A stretch of DNA of 64,000 nt from Acidobacteriota bacterium (GTDB lineage: Bacteria > Acidobacteriota > UBA6911 > RPQK01 > JAJDTT01). The stretch lies in assembly GCA_965209055.1 (NCBI GenBank), contig OZ242374.1:736001-800000 (forward strand). Reading direction: 5' to 3'. The notes beneath the pieces were generated by a model. The model worked only from the letters and a program-made list of their open reading frames with translations, had not been told where the DNA came from and did no database searches. Shown here piece after piece: positions 1 through 64,000 of this stretch. Both the position numbers and the translations under genes were made by a program. Within the stretch, counting starts at the first letter, position 1, and every line of letters starts with the position of its first letter.

Positions 1-2197
1 CACGGGAGAGCCCTTCCCAGGGAATATCATCCCGTCGAGCAGGTTTCATCCATTTGCCAACCAATACATAGGTCTCGGTTTCATACCGGCGCCCAATCAG
101 CCGCCCGGTGACGTCTTCAATCTCATTGGCGAGACGGGTCTCGTGAGAAATGATGACAAATTCATCACGCGAGTGGATTTTGCACTCTCGGAGACGGATA
201 GATTCTTCGGAAGATGGTCCGGGATTGACAGTATCGTCAACGATCGAAGTTTGTTGCCCGGGTCAGAAACGGCGCGTCCGTTAACTGCCCATAATCTGGT
301 TTTTGATTGGGTTCATTCGTTTGGACCCACACTGGTAGCCAATGCGAAAGCAGGTCTGAATAAGGTGGAAATCAGCTACTGGAGTCCAACAAACGCCCTG
401 ACGGATCCCGACTGGCCGACGGAATTTGGAATACGGAACATTAACATTGTTCCTGAGTGCAATGCGGTGCCAGGAGTGTCAATGGGTGGCTTTTCGACGT
501 TTGGTGGGCCAGGCAGCTGCATAGCCCCATTCCAGAATGACTGGCACTACATCTTCAACATGTCATGGATAAAGGGGCGCCATAACGTGTCCTGGGGATT
601 CGAGGTGCGCGATAAGGGTCACACGCTGATCGGCACCTTCAACCAGCAGGGTAACTTTCAGTATTTGGGTCAGTTCACCGGGCATCCGGTAGCAGACTTT
701 CTCCTGGGGCATACGAATCGAGTTATCGGTCACAAGACCGGTCCCGCAGTCGACAAAGAAGGAATCTGGTTCAACAGCTTCATCCAGGATGAGTTCAAAA
801 TCAGCCCCAATGTTAGCCTGACCCTCGGTCTGCGCTATCAGCTCTACCCCTGGCTGGTCTCCACAACCGGGGACCGGCTCGGCCTATTTGACGGAGCCGC
901 GAACGGAGGCGCCGGAGGCTTTCGCGCCGAGAGGGATGTCGGACGCGTGATTGACGTCGATAAGAACAACTTTGCTCCCCGGATTGGAATTGCGTGGAGC
1001 CCAGGGGGTTCTCAGGATTTTGCCATCCGTTCCAGTTTTGGAATCTTCTACGACGAGGTGCCCGGAAACGAACTGGCGTGGGACGCTATCCTTTCGCCCA
1101 ACAATAGTATTGTCCAGACCTTCTTCAGCGACACCGACAAGCCGACGATCGAAATCTCAACACTTTTTCCGGATCCGCCCCCGGGTGATCCGTTTGATAT
1201 AAAAGACATATCCCTCATACTCTTGAGTACTCCTCAGAGGCGGTCGGATCCCTATCAGCAGATATGGACCCTGAGCGTCCAACGTATGCTTCCTTGGGGC
1301 TTGTTTGGTGAGATGGCTTATGTGGGCTCTCATGGTGTGAGCATGTCGAAGCGGTGGAATATCAATCGGTCCATCGCACGTTGGCGTGAAGGGGGGCGAA
1401 CGGCAAACGACCCGTCCTGCGATTCGGCCTGCCGTCAGGCGAATCGTGCTTGGCCTGATTTTCAATTCATTCTCACGGATCATGCCATGGGACAGTCCTG
1501 GTATCACGGCCTGGAATTCACGCTACGAAAAGCTTTGAGTCAGGGATTGAGTTTTCTGACCACTTACTCCTGGGCGAAATCTTTGGATACTGATTCGTTT
1601 GACAGTAAGGGAGCCCGTAACTATGTGCCCTGGGATCGGGACAAAGGCTTGAGTACCTTCGATTTGCGGCACCGTTTTAACTTCAGCTTCGTATACGAGT
1701 TGCCTCTTTTTGAAGGCCAAAGCGCAGCCATGCGACACGTATTAGGAGGTTGGCAGCTGTCGGGCATCACGACGCTCATGAGCGGTTTCAACTTCCACCC
1801 AACTACAAGCTCGGATCCAGCCAACAGTGAGGCCATCTTCAACAAGCGTCCCAATCGCTTGGGAGACGGCAACCTGCCGGCCGGTCAGCGATCACCGGAT
1901 CGATGGTTTGATCTCGGCGCCTTTTCATTGCCGGCCCCTGGCACCTTTGGTAACTCGGGTGCTCAATTCCTGTACAGCGATGGTTTTGTCGGTCAGGACT
2001 TAGGGCTATTCAAGAATTTCAATATCCCAGGGATCTCGGAAGAAGCGAGAGTGCAGTTCCGGACAGAGTTTTTCAACATCTTCAATAACGTCAACTTTGG
2101 AAGACCAAGCGCCAATTTGGAGTCCGGATCCTACGGGCGGATCACGACAGCTACCGATGCACGAAGGATCCAATTCGGATTGAAGCTCATCTTCTAG
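1..2197 (+). CDS. TonB-dependent receptor, Oar-like (5' end outside window)
   Basis: Frame is open from position 2 (TGEPFPGNIIPSSRFHPFA). Contains the family motifs FIQDEFKI..LTLGLRY, NNFAPRIGIAW and QFRTEFFNIFN, and ends IQFGLKLIF (terminal Phe of an outer-membrane beta-barrel). Confidence 0.9.
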   Translation, partial: TGEPFPGNIIPSSRFHPFANQYIGLGFIPAPNQPPGDVFNLIGETGLVRNDDKFITRVDFALSETDRFFGRWSGIDSIVNDRSLLPGSETARPLTAHNLVFDWVHSFGPTLVANAKAGLNKVEISYWSPTNALTDPDWPTEFGIRNINIVPECNAVPGVSMGGFSTFGGPGSCIAPFQNDWHYIFNMSWIKGRHNVSWGFEVRDKGHTLIGTFNQQGNFQYLGQFTGHPVADFLLGHTNRVIGHKTGPAVDKEGIWFNSFIQDEFKISPNVSLTLGLRYQLYPWLVSTTGDRLGLFDGAANGGAGGFRAERDVGRVIDVDKNNFAPRIGIAWSPGGSQDFAIRSSFGIFYDEVPGNELAWDAILSPNNSIVQTFFSDTDKPTIEISTLFPDPPPGDPFDIKDISLILLSTPQRRSDPYQQIWTLSVQRMLPWGLFGEMAYVGSHGVSMSKRWNINRSIARWREGGRTANDPSCDSACRQANRAWPDFQFILTDHAMGQSWYHGLEFTLRKALSQGLSFLTTYSWAKSLDTDSFDSKGARNYVPWDRDKGLSTFDLRHRFNFSFVYELPLFEGQSAAMRHVLGGWQLSGITTLMSGFNFHPTTSSDPANSEAIFNKRPNRLGDGNLPAGQRSPDRWFDLGAFSLPAPGTFGNSGAQFLYSDGFVGQDLGLFKNFNIPGISEEARVQFRTEFFNIFNNVNFGRPSANLESGSYGRITTATDARRIQFGLKLIF

Positions 2198-2219
2198 TAC
2201 CCTCTTGAGAAGCTAGAGC

Positions 2220-2259
2220 ACGGACACCGAAGGTGCCTTCGGTGTCCGTCCCTTCTTTG
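2220..2259 (+). terminator. Putative intrinsic terminator
   Basis: Perfect hairpin ACGGACACCGAAGG-TG-CCTTCGGTGTCCGT followed by a pyrimidine run, between convergent genes. Confidence 0.65.
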
Positions 2260-2370
2260 CTCTCCTCCGATGATTACAGTCTCGAACTTCACCGGGCGAG
2301 CTTGGCTTTTAGCGCTCTGTAGGGGCGCAAAGCATTCTGGCCTGCGCGGTTGAACCGTTCCCGATCCAAG

Positions 2371-4137
2371 CTACGGATACTGCAGCTCCGGAAACAGGGC
2401 AGACTCCGCCTTGAGCCGCTTGTACTGGTTGAGTGCTGCTTCAGCCTCCTGATTCCTCCCGGACCGCCGATAGAGCGTGGACAAGGCGTAGTGCGCTTCA
2501 GGACTATCCGGCTGGATGCCGACAGCATGTTTGAGCAGCCTTTCGGCCTCGGCCAGATTGACATCCTTGATCTGGCGTTCGGCTTTCATCACGAGAGCCT
2601 GAAAATGATCTGAGTCCAGCGCCAGCACACGATCCAGATATTCGTCGGCTTTCCCGCCCTTCTGGTTTTCCTCGTAGAGGGCTTCAAGAACCGCTAGCTG
2701 ATAGAGGGCGTGCACCCCCAACGGTGAGGACTGATTGATAGCCAGCAACTCTTTCTCAGCTTCCTGCGTTCTGCCCAGCATCCGCAATGCCGAGCCCATG
2801 AGCAAACGGGTGTGATCGTCGGGGGCTCCGTTTGAGAGATAGCGGTCGATCCATTCCAGCGCTTTCCCGGCTCGATTGGCGGACAGGTACTGACGCGCCA
2901 CAATGAATTCGAGGCTGTGCTCCGCTGCCGTAGGGGCCACAGCCCGCAGCAGCCTACCGGCGATCTGAGTGTATCCGGGATGTTCCTGGGCTGATATGAC
3001 TGCTGAGACGATCATCTCCTTCAGTAGACCGGGATCGGTCCCCCAGGCTTTGCGAAACGTCTCGACGGCCGCCGTTTCGTTCCCCCGAGCGACGAGGGTA
3101 AAGGACAATCCGAACAGCGCGTGCATATTGTCGGGATTCATGTTGAGGATCTTTTTGTATTCCACCTCGGCCCCGTTCATGTCGAGAGCCTGAAAACGGA
3201 GTCCCGCTAGTTGAAGCCGTGGAGAGGGCGTCGCCGGATCCAGGCGTACATTCTCTCTGAGTGCAGCGATGGCCCGCTGCGGCTGGTTCAGCTGTATCCG
3301 CACCTGGGCCAGAGAATTGAAGTACTGGGGACGCGTCTCCAGTTCAGTCGCTCGGACGAAATACTCGCCAGCTTTCTCCAGATTGCCACGTGCAAACTCC
3401 GCACGGCCCAGGTTGTAGTGCGCCATGGCCGAGGACGGATCCTCAGCCAGAACTTCGCGGGACAACTCCTCAACACGGGGAATGTCTTGCAGTTGAAAAT
3501 AAGTATCGGCCAGCTTGAAAAGAATATCTGGATTTGAGGGTTGTTGCTCCAGAGCTGCCTCTATAGAGCGCGCGGCTTCATCATGTTTTCCTTGGGCGGA
3601 ATAGATTAATCCAAGTTGGTAGTGAACCTCCGCAGAATCCGGGAGGTCCAATTGCAAGGCCCTGGAGATGTGCCGCTCGGCGGATTCGTAGTCCTTCCTG
3701 GCGAAATCCATCCGGCCTTGCAGGAAGTAAACGGGTGCGGCGGCGCCTTCTTTGACGAGTGGTTCGAGCTTGCTTTGCGCCGAGTCCAAATCCCCATTCT
3801 GGAAGTGGAGCAGGCTCAGGAAGTATTGCAGCCGCGAAGGTTCGAACTGAGGATTGTCCACCTGGGGACGAAGCGCCACAACCCGTTCCAAGACCTCGAT
3901 CGCTGCTTTGTATTGAGACTGAAAGTGCAAGCTGACGCCCAGGTAGTAAAGGGCTTGAGCGTCGTCCGGGTAAGAATCAAGGTATTCTCGAAAGAGTTTC
4001 TCGGCCTCGGCCGATTTGTTCTGGTTAAGAAGTTCCAGGGCCTTCTGGCGAGCCTCTAAAAGCTCCTGCGACAGTCCCGGGGCAAAGATCGCGAGGGTTG
4101 TGACGAGTAGCACGGCAAGCTTGCCTGTCCAATTCAC
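2371..4137 (-). CDS. Exported tetratricopeptide repeat protein
   Basis: N-terminal signal peptide and many TPR motifs (AQALYYLGVSL, AEVHYQLGLIY, PEAHYALSTLY). Confidence 0.85.
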   Translation of the reverse strand: MNWTGKLAVLLVTTLAIFAPGLSQELLEARQKALELLNQNKSAEAEKLFREYLDSYPDDAQALYYLGVSLHFQSQYKAAIEVLERVVALRPQVDNPQFEPSRLQYFLSLLHFQNGDLDSAQSKLEPLVKEGAAAPVYFLQGRMDFARKDYESAERHISRALQLDLPDSAEVHYQLGLIYSAQGKHDEAARSIEAALEQQPSNPDILFKLADTYFQLQDIPRVEELSREVLAEDPSSAMAHYNLGRAEFARGNLEKAGEYFVRATELETRPQYFNSLAQVRIQLNQPQRAIAALRENVRLDPATPSPRLQLAGLRFQALDMNGAEVEYKKILNMNPDNMHALFGLSFTLVARGNETAAVETFRKAWGTDPGLLKEMIVSAVISAQEHPGYTQIAGRLLRAVAPTAAEHSLEFIVARQYLSANRAGKALEWIDRYLSNGAPDDHTRLLMGSALRMLGRTQEAEKELLAINQSSPLGVHALYQLAVLEALYEENQKGGKADEYLDRVLALDSDHFQALVMKAERQIKDVNLAEAERLLKHAVGIQPDSPEAHYALSTLYRRSGRNQEAEAALNQYKRLKAESALFPELQYP

Positions 4138-4329
4138 AGGCTAATTACATACCTTGAAACAGGTGCTGCGTGCAATTGTGCGAACCGGAGGCACCATCCT
4201 CCGGAGCGAATGCAGGAGGCGCCTCGGGCGCCGAAAGAGTTTGCCCCCCCACCGGCTGTTGCCAGTCAAACCAGTCAAAGGTGCTTGAAGACGAACCACC
4301 CACGTCGCATACTAGCTTGCTAAAGACGC

Positions 4330-5979
4330 ATGCTGCGCAAGACCGGACATTCCAAAGAGCGTCTGCTGCTCGTTGCAGTCACGGTTCTACTCCTTCTCAC
4401 GCCCGCTTTCATTCTCCCCGGAACTCAACGGGACGAACAGCGCCAGAAGGAGGAGAGTGTAGATCCCTATTCCGATTGGCTCGATGAAGACGTCTTCTAC
4501 ATCGTGACTCCCGAGGAAAGATCGGTCTTCGAGAAACTCACCGCTGACGAGGAGAAGGAGATTTTTATCGAGCAGTTCTGGCGCCGGCGCGACCCCGATC
4601 CGTCCACGGACTTCAACGAGTTCAAGGTCGAGCACTACAGGCGTATAGCCTATGCAAATGAGCGTTACAGTAATGCGGGTGTGTTCGGATGGCAGACTGA
4701 CCGGGGGCGCATCTACATTACTTTCGGCCCGCCTGAATCAGTCGACAAATACGGTGCAGGAGCAACCTACTATCGGGAGATCGAGGAGGGTGGAGGCGCG
4801 ACCCAGGTCTACCCCATGGAAAAGTGGTTCTACAACTACATTGAGGGGATAGGCAACGGCATTGAGATCGAATTCGTGGATCGTTCCATGACAGGCGACT
4901 TCCGGATCGCGTTGCGGCCCGAGGAGAAGGATGCCCTCCTGCGTATGCCCGGGGGTGGGAAGACCCTGTTCGAGAAGATGGGCTTCGAGACGAGAGCCTC
5001 TCGGATCAGGGGCTCGGAGCTGATGCGAAGCTTCGGCGGGGACGACGACGTCTACCACAAAGCAGGAGCGAATCCCTTTCTTCGTCTGGAGAGGTATTTC
5101 CAGCTGCAAAAGCCTCCCGAGATCAAGTTCACTGATTTGAAGGCGCAGGTAGACACGCGGGTCCGCTACACACGGTTTCCCGTTTCAGCCAACAACTCGC
5201 ACTTGCGGTTGAATGATTCTTCGTTTCTGGCTCCGATCACGGTCTATCTTCCGGTCTCGGAATTGACTTACCAATCGCTGGGAGAGGAAACGGAGCGCGC
5301 CACCGTGAATCTCTACGGTGCCGTGAGAAGTGCAGGCGGCAGGGTCATTCAGGAGTTCGAGGAGACTGTCTACGATGACCGGCGCGCGGGACTGGATCCC
5401 TCGGACGCCTATATCTACCCCTACAAGCGCTACCAGAAGATCATCCCGCTGTCGCCTGGTCTGTACAAACTAAGTCTCGTAGTCGAGGACGTCAGCAGTG
5501 GCGAGATGGGTTACCTGGAAAAGAAGTTGAATCTTCCTGTCAAGATGAGCGACGAACTCTCGCTTTCGTCGGTTGTCCTTTCCGATCTCATCACTCCGGC
5601 CAAAGAGGGCAGCTTGCCGGATCCTTTTGTGACGGCGCTGGGATGGAAAGTCTACCCGGTCAGCAACAACCACTTCCGCTCAGGAGAATCCCTCGGCATG
5701 TATTTCGAGGTGTATAACTTCGCAATCGATGGTGCCAGCTCGTACCCAGATCTGGACATCCTGGCAGAAGTCAAAGACAGCCATGGAAAAGTGCTGGTCA
5801 ACCAGGCGGACCAGGCACTCTTCGAAGTCCTGGGGGACCGGATAGCTGTCGCTTTTGTCTTCGGCTTGAAGGGCTTCGGGGCAGGCAAGTACGACCTTGA
5901 GTTGAAAGTGGAGGATCGGATCCTGCAGAAGAAGGTGTTGCAAAGGACCCGCTTCCAGGTCCCGCCAGACGAGTCTTGA
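4330..5979 (+). CDS. GWxTD domain-containing protein
   Basis: Signal peptide followed by WLDEDVFYI, FIEQFWRRRDP, EHYRRIAYANE and GWQTDRGRIYI. Confidence 0.9.
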   Translation: MLRKTGHSKERLLLVAVTVLLLLTPAFILPGTQRDEQRQKEESVDPYSDWLDEDVFYIVTPEERSVFEKLTADEEKEIFIEQFWRRRDPDPSTDFNEFKVEHYRRIAYANERYSNAGVFGWQTDRGRIYITFGPPESVDKYGAGATYYREIEEGGGATQVYPMEKWFYNYIEGIGNGIEIEFVDRSMTGDFRIALRPEEKDALLRMPGGGKTLFEKMGFETRASRIRGSELMRSFGGDDDVYHKAGANPFLRLERYFQLQKPPEIKFTDLKAQVDTRVRYTRFPVSANNSHLRLNDSSFLAPITVYLPVSELTYQSLGEETERATVNLYGAVRSAGGRVIQEFEETVYDDRRAGLDPSDAYIYPYKRYQKIIPLSPGLYKLSLVVEDVSSGEMGYLEKKLNLPVKMSDELSLSSVVLSDLITPAKEGSLPDPFVTALGWKVYPVSNNHFRSGESLGMYFEVYNFAIDGASSYPDLDILAEVKDSHGKVLVNQADQALFEVLGDRIAVAFVFGLKGFGAGKYDLELKVEDRILQKKVLQRTRFQVPPDES

Positions 5980-6115
5980 GCAAGATCCGAAAGCTTTCGG
6001 GCCGCTTTTCGCCACCCCACTAATTCTTTCTCCTACCTACAGCAGGGAGCAAACTTGCATATTGGCGGGCCTCACGGTCTTTGAGCGGAACACCTATGAG
6101 ATTGGCGAATAGGCA

Positions 6116-7757
6116 GTGATGATGAAACTGAAGAGCCTCGGCGTGATCCTGCTTCTGTGGCTGCCGATGGCCGTTCTCTCCAACCCGAATCAATACCGGG
6201 AAGTCTCAAGCGAACTCGGATTCCTGGGAAAAAATATCACTGGCGACGCCGACAAACCCCTGATCGTTGATTCGATGAGTGGAGGGGTCCTTTGTCTTGA
6301 CTATAACAACGACGGTTATATTGATGTCTACCTGGTCAATGGAGCCCAGAGAGGCGGAAAGAAGACTCCTAACCTTCTCTTTCGCAATAAAGGCAACGGA
6401 CACTTCGAAGAGGTAGCTAAGGAGGCAGGAGTAGCAGATTTGGGTTGGGGGATGGGCGGGACAGCGGCTGACATCGACAACGACGGCGATACGGACCTTT
6501 ACGTTACAAACTTCGGTCCCAATCGGCTTTACCGCAACAACGGCGATGGTACTTTTACCGACTTCACGCAGGCTTCGGGCACGGGCAGTAGTGCCTGGAG
6601 TGCCAGTGCAGCTTTTGCGGACCTCGATGGGGACGGCTGGGTCGACCTCTATGTGACCAACTACGTGGACTTCGACTTCTCTGCCCCCCCCCACATCCGG
6701 CCGATTCTGCCGTTTCAAAGGACGACCGGCCTATTGCGGACCGAAGCGCTATCCGGCCTCCCGCGATGTCCTTTACAGAAACCTGGGCAACGGAGTCTTT
6801 TCGGATGTCAGTAGAACGAGTGGTATTGCCGACCGCAGCTACTATGGACTTGGAGTGGTCTGCACCGATTATGACAACGACGGCGATCTCGACGTTTATG
6901 TCGCCAATGATTCGGTTCCCAACAATCTTTTTCAGAATAACGGCCGGGGTCAGTTCAAAGATGTGGCGCTGCAGGCTGGCGTAGCCGTGGATGCCAACGG
7001 AAGAGAGCAAGCGGGGATGGGGGTCGACGCCGGGGATTATGACAACGATGGCTGGATGGATCTGTATGTGACGAATTTTTCGGAAGAGTACAACACCCTC
7101 TATCGCAATCTGGGGAACGGCTTTTTTAGCGACAGCACCCGCGAGACCGGATTAGCTCAACCCACTATGAGCTATTTGGGATTCGGCACAGGTTTCATCG
7201 ACTTCAACCGTGATGGTCGCGTGGACCTCTTTGTCGCGAATGGTCATCTCTACCCCAACGTGCCACCCTATTCGATGCCGGATCAGTGGTTCTTGAATAT
7301 TGGGAACAGCCAGTTTCGCGATGTTTCGAATCAGGCATTCCCCTCACCAACCGCCGCCGTTGGACGCGGGGCGGCGTTTGTCGATCTCGACAATGACGGA
7401 AGTCTCGAGATCGTCGTCTCCATTCTGGATGATCAACCGCTGGTCTACCGTCGAGACCAACTGGGGAATCACTGGCTGGGCCTGAGACTCCAGGGAACAT
7501 GCAGCAATGGCGACGCCCTGGGGACGCGTGTCTTTCTGTCTTCAAAAAAAGGTGGTCCTCAGCAGATGAGAGAGGTACGGAGTTCCTCCAGCTATTGCTC
7601 ACAAAATGACCCGCGCATTCTCTTTGGCGTGCCCGACGGGGAAGCGGCGCTCAGGGTTGAGATTCGTTGGCCCAGCGGAAAGACATCGGTGCTCAAGGAC
7701 CTGAAACTCAATCGCTATCACGAAGTTGTAGAACCGGCTTGTGACGAGCCCGGCTGA
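6116..7757 (+). pseudogene. CRTAC1-family FG-GAP + ASPIC/UnbV protein, frameshifted at a C9 tract
   Basis: ORFs 6116-6814 and 6855-7757 are the two halves of one gene. Removing one C from the run at 6684-6692 restores SAPPTSGRFCRFKGRPAYCGPKRYPASRDVLYRNLGNG, which matches the paralogues. Confidence 0.8.
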
Positions 7758-8337
7758 TGGGATTCGGAGCCTGAGGCTCAACGCCGCCGTTTGGGGCAAG
7801 CGCAACGGCAAGATGTTCTGGGAGACGGAGCGAAGTGGATTTGGAACCTGACCGGGGAACTCTTCCCGGAGGCGGTGCAGATTATCGATCGCTTCCACGC
7901 CAAAGAGCGACTTCATACCCTCTCCAAGAACTTATTCGCTGATCGCCAGTTGGCCCAGGATTGGGCGCAACAACGTTGCCTGGAACTCGATGCCGGTCGG
8001 ATCGAGACCCTCTTATCTGAGCTTGCCACCGAGGCCGCTCACAACGAGGAAGCGAAAGCGGCCTGCACCTGTTTCCAGCAGAATCGACATCGCATGCGTT
8101 ACGCCCGATTCGAGGCGCAAGGGCTCTGCACGTCCACCGGAGTAGTGGAAGCCGGATGCAAGAATGCCATCGGGGCTCGGCTCAAGCGATCCGGAATGCA
8201 TTGGAGCGTGCCAGGAGCGAATTCGATCATGGCCCTGCGCTGTGTTCGGCTCAGTGGGCGCTTTGAGGACCCTTGGGAATGGAGAGCCAATTCCAAGGCT
8301 GCAGCTTGATCCGTCGTCACTTTTTTGTCGTGCACCC
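7758..8337 (+). mobile_element. Truncated ISKra4/UPF0236-like transposase remnant (C-terminal part and right end)
   Basis: Motifs LGDGAKWIW, IIDRFHAKE, RMRY and GVVEAGCK..IGARLKRSGMHW. The N-terminus is absent. The putative right end is TCACTTTTTTGTCGTGCACCC at ~8317-8337. Confidence 0.7.
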
Positions 8338-8550
8338 CCCCCCGAACTCGGACTGTTGACATGGCTGGACGGCATACCTTAAACTTCCGCCATCCTAGGC
8401 TACGGGACCAAGTATGTCCGACCGCGTATACGCTGATCCGTTCGATTCGATCAGTCCAGTCGGCTCTTCTACTGCAAGACGAAAACTGCGCATTCACGTC
8501 GGGCGGTTTCCCTCAGCCTCACTATTTCCCACTGATCGGGAGGAAAAGAA

Positions 8551-11500
8551 ATGCGACGTAATTCATTGGCCCTAGTGCTGTTGGTCGCCATCGTCCTGGC
8601 GTCGACCGGCGGTCTCAGGGCCCAGGCGGAAGGGTCCGGGACCATTACCGGCCGAGTGCTGGACGACACCACCGCGGTGGTTCCCGGGGCTGACGTTGAG
8701 GCCGTCAACGAGGCGACGGGCCTCCGCAGAACCGGCATCTCCAACGAACAGGGGGTCTTCAGTTTCGCCGCTTTGCCGGTGGGCTCCTACACCCTCAGTG
8801 TAGAGATGCCCGGCTTCAAGAAGGCAGTGGTGGAAGGGATCCAACTCGAGGTGTTCGCCGTGGTGGATCACACCTTGACGCTTCAGGTGGGTGAAGTCAG
8901 CGATACGGTGTTGGTCACGGCCGAGGCGACGGTCGTCGACCGGAGAACCGCCGAGCTGGGCACCGTGATCGGCGAGGAGATGGTGGAGGAGCTGCCGCTG
9001 AACGGAAGAGGGTTCCTGCAGCTCGCCGGGATTCAGGCCGGCGTGCAGGCCGGCGATTCGGCTCCCGGCGTCGCGCAGTGGGCTTACGGTCCTCGCCAGA
9101 CCTCCGCGGCCATATCCGGGACGCGGGTGAGTTCTACGTCGTACGTATTCGACGGAATTCCTTTCAAGGAACATTTCTACGGTGCTCCGGGGGCCCTCGT
9201 TCAAGTCGACGCCATTTCGGAATTCAAGGTCCAGAAGGGCTTTTTCACGGGCCGCGGGCAGACCCCGGGCGTGGTCAGCGTCGTCACCAAACAGGGAACC
9301 AACGCGATCAGTGGAAGCGCCTGGTTCTTTCACCGCAACGACAACCTGGACGCCAGAAGCTTTTTTGACCGGGAACTCGGAGAGTTTCGGCAACACCAGT
9401 GGGGATTCGAGGTCGGGGGGCCGGTACTGAAGGACAAGTTGTTCTGGTACGTCTCCTTGGAGGGGTTGAACTCAAGCCGTTTCAACACGCAGTTCCTCAC
9501 CGTACCGCCGACAAGATTTCTCCAGGGGGATTTTTCTTCCTTGTCGACTCCCGTCATTGACCCGATGACGGGTGAGCCTTTTCCCAACAACCAGATTCCG
9601 TCCAATCGCATTCACCCCTGGGCCCGGTTGTACATGGAGGATGGACTGATCCCGGCGCCCAATCTTCCGGGCACCGCCAACAACTTCACGGGTGCGGCGC
9701 CGAGAATCCAGGACGACACGAAATGGATCTGGCGTGGAGATTGGCAGGCTACAGACAACGATAAAGTCTTTGCCCGTGTGATCCACTCCGACTCGCAACT
9801 GTTCGACAGCAGAATCAACAGAGGCGCGAATGTCGAGTATCCGCTCTACGGAAGAAATGCCGTCGTCAACTGGACCCACGTATTCGCCAATAACCTGGTT
9901 CTGGATGCGCGGGCCGGATTGAACCGCGCCATCATGTCGCTGGCGCAAAACCTGGAACGGGACACGGACCCGATCTGGTCGGAGAGGTACGGCATCCGGA
10001 ACATCAACACGACTCGGACCTGCAACTATGCCCCGGCTGCAGGCATGGTCAGCTACACGCGTTTTGGCGGCGCCGGCAACTGCATCGTCCCGGTCAACAA
10101 CGACCTCTACTACATGGCCGACATGAGCTACACCCAGGGCCGGCACGAGATGACCTTCGGCATGACCATCATCGACCGGTTCACACAGCAACTGGCTGCT
10201 TCATGGACCCAGGGGAGCTTCCAATTTTCAGGAATCATTACCGGGAACGACGTTGCCGATTTCCTGCTGGGACATCCCGAGAACTCCACGGGCGCCGCGG
10301 CGGCCGGAGCGAATCGAGTCTCCATGTGGTGGGACGCCTATTTCGAGGACCGCATCCGCGTCACGCCCAATTTCAGCCTGACCCTGGCCTTGCGCTACCA
10401 GGTGCACCCCTGGCTGGCCCTGGAGGTCGGACCTGAAGGGGGCAACTATCTGGACATCATGGACTTCACGCGTCCGCGCGGAGGGGTGATCTTTGGAGGG
10501 CCCGGGAGTCTCATCGACACCGACTTCAATGACTTTGCTCCCCGGATCGGGTTCGCCTGGACACCCACTGCCAACCAGAATTTCGTGCTCCGGGGCAGCT
10601 ACGGTGTCTTCTATGATGAAACACCGGGTAACGATCTGGCCTGGGACAGCTCCGGTCCGCAGAATGCATTCATCAACAACGCCATCAGCCGGGACCCGAA
10701 GAACCCCATCGACATCGCCACACTGTTCAAGGATCCTCCCGTATTCGATCCGGACAACTTTAACGAGATTCTGGATATGAGCGATCCGATCGGGTACGTC
10801 TCACTGATTACCAGCAAGAGACGGAGCCCTTATCTGCAGAACTGGACCCTGAGTATCCAGAACATGCTTCCGGGCCAAGTCTTGCTTGAGACGGCCTATG
10901 TCGGATCGACGGGAAGGAAGCTGTCCCAGAGGCAGGAACTCAATCGGCCGCTTCCGCAGCTTGGCGCGCCCCCCTTCGAACAGGAGCGGCGCCCCTGGCC
11001 CAATATCGGCTTCAATATCCAGGATGCCGGTGCGGGGATGTCCGACTACAATGCGCTTCAAGTCACCCTCAGAAAAACCGGCACCAAATTGAGCTTCCTT
11101 ATGGGCTATACCTATGCGAAGACAACCGACTGGGATTCCTTTGGGTCGGTGACGACGTATCGGCTCACCGACACCAACAACGCTCGAAGCGATTGGGATA
11201 TGGGACATCGTCTGTCCTTCAGTTGGAACTACCTGCTTCCGAAAATGGAAGGACAGTCCGGCTTGATCCGGAATCTCCTGGGCGGTTGGCAGTTTGGTGG
11301 AATTACGACGCTGAACAGCGGACTGCCGATTACGATCGGCATGTCCAGCGACAACTCCAACACGGGAAGCACGTACAACGCGCGTCAGCCGAACCGGTTG
11401 CGCAACGGCACCAGGGGCAACCAGGACATCCAACAATGGTTCAATACGGCCGCCTTTGCCTTGAATCCCATCAATACATACGGGAACAGCGGCCGGAATA

Positions 11501-11733
11501 TCATCGATCGGGACGGCATCATCAACCAGGATCTGGCTCTGATCAAGAACTGGGCCCTGCCGATGCTACCCACCGAAGAGGGGCGGTTGCAGCTCAGGTT
11601 CGAGTTCTTCAATGCCTTCAACCACCCGAACTTCGGGGGACCGAGCTCCAATATTCAGAGTGCAGCCTTCGGAAGGGTCAGCAGCGCGTTGTTCGGCCGG
11701 GTGATACAAACTGCCTTGAAGGTCTATTTCTGA
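8551..11733 (+). CDS. TonB-dependent receptor with N-terminal carboxypeptidase-regulatory-like domain (Oar-like)
   Basis: Signal peptide; motifs GTITGRVLD..AVVPGA, ELPLNGRGFLQL, FHRNDNLDARSFF and NDFAPRIGFAW; ends LKVYF. Confidence 0.92.
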   Translation: MRRNSLALVLLVAIVLASTGGLRAQAEGSGTITGRVLDDTTAVVPGADVEAVNEATGLRRTGISNEQGVFSFAALPVGSYTLSVEMPGFKKAVVEGIQLEVFAVVDHTLTLQVGEVSDTVLVTAEATVVDRRTAELGTVIGEEMVEELPLNGRGFLQLAGIQAGVQAGDSAPGVAQWAYGPRQTSAAISGTRVSSTSYVFDGIPFKEHFYGAPGALVQVDAISEFKVQKGFFTGRGQTPGVVSVVTKQGTNAISGSAWFFHRNDNLDARSFFDRELGEFRQHQWGFEVGGPVLKDKLFWYVSLEGLNSSRFNTQFLTVPPTRFLQGDFSSLSTPVIDPMTGEPFPNNQIPSNRIHPWARLYMEDGLIPAPNLPGTANNFTGAAPRIQDDTKWIWRGDWQATDNDKVFARVIHSDSQLFDSRINRGANVEYPLYGRNAVVNWTHVFANNLVLDARAGLNRAIMSLAQNLERDTDPIWSERYGIRNINTTRTCNYAPAAGMVSYTRFGGAGNCIVPVNNDLYYMADMSYTQGRHEMTFGMTIIDRFTQQLAASWTQGSFQFSGIITGNDVADFLLGHPENSTGAAAAGANRVSMWWDAYFEDRIRVTPNFSLTLALRYQVHPWLALEVGPEGGNYLDIMDFTRPRGGVIFGGPGSLIDTDFNDFAPRIGFAWTPTANQNFVLRGSYGVFYDETPGNDLAWDSSGPQNAFINNAISRDPKNPIDIATLFKDPPVFDPDNFNEILDMSDPIGYVSLITSKRRSPYLQNWTLSIQNMLPGQVLLETAYVGSTGRKLSQRQELNRPLPQLGAPPFEQERRPWPNIGFNIQDAGAGMSDYNALQVTLRKTGTKLSFLMGYTYAKTTDWDSFGSVTTYRLTDTNNARSDWDMGHRLSFSWNYLLPKMEGQSGLIRNLLGGWQFGGITTLNSGLPITIGMSSDNSNTGSTYNARQPNRLRNGTRGNQDIQQWFNTAAFALNPINTYGNSGRNIIDRDGIINQDLALIKNWALPMLPTEEGRLQLRFEFFNAFNHPNFGGPSSNIQSAAFGRVSSALFGRVIQTALKVYF

Positions 11734-11758
11734 CGCATCCCACTACTGTGGAAAACGT

Positions 11759-11789
11759 AAGGGCGCCCCTCGCGGGCGCCCTTTTTTTG
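11759..11789 (+). terminator. Intrinsic terminator
   Basis: AAGGGCGCCC-CTCGC-GGGCGCCCTT followed by a T-run, directly after the receptor gene. Confidence 0.8.
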
Positions 11790-11802
11790 TAAGGAGGGGC
11801 GT

Positions 11803-12681
11803 TTATCCCCAATCGACGCCTGACCGCCGCATGTAGTCGCGGATGTATGTGAGGGTGTCCTCCTGACCGTGTCCCGCGTCCCGGTACCGGGTCACCAGCG
11901 TTTCCACCAGCGGACCCGCCGCCAGCGGCACGCCCAGGTCCCTGCCCAGTTCGACACACAGACGAAGATCCTTGACCGCCCCGTCCGTCACGAAGTGAAG
12001 CGGTTTGCCGTCCAGGGACAGCTTCATGGTCCTTTCCATGAACGTGCTGTGGCCCATGCTCGGCTTGATGACGTCGAGCAGAATCCGCGGATCCAACCCG
12101 GCCTTCACGCCCAGGGCCATCCCCTCGCAGGCGCCGATGAAGTTGATGTACATGATCAGGTTGTTCACCAGCTTGGCGGCGTGGCCGGAACCGAGCGGCC
12201 CCATGTGGACCACGGTCTTTCCGATGCACCGGAAAAGCGGACGATACTTCTCGAACGCTGCCTTTTCTCCACCGGCGAATACGGTCAACGACGCGTCCCG
12301 CGCACCCCAGATGCCCCCGCTGATGGGCGCGTCCAGGACCTGAATGCCCCTGGAGGCGCCGGCTTCCGCGATGCGGCGCATGATCGCCGGTGAATTGGTG
12401 CTGGTGTCGATGCAGGCGGCTCCCGCGGCCAGACCGGAAAAGACGCCGTTGTTGCCCAGCACGACCGATTCCACTTGCACCGGACCGGGCAGGGACAGCA
12501 GCACCGCGTCGGATCGCTCGGCCGTCTCCGCCGGGCTCGTCGCCCAGACGGCGCCCGCATCCTCAAGATTGCGGGCCTGCTCGCGACGGATGTCGTGGAT
12601 GGTCAGTTCGTATCCGGCCTTCTGCAGGTTGGTTGCCATGGGGTTCCCCATGGCGCCCAGGCCGATGAATCCGACTCTCAT
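11803..12681 (-). CDS. NAD(P)-dependent oxidoreductase, 3-hydroxyisobutyrate/2-hydroxy-3-oxopropionate reductase family
   Basis: VGFIGLGAMG Rossmann motif, LDAPISGG and AKLVNN. Confidence 0.9.
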   Translation of the reverse strand: MRVGFIGLGAMGNPMATNLQKAGYELTIHDIRREQARNLEDAGAVWATSPAETAERSDAVLLSLPGPVQVESVVLGNNGVFSGLAAGAACIDTSTNSPAIMRRIAEAGASRGIQVLDAPISGGIWGARDASLTVFAGGEKAAFEKYRPLFRCIGKTVVHMGPLGSGHAAKLVNNLIMYINFIGACEGMALGVKAGLDPRILLDVIKPSMGHSTFMERTMKLSLDGKPLHFVTDGAVKDLRLCVELGRDLGVPLAAGPLVETLVTRYRDAGHGQEDTLTYIRDYMRRSGVDWG

Positions 12682-12751
12682 ATCCGCACCTTTCTACCGG
12701 TCCCTGTTTCGCGGGGATCACGGCCGGCGTGAAGTCAGGACCGATGTGAAT

Positions 12752-13540
12752 CTACGGCGTGCCGCGCCGATCGCCGCCGTCCATGTAGATGGAACTTCCG
12801 AACATGTAGGAGCAGACTTCCGATGCCAGAAAGGCGACCACATCGGCGATTTCCTCCGGCTCGGCGATACGTCCGGCCGGAAGCCCAAGCCCCAGGTCCT
12901 TGAGAACCTCCTCCACGTCGCGGCCCTCTTTGTCCGCCTTCGCCTGAAACAGATCGCGCGCCCTTTGTGTGTTGGTGAAACCGGGGCAGATGGTATTGAC
13001 CAGGATGCCGTCCCCCGAGACCGCGTCCGAGAGTGCGCGTGTCATGTTGAGGATGGTGATGTTGGCCAGGCTCACCGGAATGTTGCCCTGGGCCGGACTC
13101 GCGCCGGCGCTCCCCGCGATGTTGACGATGCGTCCCCAGCCGCCCCACTTCATGTGAGGGATCACGAGTTGGGACATGCGAAGGTAGCTGTAGCTCTTCA
13201 AACCCAGCGCGTCGTCGATCAATTCGGTGGGAAGATCCAGGATGTCGTGCGCCTGCGCCGCACCGGCGCAATTCACCAGGATATCGACCCCTCCGAACTG
13301 TTCGACCGTCTCGTCCACGACCCGGCGGCACGCCTCCAAGGTCGTCAGGTCCGCCGAAACGGCATATCCTTCGCCTCCCGCCTCGTTGATCTCCCCGACC
13401 GTCTGGTCCAGTAGATTCCGGTCACGGGCCGTGATGCAGACCCGCGCACCCTCGCGGGCAAGCGCCAGGGCACAGCATCTTCCGATCCCGCGATTGCCGC
13501 CGGTGACGATGGCCACCTTTTCTCTTAGTCCGAGGTCCAT
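12752..13540 (-). CDS. SDR family oxidoreductase
   Basis: TGGNRGIG, DILVNCAG, VNTICPG and GRIAEPEEIA. The canonical catalytic YxxxK is not evident. Confidence 0.85.
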   Translation of the reverse strand: MDLGLREKVAIVTGGNRGIGRCCALALAREGARVCITARDRNLLDQTVGEINEAGGEGYAVSADLTTLEACRRVVDETVEQFGGVDILVNCAGAAQAHDILDLPTELIDDALGLKSYSYLRMSQLVIPHMKWGGWGRIVNIAGSAGASPAQGNIPVSLANITILNMTRALSDAVSGDGILVNTICPGFTNTQRARDLFQAKADKEGRDVEEVLKDLGLGLPAGRIAEPEEIADVVAFLASEVCSYMFGSSIYMDGGDRRGTP

Positions 13541-13652
13541 GTGTGTTCCTCAATTGTCAGCTGCGCCGCCGGAAACCAGCCTCGCATGGATTTAAATGTG
13601 TTTATACTCAGATCACCCACTCAGAAATAGTGTATCCGAGTCGCTGGTCTAA

Positions 13653-15551
13653 GTGATCCCCATGCTCCATATCCCGGCAATCGCGGCACTTGCGGGTTTC
13701 CTGCTGTTGGCGCAGGGCGAGCCGGAGAAGGCCCTGAGGCGGGCGGTTCAACTCCAACAGGACGGTGATCTGCAAGGCGCCATCGAAGTGTACCGGTCCT
13801 TGCTGGCCCGTAACCCCGGTCTGGCGGAGGTCCGAGTCAAGTTGGGCAATGCCTACGCTTCGAGCGGCCGGTATCAGGATGCCGTCGCCCAATACGAATC
13901 GGCTATTGAATCCGGCGGTCTCATTGACCCGACGGGCGCCAGATACGCCCTCGGGTGGACCCATTATCGAACGGCCGACTTCGAGAGGGCCAAGCAGATC
14001 CTGGTCCAGGTCGTCGCCGATGGATCGAAGGGCAGGGAAGCCCTTCAGTTGCTGGCCTCCTGCCACTTCAACCTGGGCGAGTGGCGGAAGGTGATCGAAC
14101 TTCTGTCGCCGCTTGAGATGGAATTGTCCCAATCTCCAGCCCTGACCTATCTGTTGGGAGTTGCCCTGGAAGAGGATGGGCGAGAGGAAAAGGGAACGCC
14201 GCTCGTCGAAAACGCCCTGAAAGACACGGACTGGCCGACGTCACGGTTCCGGTCCGAAATGCGCGCAGATTGGCTCAATCGTTTGGCGCGCCGAGGCGGC
14301 AAGTTGATGGAAAACGGAGACTACCCGGGAGCGGCCAGGCACTTGGAAAGAGCCCTCGCGCTCGACCCGCGGGTCCCTTCGTTGAACGCCACGTACGGGA
14401 AGTTGCTCCGGCTCATGAACCGGCACGACACAGCGAACCAGGCCTTCCTGGAAGAACTCAAGATCAATCCCGACGATTACGACGCCAATCTGTACCGCGG
14501 CATCTTTCTCTTTGAGAACGAACAGCAATATGAGGAAGCCCTGGCCCGCTTCGAACGTGCGCTGCGGACGCGGCCGGGCGATGCGGATGCGCGGTTTCAG
14601 ATGGGACTCGTCTACAGCTCCTCCAACCGGATCGAAGAGGCGATCCGAACCGTGAAGAGTGTGGTGGATGAAAACCCCAATTTCCTGGAAGGCCACGTGA
14701 CTCTGGCCGGCCTGTACTTCCGGTTGGGACGGCAGGAGGAAGCCGAACGCCACCGGGTCGCCGCCGAGCGGCTGCGGACCAGCAGGGACGGGCAGCACCT
14801 GATCAAGATGGGACAAATCGCGCAGGCCTCGGAGCTGTTCGAGCGCCAGAAGCAGGCGGATCCGTCCGATCCCGAGCCCTACTTCCATCAGGGGATGGGG
14901 CGTTGGCAGGAGCAGGATTGGCCGGGCGCCGCCGCAGAGTTCAAAGAGGCCGTTCGATTGGATGGCAACAATCCCAAGTACGCCATCTACTATTCGAACG
15001 CATTGGCGCAATCGGGAGCGCACGAACTGGCCCGGCCGGTCCTTGAGTCTCTGGGCCGGGATCGATGGCCGCAACTGAACTCCCGCCAGGCCTGGATTCT
15101 GGGGGACACCTATTTTCAGATGGGAGAGCACGACCGGGTTCTCCAGGTCCTGGACTTCCTGGCCGACCGGGAACCGAAAAACGCGCGCGTCGATCTCATG
15201 CGGGGCCAGATCCATCTCCGCAAGGGAGACTATGAGCAAGCCCGCGCCTCCGCTGAAGGGAGCATCAGAAGGCAACCGGACAACGATCTTGCCTATTCAC
15301 TGTTGGGAACGGCCCGGTACCTGTTGAAGGACATGCCGGGGGCGAAAGAGGCTTTCCTCAAGGCTGTCGAGCGAGCTCCCGACAACCCGAATCATCTGCG
15401 CAAGCTGGGCGCGCTCTACCTGGAGTTGGGAGAGACCGAGCCGGCCATCGAGACTCTTGAGCGAGCCCGGCCCGCCGCCGCCAGATTCCCCAGTATCCAA
15501 CGTCTTCTGGAAAGGGCGTACCGGTCCAGGAAGACCGGTTCAAAGGAATAA
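13653..15551 (+). CDS. Exported tetratricopeptide repeat protein
   Basis: Hydrophobic N-terminus and repeated TPR motifs. The start may be 13662. Confidence 0.85.
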   Translation: MIPMLHIPAIAALAGFLLLAQGEPEKALRRAVQLQQDGDLQGAIEVYRSLLARNPGLAEVRVKLGNAYASSGRYQDAVAQYESAIESGGLIDPTGARYALGWTHYRTADFERAKQILVQVVADGSKGREALQLLASCHFNLGEWRKVIELLSPLEMELSQSPALTYLLGVALEEDGREEKGTPLVENALKDTDWPTSRFRSEMRADWLNRLARRGGKLMENGDYPGAARHLERALALDPRVPSLNATYGKLLRLMNRHDTANQAFLEELKINPDDYDANLYRGIFLFENEQQYEEALARFERALRTRPGDADARFQMGLVYSSSNRIEEAIRTVKSVVDENPNFLEGHVTLAGLYFRLGRQEEAERHRVAAERLRTSRDGQHLIKMGQIAQASELFERQKQADPSDPEPYFHQGMGRWQEQDWPGAAAEFKEAVRLDGNNPKYAIYYSNALAQSGAHELARPVLESLGRDRWPQLNSRQAWILGDTYFQMGEHDRVLQVLDFLADREPKNARVDLMRGQIHLRKGDYEQARASAEGSIRRQPDNDLAYSLLGTARYLLKDMPGAKEAFLKAVERAPDNPNHLRKLGALYLELGETEPAIETLERARPAAARFPSIQRLLERAYRSRKTGSKE

Positions 15552-15567
15552 AACCACCGCCGCGGCG

Positions 15568-17277
15568 CTAGTCCGGCTCCTCGACCCTGAGAATCTGGTC
15601 GGGTTGGACGCCGTTCAATACCTGAACCTTGCCCGACGGCCAGCGGATCTCCAGAGACTCGACGCCTTCTTCCTTCCCCAAACCGAAATGAACCCGACGG
15701 TCCGGCGAGGACATGAGGCCCACCGTCGAGGAAACAAGGTTGTGAAGGGTCCGTCCCGAGGCCGTCCGCAGCAGGACGGAGGCTCCGATGGCGTCCCGAT
15801 TGCTGGCCCGGCCGCGCAGGTCCAGCATCAGCCAGTGGTTTCCGTTGCCGCCCGAATTTTGCAGAATCCTCGGCTCTTGGTTCAGCGACGTAACGACGAT
15901 ATCCAGGAATCCGTCATCGTTCAGATCTCCGAAGGACGAACCGCGCTGGTAGGCGATGCGCATGAAATCCTGGCCCAGGCTCTCGGAGACATCGGCAAAG
16001 GCCGTCCCCTCCAGGTTCCGCAGCATGGTGTCGTGCTGGGCGGTGTCGGGACTCAGGTATTCCAGGCCCCCGTTGGCCGAATAGATGTCCTTCCAACCGT
16101 CGTTGTCGAAATCGATGAACCCGCTCCCCCAGCCCGTGAACCTGCGGCTCAGCTTGGCCACCTGAGTCCGGTAGCTGACGTACTCGAAGAACCGCCCGCC
16201 CCGGTTCTGAAAGAGCCCGTGGAGCTGGTTTCTGAGGTCGTTGTAGAAAATGTCGACCTGTCCGTCATTGTTGAAATCCTTGGCGTCGGCCCCCATGCCC
16301 GAGCCGGCCACCGCCGAACCTTTGTAGGCGACGCCCAGGAAAAACGAGGCTTCCCGAAAGGTTCCGTTTCCCTGATTCAGATAGAGGAAATTCTGCACCG
16401 TGTCGTTGGCGACGAACACGTCCGGACGGCCGTCCTGATTGAAATCGGCAATTCCCAACCCCATGCCCTTGCCCAACGCCTTGTCGAGGCCCGCCTCGCG
16501 TGAGACATCGGTGAACTTCCCGCCGCCCAGATTCCGGTAGAGCGTGTTGGAAACACTCCGGACGGTCTTGGGACTGCAGTAGAACGGAGTGCCGTCGGGA
16601 AACAGGCAGGGCTTGTCGGTCTTGGCATTCCAGAAGGTGTATTGAGAAACGAACAGGTCCAGCAGGGAATCCTGGTCGTAGTCGAACCAGGCGGCGTCCA
16701 CGCTCAACAGGTCTTTCGGCTTGTCGTCGAGGCCCGACCCGATGGTCACGTCGGTGAACGTCCCGTCGCCGTTGTTTCGATACAGGGTGTTGGGTCCGGC
16801 ATTGCCGATGAACAGGTCGCGGTCGCCGTCGTTGTCGTAGTCGCCGGCGGTCACCCCGAAACAGTAGCCCAATCCGGCCCCCGTCAGGCCGGCCTGCCGG
16901 GTGACGTTCTCGAATCTGCCTCCGCCCAGGTTGCGCAGGAGGCAGTTGTGAAACGAGCGATCGGTCTTCTCGACTTCGGGCAGCTTGGCGCCGTTGGTGA
17001 AGAAGATGTCCTGCCTGCCGTCGCCGTCGTAGTCGAAGATGGCCACGCCGCCGCACATGGGCTGGGGAAAGTACTTGCGCCCGGTGAAGTCGTTATTTGA
17101 TTGGTAGGGAATATCCGATTTGGATGCGATGTCGATGAATCGGATGGATCCCGGATCCTCCCCGCGGGCGGCTGTTTCGGACGGGGCACTCAAGACCCAA
17201 ATGAAAGGGGCAGCCAATACCGGAATGAATAGTCGGCTCCACGCCAGGGTCCATCCCATGGGATGCATCGGAGTCAT
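15568..17277 (-). CDS. CRTAC1-family FG-GAP repeat + ASPIC/UnbV protein
   Basis: Repeated DxDxDGxxDLF and LYRNxGxGxFxDV motifs, with C-terminal SNRDAIGA...HFGLG...IRWPSG. Confidence 0.9.
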   Translation of the reverse strand: MTPMHPMGWTLAWSRLFIPVLAAPFIWVLSAPSETAARGEDPGSIRFIDIASKSDIPYQSNNDFTGRKYFPQPMCGGVAIFDYDGDGRQDIFFTNGAKLPEVEKTDRSFHNCLLRNLGGGRFENVTRQAGLTGAGLGYCFGVTAGDYDNDGDRDLFIGNAGPNTLYRNNGDGTFTDVTIGSGLDDKPKDLLSVDAAWFDYDQDSLLDLFVSQYTFWNAKTDKPCLFPDGTPFYCSPKTVRSVSNTLYRNLGGGKFTDVSREAGLDKALGKGMGLGIADFNQDGRPDVFVANDTVQNFLYLNQGNGTFREASFFLGVAYKGSAVAGSGMGADAKDFNNDGQVDIFYNDLRNQLHGLFQNRGGRFFEYVSYRTQVAKLSRRFTGWGSGFIDFDNDGWKDIYSANGGLEYLSPDTAQHDTMLRNLEGTAFADVSESLGQDFMRIAYQRGSSFGDLNDDGFLDIVVTSLNQEPRILQNSGGNGNHWLMLDLRGRASNRDAIGASVLLRTASGRTLHNLVSSTVGLMSSPDRRVHFGLGKEEGVESLEIRWPSGKVQVLNGVQPDQILRVEEPD

Positions 17278-17315
17278 GGTACGACAATCGTTGGTTTATG
17301 CGGGAGTTCCGCAGG

Positions 17316-18884
17316 TTACGGCCGCTGCCGCCAGATCTGGACCAGCTCCCAGTCCACGCCTTCCCTGGCCTGGCCGAAGTTTCCCAGGATGATGTCGGTG
17401 TCGCCGTCTCCGTCGATGTCACCCAGCTCAAGGGTGATGTAGTCGCACGGAATATCGGCCAAAGAGCGGGGTTGGAAGGACCCGGGTCGGGTCTGTTCGT
17501 ACCAGACCACTCCCGGAAGATTGTATCGACGGCGCACCTCCTCGGTCAGATTGGGGAAATAGGAAGCTGCCACCAGGTCGAGATCGCCATCTCCGTCCAG
17601 GTCCCCCGCTTCGGCGCGGAGAGCGCCGTAGTAGACGTCCACGGGGTGATGGGCAAAGGAAAGGTCGCCTTTGTTCTCCAGCCACGACAGCCCATGGTAG
17701 GGCCTCATCTCCGCCATGGCGTCCAGTGTGTCTCCGTGGGTGAAGAGCACATCCAGGTCCCCGTCTTGATCCAGATCGACCATTTCGAGTCCGCTCGAGC
17801 CCCAGTGCGGGTGAGGCGCGACGAAGAGGGTTTTCTTTTCGAAGGTCCCCGGTCCCCGATTGAGGAACGCGACCACCGCTTCGTGTTCCTGCGAGAGCAG
17901 GGCAATGAAGTCGGTCCTTCCGTCCCGGTCGAGGTCCACGATGGGAATGTGAATCGCGCCGGCCCGGTCATCCAGTTCCACGGACCTGAAATCGCCGGCT
18001 CCGAGTTTCGAGGCTTTTTCCGGACCGGACCCGTTTTCCAGATAGTGAATGCCCCCTACGGTCCTCCATCCGAACTCGGCGACGATGACGTCCACGTCCT
18101 GATCCCCGTCAAAGTCTGCTGCCCGGACGTCGGCGACCCTGCCGATCCCGGTAGCCAGACGGTAGACCTCGAATTCACGCTTCCCGGTCCGCCGGAGCCA
18201 AGCCACCGATCCGGTTCGCTGGTCGGTCGGCTTGGGCCATCCGAGATCTGCGATCAGCAGGTCGGTCCTTCCATCCCGATCCAGGTCCACGACCTCCGCA
18301 TGGCAGGGATTGGTGAGTTTGGCGATGGGTCGGAGGTCCATTTGACCGTCATCGGGATCGGTCCAGCTCACCCACCCGGAGATCATGTCGCTGACCACCA
18401 ATTCGGGGCCCTCCAGATCCGGAAACAGTTCCAGGAGCCGGACATTGGCTGCTCCGGGTTGGAGACCGCGAACCTTCCTGCCCGGCAAGAGTCGGCGGTC
18501 GAACTTGAGCTCCGGCCCCCCGCGCTTTGCCGTCCAACGCGGCGTGTCCAATCGGTCAGGCGCCTTCGACCGGAAGTAGGAGGCGACTTGCAGGGCGTCG
18601 ACGTCCCAGATCGGCTTGTTGTGGGATTGCAGGAGGGTGATGTTGGCCAGTTTGAACTTCCTCTGAATCAGGCCGGGCCATTCCTTCTTGGGGAGGATCT
18701 CCGGGGGCGTCCATTCGTGGCACTGGGTACACGCCTGCCGAATCTTCGTTCCCAAGGCTTCCGCATCCGTGGGCTGGTGGAGTTCGGATGAGACCCCGCT
18801 GGCGGAGGGCCGGGCGGGGCTGAGCAAGAAGAGACTCAGGCAGAGAATCGGGAAACAGCCGGCCGAATGACCACGCGACGTCAT
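17316..18884 (-). CDS. FG-GAP/VCBS repeat protein with an N-terminal c-type heme motif
   Basis: Signal-like segment, then CTQCH..PP..LP...W, then DLDRDGRTD repeats. Start moved to 18884 because the longer N-terminus runs through a REP palindrome. Confidence 0.8.
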   Translation of the reverse strand: MTSRGHSAGCFPILCLSLFLLSPARPSASGVSSELHQPTDAEALGTKIRQACTQCHEWTPPEILPKKEWPGLIQRKFKLANITLLQSHNKPIWDVDALQVASYFRSKAPDRLDTPRWTAKRGGPELKFDRRLLPGRKVRGLQPGAANVRLLELFPDLEGPELVVSDMISGWVSWTDPDDGQMDLRPIAKLTNPCHAEVVDLDRDGRTDLLIADLGWPKPTDQRTGSVAWLRRTGKREFEVYRLATGIGRVADVRAADFDGDQDVDVIVAEFGWRTVGGIHYLENGSGPEKASKLGAGDFRSVELDDRAGAIHIPIVDLDRDGRTDFIALLSQEHEAVVAFLNRGPGTFEKKTLFVAPHPHWGSSGLEMVDLDQDGDLDVLFTHGDTLDAMAEMRPYHGLSWLENKGDLSFAHHPVDVYYGALRAEAGDLDGDGDLDLVAASYFPNLTEEVRRRYNLPGVVWYEQTRPGSFQPRSLADIPCDYITLELGDIDGDGDTDIILGNFGQAREGVDWELVQIWRQRP

Positions 18885-18898
18885 GCTCGAGATGGTAG

Positions 18899-18980
18899 CC
18901 AGGAGGGGGGACAGTCTTGTCCCCCATTCCTGTCTCTCCACAATTCCAAGAATCGGCGGTTAGGAAACCGCCGCTCCCAT
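18899..18980. repeat. Inverted pair of REP-like palindromes
   Basis: CCAGGAGGGGGGACAGTCTTGTCCCCC on + and ATGGGAGCGGCGGTTTCCTAACCGCCGA on -, between divergent genes. Confidence 0.7.
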
Positions 18981-18996
18981 CCATATAATCTGCTTC

Positions 18997-21900
18997 ATGG
19001 CCCGGAAAGGCCGAGGCTCGCGGCGCCGACCGAGAAAGAAAAAACGAGTTCGAAGGACCTCGGCGAAGACAAGCTCTCGAACTGCTCCGAAGAAACCGTC
19101 CCCGGACCGGAGGCCCAAGAGCCTCTACCTGGGCTTGGCGGTCCTAGGCGCCATTCTCGCAGCCGGAACTCTCTATTTCTTCAAAGAACGAACTGAATCT
19201 TTTACCCGGAACGTCTGGACCGAGGAGTACACCATCCCTCCCAGGAATCTTCCGCTCGGGGATGTGGAAGAAGCGTTGAAGAAGGTTCCGGAAGGCGCCG
19301 ACGAATGGGATACGGAAGCGCTGGACGTCGAAATCGAGAGCCGGCTCGAGAAGCTGGCCGTTGCGCTCAAGGACACGCCGGATTCCGATTCGTTTCCTTC
19401 CGGGCTGTTGAGCTCCGGATTCAAGGGGACGCCGCTGGAGCCGGCCGCCACCCGGAAGGTCAAGTCCGAAGAGGGGTTGGAGATTCTCCGCGGCGAGGCG
19501 GCCGGCGAGGAGCGTGTCACGGCTGCGGCGTTCCCGTCGGAGGTCGCCAAGCTCCTGCGGGAAGCCGTCCGGATCCGTGATGTGAAATTCAAGGTGACGA
19601 GGATCGAATCGCCCCGGTTTCCAGGATCATCCGTCGTCAGCGACGTCATCTACACCATCGTCGGTCAGGGCAAGGATGGCGAATCCTTGCAGTGGAAGGG
19701 GGACTGGCAACTCAGTTGGCAAAAGGACCGAACGGGCCGCTGGGAACTCTCGCGGCTGAAAGTCCTTGCCGCGTCGCGGGCGAGAAGTGTCGGAAGCGCC
19801 TTCACGGAGGTCACGCATCAAGCGCTGGGAAAGAATGATTCTTACCGGAAGCAGTTGCTTCAGGGAGTCGAGTATTGGCAGGGAGTCCTCGACTATGTGG
19901 CCGGAATGGATGTCTATGGTCACAACGGCGTCGCAATTGCCGATATCGACGGCGACGGCGACGAGGATTTCCATGTCGCCCAGCCGGCGGGCCTGCCCAA
20001 TCTGCTGTTTCGCAACGAGGGAGACGGCACCTTTCTGGACGTCACGGAAATGGCGGGAGTCGACGTCCTGGACAACACGGCCTCCAGTTTCCTGGCCGAC
20101 ACGGACAACGACGGGGACCCGGACCTGATCCTCATCGGGACCAGCTCACTGCTGTTTCAAAACGACGGTTCCGGCCGGTTCAGCCTGGCCAGCGACTCCG
20201 GGTTCGAGGCCATCGATGACACCGACGGCAGCAAAGTGTCCGCCGCCGTGGCCGACTACGACCGGGACGGACACCTGGACATCTACGTCTGCTCATACGC
20301 CTTTTGGCGGGGACAGGAGGAATTGGGCAACTATCCCTTTCCCTACCATGACGCCAACAACGGCGCCCCCAACATCCTCTTGCGGAACCAGGGGAATGGG
20401 TCGTTCCGCGACGTCACCCTCCAATCCGGAATGAACCGGAACAATCTGCGTTACAGCTTCGCCGCGGCGTGGGGTGACTACAACGGCGACCGATACCCGG
20501 ACCTGTACGTCGCCAACGACTTCGGTCGCAACAACCTCTACCGGAACAACGGTGACGGCACCTTCACCGACGTGGCCCGGGAAGCGGGAGTGGAGGACAT
20601 CGGAGCCGGGATGAGCGCGGCCTGGGAGGACTACGACAACGACGGCCGTCTGGACCTCTACGTGGGAAACATGTGGTCGTCGGCGGGTCAGCGGATCACT
20701 TCGTTGCGGCAGTTTCAGAGCCAGCGGCCGCAGGAAGAGGTCCAAAACTATCAACGGCATGCCAAGGGCAACTCGTTGTTCTCCAATCGGGGCGACGGCA
20801 CGTTCGAGGAGGTCGGCGCACAAGCGGACGTGGAGTTGGGACGGTGGGCCTGGAGCAGCGATTTCTTCGACTTCGACAACGACGGTCATGAAGACCTGTA
20901 CGTGGTGAACGGCTTCATCACCAACGAAGACACGAAGGACCTCTGAAGCTTCCTCTGGCGGCAGGTCGTGTCGCAATCGCCATCGGAATCTGCTGTGGCT
21001 TCGGCCCCGCCCGGAGCGCGAATCGGTTCCGAATACCGGAACGGATGGGACGCGGTGAACCTGCTGATCCGGCAGGGCGGTTCCCTGAGTGCGCGCGAGA
21101 CCAATAACTTCTACATCAACTGTGGCGACGGAACCTTCGCCGACGCCTCGGGCATCACAGGGTTGGACTTCCCCGAAGATGGACGGGCCTTCGCCGTGGG
21201 CGACCTCGACCAGGACGGCGACCTGGACCTCATCCTCAAGAATCGAAATTCGCCGCAACTCCGGCTGATGCGAAACCGGTCCGGGAGCAGCTACAACGCG
21301 GCCAGTTTCGACCTCAGGGGCACCCGCAGCAACAGGGACGCCGTCGGAGCGAAGATCACCATCGAGACCGGCGCCGGCTCCAGGTCGAAATTCGTCAAGA
21401 TCGGATCCGGCTTCCTGTCCCAGAGTTCCCGCCGGGTCTGGTTCGGCCTGGGGAACCAGGACGGGATCCGGCAGGCCAGGATCGAGTGGCCCAGCGGGGA
21501 TGTCCAGACTGTTCGCGATCTTCCGGCCAACCACAGGATCGTGATCGTAGAGGGGCGGGACAGGACGGAGACCATTCCGTTTCGGTCTCTCCCGCAAGAT
21601 GACCCCAGGCCGGACGAAGGGGGGAAAGCGCCCGCTGGGGATCCTCCTTTGTACAGCGGAACCTGGTTGCTGGAGAAACTTGCCGCACCCAAGTTCCGGT
21701 TGCCCGGTTTGAACGGAAGGCATCATTCCCTGGGCATGTACCGGGGCCGCCGGGTGTTGTTGAACTTCTGGGCGACTTGGTGTCCGCCTTGCCGGGAAGA
21801 ACTGCGGGACCTGCGATCACATCAGGACGATCTGCGAGACCTCGGCGCCGCGATTCTGGCCATCTCCGTCGATGATCCCTCGGACCGCGCAGAGGTACTG

Positions 21901-23058
21901 GAGTATGCCCGGGAGGAGGAGCTCCCCTTCCCGGTGCTGCTTGCCGACGAGGACGTCATCGCGGCGTACAACCTGGTGAATCGCTTCCTGTTCGAAAAGA
22001 TACGCGACCTGGCCGTTCCCACGTCCATGCTTTTGGATCGGGACGGGAACATCGTCAAGATCTACCGGGGCAGAGTTCCGGCCCGCCAGATCATCCGGGA
22101 CATTCAAAGCACCCCTCGGTCTGAAGAAGAACTGGTCCGGGCCGCCTTTCCCTTTCCCGGGAAATCCATCGGCATGGAATTCGCCCGGGACTACACCATG
22201 ATCGCCGATTCATTCCGAAGGGCCGGACTCAACGACCAGGCGGCGGTCTACTATCAGCACCAGTTGCTGGAGCAGGGCCACGACACGCCCCAGTCGTGGA
22301 ACAGCCTCGGGCTTCTCTACGAGCAAGAGGGGAAATTGGACCAGGCGCGTGAGGCCTACGAAAAGGCCCTCCGGCTGAATCCCGACTACGCGGACAGCCA
22401 CAACAATCTCGGCGCGATGCGCTTGAAGGCGGGGGAAATCGACAAGGCCATAGACAGCTACCGTACCGCCGGGCGATTGGCTCCCTGGTCAGCCGACATC
22501 CAGAGCAACCTGGGCCATGCGCTGCTGGAAAAGGGTCTGCACGCCGAGGCTGTTCGTGCGTTCCGGAAGGCCCATGAGATCGACGTCGAGGTCCCGCAAC
22601 CCCTGGTCAACCTCGGCAACGCCTATCTGCAGATGAAGCGATTTCAGGAAGCGGTCTCGGCCTACGGCAAGGCATTGCGCATGCGGCCGGATTCCGCTGA
22701 GGTCCACCACAACCTGGGCTACGCGTTTCTGGAATCGGGCCGGCTCGACGACGCCTTGGCGTCCTTCGACAGGGCGGTTCGGCTGCGGCCCCAATACGCC
22801 AGCGCCCAGAACAACAGGGGGACGGTCTTCTTGCGAAAGGGCAGGTTCGAAGACGCGGGCCGCGCGTTCGAGGGGGCGATCCGGGCCGACTCCGAGTTCA
22901 GGCCCGCGTATATCAACCTTGCCATGACCCGCCTTCGGGGAAACCAAATCGGGAAAGCCGAGGACGTGCTCCGCCGCCTGCTCAAGGTGAAACCGGACGA
23001 TGCCGTGGCCCTGGACCTGCTGGCGCAGATCGAGCAGGTGAAGTCCTCGGCGCCATAG
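18997..23058 (+). CDS. Membrane-anchored FG-GAP/ASPIC-UnbV + TlpA-like redoxin + TPR protein with in-frame TGA (putative selenocysteine) at 20944-20946
   Basis: ORFs 18997-20946 and 20968-23058 are in the same frame, separated only by TGA + SFLWRQV. The propeller continues across the TGA into the ASPIC/UnbV domain, then NFWATWCPPC, then TPRs. Length is 1353 aa if read through. Confidence 0.75.
20944..20988 (+). promoter_or_regulatory. Candidate bacterial SECIS element
   Basis: UGA, an 11-nt spacer, then stem GCGGCA (20958-63) / UGUCGC (20969-74) closing the loop GGUCG. It contains GCAGGUC, as in the E. coli fdhF SECIS apex. Confidence 0.6.
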
Positions 23059-23075
23059 AAGGAGAGAAATTCGGG

Positions 23076-23462
23076 CTAACGCGATTCGTCGTGGGTTTCG
23101 AACTCCGCCGGCATGGTGATCTCCAGCACCACCCAGTCGTCGGAGTATTCCAGCACCTCGTGTTTGATTCCAGGCGGCTGGTACCAGGCGTCGCCCGCTT
23201 CCACGCGGATCTCGCCGATGTCTTCGAAGTAGAGCCGCGCCCACCCCTGGATCAGGTAGACCATCTGGAATTCCAGGTCGTGGGAGTGGTAGCCCATAGG
23301 GCCCCCGCACGGTTGCTCGGCCCGTATGACGTGGGCCAGCACCCGGCCATCGGTGGCCTCCTTGATCCCCAGGTCGCGGTAGGCGAAGTAGGGTCTCAGA
23401 TCCTTCCCCCACCGGGCGTCCTTGGCACGCGCCGCAAATGATTTGGGCCGTTGCTCAGTCAT
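23076..23462 (-). CDS. Cupin domain protein
   Basis: YHSHDLEFQMVYLIQGW and GDAWYQPPGIKH cupin motifs. Confidence 0.85.
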   Translation of the reverse strand: MTEQRPKSFAARAKDARWGKDLRPYFAYRDLGIKEATDGRVLAHVIRAEQPCGGPMGYHSHDLEFQMVYLIQGWARLYFEDIGEIRVEAGDAWYQPPGIKHEVLEYSDDWVVLEITMPAEFETHDESR

Positions 23463-23716
23463 CGAACAAGTCCTGATTATCGCGCAGTGAACAAATTCTA
23501 CGGGGTACCGCTGGTGGCTGCAAGTTCTCGAATTTACATACTAATAATCGTCCTGAATTCCTTTCATTGACTCAACAAGGAGATACTTTCCCGGGATGGG
23601 CCCAGTGAGGATCCGCGGAAGATAGCCTAGGGAGATGTTGGTGATCCAGAAACGCCGCATCTGGTGCAGGACGATCCGGGGTCATCCGTCCGAGCAGCCT
23701 TCGCGCGCCGGCCTCC

Positions 23717-23745
23717 TTGAAATGGACCATCCAATAGTCCATATT
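23717..23745 (+). promoter_or_regulatory. vapBC promoter with overlapping operator palindrome
   Basis: TTGAAA-N17-CATATT overlapped by ATGGAC-N9-GTCCAT, the usual arrangement for TA autoregulation. Confidence 0.5.
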
Positions 23746-23756
23746 TGAGCATGCCG

Positions 23757-24014
23757 ATGCGGATTTCCGTCACCGAAGCGAAGGGGCAATTGACTGAACT
23801 TGTCCGCCGTGCAGAGGCGGGCGACGAAGTGGTGCTTACCCGTCATGGCCGTGCGACGGTCATGCTGGTGCCGGTGCTGCGGCGGCCCGATGCCAAGGGG
23901 CGGCGCAAGGTGATTGGTGCGATTCAGGCCGCCGTTGCGAGTAAACGAACCGATGGCGCGAGCGCAGCCCGCAGTCAGGATTTTCTCTACGACGAGAACG
24001 GCCTGCCGAAATGA
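23757..24014 (+). CDS. Type II TA antitoxin, Phd/YefM family
   Basis: MRISVTEAKGQLTELVRRAEAGDEVVLTRHG; overlaps vapC by ATGA. Confidence 0.88.
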   Translation: MRISVTEAKGQLTELVRRAEAGDEVVLTRHGRATVMLVPVLRRPDAKGRRKVIGAIQAAVASKRTDGASAARSQDFLYDENGLPK

Positions 24015-24394
24015 TCGCAGTCGATACATCGGCCCTGATGGCGATCCTGCTGAACGAACCGGAGGCGCCGGCCTGCACAGAGGCCTTGTCGACAAACGAC
24101 CGGATCATGATTTCCGCTGCAACGGTAGCCGAAGCACTGATCGTTGCCGAGCGGCGGGGCCTCGGAATGGAAATGGCCGGGCTTATCGATGGACTCGGCG
24201 TGGAGACTGCAACGGTCTCGCTGCCGGTGGCGCGGCAGGTGGCTGATGCCTACGCGAAATGGGGTAAAGGAATGAATCCCGCCGGTCTGAACTTTGGCGA
24301 CTGTTTCGCGTATGCAGTCGCGAAGACGTACGACTGTCCCTTGTTGTTTGTTGGAGGGGATTTTGCGCGGGCGGATGTCGCAAGCGTGTTGTGA
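24011..24394 (+). CDS. vapC: Type II TA toxin, VapC (PIN domain)
   Basis: MIAVDTSALMAIL, LNFGDCFAYA and PLLFVGGDF. Confidence 0.9.
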   Translation: MIAVDTSALMAILLNEPEAPACTEALSTNDRIMISAATVAEALIVAERRGLGMEMAGLIDGLGVETATVSLPVARQVADAYAKWGKGMNPAGLNFGDCFAYAVAKTYDCPLLFVGGDFARADVASVL

Positions 24395-24452
24395 TCCGTT
24401 GCACCGGCCCCGATCGCAAAATTCCGGGCCTCGTATCGCGGTCTCGACACGA

Positions 24453-25538
24453 TCAGGGTGAACCCCTGGATGCGTCGAGGACCACTCGTTCCGAACGGCC
24501 GCCGGCCGCCGACCGGTAGGCGGCCTCCAGCAGCTCGATGGTTCGCGCGGAGATCTCTCCCGGCGACCAGTTCTCCCGGCTCCGTCCCCGGATCAGGTCG
24601 ATGAACCGGTTGGGCGGACCGTCGCAGGCGTAGTCTCCCTCCCCCGGCTCGACCTCCAGCTCGAAGCTGTCGCCGTCGTTGCGGTGAATCGTCAGGTGCT
24701 CATGGAACAGATCGAGACTCAACTCTCCCTCGCTGCCGTAGATGCGAATGTCCATCTCATGCTTGGGCTTGCTGGACGGCTGGGTGCCGGCGGCGGAAAT
24801 GGTTCCGATGGAGCCGTTGTCGAACTTGGCCACGATGGCGTCATACATCTCGACCGGAGCGCCGGCTCCGCTCATGTAGGCGAACACCTCGCTGCCTCGC
24901 AGACCGGTGAGCCAGAACAGGAGCGCCACGCTGTGAGACAACTGGGAGTATCCCTGCCCGCCGCCGGCGAGATCGGGATCGCTGTAGAAGGTCTCTGGAT
25001 CGGGAATTTTCTCCATGGGATAGGGCCATTTCTGTCCCATGTAGAGAGCCCGGAGGGCCGAGCCCATGTGGCACACGATGTACTCCACTTCGCCGACCGC
25101 CCCCTGATCCATCTTTTCCTTGGCGGCGGCCACCATGCGGACGTAGTGCCAGCCGGTGGGGATGGAGAGCACCAACCCGCGCGCGTTTGCCGTCTCCACC
25201 AGGTCCCAGGCCTCCGCGGCCCGTAGCGCCATGGGCTTCTCCACGAGGACGTGACGGCCCGACTCCAAACTGGCCTTGGATTGCTCGTAGTGGAATCCGT
25301 GCGGCGAGGCGATCACCACCGCGTCGATGGGCTGTTCCAGCAGTTGGCGATATTCGTCCGTAGCGTAGGGGAAGCCAAATTGCCTCACCGCCAGGTCCCG
25401 GGATTCCTCCGTGGGTGTGGCGACCCCCGCCAACACCACGTCATCACGGGCCTGCAGAACAGGCATGTGATTGGTCTGCGCCCAGTTCCCCGCGCCGATG
25501 AATCCCACCCGAACCTTTTGAGTCGTCACTGATGCCAT
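24453..25538 (-). CDS. Gfo/Idh/MocA family oxidoreductase
   Basis: VGFIGAG, DAVVIASPHGFH and HVLVEKPMA. Start trimmed to exclude an upstream REP. Confidence 0.88.
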   Translation of the reverse strand: MASVTTQKVRVGFIGAGNWAQTNHMPVLQARDDVVLAGVATPTEESRDLAVRQFGFPYATDEYRQLLEQPIDAVVIASPHGFHYEQSKASLESGRHVLVEKPMALRAAEAWDLVETANARGLVLSIPTGWHYVRMVAAAKEKMDQGAVGEVEYIVCHMGSALRALYMGQKWPYPMEKIPDPETFYSDPDLAGGGQGYSQLSHSVALLFWLTGLRGSEVFAYMSGAGAPVEMYDAIVAKFDNGSIGTISAAGTQPSSKPKHEMDIRIYGSEGELSLDLFHEHLTIHRNDGDSFELEVEPGEGDYACDGPPNRFIDLIRGRSRENWSPGEISARTIELLEAAYRSAAGGRSERVVLDASRGSP

Positions 25539-25550
25539 GGTCGTTTGCCC

Positions 25551-25657
25551 CCAGGAGGGAGGACTTTCCTGTCCCCCCGTGTTCGTTGCCATTCTTCCGC
25601 GCCCGTGTTACCAACGACGCCGCTCCGCAGTCGGCGACAAGAAAGTCGCCGCTCCTC
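25551..25657. repeat. Inverted pair of REP-like palindromes
   Basis: CCAGGAGGGAGGACTTTCCTGTCCCCCC on + and GAGGAGCGGCGACTTTCTTGTCGCCGAC on -. Confidence 0.65.
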
Positions 25658-27170
25658 ACCGAAACTCACTGCGGAGGACAACCGGCCGAAGCCCGGGAAT
25701 CTCCTCCTGCGCCGGGAAATACGGGCCCATGAGTTCCTTGAATCGAACGTGACGCAAGACCGCCGGAGTCGGTCCCGGCGTATCCAGCACCAGCGCCTCC
25801 GTGAACTTTCCCTCATAGCCGACACGGTAGTTCATGGGATTCTTGACCACGATGAACTTGGCGTTTCGCGTGTCCATGCCCACCGACCGGTATTGCTCAT
25901 CCGCCCAATCGTAGGTGGGATAGGTGCAGATCAGCACTTCCACCGAGCCGATCCGGAACCGCACCGAAGGACCCATTTCGGCGACCTGGCCTCCCCAGAT
26001 GCCGCCCGAATAGACGAATTTTCCGTCGGTCAGCCGCTCGATCCGTCCGGTCACCGGGATGGGCCGCCCCCAGCGCGGATCCACCTTGTGACCCAGAGTC
26101 AGATCGATTTCCGAGCCGGCTCCTGCCCGGTGGCACTTGGCTGCGGCTTCCGGATCGACGACGGGCACCAGGGCGGGCACCGAAACCGGGTTCTCCAACA
26201 GCGCGCACAACGTGGCCACGCTGTCCCCGGCGGCGCCTCCTCCGACGGAATCCGCGGTTTCCAGCAGCAGGATGGGCCCTCCCTCCAACTCCAAGCCATG
26301 GGCGATCGCCTCACTTGGAGTCCGGACTTGAGGTTCCAGATCGAATCTGCGCTCCCAGTACATCTCCGCGATCTGTGTGGCCAACTCGGCGGCCATGGAG
26401 AGGTCGCCGTCGGTGATGACCAGGCCGCCTCCCCCCATCCCGGGAAGATCAAGATAAGGCTGAACCAGGAACGTGCTTGTGGAGAGGACGCCGGGTTGCC
26501 GCTCCATGGCCTTGGCGAAGCGCATCACCTCGGCGAAGGGAGCCGAACCTTCCGTGGAGCCCATGATCCCGCCCACGATGACCGGCACCTTGGCCATTGC
26601 CATGGCCGGCCGAACCCTCCCCTCCAAGATGTCGAGCAGCATCCGGACGCCGCGGACTCCGGTGGAGTAGGTGTCGCGGTGGGGATAGGTCTCCCAGGCC
26701 AGCAGCGCCTCGGTGCAGGCGACCATCTTCTTGCTGACGTGGGCGTGCAGATCGAGCGTCCCGACAATGGGGACCCGGGGTCCCACCTCGTTGCGCACGG
26801 ACTCCACCAGGTCCCCTTCCAGGTCCCCGATTTCTTCGACCGCAGCGCCGCCGTGCAAGGGGAGTAGCACTCCGTCGACCGGCGTGGAATCCCGCAACCT
26901 TTGCAGCAGCTCCGTTTTCAGCGTGAGGTAGCACTCCCGGCTCAGGATGCCCCCCGGGACGGCGGTGGCCACCAGCAGCGGCACGATGTCGGCGCCACGT
27001 TCCCTCAATCCGGCCAGGATTCCCCCGACGACGCCGTCCGTCGACTCCAGCACCTGCTGCCCCCGGCGCAGCTCGGTCCGTTCGAAGCACGCCATGTCGG
27101 TGAACGTGCCGACGAGGTGATTGGACTCGGTGAAGATGGTGCCGACGGCGATTCGATACGGTTGGCTCAT
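25656..27170 (-). CDS. M81 family metallopeptidase (MlrC-like)
   Basis: RIAVGTIFTESN, LPLHGGA..EGDL, TLDLHAHV, TYPHRD and DSVGGGAAGD. The real start is MSQPYRIAV. Confidence 0.85.
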   Translation of the reverse strand: MSQPYRIAVGTIFTESNHLVGTFTDMACFERTELRRGQQVLESTDGVVGGILAGLRERGADIVPLLVATAVPGGILSRECYLTLKTELLQRLRDSTPVDGVLLPLHGGAAVEEIGDLEGDLVESVRNEVGPRVPIVGTLDLHAHVSKKMVACTEALLAWETYPHRDTYSTGVRGVRMLLDILEGRVRPAMAMAKVPVIVGGIMGSTEGSAPFAEVMRFAKAMERQPGVLSTSTFLVQPYLDLPGMGGGGLVITDGDLSMAAELATQIAEMYWERRFDLEPQVRTPSEAIAHGLELEGGPILLLETADSVGGGAAGDSVATLCALLENPVSVPALVPVVDPEAAAKCHRAGAGSEIDLTLGHKVDPRWGRPIPVTGRIERLTDGKFVYSGGIWGGQVAEMGPSVRFRIGSVEVLICTYPTYDWADEQYRSVGMDTRNAKFIVVKNPMNYRVGYEGKFTEALVLDTPGPTPAVLRHVRFKELMGPYFPAQEEIPGLRPVVLRSEFR

Positions 27171-27292
27171 CCTTCGAGATTCACTCCGGCAGGTGTGAGG
27201 ACTCGAGTCTGGGTGCGGGGGTTGTCCCAACCCCGGAACAAGTAAACCAGAAGCAGCAGGGAACTGAATAGTCCCCCCCTGCGACCGAAATC

Positions 27293-27308
27293 GGGACTGT
27301 CCCCTTCT
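27293..27308 (+). repeat. 16-bp direct repeat, left of the dinJ-yafQ module
   Basis: GGGACTGTCCCCTTCT, identical to 27989-28004. Confidence 0.7.
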
Positions 27309-27354
27309 GGCGAGCGCTTGCCCAATCCAAACGGAGGTTTTCGAGAAGTCCGGA

Positions 27355-27627
27355 CTACTCCCTAAAGAGATCGGAGTGGGTCCCGGTACGGACCAAGTGC
27401 AATTCGCCGCCCTCAACACGGTAAATCACGAGCCAGTCCGGTTCGAGATGCGCCTCGCGGTAACCTTTCCAAATTCCCCGTAACGGATGGTTGCGGTGCC
27501 GCGCGGACAAAGGTTCCTGCTTGATCAACGAGGACAGCAACGACCGTAGCTTCGCCAAGTCCTTGCCTCGCGCCTTGGCTCTTCGCACATCGCGTTTGAA
27601 CTGCGATGAGCGAACCGGGATCAACAT
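27355..27627 (-). CDS. yafQ: Type II TA toxin, YafQ family mRNA interferase
   Basis: SSQFKRD, HPLRGIWKGYREAHLEPDWLVIY and RTGTHSDLF. Confidence 0.9.
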   Translation of the reverse strand: MLIPVRSSQFKRDVRRAKARGKDLAKLRSLLSSLIKQEPLSARHRNHPLRGIWKGYREAHLEPDWLVIYRVEGGELHLVRTGTHSDLFRE

Positions 27628-27628
27628 G

Positions 27629-27886
27629 TCAGATGTCGAGATCTCGGAATAGTTCCTTGGCGCTGTCGAAACGTTGGCCCTTGCCGACGTCCAATTCCTT
27701 CATGGCCTTGAGGGTCGTCGAATTGGGGACTTGGATGGCGAAGGGCAGTCGCTTCTCGTCCGCCACCCGCAACAACAGGAGCCGAATAGCATCCGAGACG
27801 GTCAAGCCCATAGCCCGTAGCGCCTCGGTCGCGCGTGATTTGGTGTTGCTGTCGATTCGAGCGCGTACAACGGTGTCTGAACTCAT
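27629..27886 (-). CDS. dinJ: Type II TA antitoxin, RelB/DinJ family
   Basis: VVRARID, MGLTVSDAIRLLLLRVADEKRLPF and PNSTT. Confidence 0.88.
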   Translation of the reverse strand: MSSDTVVRARIDSNTKSRATEALRAMGLTVSDAIRLLLLRVADEKRLPFAIQVPNSTTLKAMKELDVGKGQRFDSAKELFRDLDI

Positions 27887-27916
27887 CTTCGATTCCCTTC
27901 TATCGGGTAGCTTCAA

Positions 27917-27926
27917 TGTAGCTACA
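27917..27926. promoter_or_regulatory. Putative DinJ operator palindrome
   Basis: TGTAGCTACA perfect palindrome about 30 bp upstream of dinJ. Confidence 0.5.
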
Positions 27927-27988
27927 AGAAGCTGTTCCTGTCAAGAAGGACGCCAGCGAACGATTGCTGCGCGTGCGTGCGTGAGAAT

Positions 27989-28004
27989 GGGACTGTCCCC
28001 TTCT
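27989..28004 (+). repeat. 16-bp direct repeat, right of the dinJ-yafQ module
   Basis: GGGACTGTCCCCTTCT, identical to 27293-27308. Confidence 0.7.
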
Positions 28005-28064
28005 AACCCGCCTGATATAGTCAGAATTTCAAGGTTGTTCCGAAAATTCAGCAAGGAGCTTCCC

Positions 28065-28775
28065 GTGACCGTTCTTGTGATCATCTCAGCCAATATTGAA
28101 TGGAAAGCCGTCAGGAGAATACTCCCCGAGGCTGCCCCCCAAGCATCTCCTTTTGGCGAATGGTTTAAGACGGACCTTGACCTTGGAGATGACCGGCAGT
28201 CCATCATCTTTTTTCACGGCGGATGGGGCAAGATTTCTGCGGCGTCATCTGCGCAATACGTGATCGACCGTTGGTCTCCAGATCTGATGGTGAATCTGGG
28301 CACCTGTGGCGGGTTTGAAGGGGAAGTTGAAAAGAACACCGTCGTGCTGGTCGAGCGGACGGTCGTCTATGACATTGTCGAGCAGATGGTGGATGCGGAG
28401 GAAGCGATCCGAGACTATTCGACGGAGATCGATCTTTCGTGGTTGAGCGAACCCTATCCCCGTCCCGTGTTGAGAAACGTTCTCGTCTCCGCAGACCGGG
28501 ATCTCATGCCGGAAAATATTCCAGACTTGAAGTCCAAATACGGCGCAGTGGCGGGAGACTGGGAATCGGGCGCAATCGCCTGGGTGGCCAACCGAAACCG
28601 GGTCCGATGTCTCATTTTGCGCGGGGTTACGGATCTGGTTGGTGATGAAGGTGGTGAGGCCTATGAGGGCAAGGTACAGATCTATGTGGAAAACACGGAG
28701 CGGGTCATGAACGATCTGATTCTGCACCTTCCCCAGTGGATCGTACATGGACGCCAAAACCGGACCGGTCCTTAA
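28065..28775 (+). CDS. MTA/SAH nucleosidase-like (PNP/UDP phosphorylase family) protein
   Basis: GGWGKISAA, VNLGTCGG, GDWESGAIA and LILRGVTD. GTG start preceded by AAGGAG. Confidence 0.8.
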   Translation: MTVLVIISANIEWKAVRRILPEAAPQASPFGEWFKTDLDLGDDRQSIIFFHGGWGKISAASSAQYVIDRWSPDLMVNLGTCGGFEGEVEKNTVVLVERTVVYDIVEQMVDAEEAIRDYSTEIDLSWLSEPYPRPVLRNVLVSADRDLMPENIPDLKSKYGAVAGDWESGAIAWVANRNRVRCLILRGVTDLVGDEGGEAYEGKVQIYVENTERVMNDLILHLPQWIVHGRQNRTGP

Positions 28776-28830
28776 GTTGACAAACGGATCACAATAAGGA
28801 GTAACGAGGTAGTCTGACGATGGCCCAACG

Positions 28831-30507
28831 ATGGAATTGGAGGTCCCGTTGAAAACCGCGCGAGGTCTCATGTCTCTTCCGGTTCGGCGGCTCGTCTGTG
28901 CAGCGCTTTTCGTGTTCGGCCTCATTTACTGCGCTCGCTCGAGCCGCGATGCTTCGCTTTCGGTTCGGGTCCTCGATGCCGGTACCGGTCAACCCACGCC
29001 GGTGCGGGTCTTGTTGAGCGACTCGGACGGCAACACTCCCCGGGTCACGGGCGCCCTGGCGGTCTCGGAATCTGCGATCCCCATCCCGGACGCCGCCATT
29101 GCAGTCATGTACGGACGCTACGATCGCGCGGAAGGGTATCTGCTCCAGCCCGACGGCTCCTTCTACGTCGACGGTTCTTTCGACGCGCAACTGCCCCCGG
29201 GATCGTATTCGCTCAAGCTGTCCAAGGGATACGAGTTCGTCGCGCAAACCGTGAAGCTCGATCTCAATCCGGGCGAGCGCCTTTCCCGAGAGTACAAGTT
29301 GGAGCGATGGATCGACATGCCCCAGCGCGGCTGGTACTCGGGGGACGATCACATTCACCTGCGGCGGTCGCCGCGCGACGATCCGGCCATTCTTCGCTGG
29401 GCGGCCGCAGAGGATGTGCACGTGGCGCACCTTCTCCAGATGGGGGATTTTTGGGCCACCTACTACTCTCAATATGCCTGGGGCAGCCGCGGCCGTTACC
29501 GCGAGGGGGACAACATCCTCTCGTCCGGCCAGGAAGGCCCCCGGACCCCCGAGATCGGTCACACCATCTCGCTCGGGGCGGAAGAGTTCGTCCGATTTCG
29601 GGACGACTACTACGACTACGGCCGTGTTTTCGACCAAGTCCACGAGCTGGGAGGCATTACCGGCTTCGCCCATCAGGCGATGACCTTTCACGGTTATCGT
29701 GGAATGACACTCAACGTATTGCGAGGCAAGGTCGACTTTCTCGAGGTGATGCAGTTCTGTCCCAAGGAAGGACCGCTGGCGCTGAAGCACTACTATCACT
29801 TCCTGGATCTCGGATACCGGCTTACGGCGCTGGGTGGCTCCGACTTTCCCTGGTGTGGGCGAGGACCTCGCTTCGGCCTTGAAGAGGGGTGTTCGCAGAT
29901 CGGCGACGCCCGGTTCTACACCTATACCGGCGACGGACTCTCGTTTGAGCGCTGGCTGCAGGGCGTCAAGGCAGGCCACACCTTCGTGACCAGCGGACCG
30001 ATGCTGGAGTTTACGGTGAATGACCGGCTTCCCGGCGCGACGCTGGATGTGGAATCGGGCACTGCAATCAGGATCTCGGCCAAAGCCTACGGGAAGGCGT
30101 CTCAAATCCCCTTGCGTCAGCTGGAAATCGTAGCGCATTCCGAAACGCTGAAGAAAGTCTCTGCGGGGGAGCCGGGACAGAGTGAAGAATTGCTCTCGAT
30201 CGAGATGGAGTTGCCGGTGCAACGTGGGATCTGGGTCGCCGCCCGGACCGATGCCGCCCACACCCAAGTCGCCCATACGACGCCGGTCTACGTCAGAGTG
30301 AACGGTGCGGGCTTCCACAACCCGGCAACGGCCGAACACTACCTCGAGCTATGTCGCAGCTACCTGAACGAGCTGGAAGAGGATCTGGCCCAACCAGGGA
30401 AAAGAAGCGATCACCAGGCTGTCAGGCACAAGGAGAGCCTGAAACGGCAGATCATTGAGACCAGAGCCGCGCTGAAGCAATTGGCTTCGGGTCTGGGCCG
30501 GGAATGA
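28831..30507 (+). CDS. CehA/McbA family (PHP-like) metallohydrolase
   Basis: GWYSGDDHIH, GFAH, GGSDFPW, AGHTFVTSGP and AHTTPVYV. Confidence 0.8.
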   Translation: MELEVPLKTARGLMSLPVRRLVCAALFVFGLIYCARSSRDASLSVRVLDAGTGQPTPVRVLLSDSDGNTPRVTGALAVSESAIPIPDAAIAVMYGRYDRAEGYLLQPDGSFYVDGSFDAQLPPGSYSLKLSKGYEFVAQTVKLDLNPGERLSREYKLERWIDMPQRGWYSGDDHIHLRRSPRDDPAILRWAAAEDVHVAHLLQMGDFWATYYSQYAWGSRGRYREGDNILSSGQEGPRTPEIGHTISLGAEEFVRFRDDYYDYGRVFDQVHELGGITGFAHQAMTFHGYRGMTLNVLRGKVDFLEVMQFCPKEGPLALKHYYHFLDLGYRLTALGGSDFPWCGRGPRFGLEEGCSQIGDARFYTYTGDGLSFERWLQGVKAGHTFVTSGPMLEFTVNDRLPGATLDVESGTAIRISAKAYGKASQIPLRQLEIVAHSETLKKVSAGEPGQSEELLSIEMELPVQRGIWVAARTDAAHTQVAHTTPVYVRVNGAGFHNPATAEHYLELCRSYLNELEEDLAQPGKRSDHQAVRHKESLKRQIIETRAALKQLASGLGRE

Positions 30508-30556
30508 CTCTGCTCCAGACCTCTGCGTCCGGTTGGGATAGAATGGAAACCTCAAG

Positions 30557-32158
30557 ATGATTCAGGCGAAACCAGCAAGACGTTTCCTGGCCTTCGCGCT
30601 CTCCTTCCTGGTTTTCCCGCCGCATGCGATCTCCCAACAACAGGAAGAGAAGGTCGATCCCTTTGAAAAGTGGTTGAAGGAGGACGTCCTCTACATCATC
30701 GCGGAGGAGGAGAAGAGCACTTTCCAAAATCTGACGACCGCCGTGGAGAAGGAAAACTTCATCGAACAATTCTGGCGGCGGAGAGATCCGGACCGCTCGA
30801 CACGGGAGAACGAGTTCAAGGAAGAGCACTACCGGCGGATCGCCTTCGCCAACGATCATTTCCACTATGCCGGCGTCTCCGGATGGAGGACGGACCGGGG
30901 CCGGATCTACATCATTTTCGGAGAGCCCCAGAGCCGCGAGCGGTATACGTCAGGCGCCATGTATTTCCGGCCTTTGTCCGAGGGCGGAGGGCGGACTCGA
31001 ACCTTTCCCTATGAGAGATGGCATTACAACCAGATGCCGGGAATTGGCCAGGGAGTCGATCTGGAGTTCGTGGACCGGTCCCAGACCGGCGACTTCCAGT
31101 TGGCCCTGCGTCCCGAGGAGAAGGACGCCCTGATGAATGTGCCGGCGGGCGGGTGGACGTTCTACGAAATGATCGGTGCGGAAACCCGGCCCGGGCGGTT
31201 CATCACCAGGGATCTGATGCGAACTACGGGGTTCGAGGGGGAGGGACACCACCGGACCTCTTCGAGTCCTTTCCGGATGTTGGAAACTTTTTTCCAGGCC
31301 CAACGACCGCCCGAAATCAAGTTCGACGATCTCCGGACCGCGGTACAGACGCGGGTTACCTACGACGAACTTGCCATGCAGGTGACCGACTCCTACCAGG
31401 TGCTGAATCCGAATACCTTCCTGGTGCCGATCACCGTCGTGGTTCCCGGTTCGCAGTTGAGTTATGAGGACCTGGCTGACGGAACGCGCCGCGCCACCGT
31501 CGAATTGTACGGATCCATCACGGCAATGGGGGGCCGGATGGTCCATGAGTTCGAGGAATCGATCTACCGGGATCTTCGCAGCGAACAGGAACGGGTTGCC
31601 CGGGATGTCTATTTCCAGAAGAAGCTTCCCGTTTCTCCCGGGATCTACAAACTCAACGTCATTGTCCGCGACCAACAGAGCGGCCGTATGGGCGCGATCC
31701 AGCGTCGGCTGGGTCTTCCCATGAAGGTTCCCAGCAATCTGAATCTCTCCTCGGTGACCTTGGCCGACTACATCGTCCCGGCGCAGGGGGAAACGGTCAC
31801 CGCACCCTTCGTCACGCCGCTCGGCTGGAAAGTCTACCCTTCCATGGACGGGGAGTTTCAGCCGGGTGATCCGCTGGGGACCTATTTCGAGATCTACGGT
31901 TACGCCGTCGACGGCGCCAGCGAGGCTCCGGACCTGGATATCCTTGCCAGGATCTGGGATCGGAAAGGAAAGGCGATCCTGAACGCTCCCGGACAGAATC
32001 AGATCGTGCCCTATGCCGACCGGGTGCTGGTCGCTCAGGTGTTCGACCTCAAGTCGCTGGATCCGGGAGATTACCGGTTGGAGATCAAAGTCGAGGATCG
32101 GATCGCCGACGCGGACGTGGCCGGAGAAGCCCTCTTCCAGGTCAAAGTCCCGGACTAG
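30557..32158 (+). CDS. GWxTD domain-containing protein
   Basis: Signal peptide; WLKEDVLYII, EEHYRRIAFAND and GWRTDRGRIYI. Paralogue of 4330-5979. Confidence 0.9.
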   Translation: MIQAKPARRFLAFALSFLVFPPHAISQQQEEKVDPFEKWLKEDVLYIIAEEEKSTFQNLTTAVEKENFIEQFWRRRDPDRSTRENEFKEEHYRRIAFANDHFHYAGVSGWRTDRGRIYIIFGEPQSRERYTSGAMYFRPLSEGGGRTRTFPYERWHYNQMPGIGQGVDLEFVDRSQTGDFQLALRPEEKDALMNVPAGGWTFYEMIGAETRPGRFITRDLMRTTGFEGEGHHRTSSSPFRMLETFFQAQRPPEIKFDDLRTAVQTRVTYDELAMQVTDSYQVLNPNTFLVPITVVVPGSQLSYEDLADGTRRATVELYGSITAMGGRMVHEFEESIYRDLRSEQERVARDVYFQKKLPVSPGIYKLNVIVRDQQSGRMGAIQRRLGLPMKVPSNLNLSSVTLADYIVPAQGETVTAPFVTPLGWKVYPSMDGEFQPGDPLGTYFEIYGYAVDGASEAPDLDILARIWDRKGKAILNAPGQNQIVPYADRVLVAQVFDLKSLDPGDYRLEIKVEDRIADADVAGEALFQVKVPD

Positions 32159-32220
32159 TCATCGATTCACCCGGATATCCGCCGGTTGGGAGGCGCCGGT
32201 TCCTCTTTGGGGCGCCGGCA

Positions 32221-32529
32221 TCAATCCATGTGGAAGACTTCTTCCCAGGGTTCCGACTGCTGGGCCTGGATGCTGCCGTCGAAATAATCAGCCATGTACG
32301 CATTCCAGCGCTTGACGACGTCTTTCTCCGCTAGCTCCCGGGCGGCTGCCGCGTAGTCCTCGGTTTCGAGGTAGATGATCACAGTATTTCCTCGGACGAA
32401 ACAACTGTGATTCCTGATTCCCGCTCTGTTCCCCGCCTCGATCAACTCAGGCCAGACCTGCTGGTGGGCCTCCTTGTAGGCCTGAACCATGTCCGGCTTC
32501 AGTCTCATAATGTAAGCGATACGTTCCAT
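32221..32529 (-). CDS. L-rhamnose mutarotase family protein
   Basis: YKEAHQQVWPEL, GIRNHSCF, RWNAYM and EEVFHMD. Confidence 0.8.
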   Translation of the reverse strand: MERIAYIMRLKPDMVQAYKEAHQQVWPELIEAGNRAGIRNHSCFVRGNTVIIYLETEDYAAAARELAEKDVVKRWNAYMADYFDGSIQAQQSEPWEEVFHMD

Positions 32530-32746
32530 CGTCCCCATCCCAGTGTGTCGCAACGTTCGTGGACCGGCTCCCGCTCAGGACTCCGTCCAGTCAGTCTATC
32601 TCAACTTGCGCCTTGGCGATTCGGCCGGAAAAACACCGGAAGCAGACTGAAGAATAGCGCAAGTTCGTCATATACTTTCGGCGCCGTGAGAGTCTCCGGC
32701 TAACCAATTTGCGTCTTTCCGTCACGTCCGAAAGGAGATTCAAGTC

Positions 32747-34186
32747 ATGTCGTCAACACTTTACGCGGGTGTCGCCCGCAGGGTGATCAACCCCGAGATC
32801 GGCACGGCCATGGGAGGGCTGAGGCTGTTCTCGAGTCCGATTCAGGCCATCGAGAGCGACTTGACGGGAACCGTCCTGGTGCTGTCGAACCAGGCCACCA
32901 AGGTGGCCATCGCCGCCCTGGATCTTGCCGTGTTCTCTCCCTCGGAGGGCTTGGCGATGCGCGAGCGCATGGGAAACGCCATCGGTACTCCTGCGGCCAA
33001 CGTCATGCTCAATCTGAGCCACAACCACAGCTCCCCCTGCCTGCCCAATTGGGTTCCCGACACCGATGAGCAGATCCGGCTGAAGTCCCGATACCGGGAC
33101 GACTTGAGTGATTGGCTCGTCGAGGCGGTCCAGGAGGCCGATTCCCGTCTCCAACCGGCGCGGATCGGCGCCGGCTGGGGGGAGAGCGACATCGGCATCT
33201 ACCGGCGGGAGACCGGGACGGACGGCCGGGATGTGCTGGGCGAAGTGCCGGATCACCCCATCGACCCGGCCGTGGGTGTGGTCCGGGTCGACGATCTGGA
33301 CGGCAACCCCATCGCGGTCCTGTTCAGCTACGGCTGCCACCCGGTCACGGTGGGACCGCGTTCCATGGTGGCCTCGACCGACTTTCCCGGTCCGGCGCGA
33401 GAGGTGCTGGAGAAGTGCCTGGGTACGACGGCGATATTCCTGCAGGCGTGCGGCGGCAACATCAATCCCCGCCCCGGCATCGGCTACGAGGTCGATTGCC
33501 GGGACGTGAAGGGGCGAATCGGAATGGCGCTGGGGGGAGAAGCCCTGCGGGTCGCCAGCGGGATTCGAACCCACCTGGAGCCGGGAGACCGGATCCCTCT
33601 CGGCAACGTTCCCAACATCCTGTTCCGGCCCTGGCTGTCCGCGCAGGGGGACACCTGCACCTACCTGGGGGCCGTTGAAGAGACCATCGGGCTCGAATTC
33701 GGGAATCTCCCCTCCCCCGAGGAGGCCGGGCGGATCCGCGACCAGTGGAGCGCCGAGCTGGAGCGGCGGAAGGCCGGCAATGCCCGTCAGTGGGAGATTC
33801 GTGTCGCGGCCCGGTTTGCCGAGTGGTCCGAAAATCTGCTGGCGGCCGCCGAAGCGGACCATCCGACGCTGGACCTGGAAGCACAGGCCATCCGGGTCAA
33901 CGATATCGTCCTGGTGGGCATGAACATGGAGATCTTCTTCGAGACGGGACTGGCCATCAAGGCCCGGTCGCCTCTGAAGCACACCCTCCCGTTGGGTTAC
34001 ACCAACAGCTCCATCGGCTACCTGCCCCGCGAGGTGGACTATCCCGAGGGGGGCTGGCAACTGGGTGAGCTCTACCACGTGCCGGACCTGCTCTTCCAAT
34101 CCTATGGCGTGCCGGTCGCACCGCGGCCCGACGCCGAGGAGATCGTCGTCGATAGAGTGTCGGCGCTGATTCGGAAGCTGGCGTAG
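32747..34186 (+). CDS. Neutral/alkaline ceramidase-like hydrolase
   Basis: SHNHSSP, GCHPVT, STDFPG, FLQACGGNINP and GYTN..IGYLP. Confidence 0.75.
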   Translation: MSSTLYAGVARRVINPEIGTAMGGLRLFSSPIQAIESDLTGTVLVLSNQATKVAIAALDLAVFSPSEGLAMRERMGNAIGTPAANVMLNLSHNHSSPCLPNWVPDTDEQIRLKSRYRDDLSDWLVEAVQEADSRLQPARIGAGWGESDIGIYRRETGTDGRDVLGEVPDHPIDPAVGVVRVDDLDGNPIAVLFSYGCHPVTVGPRSMVASTDFPGPAREVLEKCLGTTAIFLQACGGNINPRPGIGYEVDCRDVKGRIGMALGGEALRVASGIRTHLEPGDRIPLGNVPNILFRPWLSAQGDTCTYLGAVEETIGLEFGNLPSPEEAGRIRDQWSAELERRKAGNARQWEIRVAARFAEWSENLLAAAEADHPTLDLEAQAIRVNDIVLVGMNMEIFFETGLAIKARSPLKHTLPLGYTNSSIGYLPREVDYPEGGWQLGELYHVPDLLFQSYGVPVAPRPDAEEIVVDRVSALIRKLA

Positions 34187-34191
34187 CCGCT

Positions 34192-35019
34192 CTACCCGGA
34201 AGAGCTCAGGTAGTCCATCCGTCCTCCGTCGACGGTCAGAATCTGCCCGGTCACGAAGCGGGCTTCGGAGGAGGCCAGGTAGGCCACGGCGGCGGCGATG
34301 TCGTCGGGTTCTCCGATCCGTCCCAGCACGCTGCGTCCGGCGAACTCTTGAATGACCCGATCCAACTCCCCAGGCGGGGTTTGCTGCACGAGCAGGTCGG
34401 TTCGGACCAGGCCGGGAGCCACGGAATTGACGTTGATGTTGTCCGGGCCCAGTTCCAGCGCGAAGCGTTTGGTCAGGTTCATGACGGCCGCCTTGGTCGC
34501 GCTGTAGAAGGTTCTGAGCGGGGAGATGTTGCCATAGCCGGCAATGGACGAGATGTTGACGATGGCGCCGGAACGCCGCTCTTGCATCTGCGGCAGGACC
34601 GCCCGCGTGCAGTTGATGATTCCCCGGACGTTGACGCCCCACATGGATTCCAGGTCCCGCTCCAGGTCGTCATCGGAGGCGTATGAGGTCAGGTCACCGT
34701 CGAGCACGATGGCGGCGTTGTTGACCAGGATGTCGATGCGGGAAAACCTCTCCAGAATCCGGTCGACCATGGCCCGGACTGCGGAGCCATCGGAGACGTC
34801 CGCTCGCACCGCCTCGGCCTTCGATCCCAGCCGGTTCACATGCTCGACGGTCTCGGCGGCGGCCGGCTCGTTGCTCACGAAGTTGATCCCGACCCGGGCT
34901 CCTTCCCGGGCCAGGCGCAGGGACACCGCCCGGCCGATCCCCCGGGACCCGCCGGTCACGAGGGCCACCTTGCCCCGAAATCTTCGACCTGGATTTCCTC
35001 TGTCGTTCTGCGCCGCCAT
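34192..35019 (-). CDS. SDR family oxidoreductase (FabG-like)
   Basis: TGGSRGIG, DILVNNA, YSATK and VNSVAPG. Start trimmed to MAAQNDRG. Confidence 0.88.
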   Translation of the reverse strand: MAAQNDRGNPGRRFRGKVALVTGGSRGIGRAVSLRLAREGARVGINFVSNEPAAAETVEHVNRLGSKAEAVRADVSDGSAVRAMVDRILERFSRIDILVNNAAIVLDGDLTSYASDDDLERDLESMWGVNVRGIINCTRAVLPQMQERRSGAIVNISSIAGYGNISPLRTFYSATKAAVMNLTKRFALELGPDNINVNSVAPGLVRTDLLVQQTPPGELDRVIQEFAGRSVLGRIGEPDDIAAAVAYLASSEARFVTGQILTVDGGRMDYLSSSG

Positions 35020-35134
35020 CGGGCCTCTCGCGGGTAGCCTATCAGTCCCGTTTGCCGCCATCAAAACCATGACCTGAATCCAGTAGGAAGACTGTGCGCT
35101 GAGCAGAATTCGTTGCGATGGGCTAGAATGTTTC

Positions 35135-37546
35135 GTGTCCGATGAGCTCTCCGCCCCGGAGAGAACGGCCACATTCCAGCGCCGGAGATCCGGATCGCGA
35201 GAGAGCCTCAAGTTCAAGGGAGACAGTCCTTTGCCCTCTGTCAGACAGCGACTCGGAGTCTTGGCCTTCCTGACGGTGCTCGTCGCCGGGAATGCCCACG
35301 GCAATGACAAGGGCGTTCGCCTTCCCCACCTGGAAGCCATGCGTCCCATCGGGGGGCAGGCCGGCGCCCAGGTCGAGGTCGTACTTCTGGGAGACATGCT
35401 CTCCAACGCCGAGTCGGTGGAGTTCGATTGCGAAGACCTCGACTTCACCTTGGCGAAGGCGACGGCGGAACGAATCGAGGGAACGATCCGAATCTCCAGG
35501 GATGCCCCCCTGGGACAGCACATCTTGAGGGCCAAGACCAAGGACGGCTACACTACCGCCCTCTGGTTCACGGTGGGGCAATTCGATCCGGTTCCTGAAC
35601 AGGAGCCCAACGAGACTCTCGCCGGCGCTCAGGCCATTTCTCCACCCTGTGAGATCTACGGGACCATGGAGAAGAAGGAGCGCGATTTCTATTCTCTCCA
35701 GGCGAAGAAGGGAGACCGTTGGATCTTCGAAGTTCGGAGCATCCAGTACGGTTCCATGTTCGAGAGCTATCTCAACCTGCGAGACGAAACCGGGAGAGAA
35801 CTGGTCTTCAACGACGATCGCTCCGACTTCGATGTGAACTCGCTGATCGACCACACGTTCGAGAAGGACGGCACCTATTTCATCGAGGTCGATTCTTTCC
35901 GGGGCGTACGGGGGTGGGGTTTCACGAAGAACAACGGATACGTCCTGCGAGTCTCCCGAATCCCCCTGGTCGACCACGTCTCGCCTCTGGGAGGCCGCGC
36001 GGGCAGCCGGGTCACGGTCCGGCTCTCGGGTCAGGGCTTGCAGCAGGTGGAAGAGGTCTTCTTGTCACCGACCCGCCGGGGGGAACATGTCACCCTGACG
36101 ATTCCCTGGACCATGGACGTCCGATTCGCCGACGATTATTCCACTTCGTCGGAGATTCCCAGGGTGGAGGGGAAGATCCTGCGTCGAGCAGCCGAAGCCA
36201 TGGAAGTCGAGTTCCAACTGCCGGAAGAACCCCTGGGCGTCTGGTCCCTCTTTGTGGAGGACGAGAGCGGGATCGCGGATCCCAGGTATTTCGAGATCAC
36301 CCCGTCAGATGAGGTCGCGGAAATCGAGTCCAATGACCGGCGCGACGAACCGCAGGAATTGCCTTTTTCCGCCGGCAAGAACCTGGTGGTCAACGGCAGG
36401 CTGGAGCGGCGCGAGGTGACGGAGCTGAGTCAGGACAAGGATTTCTATGCCCTCGACGCCAAGAAGGGCATGCCGCTACGGATTCACACCAACGCCTACC
36501 AGCTCCTCTCGCCGAGTATCGACACCGTCGTCAGCCTGTTCGATACGGACGGAAAACTGTTGGCGGAGAGTGACGATCTGACGCACGGCCGCGGGTTCTA
36601 CACCGGAAGTGTCGACAGCAACCTGTATTACATCCCCGAACGGGACGAGAGGGTCGTCATCTCCGTATCGGACCGGGTCGGCCGGGGCGGTCCCGGGTAT
36701 GACTACCGTCTCCATGTGAAGTCGGAGGAGCCGGGTTTTCTCCTCGTCGTCTCTCCGCAGTTCGGGCTCCAATCGATCTCCCTGTCCAACTTCACCGTGG
36801 AGCAGGGGGGAGAGAGCAACATGGTGGTGGGCATGATCCGGATGCCCCCCAAGATTCATACCGACGATCCTATTCCCGCCGCCCTGGCCCCGCCTCCGGG
36901 GGCCGCAATGGAAGGGGAGGTTCGGGTCTGGGTCGAGGGGCTTCCGCCGGGAGTGACCGCCGAGGAGCATCGGTTTCGCGCCGATGAGGTCGTCGAGCCG
37001 GGGGGAGATGGAGCCACCTTCATGGTGCCGGAACGGCTGCTCACGATTCGCGCCGATGCCCAGGTGCCGCCTGGGACTTACCCCTTTCGCGTGTTGGGCG
37101 AAGTCGTTGGAAATGAAGGAATCACCGCAGTCGGCAGAGCCATGGACTCGATGGGCGGCATCACCGAGCTGTATAATTTTCCGTGCCGGCCCGTCGCCGA
37201 AACGGCTCTCACCGTCATCGAGCCGGGTGCCGTGACCGTTGAACTCGATGCGAAAGGGGACAAAGTTGTGGTGATGCAGGGAGAGACCTCCCTGGTCGGG
37301 ATCAAGAACCGGATCCCCGTGGCGACGGAATTGAAACCGGACGTCTGGCTGACGAATGCCCCTGAAGGTGTTTCGGCCCACCTGGAATCGGATCCGGAGG
37401 GGAACCTGCGTGTGGGCATCCGGGCGGCCGAGGAGACGGGGGTCGAGTCCACCGAGAATGTCTACGTCGAGTTCGACGTCGGCAGGCGAATCGTCTCGAG
37501 CCACCGCTTTACCGTCCAGGTCGTTGCGAGGGAGCATACGCCGTGA
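35135..37546 (+). CDS. PPC (pre-peptidase C-terminal) domain-containing exported protein
   Basis: Repeated PxGGxAG, E.EPN/E.ESND and D.DFY blocks typical of Planctomycete-type PPC proteins. Confidence 0.75.
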   Translation: MSDELSAPERTATFQRRRSGSRESLKFKGDSPLPSVRQRLGVLAFLTVLVAGNAHGNDKGVRLPHLEAMRPIGGQAGAQVEVVLLGDMLSNAESVEFDCEDLDFTLAKATAERIEGTIRISRDAPLGQHILRAKTKDGYTTALWFTVGQFDPVPEQEPNETLAGAQAISPPCEIYGTMEKKERDFYSLQAKKGDRWIFEVRSIQYGSMFESYLNLRDETGRELVFNDDRSDFDVNSLIDHTFEKDGTYFIEVDSFRGVRGWGFTKNNGYVLRVSRIPLVDHVSPLGGRAGSRVTVRLSGQGLQQVEEVFLSPTRRGEHVTLTIPWTMDVRFADDYSTSSEIPRVEGKILRRAAEAMEVEFQLPEEPLGVWSLFVEDESGIADPRYFEITPSDEVAEIESNDRRDEPQELPFSAGKNLVVNGRLERREVTELSQDKDFYALDAKKGMPLRIHTNAYQLLSPSIDTVVSLFDTDGKLLAESDDLTHGRGFYTGSVDSNLYYIPERDERVVISVSDRVGRGGPGYDYRLHVKSEEPGFLLVVSPQFGLQSISLSNFTVEQGGESNMVVGMIRMPPKIHTDDPIPAALAPPPGAAMEGEVRVWVEGLPPGVTAEEHRFRADEVVEPGGDGATFMVPERLLTIRADAQVPPGTYPFRVLGEVVGNEGITAVGRAMDSMGGITELYNFPCRPVAETALTVIEPGAVTVELDAKGDKVVVMQGETSLVGIKNRIPVATELKPDVWLTNAPEGVSAHLESDPEGNLRVGIRAAEETGVESTENVYVEFDVGRRIVSSHRFTVQVVAREHTP

Positions 37547-40182
37547 CCCTCAAACGCCGTAACGCCACGATGAAAACGGTCTACAGATCCGCCGCGACCC
37601 CCAAGTGCGCACGAATCCTACCGGGGGTTCTGGGGATCGCTGCAAGAGTTCTGACCAATTTTTGTCTGATCGGTTTTCTCGGTCTGGCGGTAGCTACGCC
37701 GAGCGCTGCGTCGGAGAATCGGGGAGAAACGGCGAAGCCGGACGTCTCTCAAGTCACCGAGCCGTCTGCGAGCGTTTTGTCCGCCCCGACAGCCGATCTG
37801 AAGCGTATCGACCTGGAGCCGAAGGACCTCGTTCTGTCTCATCCCGGCGCGACCCAACGACTTGTGGTCACGGGTTACTACGCCGACGGGACGGCCCACG
37901 ACGTGAGCCTCCTTTCCCGCTACGTCTCCTCCGCTCCTCAGGTCCTCTCGATCAGTTCCGATGGCGTCGTCCGGGCTCTGGCGCCGGGACGCGCCGAGGT
38001 GGAAGCGCAACTGGGAGAGGCCCGCTCCGGCCTCCAGGCTCGGGTCTCCGACCAGGCCGCGGAGGTGAGCATCAACTTCAGTCAGGACCTCCTGTCCATC
38101 TTTACTCAGAGGTCCTGCAACACTCCCACGTGCCACGGTGCCATCGGCGGACAGGCCGGCTTCAAACTCTCGCTGTTCGGCTATGATCCACAGGCCGACT
38201 ACCGGATGATCGTCGAAGCGGACCAAGGGCGCCGGGTCGATCTGGAAGACCCGGAAAAGAGCCTGCTTCTGATGAAGCCCACCTTCAGCGTGCCCCACGG
38301 TGGCGGCAAGCGGCTGACCCTGGAATCGGCCGAATACGAGACCATCGCCGGCTGGCTGAACCAGGGAGCCCGTTACAACTCGGACGGACCTCGGGTGACC
38401 GGCATCGCCATCTATCCCCGGGAACGGATACTCCTCGGCCTGGGGACCACCCAGCGCTGGGTGGTCTTGGGGACCCTGTCCGACGGAACCACGCGGGACA
38501 TGACCGGGGAGGTCAAGTACCAGGTGGGAAACGACAACGTCGTCCAGGTGACGCCGGAGGGTGATTCCAAGGCGGTCGGGCGGGGCCAGACTCACATGAT
38601 GGTCCGGGCCATGGGCCGGGTCGCGGTGGCCCGGGTCGGCGTCGTGGATGAGCCTCCAATGGCCGACTATCCTTCCCTGCCGACTCGCAACTTCGTCGAC
38701 GAGGCCATGCTCCGGCAGTGGAAAGAGCTGAATCTGGTCCCGTCGGAGATCTGCAGCGACGAGGAGTTTCTGAGACGAGTCTATCTGGATGTGATCGGGT
38801 TGCTGCCGACGGTGGAGGAGAGTGAGCGCTTCCTGGCGGATACCCGGACCGGCAAGAGGGCGGCCCTGATCGACGAACTGCTGGAGCGGGACGAGTACGC
38901 CATCTACTGGACGACCAAGCTCGGAGACAGTTTCCGCGTCCACCAGACAAACATTCCCAGTCGCGCGCAGGGCCTGCTGAAGAGATTCATCCGGACCTTT
39001 CTCCGCGAAGACCGCCCCTACGATGAGTTCGTTCGAGAGATATTGACCAGCACCGGAGACCAGGCCAGGAATCCTGCGGCCATGTTCTGGGCCCCCATGT
39101 CCAATACGGTTCTGGACGTCACCAATGTCAATCAGGTGACGACCACGGTCAGCCGCCTCTTCCTGGGGATCCGGATGGAGTGCGTGGAATGCCATAACCA
39201 TCCCCTGGAGAATCTGACCCAGGACGACTTCTTCGACTTGAGTGCGTTTTTCGGACAGTTGCGTCAGAAACGGGGATACGAGACCTACCGCCGAGTCTGG
39301 TGGCTGGACCCGAAGTCCCATTTTGTGCACCCGCGGACCAAGAAACCGGTGCGGCCCAGAGTTCCTTTCGAACCGGATTTTCCCGTGAGAGCCCACGGGG
39401 ACTACCGCAAGGACCTGGCGGCGTGGATCACCTCACCCGAGAATCCCTATTTCGCCCGGTCCATCGTCAACCGTATCTGGAGGGAGTATTTCAACCTGGG
39501 AATCGTGGAGCCCTACGACGATTTCCGAACCACCAACCCTCCCTCCAACGAGGTTCTGCTGGACGGATTGGCCCGGCATCTGATCGACAACGGATTTCGT
39601 TTGAAGGCGGTGCACCGGGCGATCCTCAATTCCGCGACTTACCAGCGGACATCCTCTCCCAACCCCCGGAACAAGCTGGACGATCCTCGCTTGTTCACCC
39701 GTTACAACATTCGAATTCTTCCCGCCGAGGCCATGCTCGACGCCTTGTCGCAAGTCACCGGAGTCGAACACTCTTTCAATGTCAGTCCCGAGGGGACCCG
39801 GGCCCAGGAGGTCATCTACCCCGACTACGCCGGTTATTTCCTGAGCATTTTCGGTTACCCGGAGCGCTTGAGCCTGGAGGAGCGGCCCAAGAAACCCACA
39901 CTGAGCCAGGCTCTCCACATGAGGTTCGGCGACACGGTCATGGACAAGGTCCAATCGGATGAGAATGTGGTGGCCAGGCTGCTCGAATCGGGCAAGTCCG
40001 ATCGCGAGATCTACGATCATGTCTTCATGAGCGCCTACAGCCGCAAGGCGACCGATCGCGAATGGAACCTCGCCTCCAACTACGTCGCCAGCATGGGTTC
40101 CCAGGGGGTGGAACGGAAGCAGATTCTTGATGACCTGCTTTGGACAGTGATAAACTCCCAGGAATTCCTGGTCAATCATTAG
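37543..40182 (+). CDS. DUF1549/DUF1553 protein with Ig-like (Big_2) domains
   Basis: CNTPTCHG..GFKLSLFGYD, EFLRRVYLDVIG, MECVECHNHP, NPYFARSIVNRIW; ends INSQEFLVNH. Confidence 0.85.
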   Translation: MTLKRRNATMKTVYRSAATPKCARILPGVLGIAARVLTNFCLIGFLGLAVATPSAASENRGETAKPDVSQVTEPSASVLSAPTADLKRIDLEPKDLVLSHPGATQRLVVTGYYADGTAHDVSLLSRYVSSAPQVLSISSDGVVRALAPGRAEVEAQLGEARSGLQARVSDQAAEVSINFSQDLLSIFTQRSCNTPTCHGAIGGQAGFKLSLFGYDPQADYRMIVEADQGRRVDLEDPEKSLLLMKPTFSVPHGGGKRLTLESAEYETIAGWLNQGARYNSDGPRVTGIAIYPRERILLGLGTTQRWVVLGTLSDGTTRDMTGEVKYQVGNDNVVQVTPEGDSKAVGRGQTHMMVRAMGRVAVARVGVVDEPPMADYPSLPTRNFVDEAMLRQWKELNLVPSEICSDEEFLRRVYLDVIGLLPTVEESERFLADTRTGKRAALIDELLERDEYAIYWTTKLGDSFRVHQTNIPSRAQGLLKRFIRTFLREDRPYDEFVREILTSTGDQARNPAAMFWAPMSNTVLDVTNVNQVTTTVSRLFLGIRMECVECHNHPLENLTQDDFFDLSAFFGQLRQKRGYETYRRVWWLDPKSHFVHPRTKKPVRPRVPFEPDFPVRAHGDYRKDLAAWITSPENPYFARSIVNRIWREYFNLGIVEPYDDFRTTNPPSNEVLLDGLARHLIDNGFRLKAVHRAILNSATYQRTSSPNPRNKLDDPRLFTRYNIRILPAEAMLDALSQVTGVEHSFNVSPEGTRAQEVIYPDYAGYFLSIFGYPERLSLEERPKKPTLSQALHMRFGDTVMDKVQSDENVVARLLESGKSDREIYDHVFMSAYSRKATDREWNLASNYVASMGSQGVERKQILDDLLWTVINSQEFLVNH

Positions 40183-40196
40183 GGATACCGCACACC

Positions 40197-41486
40197 ATGA
40201 GAATTTATCCTGCGGAGTTGTCCTGCAGCCCGTCGCGGAGGGACTTCATCCGCATCGGAATGGCGAGTCTGGGAGGCTTGAGTCTCGCCAGCCTGTTGCG
40301 GCAGCAGAGCGTTTTGGGATCGAAGAAGAGAGATCTCAACTGCATCGTGCTGTTCCAGGCAGGGGGCAACAGCCAGGTCGACACCTGGGATCCCAAGCCG
40401 GACGCCGAGGCGGAGATTCGAGGCTACTTCAAGACGATACCGACCGTGATTCCGGGGATTCAATTCTCCGAGCTGTTGCCCGAGTCGGCGAAGCGGCTCG
40501 ACAAATACGCGGTGATCCGGTCCATGTACTCGGACGATGCGGTCCACGAGAGCGCCCAGCAATACGTGATCAGCGGCACCAAGCGTAGAAACGACCTGGT
40601 TCATCCCGCTCTGGGTTCGGTCCTGGCCCATGAGTGGGGCTCTTCCGCAGGCCTTCCACCCTACGTCGCCATTCCCAGGAACAGCCGTTCCGGTGGAGCC
40701 GGTTTTCTGGGTTCGGTCTACGATCCCTTCCAGTCCGGAGATCCCAACCAGAAGACCTACTCGGTCAAGGACCTGACTCTGCCGCTGGGTATGAAGCTGG
40801 ATCAGGCCCGGGCCCGATCGGAACTCCTGAACGCCTTGGACAATCGTTTCCGCAAGGTGGAGAGATCCGGTCTGTTGGATCGGATGGATCAGTTCTCGCA
40901 GAAGGCCCACGACCTGGTGAGCTCGCCGGCCGCCAAGAAGGCCTTCAACATCTCCGAGGAGAGCGAAAAACTGAGGGACGCCTACGGGCACACCACGGTG
41001 GGGCAGGGAGCGCTGTTGGCTCGCCGGCTCATCGAATCGGGCGTTCGCGTGGCGACGGTCTTCCAGGGCGGCTACGACACGCACTTCGACAACAAACCCG
41101 GGATGGAGAAGGTCAACATCCCGTTCGATCAGGCCTTCGGCGCGCTCTTGGACGACCTCGAGAATCGAGGCCTGTTGGAGACGACGCTGGTCCTGGTCCT
41201 CTCCGAGTTCGGACGGACACCCCGCATCAACAACCAGGCGGGACGGGATCATTGGCCACGATCCTTTTCCGTGGCTCTGGCTGGAGCCGGAATCAGCGGA
41301 GGAGTGGTCGTGGGCAGCACCACGCCGACCGGTTCCGATCCCCACGACCGGCCGGTGTCGGTGGAAGACCTGGCGGTTACCGTCTACCGCATTCTGGGAA
41401 TCGACCCGGAACATGAATTCCATGCCGGCGGGCGCCCCGTCAAGATCGCCACAAACGGCACGTTCGTCCACGAGTTGTTCTCGTAG
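40197..41486 (+). CDS. DUF1501 domain-containing protein
   Basis: Tat-like SRRDFI, GGNSQVDTWDPKP, LLARRLIESGV, YDTH and EFGRTP..GRDHW. Confidence 0.9.
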   Translation: MRIYPAELSCSPSRRDFIRIGMASLGGLSLASLLRQQSVLGSKKRDLNCIVLFQAGGNSQVDTWDPKPDAEAEIRGYFKTIPTVIPGIQFSELLPESAKRLDKYAVIRSMYSDDAVHESAQQYVISGTKRRNDLVHPALGSVLAHEWGSSAGLPPYVAIPRNSRSGGAGFLGSVYDPFQSGDPNQKTYSVKDLTLPLGMKLDQARARSELLNALDNRFRKVERSGLLDRMDQFSQKAHDLVSSPAAKKAFNISEESEKLRDAYGHTTVGQGALLARRLIESGVRVATVFQGGYDTHFDNKPGMEKVNIPFDQAFGALLDDLENRGLLETTLVLVLSEFGRTPRINNQAGRDHWPRSFSVALAGAGISGGVVVGSTTPTGSDPHDRPVSVEDLAVTVYRILGIDPEHEFHAGGRPVKIATNGTFVHELFS

Positions 41487-41556
41487 GAGGGGGGACAGTC
41501 TTGTCCCCCTCTTCATCTCCAGGGGCGGGGACAGTCTTGTCCCCCTCTTCATCTCC
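41483..41556 (+). repeat. Tandem 36-bp duplication of a GTAG-type REP palindrome
   Basis: GTAGGAGGGGGGACAGTCTTGTCCCCCTCTTCATCTCC followed by a near-identical copy. The GTAG supplies the DUF1501 stop codon. Confidence 0.8.
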
Positions 41557-41665
41557 GATCCGAAACCGTTGGCCGGGAAGTCTGTGCACCCAGATTCCCT
41601 TTTTCGGCCAGCATTGCGGGAGTCGGCGCGGGGTGGAGGCCTTCTTTCTGTCAAATAAGTCCGGG

Positions 41666-43552
41666 ATGAGAAGATCCTTCCTCCTGATCGCCCTGCTCTT
41701 GCTGAGTCTCCCCGCGAAGGCTCTCGCCCAGGACGAAAGCGCTGTGGCGGCCGGAGCTCCGCGCGCCCCCGTACGGGACGAAATGATGCGTCCCATCACG
41801 GCAGGAGGTTTCGTCGACGGAGCGCCCGTGGTCTTTTCCGACGCCACAGCCTCGAGCGGGCTGGACGGTTTCCTGCATAGCGCCGGATCGAAGGTGAAGC
41901 GGTTCCTGATGGAGGTCCCGTCCGGGGGAGTGGCCCTCTTCGACTACGACCGGGACGGGTGGTTGGACATCTACCTGGTCAACGGTTCCAGCTTCGAGGC
42001 GGTTCGTGGCCAGCAGGAACATCCGAGGGCGGCCCTCTATCGCAACAACGGGGACGGCACCTTCACCGACACCTCGGTGACGGCGGGAGTGGCCAACGAA
42101 GGTTGGGGTTTCGGCGCCGCCGTGGGGGACTACGACAACGACGGCTGGCCCGACCTGCACGTTTCCAACTTCGGTAAGGACCGGCTCTATCGAAACAACG
42201 GCGACGGGAGCTTCACCGACGTCACGGACCGGGCCGGGATCTCGATCCCGGGATGGTCGACGGCCGCTTCCTTCGGAGATTTCGATCGGGACGGAGATCT
42301 GGACCTTTTCGTCTGTGGATACCTGGAGTTTCCGCCATGCTCTGCGGCGGCAGACAACCCGCCGGAAGAATGTCTGCGGGACCGGAAAGCGGAGATGGAG
42401 ACGGCTCCGGAGATTCGGCTCTCGGAGGAGGCATTGGCCCGGTCCTTTTCCATGATTCCCAAGCACGCCTGCTCTTTTCGCGGAAAACAGGTCCTTTGCG
42501 GTCCCCTGGGACTCATCGGAATTCGCGACTTTCTCTTCCGCAACAACGGGGACGGCACCTTCACCGAGATCGCCGCCGCCGCCGGCGTCCACGATCCGAA
42601 CCGGTACTACGGGTTCGCCAGCACCTTCGTGGACGTGGACGGAGACCGTTGGGTGGACTTGGTGGTCGCCAACGATTCCAAACCCAACTATCTCTACCGG
42701 AACCGGGGGGACGGGACCTTCGAGGACATGAGCTATCCGTCCGGGTTCGCGTTCAACCAATATGCAAAAGCCCAGGCGGGAATGGGCCTGGCGGTGGGGG
42801 ACTACGACAACGACGGGCAGGTCGACTTCTATGTGACCAATTTCTCAGACGACCACAACACCCTCTACAAGAACGAAGGGGATAATTTTTTCCTGGATGT
42901 GACCTTCCAAGTGGGATTGGGCGAGGCTACATTTCCCTTTCTGGGGTGGGGAACCGGATTTCTGGACTATGACAACGACGGGTGGAAGGACCTGTTCGTG
43001 GCCAACGGACATATTTATGCGGCCGTGGATTCCTACGATTGGGGGACCACCTACTCGCAGCGGCCGCAACTTTTCCGAAACCTGGACGGAGAACGCTTCG
43101 AGGTGGTCCCTCCCGCCACGGGGAGCGGTCTGGCCGTCGTCGTCTCGGCCCGGGGAGCCGCCTTCGGCGACCTGAACAACGACGGGCGCGTCGACGTGGT
43201 GCTCAACTGTGCCGACGGCCCGCCGGTGGTCCTGAAAAACGAGGCCTCGACGACCGGGCATCACTGGTTGTCCCTGCGGCTGGTAGGCGGGGAAAAGAGC
43301 CCCCGCGACGCCATCGGGGCCACCGTCTTCGTGACCGCCGGCGGCCGGCGGCAGCGGGGGGACGTCATCAGCGGAGCCAGCTATTCCTCCTCCTCCGACT
43401 TTCGGCTGCACTTCGGACTGGGCCGAGCCGAAAAGGTCGAGTCGGTGGAAATCCTTTGGCCCAGCGGCCGGAGCCAGACTCTGTCTGATCTGCCCGTGGA
43501 CCGGATCATCACCATCCATGAGGGGCAGGGACCGACCCATTCAGGTAGTTGA
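41666..43552 (+). CDS. CRTAC1-family FG-GAP + ASPIC/UnbV protein
   Basis: Signal peptide MRRSFLLIALLL, FG-GAP repeats, and RDAIGA..LHFGLG..WPSG. Confidence 0.9.
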   Translation: MRRSFLLIALLLLSLPAKALAQDESAVAAGAPRAPVRDEMMRPITAGGFVDGAPVVFSDATASSGLDGFLHSAGSKVKRFLMEVPSGGVALFDYDRDGWLDIYLVNGSSFEAVRGQQEHPRAALYRNNGDGTFTDTSVTAGVANEGWGFGAAVGDYDNDGWPDLHVSNFGKDRLYRNNGDGSFTDVTDRAGISIPGWSTAASFGDFDRDGDLDLFVCGYLEFPPCSAAADNPPEECLRDRKAEMETAPEIRLSEEALARSFSMIPKHACSFRGKQVLCGPLGLIGIRDFLFRNNGDGTFTEIAAAAGVHDPNRYYGFASTFVDVDGDRWVDLVVANDSKPNYLYRNRGDGTFEDMSYPSGFAFNQYAKAQAGMGLAVGDYDNDGQVDFYVTNFSDDHNTLYKNEGDNFFLDVTFQVGLGEATFPFLGWGTGFLDYDNDGWKDLFVANGHIYAAVDSYDWGTTYSQRPQLFRNLDGERFEVVPPATGSGLAVVVSARGAAFGDLNNDGRVDVVLNCADGPPVVLKNEASTTGHHWLSLRLVGGEKSPRDAIGATVFVTAGGRRQRGDVISGASYSSSSDFRLHFGLGRAEKVESVEILWPSGRSQTLSDLPVDRIITIHEGQGPTHSGS

Positions 43553-43576
43553 GTCCGTGATCTCCGGAGAGGGTAC

Positions 43577-45259
43577 GTGATCCAAGACCGGGTGAGTTGG
43601 GTTGCCGTATCGTTGCTTTGGCTCGCTCCCGTAACCGGCGCGGCAGAAGAACCCGCCAGTCCCGGAATCGTCTTCGAGGAAGCCTCTTCCCGTTCCAGCG
43701 GCATCCGCTGGGTTCACGAGAACGCCATGTCTCCCCAGCGGCACTTGCCGGAGACGGTCGGTCCGGGGTGCGCCTTCTTCGACTACGACAATGACGGATG
43801 GATGGATCTGTACCTGGTCAATAGCGGGGTTTCCGATTTTTACGCGCCCCCGACGCCGCTCCGGAACGCCCTCTACCGCAACGACGGGGATGGGACCTTC
43901 ACCGACGTCACCGACGCAGCGGGAGTAGCAGGGGGTCGATTCGGAATGGGCGTGGCGGTGGCCGACTACGATGGCGACGGCTGGCAGGACCTCTACGTCA
44001 CGAACTACGGGCCCAACTATCTCTATCGAAATAACGGCGACGGAAGCTTCTCGGAGGTGGCCCGGGATGCGGGGGTCCGGGCTCCCGGCTGGTCCACCAG
44101 CGGGGTCTGGTTCGACTACAACGGTGACGGGAGGTTGGACCTGTTCGTCTGCAGCTTCGTCCGTTACGACGAGTCCCTCAGCAAGCTCTGCTTCGATCAC
44201 CTGCGGAAACGGACCTACTACTGCCTGCCGACCCTCTTCGATCCCACTTCCAGTCATCTTTTTCGCAATGACGGCAACGGCCGCTTCACCGACGTCAGCC
44301 GGGAATCAGGGATCGCCGGGCACCCGGGCAAGGCGTTCGGCGTGGTGGCCACCGACGTGAACGACGACGGGTATCTGGACCTGTTCGTTGCCAACGACAC
44401 AGTGGCGGACTTTCTCTTCGTGAACCAGGGAGACGGGACCTTCCGGGAGATGGGCCTCTGGGCCGGAGTCGCGTTCGACGACGGCGGCAAGCCGCGCTCC
44501 GGCATGGGCGTGGATGCCACCGACTACGACGGCGACGGCCGGCAGGATCTCTTCGTCTCCAACATCGACCACGAAGTATTCAGCCTCTACCGGAATCAGG
44601 GGGACCTGACCTTCACCGACGAAGCGGCCGACGTGGGGAAATTGACTTGGTTGCTGAGCGGGTGGGGATTGCGCTTTTTCGATGCGGACAACGATGGTGA
44701 CGACGACCTGTTCCTGGCCAACGGCCACCCGGACGACATGGTGGAAGAGTTCCGCCCGAGCCTGGGGTATCGGGAACCCCTCCTCTACTTCGAGAACGTC
44801 TCCGGCCACTTCCGCGACCGTAGCGGCCAATCGGGCGCCGTCTTTTCTCGCGAATTTTCGGCCCGGGGTCTGGCCACGGGAGACGTGGACAACGACGGTG
44901 ATCCGGACCTGATCATCACCGACAACGGCGGACCGCCCGTGCTTCTCCTGAACCGCGGAGGCAACCGCAACCGTTGGGTCGGCCTCGATCTGATTCCCCG
45001 CCAAGGCCAAACCGCTGTAGGCGCCCTCATCACCTGGTCGGCCGCAGGTGTCGAGCGCCGCCGCTTGAAAAGGGCCGGTGGAAGCTACCTCTCCTCCAGC
45101 GATCCCCGGGAGATCCTGGGTCTCGGCGTAGCCAAAACTCTCGACTGGGTGCAGGTCCATTGGCCCAGCGGCGTCAAGACCAAGCTGACCGGGCTCCAAC
45201 CGAACCAATACCACAAGATCAACGAGTCGGCAGGAGGGGGGACTGTTAGTCCCCCGTGA
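43577..45259 (+). CDS. CRTAC1-family FG-GAP + ASPIC/UnbV protein
   Basis: Signal peptide, FG-GAP repeats and [20 protein letters not shown]. The last codons lie in a REP. Confidence 0.9.
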
Positions 45260-45276
45260 CGCGGGGGTTAACAACC
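45230..45276. repeat. REP doublet; the second arm is interrupted by the IS4 element and completed at 46636-46657
   Basis: GCAGGAGGGGGGACTGTTAGTCCCCCG-TGACG-CGGGGGTTAACAACC[IS]CCCGCTCCTAC. Confidence 0.75.
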
Positions 45277-46635
45277 CATAAGCGCTAACTTGTTTAATGG
45301 TCCATAAAATATCTGCAGACTTGACTGAACCTTTTTCGGGGAGGTTCTGCCAAGGACGCCGAGATTTCGTGCCATTCGTCGACCATGCGGGTCAGGGAAT
45401 ACGCCGGCTCAATGGCTCGCGTGACCTGGTTCAAAGCGAATTTGAACTCACGCCACGGGCTGCGAGTCCGGTCGGATCGCGACATCGTATCCCCAGGGGG
45501 AAATGGTTCGCGCATGGCGGAGCACCTTTTCGACCAGGAGCGCCACCAACAGCTTGCCGTACAACCAAGCCTGGGCACTTGCCTCATCGTGCTTCGGGAG
45601 GTGGCCGAGTTGGGCCAGGGACTTGAAGCGCTTGAAGACCAGCTCAACTTGCCAGCGCAGGCGGTACCACTCCAGCACCTCGGCGGCTGGGAACTCCTCG
45701 GCTGGGTAGGTGGTGAAAACGATGACGTAGCGCGCGAACCGCAGAGTTTCCGGCTGCACCCGTTTGCCCTTGCGCCGAGCCGTCCGGCGGATCTTTCGAT
45801 GCGCGACTTCAATGGCCTCGTCGGTCTTGCGCACCGCGCAGATGCGGCCCACTACGGGGGGGCCGGCCCGAGCGACGGTGCGGACCCTCCAACTGCCGAC
45901 CGGCCCCGGTCGGAGTAGCGTTTCCACCGATGTGAGCAGGTCGAACCTCCGGCCAGCCTCGGTTTCCAGCAACAGCGATCGGGTGTTCACGCGCACCGTC
46001 ACGTACCCTCCGCCTGCCGCGACGTGCTGAATCCCGATCGCCGTCGAGTAACCGCGGTCGCCCAGCACGTAATCGCCCGGCCGAATCGGGAAATGGGTGA
46101 ACGACTCGCCGGTGCCGCGCCCCTTGGTCGCGGTTAGCTTGAAGAAATCGCAGCCGAGCGACGGGAGGTTCACACTGTAGTGAAGGCGCCACAGCGACCC
46201 GGTCCGTCCCGGCTCGTGCACCGTCGTCCCATCGAACGCCCGCACTTGCAAGCCGCCACTGTTCGAAACCACGAGACCATGCTCCCGGAACAGTTCCACG
46301 CACAGCGCGTAGAGCCAGTCGCGGGATTTCCTCAGCCGCTTGAGCAGCGCCACGTCGGATAAATCGGCCAAGTTCGCTTGCCGAGCCCGCACGACGGTTT
46401 CGCGCAAGGAATGCCCGCAGCCGAGATGGATCAGCAGGGTCCGCAACAGGTTTTCCGGTGACTTGTCCTTGCGCAGGCCCTTCAAGGCCCCGGTCGAAGC
46501 CGCCAACTCCCGCCAATTGTCGGGGAAAAACGACATCAGCAAGTCCCAGTCCTCATTCGCAGCCGCCTTGACTACCGTTCTGCTCATGCCCACACTATAC
46601 AAGATAGCGGTTAGGCAAACAAGTTAGCTCTTATG
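45277..46635 (-). mobile_element. Complete IS4-family insertion sequence (1359 bp)
   Basis: 19-bp terminal inverted repeats CATAAG(C/A)GCTAACTTGTTT with 1 mismatch, and an 11-bp target duplication GGTTAACAACC at 45266-45276 and 46636-46646. Confidence 0.9.
45448..46587 (-). CDS. IS4-family DDE transposase
   Basis: AFDGT, LGDRGY and the YREK-type motif YRLRWQVELVFKRFKS. Confidence 0.9.
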   Translation of the reverse strand: MSRTVVKAAANEDWDLLMSFFPDNWRELAASTGALKGLRKDKSPENLLRTLLIHLGCGHSLRETVVRARQANLADLSDVALLKRLRKSRDWLYALCVELFREHGLVVSNSGGLQVRAFDGTTVHEPGRTGSLWRLHYSVNLPSLGCDFFKLTATKGRGTGESFTHFPIRPGDYVLGDRGYSTAIGIQHVAAGGGYVTVRVNTRSLLLETEAGRRFDLLTSVETLLRPGPVGSWRVRTVARAGPPVVGRICAVRKTDEAIEVAHRKIRRTARRKGKRVQPETLRFARYVIVFTTYPAEEFPAAEVLEWYRLRWQVELVFKRFKSLAQLGHLPKHDEASAQAWLYGKLLVALLVEKVLRHARTISPWGYDVAIRPDSQPVA

Positions 46636-46711
46636 GGTTAACAACCCCCGCTCCTACTTCGTCGATATTCGTGGGTGATCGTTAGGATTGTTGTGCCGAC
46701 CCCGACGAAAA

Positions 46712-46995
46712 CGTGGGGGTTGGAAAACCCCCACTCCTATTTCGACCACCACGGCGAGGTCGACGTCACCAAAAACCGCCTTCCCCATTGGTAGCAACGA
46801 AACGTCTTCGTCACTTGGCGGCTGGGAGACTCGCTTCCACGAACGGTTCCCACGACGAATCGAAGACGGATTGGACCCGGGAAGCGGTTCCTGCGTGCTG
46901 AAGGATCCGGCGCTGGCAGGTGTCGTGGCCGAATACATCCGCGAGAATCCGACGAGGGCCGGATTGCGTGATGGCCAGTTCATACTCTTCGAGAC
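46712..46995 (+). pseudogene. REP-associated tyrosine transposase (RAYT/Y1) remnant with a REP at its 5' end
   Basis: Frame pieces KNRLPHW*QRNVFVTWRLGDSLP and LDPGSGSCVLKDP..YIRENPTRAGL, with a stop, a frameshift and loss of the HUH region. REP ATAGGAGTGGGGGTTTTCCAACCCCCAC on - at 46712-46740. Confidence 0.65.
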
Positions 46996-47009
46996 CGTTG
47001 GGAGGGGGA

Positions 47010-47048
47010 CTGTTAGTCCGGTGCTCTGTCCAACTGAGCTACGGGATT
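47010..47048 (-). other. tRNA 5'-half-like sequence (Arg-like D-loop) at the att site; not a complete tRNA
   Basis: AATCCCG-TA-GCTC-AGTTGGACA-GAGC-A-CCGGA-CTAACAG gives an acceptor strand, D-arm and 5' anticodon stem. There is no T-arm. Confidence 0.65.
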
Positions 47049-47068
47049 GATCCTTTCCTTTCAACAGG

Positions 47069-50000
47069 TTATCCCGATGCTCCTCTCAAATCGTTCGTCC
47101 TATTTCCTCCCCGTTGCCTGTTTGTTGCCGGTCGCATTTGTGAGTCTTCGGTAGCCTGTGCCTCCCGTATGCTGGCCAGCGCATGCGAACTGACGTACCC
47201 CGCGTAGCGCATCGTCGTGCTGATCGCCGAGTGTCCCATCAGCTTCTGCACCGTCCTTACGTCCACCCCCTGCATCAGCCAGTGGCTGCACCGGAATCGC
47301 CTCAGATCGTGAAATCCGACCTTCAACCCCACCCGCTCGGCGGCTCGGCGCAATGGCTTGTCCGGATTCACCCATCTCGTGCCGGTCCGGGTGTTGACAA
47401 AGACATATGGGGTGCTCAGGTAGCGAACCAGCCCGACCAGATATCCAGCCGCGTACTTCGAGAGTGGAATCTCCCTCGGCTCGTCGTCCTTGGTGAACTC
47501 CACCCATAACAGCCTCCGGGATAGGTCCACCCGTTTCCAGGTGAGCGACAACGCTTCGCCTTTCCGAATCCCCGTCTCGCCGATCACCGCAACCATGGCT
47601 TGCAGGTAAGGGTTGTCCATCGCCTCGACCAGGTCGCGGAACTGTTGAACCGTCAAAGGCCGGAAGACCTTCTTGGGTTCTTTGAGTTTGGGGAACCGAA
47701 CCAGCGGGTGCGTGTCCACTTCCCCGCACTCCAGCGCGTAGGAAAACAGCTTGCTGATGGCGGCAATGTCGCGGTTCACCGTGGCCGGCTGCACTTGCTT
47801 CTTCCTCCGGGCGACGTAGCGGTACAGGTCCTTGCGTTGGAACTCCTTCAGGGGAATGTTCCCCAGCACGGCGTTGAGGCTCTTGAACGAGAGCGCGTAG
47901 CGACGGCGGGAGCGCATGCGAGGTTTGCAATACTCCTCGAAGAAACGCTCGTAGAAGCTCCGTACCGTCCAGACGGTGCGATTCCCGCCGGCGAGCTCCT
48001 CCTTGAGCTGCTTCCAGGTGCCGTCCAGGATGCTGGACTCGATTCGTGTTTGAAGCGCCTGCGCGCTCCGGTAGTTGGGGGCGTACATTCGGAGCCGACC
48101 GGATCCGTTCGGCCAGTACTTGCTGACGACGTACCGTCGTCTCCCCCGGCGATCCTTCACCTTGTGTCGCGGTAGGAACGGCGGTTTCCCTCCGCCCCCC
48201 GCACAGATCCGTGCGTGCCCGTTAGGGCACACGGCTCCTGCCTTGGGTCGTTACGGTGAGCCGTTCGCTCGGCCACGGGTGGCGAATCGTCACCGACGGC
48301 CAGAGAAGCTTGGCCATCTTTCGGAGCCGTCTCCACGTGAAGCGCGCTCGCTGCGACCGGCGGCGCAACACCCGCATCCACTGCTCTCGCAGCCGATATC
48401 GAAAGCCTTGCAGCCATCGTCCACTTCCGGGGACCGCAAAGTAGTTGAGCCAGCCGTTCAATACGCGGCCCAACCATTTCCCGACCTCCCAGATGTCGTC
48501 GTGCCGGCGTCTTCGCAGCCTCTCCCCCACCCGTTTCAGGGTTCGTTGCATCCGCTTCGCACTCGGTTTCCGCCCCAGCCGGAACCGCCCCTTCCGGGTC
48601 TTCGCACAGTAGTGCGTGAAGCCCAGGAAATCGAACGTTTCCGGTTTCCGCGCCCCGCGTCGCCGCCGATCCGCTGCCGCAAATCGCCCGAACTCCACCA
48701 GTCGCGTCTTTTCCGGGTGCAGTTCCAGTCCGAACTCGGCGCACCGTTCCCCCAGGTCTCGGAGAAACCGCTCCGCGTCTGCCCGCTTCTCGAATCCGGC
48801 CACGAAGTCGTCCGCATACCGCACCAGGATCGCCTCGCCTTTCGGGACTCGTGGACGCCATTTCCGATGGAACCACTGGTCCAGCACGTAGTGCAGGTAC
48901 ACATTTGCCAGCACCGGGGAGACGATGGAGCCCTGAGGCGTCCCTTTCCCCGTGTCCGACCGGGTCCCTTCTTCCATCACTCCCGCGTTCAGCCACTTGG
49001 TCAGGAGCCGCAACACCCGCCGGTCCCCGATCCGATGTTCCACGAACCGGATCATCCAGTCCCGGTCGATCGCATCGAAAAACGTTCGGATGTCCGCGTC
49101 CACGATCCAATTGACTTTCCGCCGTTCGATCCCGTAGGCCAGGGCATCCAGCGCGTCATGCGCCTTCCGTCCGGGCCGGAACCCGTAGCTGAGCCCGAGA
49201 AACTCCGCCTCATAGATCGGCGTCAGGAGCTCGTCCACCACGGCCTTCTGGAGGATCTTGTCCTCCAGTGCCGCGATCCCGAGCGGTCGTGTCCGTCCGT
49301 CCGGCTTGGGGATTCTCACCCGCCGGACGGGAGGCGCCCGGTACGCGCCCCGGTGCACGCGGCGATGCAGGTCCAGCAGTCGCTCTTCCAGCTTCGCCCC
49401 GTACTCCTCCCACCGCACTCCGTCGATTCCCGGGGCCGCATCCTTCCTCAGTCCGAGGTAGGCGCGGCGCAAGGCCTCCACGGTGATATGGTGCAACAGC
49501 GCGGTCAGTCGCTCCTTGGGGTTTCTCGCTATGGCTCGCCGTATCCGGTCCGCCGCTTGGGACACGCTCCCCCGACTCTGCGTCCGGCGCGTGCTTTGGC
49601 ACACCGAATTCCCCTTGGCTTCATCCCTTCGCTCCACCGGCTCCGCCGAGGGTTCCCCCTCTTTGTTCGCCCGCTTCATCGCTACTATGGATGAATCCGA
49701 CTGCTTCGTTTCGTCCATCATGAGGTTCGGTTTGCTCCTTTCTCATGCGGCCCTGGCTCGACCACCGGAGCGAAATGAAGCCCTCCCAGGTCCCGACACA
49801 AGACGTACGTGCGTGCTTGGGTTCCTAGACACCGCGGTGTCCGTCTGTCCCTCACCTTCCCGGTCCAGCCGGTGTTGCCTTCGACCGCATCCACAGCCTC
49901 GGCACTTCCGTTCCTGCATGTTTCGATGCTCAATAGCCCCGCCCACACGCGCCGCTGCCGACGCTTCGCCGACACCCTCACGGGTGCCAACGCACGGCTC

Positions 50001-50087
50001 GCGGAGAAACGTGGATGGTTAGTCCTTCGTTTCAGCGGACTTTCACCGCTTGTCTTGTGCCAGTTAGCCTGGCGCACAGATGCCCAT
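47069..50087 (-). CDS. Tyrosine recombinase/integrase, two exons (50087-50078 and 48165-47069), 368 aa after splicing
   Basis: SD AAGGAGG, then ATG GGC ATC T|AC AAG GTG AAG = MGIYKVKDRRG. Catalytic motifs TGIRKGE, HDLRR, LMGH and TTMRY are intact. Confidence 0.85.
48166..50077 (-). mobile_element. Group II intron (IIB-like) inserted in the integrase gene
   Basis: 5' end GTGCG; domain V GAGCCGTGTGCCCTAACGGGCACGCACGGATC; 3' end CCTACCGCGAC. EBS1 GGAUGC and EBS2 CAUGCA are complementary to the 5' exon. Confidence 0.92.
48222..49721 (-). CDS. ltrA: Group II intron reverse transcriptase/maturase (no endonuclease domain)
   Basis: AAPGIDG, RPLGI, SYGFRPGR, GTPQG, YADD, FDFLGF and GWLNYF. Confidence 0.95.
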   Translation of the reverse strand: MMDETKQSDSSIVAMKRANKEGEPSAEPVERRDEAKGNSVCQSTRRTQSRGSVSQAADRIRRAIARNPKERLTALLHHITVEALRRAYLGLRKDAAPGIDGVRWEEYGAKLEERLLDLHRRVHRGAYRAPPVRRVRIPKPDGRTRPLGIAALEDKILQKAVVDELLTPIYEAEFLGLSYGFRPGRKAHDALDALAYGIERRKVNWIVDADIRTFFDAIDRDWMIRFVEHRIGDRRVLRLLTKWLNAGVMEEGTRSDTGKGTPQGSIVSPVLANVYLHYVLDQWFHRKWRPRVPKGEAILVRYADDFVAGFEKRADAERFLRDLGERCAEFGLELHPEKTRLVEFGRFAAADRRRRGARKPETFDFLGFTHYCAKTRKGRFRLGRKPSAKRMQRTLKRVGERLRRRRHDDIWEVGKWLGRVLNGWLNYFAVPGSGRWLQGFRYRLREQWMRVLRRRSQRARFTWRRLRKMAKLLWPSVTIRHPWPSERLTVTTQGRSRVP

Positions 50088-50153
50088 GCATCTCCTCCTT
50101 TCTGGATCCGGGTTCTTCGCCGTGGGGCGAATCGTACCACGGCTCCAGAGAAC

Positions 50154-50237
50154 GGACCGGTGGGACCTGTCCCCCCAGACCCCCCAGTGGCGCCAGAACC
50201 CGCGCCGGATCACCATTCCGGCGCTGAACCGGGCGCT
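50154..50237 (+). repeat. 84-bp imperfect inverted repeat, left copy
   Basis: Ungapped match (65/84 by manual alignment) to the reverse complement of 51147-51230, including an identical core GGACCTGTCCCCCCAGACCCCCC. Confidence 0.8.
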
Positions 50238-50676
50238 TTTATTTGTCGCGTCCCATAAGAATGGGTCCCTCGCGCAGGATTCCCGCCGCGTCTCTCGCAG
50301 GCTTCCCGGTCGGAGCAAATCTGTCCCCGGCCGAGGTGTCGCTTGAAACCCCCTCAGGCGGGAATTCTCGTGAGATCGTGAAAAAACAAGCCCGCCATCG
50401 GGCCTGTGTTGGCCCGCCGCAGCCGGACGAAGGGTTAGGTATAGGCCCCGGAGCGTCGTCCAGAAGCCTCCGGCGCGGCGCGGGGAAACAGGCAATTCTC
50501 AGCACGGGCGCAGCCCGTTAGGTAGTCCGTGAGATCCGGAGCTCGGGCGATCGGCAAGACGCGATCCTGCTTCCGGAACTCAGCCTGATGGTGAAGACGG
50601 CTGACGTCATCCGATCTTCGTGAGTAGAATCTGATGGAAGTGGGTCAATCGAAAGCAGGCCAAGGAGGCAAAGCAG

Positions 50677-50805
50677 ATGCGCTCAGACCACACCCCCCCC
50701 ACCATGCTCAGGATGGTCGTTGCCGTCGTCATCGGACTGATTGTGTTCGAGGTGGTGGCGGCGCTGTATCAGGTCGTCGCCGGGTTCTTTCTGGCGGCTT
50801 TCTGA
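50677..50805 (+). CDS. Small hydrophobic membrane peptide (42 aa), unknown function
   Basis: AAGGAGG 8 nt upstream of ATG; translates as MRSDHTPPTMLRMVVAVVIGLIVFEVVAALYQVVAGFFLAAF. Shorter than any ORF in the supplied track. Confidence 0.55.
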   Translation: MRSDHTPPTMLRMVVAVVIGLIVFEVVAALYQVVAGFFLAAF

Positions 50806-51146
50806 CGTCTTGCCGGGTTTTCGGCCCCAAGAGCAATCCAAAATCACGGCGATGGTAGCCGGTCGGGCCAAGGGTTCCACCTCGATGGCCAGGCCGACAT
50901 GGAAAGCGTCCTCGGTTCTGGCGATCCAGGGGAGAAAGTAAATTGCACCGGTGGGGCTGGGGGCTTGAGAGATCGGTGGCAACACTGAACTGGAGGCAAA
51001 ACGACGCACCCTGTGGGAAATCTCTGATTTTCCACAGGGTGGGGAGGTTCGTTGAGACGAAGCTCGATCCCTCTTTGGAGAGTTCTTTGGTGGGTATGTG
51101 TCTCTTCGCATCCGGGGGGTTCGGGGGGGCTGGCCCCACCGCTACG

Positions 51147-51230
51147 AGCGTCAGGTTCACGGTCGGCTTGGTGTGCCGAACGGGGTTCAGGCGCACCAGG
51201 GGGGTCTGGGGGGACAGGTCCACCCGGTCC
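51147..51230 (-). repeat. 84-bp imperfect inverted repeat, right copy
   Basis: Partner of 50154-50237. Confidence 0.8.
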
Positions 51231-51267
51231 TCGGTCTTCTTCCGGGCCTTCCCGCAGGGAGAATTGA

Positions 51268-51364
51268 GACGGGAGCGACCCCCCCAGGGGGTGTTGCGCA
51301 AATGTGAATTGCGCAACGCCCCCGCGCCCGCACCGGGCAGCAAAAAGGGGGGGTCGCTCCCGTC
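51268..51364. other. Branched stem-loop structure
   Basis: Perfect 18-bp outer inverted repeat GACGGGAGCGACCCCCCC/GGGGGGGTCGCTCCCGTC enclosing a 15-bp hairpin (51287-51323) and a 5-bp hairpin (51326-51338). Confidence 0.7.
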
Positions 51365-51769
51365 CACCTCCGATTTCCCCGAGCGGCCACCCTGTGGCCG
51401 GCAATATGGCCGTAACTGATTGAGACGACAAAGGATCAGGAAAGCGGTTTTGTGAATCACCGGGACTGCTTTTTGTGAATCCACCCCCCGTGTCCCATTC
51501 ACACTCCCGGATCGGGCGCGAGACCCTCTTTTCGCCCACCCGAAACAAGTCGCCGTAAACCTTTGCGACTGCCAAGTGCGGAACTGTCTCGGCGACCGTC
51601 CCGCAGCGTTCGCAATACTGCTCACCTGGCCCAACCTGTTAGTCTCGGCCTCCATGTGTCCATCCTGCGAGCCGGCTCGGTGGAGGACGAACAATTGTCG
51701 GTACAGTCCGTTACCAGGGATGCTCCACTGACTCGGCCAAGGCTGCATTGAAGAGGGAGGAGCGCGACC

Positions 51770-52009
51770 GTGAGGGGACCGAACGGAGGGGTTCAAGTAG
51801 TCTTCTCCGGGGGAGAGTTTGCAATCTACCGGGCGGAGTCGGTGAACTGGGACCGGCGGACCGGAACATTGACCTTGGAGCATTCCGGCCGATCCTCCGT
51901 GTTCGAGCATTGGGGCGCGAGCCTCCAGGTCATCGCCTGGCGGTGGGTTGATGGGTCGATTCAGGACCGGACCTGGAGAGTGAAGACCGAATACGGCGGG
52001 CGCCTCTAA
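51770..52009 (+). CDS. Small hypothetical protein
   Basis: GGAGG upstream of GTG; 79 aa, beta-strand-like composition, no recognised family. Confidence 0.45.
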   Translation: MRGPNGGVQVVFSGGEFAIYRAESVNWDRRTGTLTLEHSGRSSVFEHWGASLQVIAWRWVDGSIQDRTWRVKTEYGGRL

Positions 52010-52216
52010 GGCACGATAAGTTGATCTTATTGGACCCTGTGCCGTCCTAGAGTGGCTTGGGCAGCTTCTCTCGGACCACGTTACCGGATGGCTCAGGGCG
52101 GATCCCCGCCCCCGGGAGAACCGGAGAAACCCGCTTCTTTCCCTCAGGATGTCCATTAATTTCAGTGAACGGACCTCCTTGGTGGCTCCCCCTTCCGAAT
52201 CTCTGAGCGTGGGACT

Positions 52217-52732
52217 CTAAGGAGTTGCGGGAGCTTTGTAGAGCACGGTGTCCTCGGTTTCCGTCGCGGCATCGACAGCGATCCCTAGGCCGACTCCAAT
52301 TCCTGTTAAAAGAGCACCGAGTATCAACCCCTGAAAGGCGGTATCGGTCTTTGTTGACTCTTCAACTGTGGCAATTCCAATCAAGGTCAGTCCACCGCCG
52401 ACTGCGGCTCCAACAGCGGCTCCTTTCCATGCTCCGTCTCCCAACCCATCCTTGGAAGGAAGGTTAACTGTCTGGATGTCCGTTTTCGGAATCACTGCAC
52501 GGCCGGCGGGGTTCAGGAGTTCCAGGGCTGACGCCGACAGGCCTCGGAATTGGCCGTGGATTCGATCCCCGTTTTTGAGTTCCACCGTGATGGATGATGC
52601 CATTTCCAAGGCGGAGACCTTCTCCCAGCGGCCGGGGATCACCTCCGCCCGTGCTGGCATGGAGGCCAATCCGGCAAGAATCAAGGCAAGTAATCGAATC
52701 CGGCATGTCTTCATCGTTTGGGTTTTCTTCAT
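52217..52732 (-). CDS. Exported/membrane hypothetical protein with glycine zipper
   Basis: SD AAGGAGG, a signal peptide, a small beta domain (ITVELKNGDRIHG), and GAAVGAAVGGG and GIGVGLGIAVD segments. Confidence 0.7.
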   Translation of the reverse strand: MKKTQTMKTCRIRLLALILAGLASMPARAEVIPGRWEKVSALEMASSITVELKNGDRIHGQFRGLSASALELLNPAGRAVIPKTDIQTVNLPSKDGLGDGAWKGAAVGAAVGGGLTLIGIATVEESTKTDTAFQGLILGALLTGIGVGLGIAVDAATETEDTVLYKAPATP

Positions 52733-53422
52733 GGCACCTCCTTCTACCTTGGAGTAACATCGCTTCTTGTTAGCGACTCCTCATCAGAAAATGTGATTTT
52801 TTCGTCGGAAGTGGCTCACCGAGGCGAGCAGACGGTGATCGATTCCAGGTAGTCCCCGACGAAGAACGGCATGGAGCCGCCAGGTGGGGAACAGCGAGTC
52901 GATTTTCAGGATCTGGCTATGCTGCCTGTATGTTGCCTGTTCAGCACGTCAAATATTGGCAGTCAAGCACTATACCGATTGGGCGAAGAACCCGGTAAAT
53001 AAATGAAAACGTTAATGTTCGGTAGTCTTTGACTTTCGAACAGTTGGGACTGTTAGTCCCCCCGTCTTCCCTCTTCCTCGTCGCTGCGGGGATAGGAAAA
53101 CCCCCGCTACCAGCGACTGGGAAGTTGCCATTCCCCGGATCTCGAAGCTCGCCGGCTCCACCAGGGGTCGGCTCCTGAACGCCGACGCACCCTTTTCCCC
53201 TTCCATGGAAACAGTCCTGCGGGGCCCAGACAGCGATGGCCGCCACCACGCCGCCCCGTCACCAGAGCACGGCGCTCGCCCGGCTCGTCACACAGCGCTT
53301 GGTGTATCAATACCGGCATTCAAGCCCATCACGCCCACTGAATCTTCCATCCGGAGAACTGCTGAGCCCACACGGTTTGCTCGGACCGTTGGACGGTATG
53401 ATATTGCTTGCATGGGACTCTG

Positions 53423-56400
53423 ATGGAGTTGAATCGGCTAGGACAGCGGATATGTCTGGCTACGGTATTGTGCGTTGTTCCGTTGGCGATGCCTTCGGCA
53501 ACTGCGCAGTCCACATCGGGGTCGATCCTGGGCGACGTAGCGGACCCATCGGGAGGATTCCTGCCGGGAGCGATCGTGAGCGTTAGAAACAACGCAACCG
53601 GTGCGACCCGGGAGGCGTTGACAAACGAAGTGGGGGCCTTCCGGTTCTCGGGGCTGCCACCGTCCAACTACTCTGTGACGGTAGAGTTTCCCGGCTTTCA
53701 GACCGTAACGCGGCCGTCGGTGACGCTGGCCGTGGGCGGCACGACGAAAGTCGATTTCGAGTTGAATGTGGGGTCGGTCGCCGAGTCGATCACCGTCGCC
53801 GGGGCGGTGCCGCTGGTGCAGCCGACGGAGAACACGGTCCAGGTTGTGGTGGCCAACCAGCGAGTGCAGGAACTGCCGACCAAGAGCCGCGACTTCATGA
53901 ATCTGATGCTGCTGTCGCCGGGCGTGACGGTAGACCAGAGCTCGGCCAGCAGTGGCAACAGCGACTCGGTCAGCTTCTACGGCATGGACGAACGGAACAA
54001 GTCGGTTTGGCTGGAAGGCGTGGACTTCAATGACGAGGTCACGATGGGCGGTTCGGACATTTCCGAGGCGACCCGGACGCGATTGGGGCAGGAAGCGATT
54101 CAGGAGTTTCAGGTGTTGTCGTCGGCCTTTTCGGCCGAGTTCGGCCGGACCGGCTCGGGGGCGATCAATGTTGTCGTGAAGTCGGGAGGCAACGACATCC
54201 ACGGCAGCGGCTTTTACTTCGTCCGCGACGACGCCTTCGACAAGGATCCGTTCCAGGTGGTCCGGGGTGAAGCAGTGCCGGATGCCAACCCGCCGCCGTT
54301 CCAGACCCAGCAGTACGGGTTCACGATAGGCGGCCCGTTCGTGCGGCACAAGGTGTTCTACTTCGGATCCATCGAACGCCGCACCGAAGCGAACAGCTCG
54401 CAGGTGACGATTCCAGATTCGGTGAAGGCGTTCGTGGATTCCCTGAATGCCGGCTACGACACGTCCAGCGCTCTGCCGCGGTCGGTGGACGAGCGGAACG
54501 TGTTGGGCAAGTTCACGCTCAACCTGCATCCGAGGCACACGATGAACGTCATGTACCTGTACGACGACAGGGAGTTCACCAACAAGCGGACCGGGCAGAC
54601 CAACGGAGCCGACAACGGGTTCGACGACACGCGCAGCTCCTATTACGCAACGGCGAGCCTGACGTCTCTCATCAGCAACAGAATCGTGAACGAATTCCGG
54701 GCGAACCGCTCGATCCAGCGCCTGTTCCGGGATTTGCAGGCCAGTGCGAGCGGACGGTTTCTGCCGACGCTGGATTTTCCCTCGGTCGACCTCGGAGCGG
54801 CGAGCGATGTCCCGCAGGGCCGGGTCCAGGCGAACTGGATCTTCTCGGACACGATGAGCTGGGAGTGGGGCAACCACTCGTTCAAGTGGGGCTGGGAATC
54901 GAATCGGATCCTGGCAACGGCCGACGCGAACGTGGATTTCCAGGGGGTCTACCGGTTCCCATCCGATACGGCGACGTTGCCGGACCGCTATACGGCGAAC
55001 TTCAACCTCCCGTTCGAGAACGGCAATTCAACGGAGCCGAGGTTCATCAGCATCCGCCGCGACGTGGCCTCCTACGCCGCATTCGTCAACGACACGTGGC
55101 GGGTGACGCCGAGCTTCACGATCAACATGGGGCTGCGCTGGGACAAGCGGACCTACCTGGATGTGGACGGCGTGGCGTCTATCGGCGGACCGGACGCTTT
55201 CGAACAGCCGGGTTTCTCGCGGGACCGGCCGCAGGATGTCTGGGTGTCAGTGGCGCTGGGCGAACTTGGCGCCTTGCCGGTGATGGACTGGCGTCCGGGT
55301 GTCGAGGACAAGCTGGACCTCTCGCCGCGTTTCGGTTTCTCCTGGGATGTGACCGGCAACGGTCACGCGGTGGTCCGGGCCAGCTACGGCATCTTCCATG
55401 ACCGGATCAACACGAGCACGCTCCGGAGCCGGGTCTTGAGCTACAACGGGCTGTTGACTTCGGGAACCCAGTTGGACGCCTCGAACGCGGCGCAGAACGT
55501 GATCATCCAGAGGAACTTCCCGAACCGGATCGCGACCCTGCTCTTGCCGGGAGGCGCCAGTGTCGGTGGAACCCCCGATGCGCCTTCGGCGCGGATGAAC
55601 ACGCCCTACACCCAACAGTCCCACGCGGGCTTCCAGTACGGGATCAAGCGGGACCTGGCCGTGTCGGTGGACTTCGTGCACATCTTGGGTCTGAACTACG
55701 ACTGGGGTTCGGGCCTGTCAACCTCATGGGAACCGAACGCACCGCTGCCAGGGGCCACGTCGCCGTCAGGTCGAGTGTGCCCGTTCGCCCGCCAGATCGT
55801 TGCGCAGTTGGGGTTGCCGGCAACGGCGGCCAACCTGCGTTCCAACAGTGCCGGCTGTCTGCGGATCCAGGTCGCCGACTTCACCAACCGGTTGCACATC
55901 AACAGCTTGAGTTTCCGGCTCGAGAAGCGGTTCACGCGGAACTTCGGTTTCCTGGCCGGGTACACGCTAGGCTCAGCGAAAGGCTTCGACTGGACCTCAC
56001 CGCACATCAAGCACGGCGAGGCCAATTTCGGCCCGACCGAAAACGACGTGCGGCATCGTTTCACGGGCAACTTCATCTACCAGTTTCCCCACGACGTCCA
56101 GGTGTCGTCGATCCTTACAGCCAACAGCGCGCCGCCCTACGACATCACGACCGGCAACGACGACAACTTTGACTTCCTGCGCAACGACCGTCCGGCCGGA
56201 GTCGGGGCCTGGGCCGGCCGCGGCGCGAATTTCTTCCGGTGGGACCTGCGGTTGACGAAGAAGTTCGCCATTACCGAGGCTACGAGAGTGGACGTGATGT
56301 GGGAGATGTACAACATTGGCAACCGGGCCAACTTCGTGAACTTCGATGGCAACCAGCGCTCCTCCAGCGCTAACCAGGCGCGGGGCGTCGTCCCCAGCGG

Positions 56401-56440
56401 TCAGTTCCAGGGTCAGTTCGGCCTGCGGTTCGTTTTCTGA
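53423..56440 (+). CDS. TonB-dependent receptor with carboxypeptidase-regulatory-like domain
   Basis: Signal peptide; GSILGDVADPSG..LPGA, IQEFQV..SAEFGR and SPRFGFSWD; ends GLRFVF. Confidence 0.9.
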   Translation: MELNRLGQRICLATVLCVVPLAMPSATAQSTSGSILGDVADPSGGFLPGAIVSVRNNATGATREALTNEVGAFRFSGLPPSNYSVTVEFPGFQTVTRPSVTLAVGGTTKVDFELNVGSVAESITVAGAVPLVQPTENTVQVVVANQRVQELPTKSRDFMNLMLLSPGVTVDQSSASSGNSDSVSFYGMDERNKSVWLEGVDFNDEVTMGGSDISEATRTRLGQEAIQEFQVLSSAFSAEFGRTGSGAINVVVKSGGNDIHGSGFYFVRDDAFDKDPFQVVRGEAVPDANPPPFQTQQYGFTIGGPFVRHKVFYFGSIERRTEANSSQVTIPDSVKAFVDSLNAGYDTSSALPRSVDERNVLGKFTLNLHPRHTMNVMYLYDDREFTNKRTGQTNGADNGFDDTRSSYYATASLTSLISNRIVNEFRANRSIQRLFRDLQASASGRFLPTLDFPSVDLGAASDVPQGRVQANWIFSDTMSWEWGNHSFKWGWESNRILATADANVDFQGVYRFPSDTATLPDRYTANFNLPFENGNSTEPRFISIRRDVASYAAFVNDTWRVTPSFTINMGLRWDKRTYLDVDGVASIGGPDAFEQPGFSRDRPQDVWVSVALGELGALPVMDWRPGVEDKLDLSPRFGFSWDVTGNGHAVVRASYGIFHDRINTSTLRSRVLSYNGLLTSGTQLDASNAAQNVIIQRNFPNRIATLLLPGGASVGGTPDAPSARMNTPYTQQSHAGFQYGIKRDLAVSVDFVHILGLNYDWGSGLSTSWEPNAPLPGATSPSGRVCPFARQIVAQLGLPATAANLRSNSAGCLRIQVADFTNRLHINSLSFRLEKRFTRNFGFLAGYTLGSAKGFDWTSPHIKHGEANFGPTENDVRHRFTGNFIYQFPHDVQVSSILTANSAPPYDITTGNDDNFDFLRNDRPAGVGAWAGRGANFFRWDLRLTKKFAITEATRVDVMWEMYNIGNRANFVNFDGNQRSSSANQARGVVPSGQFQGQFGLRFVF

Positions 56441-56753
56441 TTGCGAGACGGAGCCATGGATCCGTCCCGGATCCGGGACTCACCGCAACTTCCACGGACC
56501 CGATCTTCAAGACCGTCTGTGATCGCTTGCCCGAGAGTGGTCCCGACTTGGCCACTCAGGCCACGTTGTGCCGGCTGGAGAACGGCGTCCAGCGCTCGGA
56601 GCTCGGGTTCGGGAAACGACCCGCTGCATCTGGATCCACTTGAGCTCAGCCGACTCCGACCAGAAGGCTGCCCCCCCGGAACCCACGCACCAAGGCCTGC
56701 GATCCCGGCAAAAATCGAGGATCTCTGTCAGGTTTGTGAATCATCGCGGCTAG

Positions 56754-57659
56754 TCATTCCCCCTGGTTCCTGTCCGTTGTTGGCGGGTCCGCCAAAGCGA
56801 TGGGATATTGGCGCTCGCTGGGACGGTCAGCGTCCTGACCCGGAGCCACACCGCCTTTTACGGCCACGATCGCAGTCGCGGCCAAGTGCGCGGAGTAACG
56901 TCGAAACGTGGCGCGCATCTTGCGGATTCGTTGGCGCGCGGCGGGTGTCCGCGCCACGTTCCAGATGAAGCGAAGCGCCTGCCGCAGACCCTCATCGCGA
57001 ATGAGCCTCCTGGGTTCAAGAAGCCGCATCGGGGCACTGATCTGTTTCTCAATGGTGAATCCCTGTGCGCTGAGCAATGTGCGCCATTCTTTCGCTGTGA
57101 GGGGCCGCGCTCCTATGTGGATGGCATCGGACAGGGCCATCTGGATCCTCATTTTGATGGTGCCGGGCAAGTCGTTCGGCCTCAGCGACAACTCGTGAAT
57201 GCCGTAGCGCCCGCCGCTGCGTAGCACCCGGGCGGCCTCCGAAACGATTGCGTCCTTCTTCTCGTACGGCTGCATGGTGAGCATGGCCTCGCCGTAGATG
57301 ACACTCGCGGACGCGCTCGGCAGGCCGGTCTTTTCAGCGCGTCCGACGAGGCATTGCCGGTTGACGCCGCTGAGGTATCCGCGCACGTTCTTCGCGGCAT
57401 CTTCGTTTCGTTCGATCCCAACGTACGAGCGGGGCCGGAGTTCAAGTGTGGCGCGCGCCGTCACGCCCAGTCCGGGGGCGAACTCCACCACGTCGTCGCC
57501 GGAGCCGATATTCAGGGCGTCCAACATATGCCGAGTCAACTCGAAGCCCCCGGGACGCAGAACCCGCTTCCCCATCTGGGCAAGCAGCCAATGGCCGGGC
57601 ATGCGGCTGAACTGGAGTCCAGCTCCGGGTTTTTGGGGATCGGATGCTTCGTGCCGCAT
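56754..57659 (-). CDS. Class I SAM-dependent methyltransferase
   Basis: GHWLLAQMGKRVLRPGG, VVEFAPGLG, GEAMLTMQ and ARVLRSGG. Confidence 0.8.
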   Translation of the reverse strand: MRHEASDPQKPGAGLQFSRMPGHWLLAQMGKRVLRPGGFELTRHMLDALNIGSGDDVVEFAPGLGVTARATLELRPRSYVGIERNEDAAKNVRGYLSGVNRQCLVGRAEKTGLPSASASVIYGEAMLTMQPYEKKDAIVSEAARVLRSGGRYGIHELSLRPNDLPGTIKMRIQMALSDAIHIGARPLTAKEWRTLLSAQGFTIEKQISAPMRLLEPRRLIRDEGLRQALRFIWNVARTPAARQRIRKMRATFRRYSAHLAATAIVAVKGGVAPGQDADRPSERQYPIALADPPTTDRNQGE

Positions 57660-57732
57660 AAGGAACTCCGTCCTGGAGGAGAGACCGGCGAGCGGATCCC
57701 GGTCTGAATGGACTGGTTTGAATCACAATCAC

Positions 57733-58542
57733 TCAAGTCTTTACGGCGACGATCGCCGTGGCGCACAAATGCTGGGCGTAACGCCGGAACGTCGCGTACA
57801 TCGCCCGGACGCTGCGGCGCACGGCAGGAGTCCTGACCGCGTTCCAGATGATGCGAAGCGCCCGCGGAAGGCCCTCGTCGCGCACGAGTTGTCTGAGTTT
57901 GAGCAGTTGCATCGGAACACGCATCTGCTTCTCGACCCTGAACCCCTGGGCGGCGAGCAATTCGCACCATCCGTTCGCCGTGAGGGGATGCGCTCCCACG
58001 TGGATGGCGTCGGATAGTGACTGCGGAATGATTGATTTGATGGCGGGCGAGAGGTTGTCCGGTTTCAGCGACAGCTCGTGAATCCCGAACCGTCCGCCGG
58101 TGCGGAGCACTCTGGCCGCCTCCGCGACGATCGCGGTTTTCTGCTCGGCCGTCTGCATGGTCAGCATGGACTCTCCGTAGAAAACGCTCGCGGACGCTCC
58201 GGGAAGACCGGTCTTTTCCGCACGGCCGACGAGACACTGCCGGCTGTTCCCTCTCAAATACCAGCGCACGTGCCTTGCGGCGTCCTCGCTGGGTTCGATT
58301 CCGATGTATGAGCGGGGCCTGCGCTCAAGAGTGGCGCGCGCGGTGACACCCAACCCGGGGGCAAGTTCGACCACGTCGTCGCTGGTACAAATATCCAACG
58401 CATTCAGCATGCGACTTGTCAACTCCAGGCCTCCGGGCCTCTGGACGCGTTTTCTTGCTTGGGCCAGCAGCCAGGGACCGCGCATCAGGCTGTATTGCAG
58501 GCCAACACCGAATGTCGTCGGATCAGAAATTTGGCATTGCAT
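57733..58542 (-). CDS. Class I SAM-dependent methyltransferase (tandem paralogue)
   Basis: Collinear with 56754-57659 (VVELAPGLG, GESMLTMQ). Start set at MQCQISDP after GGAG; the longer ORF-track N-terminus is unlikely. Confidence 0.75.
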   Translation of the reverse strand: MQCQISDPTTFGVGLQYSLMRGPWLLAQARKRVQRPGGLELTSRMLNALDICTSDDVVELAPGLGVTARATLERRPRSYIGIEPSEDAARHVRWYLRGNSRQCLVGRAEKTGLPGASASVFYGESMLTMQTAEQKTAIVAEAARVLRTGGRFGIHELSLKPDNLSPAIKSIIPQSLSDAIHVGAHPLTANGWCELLAAQGFRVEKQMRVPMQLLKLRQLVRDEGLPRALRIIWNAVRTPAVRRSVRAMYATFRRYAQHLCATAIVAVKT

Positions 58543-58605
58543 TGGACTCTCCATTCCGTAATGGATCGTCACTATAATGATATTGAAATTCATTTTCACT
58601 AGTGG

Positions 58606-58914
58606 ATGGGAATTCCTGTCGTCAGCCTGACGCCGTGTCCAGTGGCCGAGGTCGTAGGTTGGAGGCGAGGATTCCCGGCTACGGACCCTGCGGGCCAGGA
58701 TCCGAGCCCACTGGAAGACGCCGTCACGGGAGCTTTGTTCACGGAGGAGATCATCGAGGTCGCCACGTCGGACGGGGGCTATGTCGAGTATCATTTCGAT
58801 GACCCGGCGGTGGAAGATCTGGTCACCTCGGGTTTGCTCGAGCCCCACGCTCTGGCACTGGACTTGGACAGCGTCATCGAGCGCGCGCAGATGGCTAATG
58901 TTGACGTTCGTTAG
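58606..58914 (+). pseudogene. Possible fragment of a Cache-domain protein
   Basis: DAVTGALFTEEIIEVA..GGYVEYHFDDP resembles single-Cache segments (from recollection, not searched). The flanks do not extend the similarity. Confidence 0.3.
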
Positions 58915-58984
58915 GTTTTGACGGCGGGACAGCCAGGACTGTTCGTCCCCCACTCGTCTTTGTTCCTAGGTGATTCAGGAAAGT

Positions 58985-59013
58985 GTAGAAGCGGGGACTG
59001 CCGTCCCCTCTAC
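58985..59013 (+). repeat. REP-like palindrome
   Basis: GTAGAAGCGGGGACTGCCGTCCCCTCTAC. Confidence 0.6.
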
Positions 59014-59030
59014 CCCCCCCTGGTCGGCGG

Positions 59031-60653
59031 CTAGGATGTCTCCGCTCCTTGGATCTTGAAGCTCGCCGGCTCCACCAGGGACTGGCCCGAGACCTGGTCC
59101 TGGACCTGCAGCATGATCCGGTAGGTGCCGGGAACCAGGTCCTTGAGCTCCATCTCCTGGATCAACACCACGCGGTCGTCCAGTTGGATCATCCGGGGCT
59201 CTTCCACCAGGATCTGGTCCCTTCCGCGGAAGACCAGGAGCTTGGCCTGAACCAGCGGCGCCAGCATGGCCTGGTCCACCTGGAGCTCGTAGATTTCGGT
59301 GTAGACGTGCAACTTCGATCCGGTCCGGAACTCGCGGGTGATGTTGGGAAAGACCTTCAGCCCGCTGGGCGTGTTGAACGGGTCCGACAGCGTCTCTTCC
59401 CGTGCGGATGAAGCCAACCCGTCCGCCAGGATGAGGCTGCTGGTGGCCAGGTTCCCGGCCTTCGACTCGCTGACGTGAATGGAGGTCGCGGCCTGGGACA
59501 CCCGCTGGCTGCGCGTGTCCTTGGCCACCAGGTTGAACTTGAAGCGTCCCGGCCGGAGCGGAATCTGCTTCTGGTAGAGGAAATGGGTCTCCGTGCTCAG
59601 GATCTCGTCGACTCCCTTGTCTCCCGCCAGAGTGTCCTCGAACTCATACACCACCTTTCCTGACAGGTCCTCGACCTTGCCGTAGATTTCGACCGTCGCC
59701 CGTTGGTTCGATTCTCCGAACTGCGCGTACGACAGCTCGGTCGCGGGAATCTGGACGGTCAGAGGAATCAGGAAGGCGTTCTGACCCACGCGGTAGACGG
59801 CGGAGACGACCTTCAGAGGGATCGGATTGTAAAGAATCCGGGTCTCCACTTCGGTGGCCAGCTTTTCGAACTTGAACTCGGGAGGCCTGCGAAGGTCGAA
59901 ATATTGCCGCAGGCGGTCGAAGGGCTTGGCGCCCCTCATGTACATGGGCTCGGTTTCCAGACCCAGGCGCCGCATGGCCAGGTCGGAGACCATGCTTCCG
60001 TCGCGGGTCGCCAGGCCCATCTGCTCCCAGCGGGTCGGCCCTCCGCCGCTCACCCAGAGGGCGTCCTTCTCGGAAGGCCTCAGCGCCAGCTTGTATTCCC
60101 CCGTCCTGCTGGCGTCCACGAACTCGATCTCGATCCCCGATCCGATGCCCGGAATGTAGTTGTAGAACCAGCGCTGGAAGGCATAGGTGCTGGTCCAGCC
60201 GCCCCCCTCTTCGGGCCGGCGCCGATACATGCCCCCCATGTGGTCGTCGATGGTGTTGGGGGGGCCGTAGGTGATGTAGATGCGGCCCCGGTCCGTGTAC
60301 CAGCCCTCCACGCCGGAAGCGTAGCGTTCGTTGGCGTAGGCGACGCGGCGGTAGTGTTCTTCCTTGAATTCGTTGTAGGTGGTCCTGGGGTCCGGGTCCC
60401 TCCGCCTCCAGAACTGCTCGATGAAGGCGTCGCGCTCGTCGTCGGCAGTCAGGCTCTGGAAGATCTCCCGTTCCTCTTGGGTGATGATGTAGACCACGTC
60501 CTCCCGGAGCCACTTCCGGTAGTAGTCCTCCTGCTCCTCCTGGAGCATCTTCTCGCGGCGCTCTTCGTCGCTTTGGGATTGCCCGGCGGCGTCCGTCGAA
60601 GCGGACGCCAGCAGGATCAAACCGGCGGCCACCGAGTTTCGAAGGGTGAGCAT
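59031..60653 (-). CDS. GWxTD domain-containing protein
   Basis: Signal peptide; WLREDVVYII, EEHYRRVAYANE and GWYTDRGRIYI. Confidence 0.9.
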   Translation of the reverse strand: MLTLRNSVAAGLILLASASTDAAGQSQSDEERREKMLQEEQEDYYRKWLREDVVYIITQEEREIFQSLTADDERDAFIEQFWRRRDPDPRTTYNEFKEEHYRRVAYANERYASGVEGWYTDRGRIYITYGPPNTIDDHMGGMYRRRPEEGGGWTSTYAFQRWFYNYIPGIGSGIEIEFVDASRTGEYKLALRPSEKDALWVSGGGPTRWEQMGLATRDGSMVSDLAMRRLGLETEPMYMRGAKPFDRLRQYFDLRRPPEFKFEKLATEVETRILYNPIPLKVVSAVYRVGQNAFLIPLTVQIPATELSYAQFGESNQRATVEIYGKVEDLSGKVVYEFEDTLAGDKGVDEILSTETHFLYQKQIPLRPGRFKFNLVAKDTRSQRVSQAATSIHVSESKAGNLATSSLILADGLASSAREETLSDPFNTPSGLKVFPNITREFRTGSKLHVYTEIYELQVDQAMLAPLVQAKLLVFRGRDQILVEEPRMIQLDDRVVLIQEMELKDLVPGTYRIMLQVQDQVSGQSLVEPASFKIQGAETS

Positions 60654-60687
60654 CCTTATGAAGACAATATAGCAGCCTGTGGCATGA

Positions 60688-62304
60688 TCATTGCGGGGGA
60701 TCCGCCATGAGCCATTCCGCAAAGAACTGGAAGGAAAAGATCTTGCTGCGCTGCATGTGGAACCTGAGCTGGAGGACGCGCCCCTTCAGAGCCGTCAGGT
60801 CGAATTTTTTCTTCCAGCTCACGGTGTGCGCGATCGAGTCTCCCCGAAACGATTGGCAATCCTCTCGCGAATAGCCGGGCAGGGGCTCCCCGGTCTCGGG
60901 GTCCAGGATCTCCACCTGAATGGCGCCCTCGTCTCCCGCCGTCGACCCGTTCAGTCTCAGCCGGTTCCCGGAGAATCTCAGAGGCTTGGTAGTGAAGCTG
61001 CCCCGTCCCGCCGCCAGCGAGACGAAGCCGTCCAAACGCAGGGTGGCGAGGTTCTGCGAACTCTCCTGGTTCTCACCCCGGCGCACCCCCCAATGGCCCT
61101 TCTTGAACCCGGTGTAGTAGAGCCAGATCTCGCCCCGGTCCTCCCGGACCAGGGGAGGCTGGGCCACGAAGATCATCCCCGAGTCGTAGCTGCCTTCCGG
61201 TCCGTTGGGAATGAAGGGCCGACGCTGGCCCACCCGCTGCCAGTTCGTGCCGTCGCGGCTGAAGGCCAACTGGATGTCGATGCGGTCCAGCCAGGGGTTT
61301 CGCGCCAGATCCCGGCTGGGAGGCGTCATGGGCTCCATCCCCGGACAGATGTGATAGGGGGTCAGGAACCCGATGTAGATCCCTTCGTAGAGCAGGGTCT
61401 CGAAGGTGTAGAAACCGCCGGTGCAGGGGGCGTCCTTCTCGTCCGGGGGGACCAGGATGTATTTCCGGTTCACCTCCACCGGGTCCCTCATCTCCGCGGG
61501 GGCGTCCCAGGTCAGGAAATCGGGACTGGTGGCGATCCCCGGAGTCCTCACCCGGCCCTCGCGCCTCGTGCCCCGAAACAACGGATGGTCCTTGAAGATG
61601 GGCGGCCAGAGACGGATATGGGCCACGTAGAGGTTGCGCCGGGGATCCCAGAAGAAGACCTGGTGGGTGTCGTTGTTCAGGAAGACCGGATTGATGCCGT
61701 CGTAGAGTTCCCATTGGATGCCGTCGGGCGAATGGGCCGCCCAGACTCCGTTCACCTTCGGGTCCTTGCTGTTGTGGCGGTAGAGCATCTTGTAGCGCTT
61801 GCGGGGATCGGACTCGTGCGGGTCGCGAGCCACGCCGGGGGCGCGGGCTCCAACGTCCTTCCCGAAGACGAAATTGTGCTTGCGGGAGGCTTCTCCCGGG
61901 CACCACTTGGAGTGGTAGTCGAACTGGCCCACCATTGGCTTGTCCCAGTTGAGGCCGTCGCGGGACTCGTAGTAGCCGACGAAATTGTCCGACCAGTCGT
62001 AGTTCACCACCTGGTGCCACATCTGGTAGACGTTCCGGTCCGGATCGAAGGCCAGGTTGGGGGAATTGCCGAAGTGCATGTCCGCCTCCCAGCACCGGTC
62101 CATCCGGATTACCGGGTTCCCGGCATATTTGAGCGGCTGGTTCATGATCCGGTAGACGCCCTGCATGGATTCGATCACGTGGTCGTCGAAGAAGAGCTGC
62201 TTCCGGGATCCCACGTCGACTGGATTGGCCCGGATCCCGGCTCCCCACACCCCCAGAAGCAATAAATAGCATTGAAGCCGACGGAATCCCCTGCGGACGA
62301 ACAT
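60688..62304 (-). CDS. Exported beta-propeller glycoside hydrolase-like protein (GH32/GH43 clan-like)
   Basis: KQLFFDD, Asp-box motifs ESRDGLNW, HSPDGIQW and FSRDGTNW, and LATLRLDGFVSL. Confidence 0.7.
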   Translation of the reverse strand: MFVRRGFRRLQCYLLLLGVWGAGIRANPVDVGSRKQLFFDDHVIESMQGVYRIMNQPLKYAGNPVIRMDRCWEADMHFGNSPNLAFDPDRNVYQMWHQVVNYDWSDNFVGYYESRDGLNWDKPMVGQFDYHSKWCPGEASRKHNFVFGKDVGARAPGVARDPHESDPRKRYKMLYRHNSKDPKVNGVWAAHSPDGIQWELYDGINPVFLNNDTHQVFFWDPRRNLYVAHIRLWPPIFKDHPLFRGTRREGRVRTPGIATSPDFLTWDAPAEMRDPVEVNRKYILVPPDEKDAPCTGGFYTFETLLYEGIYIGFLTPYHICPGMEPMTPPSRDLARNPWLDRIDIQLAFSRDGTNWQRVGQRRPFIPNGPEGSYDSGMIFVAQPPLVREDRGEIWLYYTGFKKGHWGVRRGENQESSQNLATLRLDGFVSLAAGRGSFTTKPLRFSGNRLRLNGSTAGDEGAIQVEILDPETGEPLPGYSREDCQSFRGDSIAHTVSWKKKFDLTALKGRVLQLRFHMQRSKIFSFQFFAEWLMADPPQ

Positions 62305-62474
62305 GATTGATTTCTCCGTTGGACCGGCTCGATGTGTTCGGGGCCTGGATGCAACCCCGCGACTTGCTAAAACTCTACAGGGTCGCCGCCGCATTGTCAT
62401 TTGATCGGACGGGAAAGGCCGGTACACTGGGTGATAACACCGGCCGTTGGTATGAGACTTCCGCGAGAGGTTCA

Positions 62475-63278
62475 ATGATGCATGAAGATCCGATGGACGT
62501 GCTCCGCCGTGACGGCTATGTGATCCTGCGATCGGTCATTCCCGTCGACAAGGTGGGTGCCGTTCGAAGAAGTGTCGCCGCCACGGTTCGCGAGCACACG
62601 AGCCTGCCCCTGCCCCAGGGATACGTCACCGGTTTCCTCCGCTTGAATCAGGCCATCGCCCCCTACCTGACCCATCCCCGGATCATGGCCGTCGTCGACG
62701 AGCTCTTCGGCGACAACGCCCGCATCTCCATGCTCACCGGAACCATCAACGGTCCCGGACTTCAGCGGGGGACAGTCCACGCCGACTGGCCCTACAACCA
62801 GGACCAATTCTCCTGCGTCCGTGCCCCCTATCCCGACGTGATCTTGAATCTGGTGACCATGTGGATGATGTCCCGGTTCACCCGGGCCAATGGCGGAACC
62901 ATGGTGATCCCCGGCAGCCACTTGCGGAACCGGGCTCCCCGGAAGGGGACCGACCTGGATCCCAACTCGGTATTCGAGGGGGAGACCCAGATCGAGGGAA
63001 ACCCCGGCGACGTGGCCGTCTTCGATGCCCGGACCTGGCACAGCATCGCGCCCAACGTGACCAACGAGGAGCGGGTCGGGGTCCTGGTTCGATACGCTCC
63101 CTGGTGGGTCAACCTGGGGCCGCTGCGCCCCGGCAGCCGCGACCGGAAGCAGATCATCGAGGATCGGGGAGGAGGCGACCATACCGATCCCAAGGTCCAG
63201 CCCCTGCCGGAATCGGTCTATCAACGCCTCCCCGCCGACGTGCAGCCCCTCGTCTACCACATGGTGGTTCCGGACTAG
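62475..63278 (+). CDS. Phytanoyl-CoA dioxygenase (PhyH) family protein
   Basis: RDGYVI, HADWPY, NGGTMVIPGSH and FDARTWH (HxD...H triad). Confidence 0.85.
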   Translation: MMHEDPMDVLRRDGYVILRSVIPVDKVGAVRRSVAATVREHTSLPLPQGYVTGFLRLNQAIAPYLTHPRIMAVVDELFGDNARISMLTGTINGPGLQRGTVHADWPYNQDQFSCVRAPYPDVILNLVTMWMMSRFTRANGGTMVIPGSHLRNRAPRKGTDLDPNSVFEGETQIEGNPGDVAVFDARTWHSIAPNVTNEERVGVLVRYAPWWVNLGPLRPGSRDRKQIIEDRGGGDHTDPKVQPLPESVYQRLPADVQPLVYHMVVPD

Positions 63279-63338
63279 CCCCCCAGTGCGCGCGGAGAGA
63301 CCCGCCGCCGCGCAGAGCGAACGTCCGCACGACAGGCA

Positions 63339-64000
63339 ATGGAACGATACGACTCCATCGCTGAAGCCTACCGGGATTCCAAGCAACTCCCGTTTCGGCA
63401 CCTGATCGAGCGGTTCACACTGTTCGAGCTCCTGGGAGACGTTCGAGGAAACAGGGTCCTGGACCTGGCCTGCGGGGACGGCTTCTACACGCGGCTGCTG
63501 AAACGGGCCGGCGCGTCCGAGGTCACGGGCGTCGACGTCTCCAGGGAAATGATTCGATTGGCGGAACGGGAAGAAAGGCGAAATCCTCTCGGTTGCACTT
63601 ATCTGCAGCGGGACGCCGCGGCTTTCGCACCGGCGGAGCCGGTCGACCTGGTCGTCGCCACGTACCTCCTGAACTACGCCCGCACTCGGGAGCGGCTCCT
63701 CCGCTTCTGCCAGGGCTGCCACGACGCGCTACGGCCGGGAGGACGATTCGCCGGCGTGAACGACAACGTCCGGAATCCGCCCGTGGAGTCCGTTTCCCTG
63801 CAAAAATACGGCCTGGAGAAATCCTGCCCGCCCCAGCCGAAGGAAGGGGACGTCATTCTGTACGCCATCACCAACGAGGACGGGCAGCGATTCGAGTTTG
63901 AGAACTACTACCTCGAACCGCGCAGCTACGAGCGCGCCTTCCGCGCCGCCGGTTTCCGGGACTTCCGATGGGTGGAGTTGGGGCTGCACCCGTCCCAGCA
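63339..64000 (+). CDS. Class I SAM-dependent methyltransferase (3' end outside window)
   Basis: Manual translation MERYDSIAEAYRDSKQLPFR...VLDLACGDGFYTR...GVDVSREMI. Absent from the ORF track because it runs off the end. Confidence 0.85.
   Translation, partial: MERYDSIAEAYRDSKQLPFRHLIERFTLFELLGDVRGNRVLDLACGDGFYTRLLKRAGASEVTGVDVSREMIRLAEREERRNPLGCTYLQRDAAAFAPAEPVDLVVATYLLNYARTRERLLRFCQGCHDALRPGGRFAGVNDNVRNPPVESVSLQKYGLEKSCPPQPKEGDVILYAITNEDGQRFEFENYYLEPRSYERAFRAAGFRDFRWVELGLHPSQ

Follow-up and report, generated by a model that had tools for sequence, protein, structure and literature searches.

A probable selenoprotein gene with an in-frame UGA in an FG-GAP/UnbV-thioredoxin-TPR fusion of an Acidobacteriota bacterium

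The SECIS element of Escherichia coli fdhF, a hairpin that lies within the coding sequence behind an in-frame UGA, is well described in its structure and in the role of its loop G and U. Among proteins, the CRTAC1/ASPIC-UnbV family (9ETN) combines an FG-GAP propeller with an UnbV domain, while the ResA/TlpA/CcmG reductases are defined by their thioredoxin-type fold and WCxxC motif. Human CRTAC1 belongs to the same domain family; we know of no account of a biochemical function for CRTAC1-type domains, and of no Sec, thioredoxin-fold domain or TPR in CRTAC1 itself. Extracytoplasmic thioredoxin-fold proteins that use Sec are represented by the ResA-like WAxxUGC selenoproteins (NF041054), where the Sec, by the name of the family, is part of the thioredoxin-fold motif. 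In the PilB-type Trx-MsrA-MsrB protein of Neisseria, an envelope protein, the catalytic Cys is recycled in cis by a TlpA/DsbE-like thioredoxin domain that is in turn fed by DsbD.

Here, we describe a locus in a 64,000-nucleotide stretch of Acidobacteriota DNA (the window) that shares traits with each of these systems. Two open reading frames, 18997..20946 and 20968..23058, lie in one frame and have as their sole separator a TGA at 20944-20946; reading across the site gives ...NGFITNEDTKDL-TGA-SFLWRQVVSQSP..., with 703 codons downstream of the TGA. A preliminary description of the window, made from its letters, had proposed an in-frame UGA inside an FG-GAP/ASPIC-UnbV-thioredoxin-TPR fusion, and the TGA does join the two frames into 1353 codons. 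On comparative sequence evidence, we conclude with a probability of about 0.88 that 18997-23058 is one gene whose UGA codon 650 is read as selenocysteine. Decoding would follow the ordinary bacterial SelB/SECIS route, with the SECIS formed by a 6-bp hairpin encoded within the conserved peptide WRQVVS. The features of the locus are as follows.

18997..23058, plus strand, whole predicted selenoprotein gene, 1353 codons including Sec650, plus stop
19123..19182, plus strand, single predicted TM anchor, residues 43-62, read from the translation
19930..21270, plus strand, CRTAC1-like FG-GAP beta-propeller (Pfam FG-GAP_3, 1.8e-42)
20911..21078, plus strand, putative Sec-bearing helical insert in the propeller, residues 639-694, three helices
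20944..20946, plus strand, TGA probably read as selenocysteine (U650), from comparative evidence
20958..20974, plus strand, SECIS-type hairpin, stem GCGGCA/UGUCGC and loop GGUCG, inside codons W-R-Q-V-V-S-Q
21340..21540, plus strand, UnbV/ASPIC domain (Pfam PF07593, 3.4e-17)
21682..22080, plus strand, ResA/TlpA-like thioredoxin-fold domain (Pfam AhpC-TSA 2.7e-24, Redoxin 7.8e-20)
22267..23034, plus strand, C-terminal TPR repeats (Pfam TPR_1, 2e-47, and related families)

From N- to C-terminus, the product would thus consist of a TM anchor, the propeller, the UnbV/ASPIC domain, a ResA/TlpA-like WCPPC domain and TPR repeats. Pfam recognizes five FG-GAP_3 stretches upstream of the TGA and, downstream of it, one further FG-GAP_3, UnbV_ASPIC, AhpC-TSA/Redoxin and the TPR repeats. 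The 42-residue tail that precedes the TM segment is strongly basic in the translation; together with the one hydrophobic segment, this points by the positive-inside rule to an N-in/C-out orientation with the remainder extracytoplasmic, and the product is probably a type-II membrane-anchored protein of the periplasmic or extracytoplasmic space. The AF2 model of the propeller (pLDDT 92.4, pTM 0.92) matched murine CRTAC1 in Foldseek (9etn_A, E 2.1e-28, TM 0.73 by target length), and database relatives are named 'CRTAC1 family protein'. Compared with mouse CRTAC1, the Sec-carrying helical insert is unaligned (query residues 293-458 unaligned to 9etn), and the window protein has a membrane anchor whereas CRTAC1 has an EGF domain. 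The helices of the insert span model residues 381-387, 395-400 and 409-423, and U650 is modeled as the first residue of helix 381-387. The same genome has roughly 45 further FG-GAP/UnbV paralogues, and most of them lack the insert, as judged from gaps at the site in 34 of the 50 tblastn rows covering it, some paralogues giving more than one row. Paralogues within the window carry an intact propeller and UnbV in a single ORF (e.g. 15568..17277, minus strand), in agreement with the preliminary description.

The thioredoxin-fold domain carries the motif WCPPC at residues 928-932 (CPPC codons 21781-21792; C929, C932). Its fold (residues 896-1028) is that of ResA (Foldseek 2f9s_A, E 1.1e-11, TM 0.90 by target), and phmmer against the PDB found both ResA and TlpA; unlike these reductases, it is part of a fusion, in cis behind a propeller, and its proposed target is the Sec of its own chain. 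It stays under all NCBIfam cut-offs, including those for ResA-type (NF002854, 74.3 versus 170) and TlpA (NF047696, 51.5 versus 230) proteins. A weak match to NF041054 was obtained (54.4 bits versus a cut-off of 300), and the protein is not a member of that family; in contrast to the Sec-containing motif there, the WCPPC motif is all-Cys and the Sec would lie about 280 residues upstream, in the propeller. A peroxiredoxin of the PrxQ/BCP type was rejected as well, the scores being below the cut-offs (NF053650, 43 versus 260; NF006960, 36.2 versus 140). With the PilB-type fusions, the locus would share the principle of cis recycling by a fused thioredoxin domain, but the window protein has no Msr domain (no Pfam match to PF01625 or PF01641), and the proposed catalytic residue is a Sec on the propeller.

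The TGA is followed by 11 nt (20947-20957), a stem strand GCGGCA (20958-20963), a loop GGTCG (20964-20968) and the opposite strand TGTCGC (20969-20974), exactly where the preliminary description had placed a hairpin. Its statement that the fdhF SECIS also begins 11 nt after the UGA was borne out by the E. coli K-12 gene, which reads TGA, 11 nt and then GGTTGCAGGTCTGCACC. The two genes are alike in the in-frame UGA, in the onset of the hairpin 11 nt downstream and in the placement of the element within the coding sequence, and the apex 7-mer GCAGGTC (RNA GCAGGUC) stands 15 nt after the TGA in fdhF and 14 nt after it in the window gene. The window stem, at 6 bp, falls short of that of fdhF, lacks a bulged U and closes a 5-nt loop; the protein is unrelated, and the likeness is known from sequence.

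Thermodynamically, the GCGGCA/UGUCGC hairpin is the minimum free energy (MFE) fold of a 42-nt stretch, and in a 60-nt context another, longer structure takes its place as the MFE fold. By energy alone, the window hairpin does not exceed its shuffles (z = +0.72; 152 of 200 shuffles fold at least equally well), so that its significance comes from comparative data only. All six pairs form in 27 of 30 TGA loci versus 1 of 14 sense-codon loci that encode the same SFFWRQVV peptide (pairs formed in the latter: 6, 4, 4, 4, 4, 3, 3, 3, 3, 2, 2, 2, 2 and 2), and this conservation of the hairpin, which the preliminary description had left to be checked, indicates that the structure tracks the TGA and not the peptide. 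Across 66 distinct sequences, 91.2% of cells are paired, a value reached by 0 of 500 shuffles and compared with 21-71% in slid controls. Five pair types occur at pair 18-28 (CG 37, GU 11, GC 9, UA 4, AU 2), and complete 6/6 pairing is found in 76 of 81 matches to a DNA pattern of TGA plus motif. In divergent members, a hairpin persists whose register is shifted and whose loop contains GU.

The TGA itself is conserved far beyond this assembly. Among 112 related loci, 84 have it at the aligned site, including some as little as about 30% identical, and the DNA pattern matched at least 120 other species genomes, whose titles name Acidobacteriota, Planctomycetota, Verrucomicrobiota and Latescibacterota; all 81 pattern matches in the 80 loci listed, which come from other species genomes, have an in-frame TGA in family members. 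An order-level sample (62 matches, 76 genomes) contained one TGA in 60 matches, two in 1 and none in 1, and a phylum sample of 97 matches had TGA in 71, none in 25 and TAA in 1. At the Sec site, neither TAA nor TAG was found in any homologue examined. The window genome encodes a second, 37% identical paralogue with TGA at the same site (C1:4191442). The family comprises an architecture with TPR of about 1350 aa (type A, the window gene), one without TPR of about 950 aa (type B, to which this second copy belongs) and one without the thioredoxin-fold domain but with U-x-C at the site (type C). Residues S651, W654 and R655 do not vary among 85 family members, which include sense-codon forms; they are encoded by the stretch of 7 codons that separates the TGA from the called GTG start, and this stretch must therefore be translated.

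The genome also has the Sec machinery whose presence the preliminary description had made a point of checking, namely tRNA-Sec (68.9 bits; ARAGORN calls it tRNA-SeC, anticodon TCA), SelA (443 bits), SelB (wing, 74.6 bits) and SelD (299.6 bits). Elsewhere in this genome, TGA is an ordinary stop: it ends 1841 long coding ORFs (TAG 774, TAA 328), and coding continues in frame past it in 6.2% of cases (TAG 10.1%, TAA 14.6%). No SelA-level match was found in three TGA-form genomes of 95-99% completeness; tRNA-Sec was detected at 68-76 bits in 4/4 TGA-form genomes without a SelA match and in 4/5 TGA-form holders from other phyla. The tests named beforehand as able to refute the Sec reading (missing Sec machinery, a TGA private to the assembly, TAA or TAG in homologues, separately translated halves) all came out in its favor.

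A full-length but selenium-free protein would result if the hairpin promoted near-cognate readthrough (e.g. by Trp, Cys or Arg) or pausing. The many residues tolerated at the site (S, N, A, G, D, E, M, C) fit this, as do the shortness of the hairpin and the finding that no Rfam model recognizes it, but the hairpin spacing and GCAGGUC apex are those of the E. coli fdhF element, tRNA-Sec is present in genomes holding TGA forms, and all 84 TGA forms among the 112 loci possess a partner Cys. Moreover, a sense codon would be cheaper if any residue served, yet TGA and pairing persist across about 30-100% identity and four phyla, and we regard such readthrough as very improbable. The slimmer chance that the locus makes two products, a 649-aa propeller fragment ending at the UGA and a 696-aa protein restarted at GTG 20968, draws on gene-caller output, which contains exactly these pieces, and on the likelihood of some truncated product whenever Sec insertion is inefficient. 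Against it, the cut would fall inside the propeller, ahead of its last blade and the UnbV domain, whereas sense-codon homologues and the window paralogues are single ORFs; the invariant S, W and R are encoded between TGA and GTG; and the frame is preserved in every TGA form. The GTG, which encodes the latter of the two Val residues of WRQVV, is part of the hairpin and has no AGGAGG-type Shine-Dalgarno sequence upstream; the preliminary description, too, saw no evident one. For a pseudogene, nonsense mutation or assembly error, there is the stop codon itself and nothing more; it is refuted by the recurrence of this TGA, between flanks conserved in frame, at 84 of 112 loci and in no fewer than 120 more species genomes of four phyla, and we give it next to no weight.

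Cys (or Ser) had been expected at the site in other genomes, and this expectation largely failed for Cys: 110 full-length homologues have S (36), N (36), A (17), G (7), C (4), D (4), M (4) or E (2). Cys in just 4 of 110 is unusual for a catalytic Sec and shows that the protein can occur with no redox residue in this position. The suspicion that the WCPPC domain matters, in turn, was strengthened by its co-occurrence with Sec. Among the 112 loci, 74 combine U with CxxC in the fused ResA-like domain and 10 combine U with U-x-C in the absence of a thioredoxin-fold domain, so that every one of the 84 Sec forms has a partner cysteine; the 28 sense-codon forms keep CxxC in 4 and have none in 24. Similarly, 150 tree rows divide into U with CxxC (29), U without (1), non-U with CxxC (13) and non-U without (107), and 16 of 17 CxxC-less clades are purely non-U, assuming that a lost CxxC is never regained. 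Parsimony gave 1 change among U rows versus 8 among non-U rows (induced tree lengths 12.4 and 34.1), and the association has 2 supported independent contrasts in this tree; by these sequence data, it stands on few independent events. Among the evaluable pattern matches, CxxC is absent in 6 of 70 Sec forms, of which three (L144, L152, L166) have no Cys in the region, one (L173) has CxxS and two are short.

That replacement of Sec (by S, N, A, G and others) has mostly gone along with loss of CxxC in the same lineages suggests that the CxxC serves the Sec. The N-terminus of a helix is a classic place of redox-active Cys or Sec, and the Sec at the start of a short helix in the propeller insert may accordingly be a redox-active selenol. 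After reacting with an oxidized substrate, it would be regenerated by forming a selenenylsulfide, either in cis with the ResA-like CxxC or, in type C, with the Cys two residues on; electrons for the CxxC would come from the cytoplasm by way of a membrane protein of the CcdA/DsbD type. A DsbD_TM protein of the DsbD/CcdA type is encoded in the window genome, and no conserved redox partner gene was found beside either copy there. From sequence patterns and the model, we judge a relay between Sec and CxxC slightly more probable than its absence. The wider picture, held more tentatively and at a little under even odds, is of an ancestral, widespread extracytoplasmic selenoenzyme in which a propeller-helix Sec acts as nucleophile and is recycled in cis by CxxC or U-x-C, Sec having been lost repeatedly to non-redox residues with subsequent decay of the CxxC.

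A true selenoprotein could also hold its Sec outside any thiol relay, as a metal or metalloid ligand on the propeller or as a translational gate that senses selenium, in which case the CxxC would act on a different substrate. This would rival the relay alone, not Sec decoding. The sense-codon forms that outnumber Cys forms, the Sec forms without any Cys in the thioredoxin-fold region and the few independent events behind the Sec/CxxC link all lean this way. It is nevertheless unlikely in our estimate, though a serious contender, given that U-x-C substitutes for the missing domain in all 10 type C loci, that 16 of 17 CxxC-less clades are non-U and that the modeled Sec sits at a helix N-terminus.

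The recoding mechanism is ordinary; the family is not. The comparative data indicate that the window protein is the founder of a real, widespread and unannotated selenoprotein family, and no family of this kind is described in the literature searched. New are a Sec site that is mostly S, N, A or G in homologues, the co-occurrence of Sec with a partner Cys and, in the model, Sec as the first residue of a helix. Its members, long proteins of about 820-1400 aa, come from no fewer than four phyla whose bacteria abound in the environment, and public calls split or truncate them at the UGA. The window gene is split into pieces of 649 and 696 aa, the latter being P0138; the public cluster that contains the N-terminal piece has 16 members, and among the 15 listed, 10 are likewise 649 aa long. 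In the databases, full-length forms do not exceed 58% identity, even though there are orthologues at 80-94%. Selenoprotein discovery methods that require Cys homologues, as described in one report (PMC12013277), would miss or discard a family whose Sec aligns mostly with S, N, A or G.

The finding bears on annotation and on estimates of selenium use in soils and oceans, and the pattern of Sec, CxxC and U-x-C offers a concrete redox hypothesis for the propeller/UnbV domain family. If the selenoenzyme reading is true, the scarcity of Cys homologues marks a blind spot of Sec/Cys-pair discovery, a redox enzyme would have left its relics in soil and marine bacteria as the large 'CRTAC1 family' of propeller-redoxin-TPR proteins, and the family would be one reason for the retention of the Sec machinery in Acidobacteriota, Planctomycetota and Verrucomicrobiota.

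The gene under study spans two open reading frames that share a frame and are separated by a single TGA:

18997..20946 (+): upstream open reading frame, ending in the TGA at 20944-20946
20968..23058 (+): downstream open reading frame, in the same frame

Translation across the stop reads ...NGFITNEDTKDL*SFLWRQVVSQSP..., and Pfam recognized five FG-GAP_3 stretches upstream of it and another FG-GAP_3, UnbV_ASPIC, AhpC-TSA/Redoxin and many TPR families downstream. Since FG-GAP_3 lies on both sides of the TGA, the stop interrupts a propeller. The in-frame TGA and downstream hairpin of the preliminary description are present as stated, and its claim that the window's paralogues hold propeller and UnbV in a single ORF was confirmed, for example at 15568..17277 (-). 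Paralogues located in the window are:

about 6765-7733 (+): FG-GAP/UnbV (CRTAC1-like) paralogue
15568-17277 (-): FG-GAP/UnbV (CRTAC1-like) paralogue
17316-18941 (-): FG-GAP/UnbV (CRTAC1-like) paralogue
41501-43552 (+): FG-GAP/UnbV (CRTAC1-like) paralogue
43577-45259 (+): FG-GAP/UnbV (CRTAC1-like) paralogue

The gene is solitary, flanked by a divergent FG-GAP gene on one side and a convergent cupin gene on the other, and no conserved redox partner gene was found in the neighbourhoods of both copies in the source genome (G000). Elsewhere in the window, 8551-11733 (+) encodes a large outer-membrane beta-barrel protein, TonB-dependent-receptor-like with a CarboxypepD_reg domain and unlinked to the selenoprotein.

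Conservation of the TGA was assessed at increasing resolution. In the order (76 genomes), 62 matches at E<=1e-40 contained one TGA in 60 cases, two in one and none in one, and in the phylum sample (401 genomes) 97 matches at E<=1e-50 contained a TGA in 71 cases, none in 25 and a TAA in one, counts in which the TGA may lie off the Sec site, as at L039 and L086, where the site is a sense codon and the TGA elsewhere is probably the terminal stop. We therefore fetched 112 loci, read the aligned codon and relied on these site-resolved counts: a TGA was conserved in 84 loci, and a sense codon was present in 28. Locus L024, from genome G016, contributes a single TGA row to the order, phylum and site-resolved counts as well as to the orthologue search and the hairpin pairing comparison, and is excluded from A1, A2 and A3; G217 contributes a single sense-codon row to the phylum sample. 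None of the conclusions rests on these unpublished genomes or on G098, which is likewise unpublished. In G048, a type-C relative (lacking the thioredoxin-fold domain; G048:C5:1484932-1486047) has two TGA codons within the match, of which the second may be the terminal stop or a second Sec. A DNA pattern comprising the TGA plus those bases that are fixed in the following eight codons matched at least 120 stretches across the species-representative genomes. Among the matches listed, all 81 (80 loci) lay in frame in family members with NG..D[LT] context, and record titles named Acidobacteriota (Vicinamibacteria, Bryobacterales, Pyrinomonadaceae, Blastocatellia, Holophagales, Thermoanaerobaculia) as well as Planctomycetota, Verrucomicrobiota (Roseibacillus, Akkermansiaceae) and Latescibacterota.

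The source genome encodes about 45 FG-GAP/UnbV paralogues, of which two have the Sec insert and only one besides the window gene aligns a stop at the Sec site. This second copy is 37% identical, reads ...KDT*SFFWRHVV with its TGA at C1:4191442, and continues with 11 nt, a hairpin and, further downstream, a WCGPC redoxin domain. A crude genome scan for UGA, hairpin and coding signal on both sides returned 16 candidates, both family members among them, and does not amount to a selenoproteome. At C1:479490 (+) and C1:3840626 (-), two in-frame TGA sites resemble each other (...LWSA*G...), each with a coding signature on both sides and the hairpin CGCCCG-GTCC-CGGGTG 11 nt past the TGA; they may represent a further selenoprotein pair or else a conserved gene end.

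Three readings in which the TGA is not a Sec codon were weighed. A gene split into two products would fit the public collections, where the 649-aa N-terminal stump forms a cluster of 16 members (649 aa in 10 of the 15 listed, one named 'VCBS repeat-containing protein [Candidatus Aminicenantes bacterium]') and P0138 is a 696-aa C-terminal piece. The called GTG start of the second product is the second Val of WRQVV, within the hairpin, and the split was rejected because S651, W654 and R655, located after the TGA and ahead of this GTG, are invariant in the 85-row alignment, sense-codon forms included. No full-length database form above 58% identity was found, yet orthologues of 80-94% identity occur in nine genomes; with stump and C-terminal piece both deposited, this indicates that annotation splits the family in two. 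A pseudogene was rejected on the 84 of 112 loci with TGA at the aligned site. A recoded genetic code, with TGA reassigned, was excluded since, among long ORFs with coding signature in the source genome (6.08 Mb, 62.8% G+C, single contig), TGA is the commonest stop (1841, against 774 TAG and 328 TAA) and the least often followed by in-frame coding continuation (6.2%, against 10.1% for TAG and 14.6% for TAA).

GCGGCA, GGTCG and TGTCGC start eleven bases past the TGA and make up a hairpin, which the 42-nt stretch adopts as its MFE fold. The likeness to fdhF claimed earlier was verified: E. coli K-12 fdhF reads TGA, 11 nt, then GGTTGCAGGTCTGCACC, so that the two elements have the 7-mer GCAGGTC in common and their distances from the TGA are equal within one base. 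Since the hairpin is encoded in the codons of W-R-Q/H-V-V-S/A, a peptide that sense-codon homologues also have, these homologues offer a clean control for selection on the hairpin. All six pairs form in 27 of 30 TGA loci, five in two and three in one, this last being a divergent member whose fold has a different register. Pair counts at the 14 sense-codon loci are 6, 4, 4, 4, 4, 3, 3, 3, 3, 2, 2, 2, 2 and 2. Full pairing in TGA but rarely in sense-codon loci implies that synonymous third positions are constrained only where the TGA is present. Across 66 distinct TGA sequences, 91.2% of cells were paired, a value equalled in 0 of 500 shuffles, and sliding the partner by 1-3 columns left 21-71% paired. 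In the same set the covariation score was 0.247 (shuffled mean 0.106), with five forms at pair 18-28 (CG 37, GU 11, GC 9, UA 4, AU 2) and one AU to GC change at pair 20-26. RNAalifold retained the inner four pairs, and 76 of the 81 pattern matches paired at 6/6, though the pattern left the four outer 3' bases free. At five divergent loci (L040, L106, L110, L107, L117) the stems begin 12-17 nt past the UGA and have GU in the loop. In single-sequence folding the window hairpin was no more stable than shuffles (z +0.72), and longer contexts folded otherwise (60-nt z -1.45, 101-nt z +0.51); as E. coli fdhF's own element reached just z -1.6, this test has little power. No Rfam model for the element matched 20850-21100 at E up to 10, where a chance snoRNA match was the only hit.

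The Sec machinery that the preliminary description had asked after is encoded in the source genome: tRNA-Sec (68.9 bits; tRNA-SeC with anticodon TCA by ARAGORN), SelA (443.5 bits), the SelB winged-helix domain (74.6 bits) and SelD (299.6 bits). Among holders from phyla other than Acidobacteriota, four of five carry tRNA-Sec at a threshold that, among 14 control genomes, only the two Sec users reach. SelA is present in 297 of the 401 phylum-sample genomes (G098 being one row in this count), including many with sense-codon forms, and its co-occurrence is for that frequency a weak discriminator. In the phylum sample, all four TGA-form genomes lacking a SelA-level match carry tRNA-Sec (68-76 bits). 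Three genomes with a TGA form, G009, G047 and G152 (95-99% complete), have tRNA-Sec at 71-76 bits and no SelA match beyond weak ones to other PLP enzymes; SelA may be missing from the assembly or too diverged to be recognised, or these genomes may make Sec by a different route. The Pfam domain of the source genome's molybdopterin oxidoreductases is free of in-frame stops, and this query revealed no selenoprotein of the FdhA type.

The stop-codon scan also revealed identical ORF pairs in mirrored coordinates between about 86-130 kb and 526-569 kb of C1 (sums about 655,503), and direct duplicates at C1:180933 and 799276 (window 63276, the gene at the right end) and at 197749 and 828304. The assembly thus contains large duplicated segments, which may lie behind its 7.4% 'contamination'.

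Comparative sequence evidence shows one gene with a recoded UGA, whose SECIS-type hairpin is under selection, in a genome that encodes the Sec machinery. The finding of the preliminary description holds, and we put the probability that the UGA is decoded as Sec at about 0.9.

TGA forms are not one clade on either tree. FastTree needs six changes, as does the IQ-TREE quick tree (60 rows), three of them forced by starred branches, and constraining the 14 U rows (TGA at the Sec site) together, a group chosen after the first tree was inspected, cost 228 log-likelihood units (p-AU about 1e-134). With the root placed by midpoint only, the deep branches are TGA forms (types C and B, a mixed clade and type A), and type A, the TPR-bearing type of the window gene, is sister to a large all-sense crown. 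Types A and B, the latter without TPR, have a common hairpin register. Because a gain of Sec needs a simultaneous SECIS, and because of this common register, the economical reading would be repeated loss from a Sec-bearing ancestor.

Full-length homologues that share the window gene's architecture at 50-58% identity are common. At the site, where Cys or Ser had been expected, Ser is frequent (36) and Cys rare (4), the other full-length homologues having N (36), A (17), G (7), D (4), M (4) or E (2); these residues depart from the usual Sec/Cys picture. In an AF2 model (771 residues, pLDDT 92.4, pTM 0.92), helix 381-387 has the Sec site as its first residue and belongs to an insert of three helices that separates two blades. 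Helices are typically N-capped by residues such as S, N, D and G, and in thioredoxins, peroxiredoxins and glutathione peroxidases the redox-active Cys or Sec lies at the N-terminus of a helix. Most other paralogues lack the insert (34 of 50 tblastn rows are gapped at the site), and mouse CRTAC1, which apart from this region gave the best structural match (9etn_A, E 2.1e-28), does not align to it.

Potential partner cysteines accompany the Sec site. Among the 112 loci, 74 of the 84 TGA forms have a CxxC ([WFY]CxxC) in the redoxin domain ~260-280 residues downstream, and the remaining 10 (type C) have no redoxin domain and instead U-x-C at the site (DG-U-[STR]-C); the 28 sense-codon forms keep the CxxC in four cases, have the domain region without it in 17 and are short in seven. 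Database sense-codon proteins of sufficient length keep it in 12 of 111 cases, many others retaining only the second Cys or neither. Independent contrasts of Sec and CxxC on the 152-row FastTree gave two supported cases and no significance. By parsimony, the CxxC state changes once in U rows and eight times in non-U rows (induced lengths 12.4 and 34.1). With irreversible loss there are 17 CxxC-less clades, 16 purely non-U and one the U-x-C form; on this topology, which has weak support, 1/17 against an expected 0.27 corresponds to p of about 0.04 (one-sided binomial). Sec forms without CxxC make up 6 of 70 evaluable pattern matches among those listed. L144, L152 and L166 (titled Planctomycetota; U-S-[AS]-F-W-R-H-V-V) have no Cys whatever in the thioredoxin-fold region and are exceptions to the Sec/CxxC rule; L173 has CxxS in place of CxxC, and L153 and L193 are short.

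The family is filed here as a previously undescribed selenoprotein family with a known recoding mechanism. No NCBIfam model was found for the Sec-bearing region, and our literature search for selenoproteins with FG-GAP, ASPIC/UnbV, CRTAC1 or propeller found no relevant account, though supplementary tables or BSepDB might list the family. FG-GAP, ASPIC, CRTAC and propeller do not appear in the available portions of PMC13188914, PMC13326102 and PMC12013277, nor FG-GAP, ASPIC and UnbV in those of PMC4807772; Table S2 of PMC12013277 and S9 Table of PMC4807772 may still list it. The texts searched include two 2026 overviews and the deep-Sep paper, whose pipeline requires Cys homologues.

Co-occurrence and position give a cis redox relay between Sec and CxxC an even or slightly better chance. 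A basic tail and one hydrophobic segment (residues 43-62) would tether the protein to the membrane and leave most of it outside the cytoplasm. In the proposed relay, an oxidised substrate may react with the selenol, positioned at the N-terminus of the helix, which would be regenerated via a selenenylsulfide with C929/C932 of the protein's own ResA-like domain or, in type C, with Cys+2. The redoxin domain resembles the extracytoplasmic reductases ResA and TlpA (TM 0.90 by target), a DsbD_TM protein is encoded in the source genome, and a CcdA/DsbD-type protein would serve to reduce the CxxC. The PilB-type Trx-Msr fusion offers the closest functional parallel that can be named, and the window protein differs from it by having no Msr domain in Pfam. 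The persistence of sense-codon forms shows that the scaffold is useful without the redox site.
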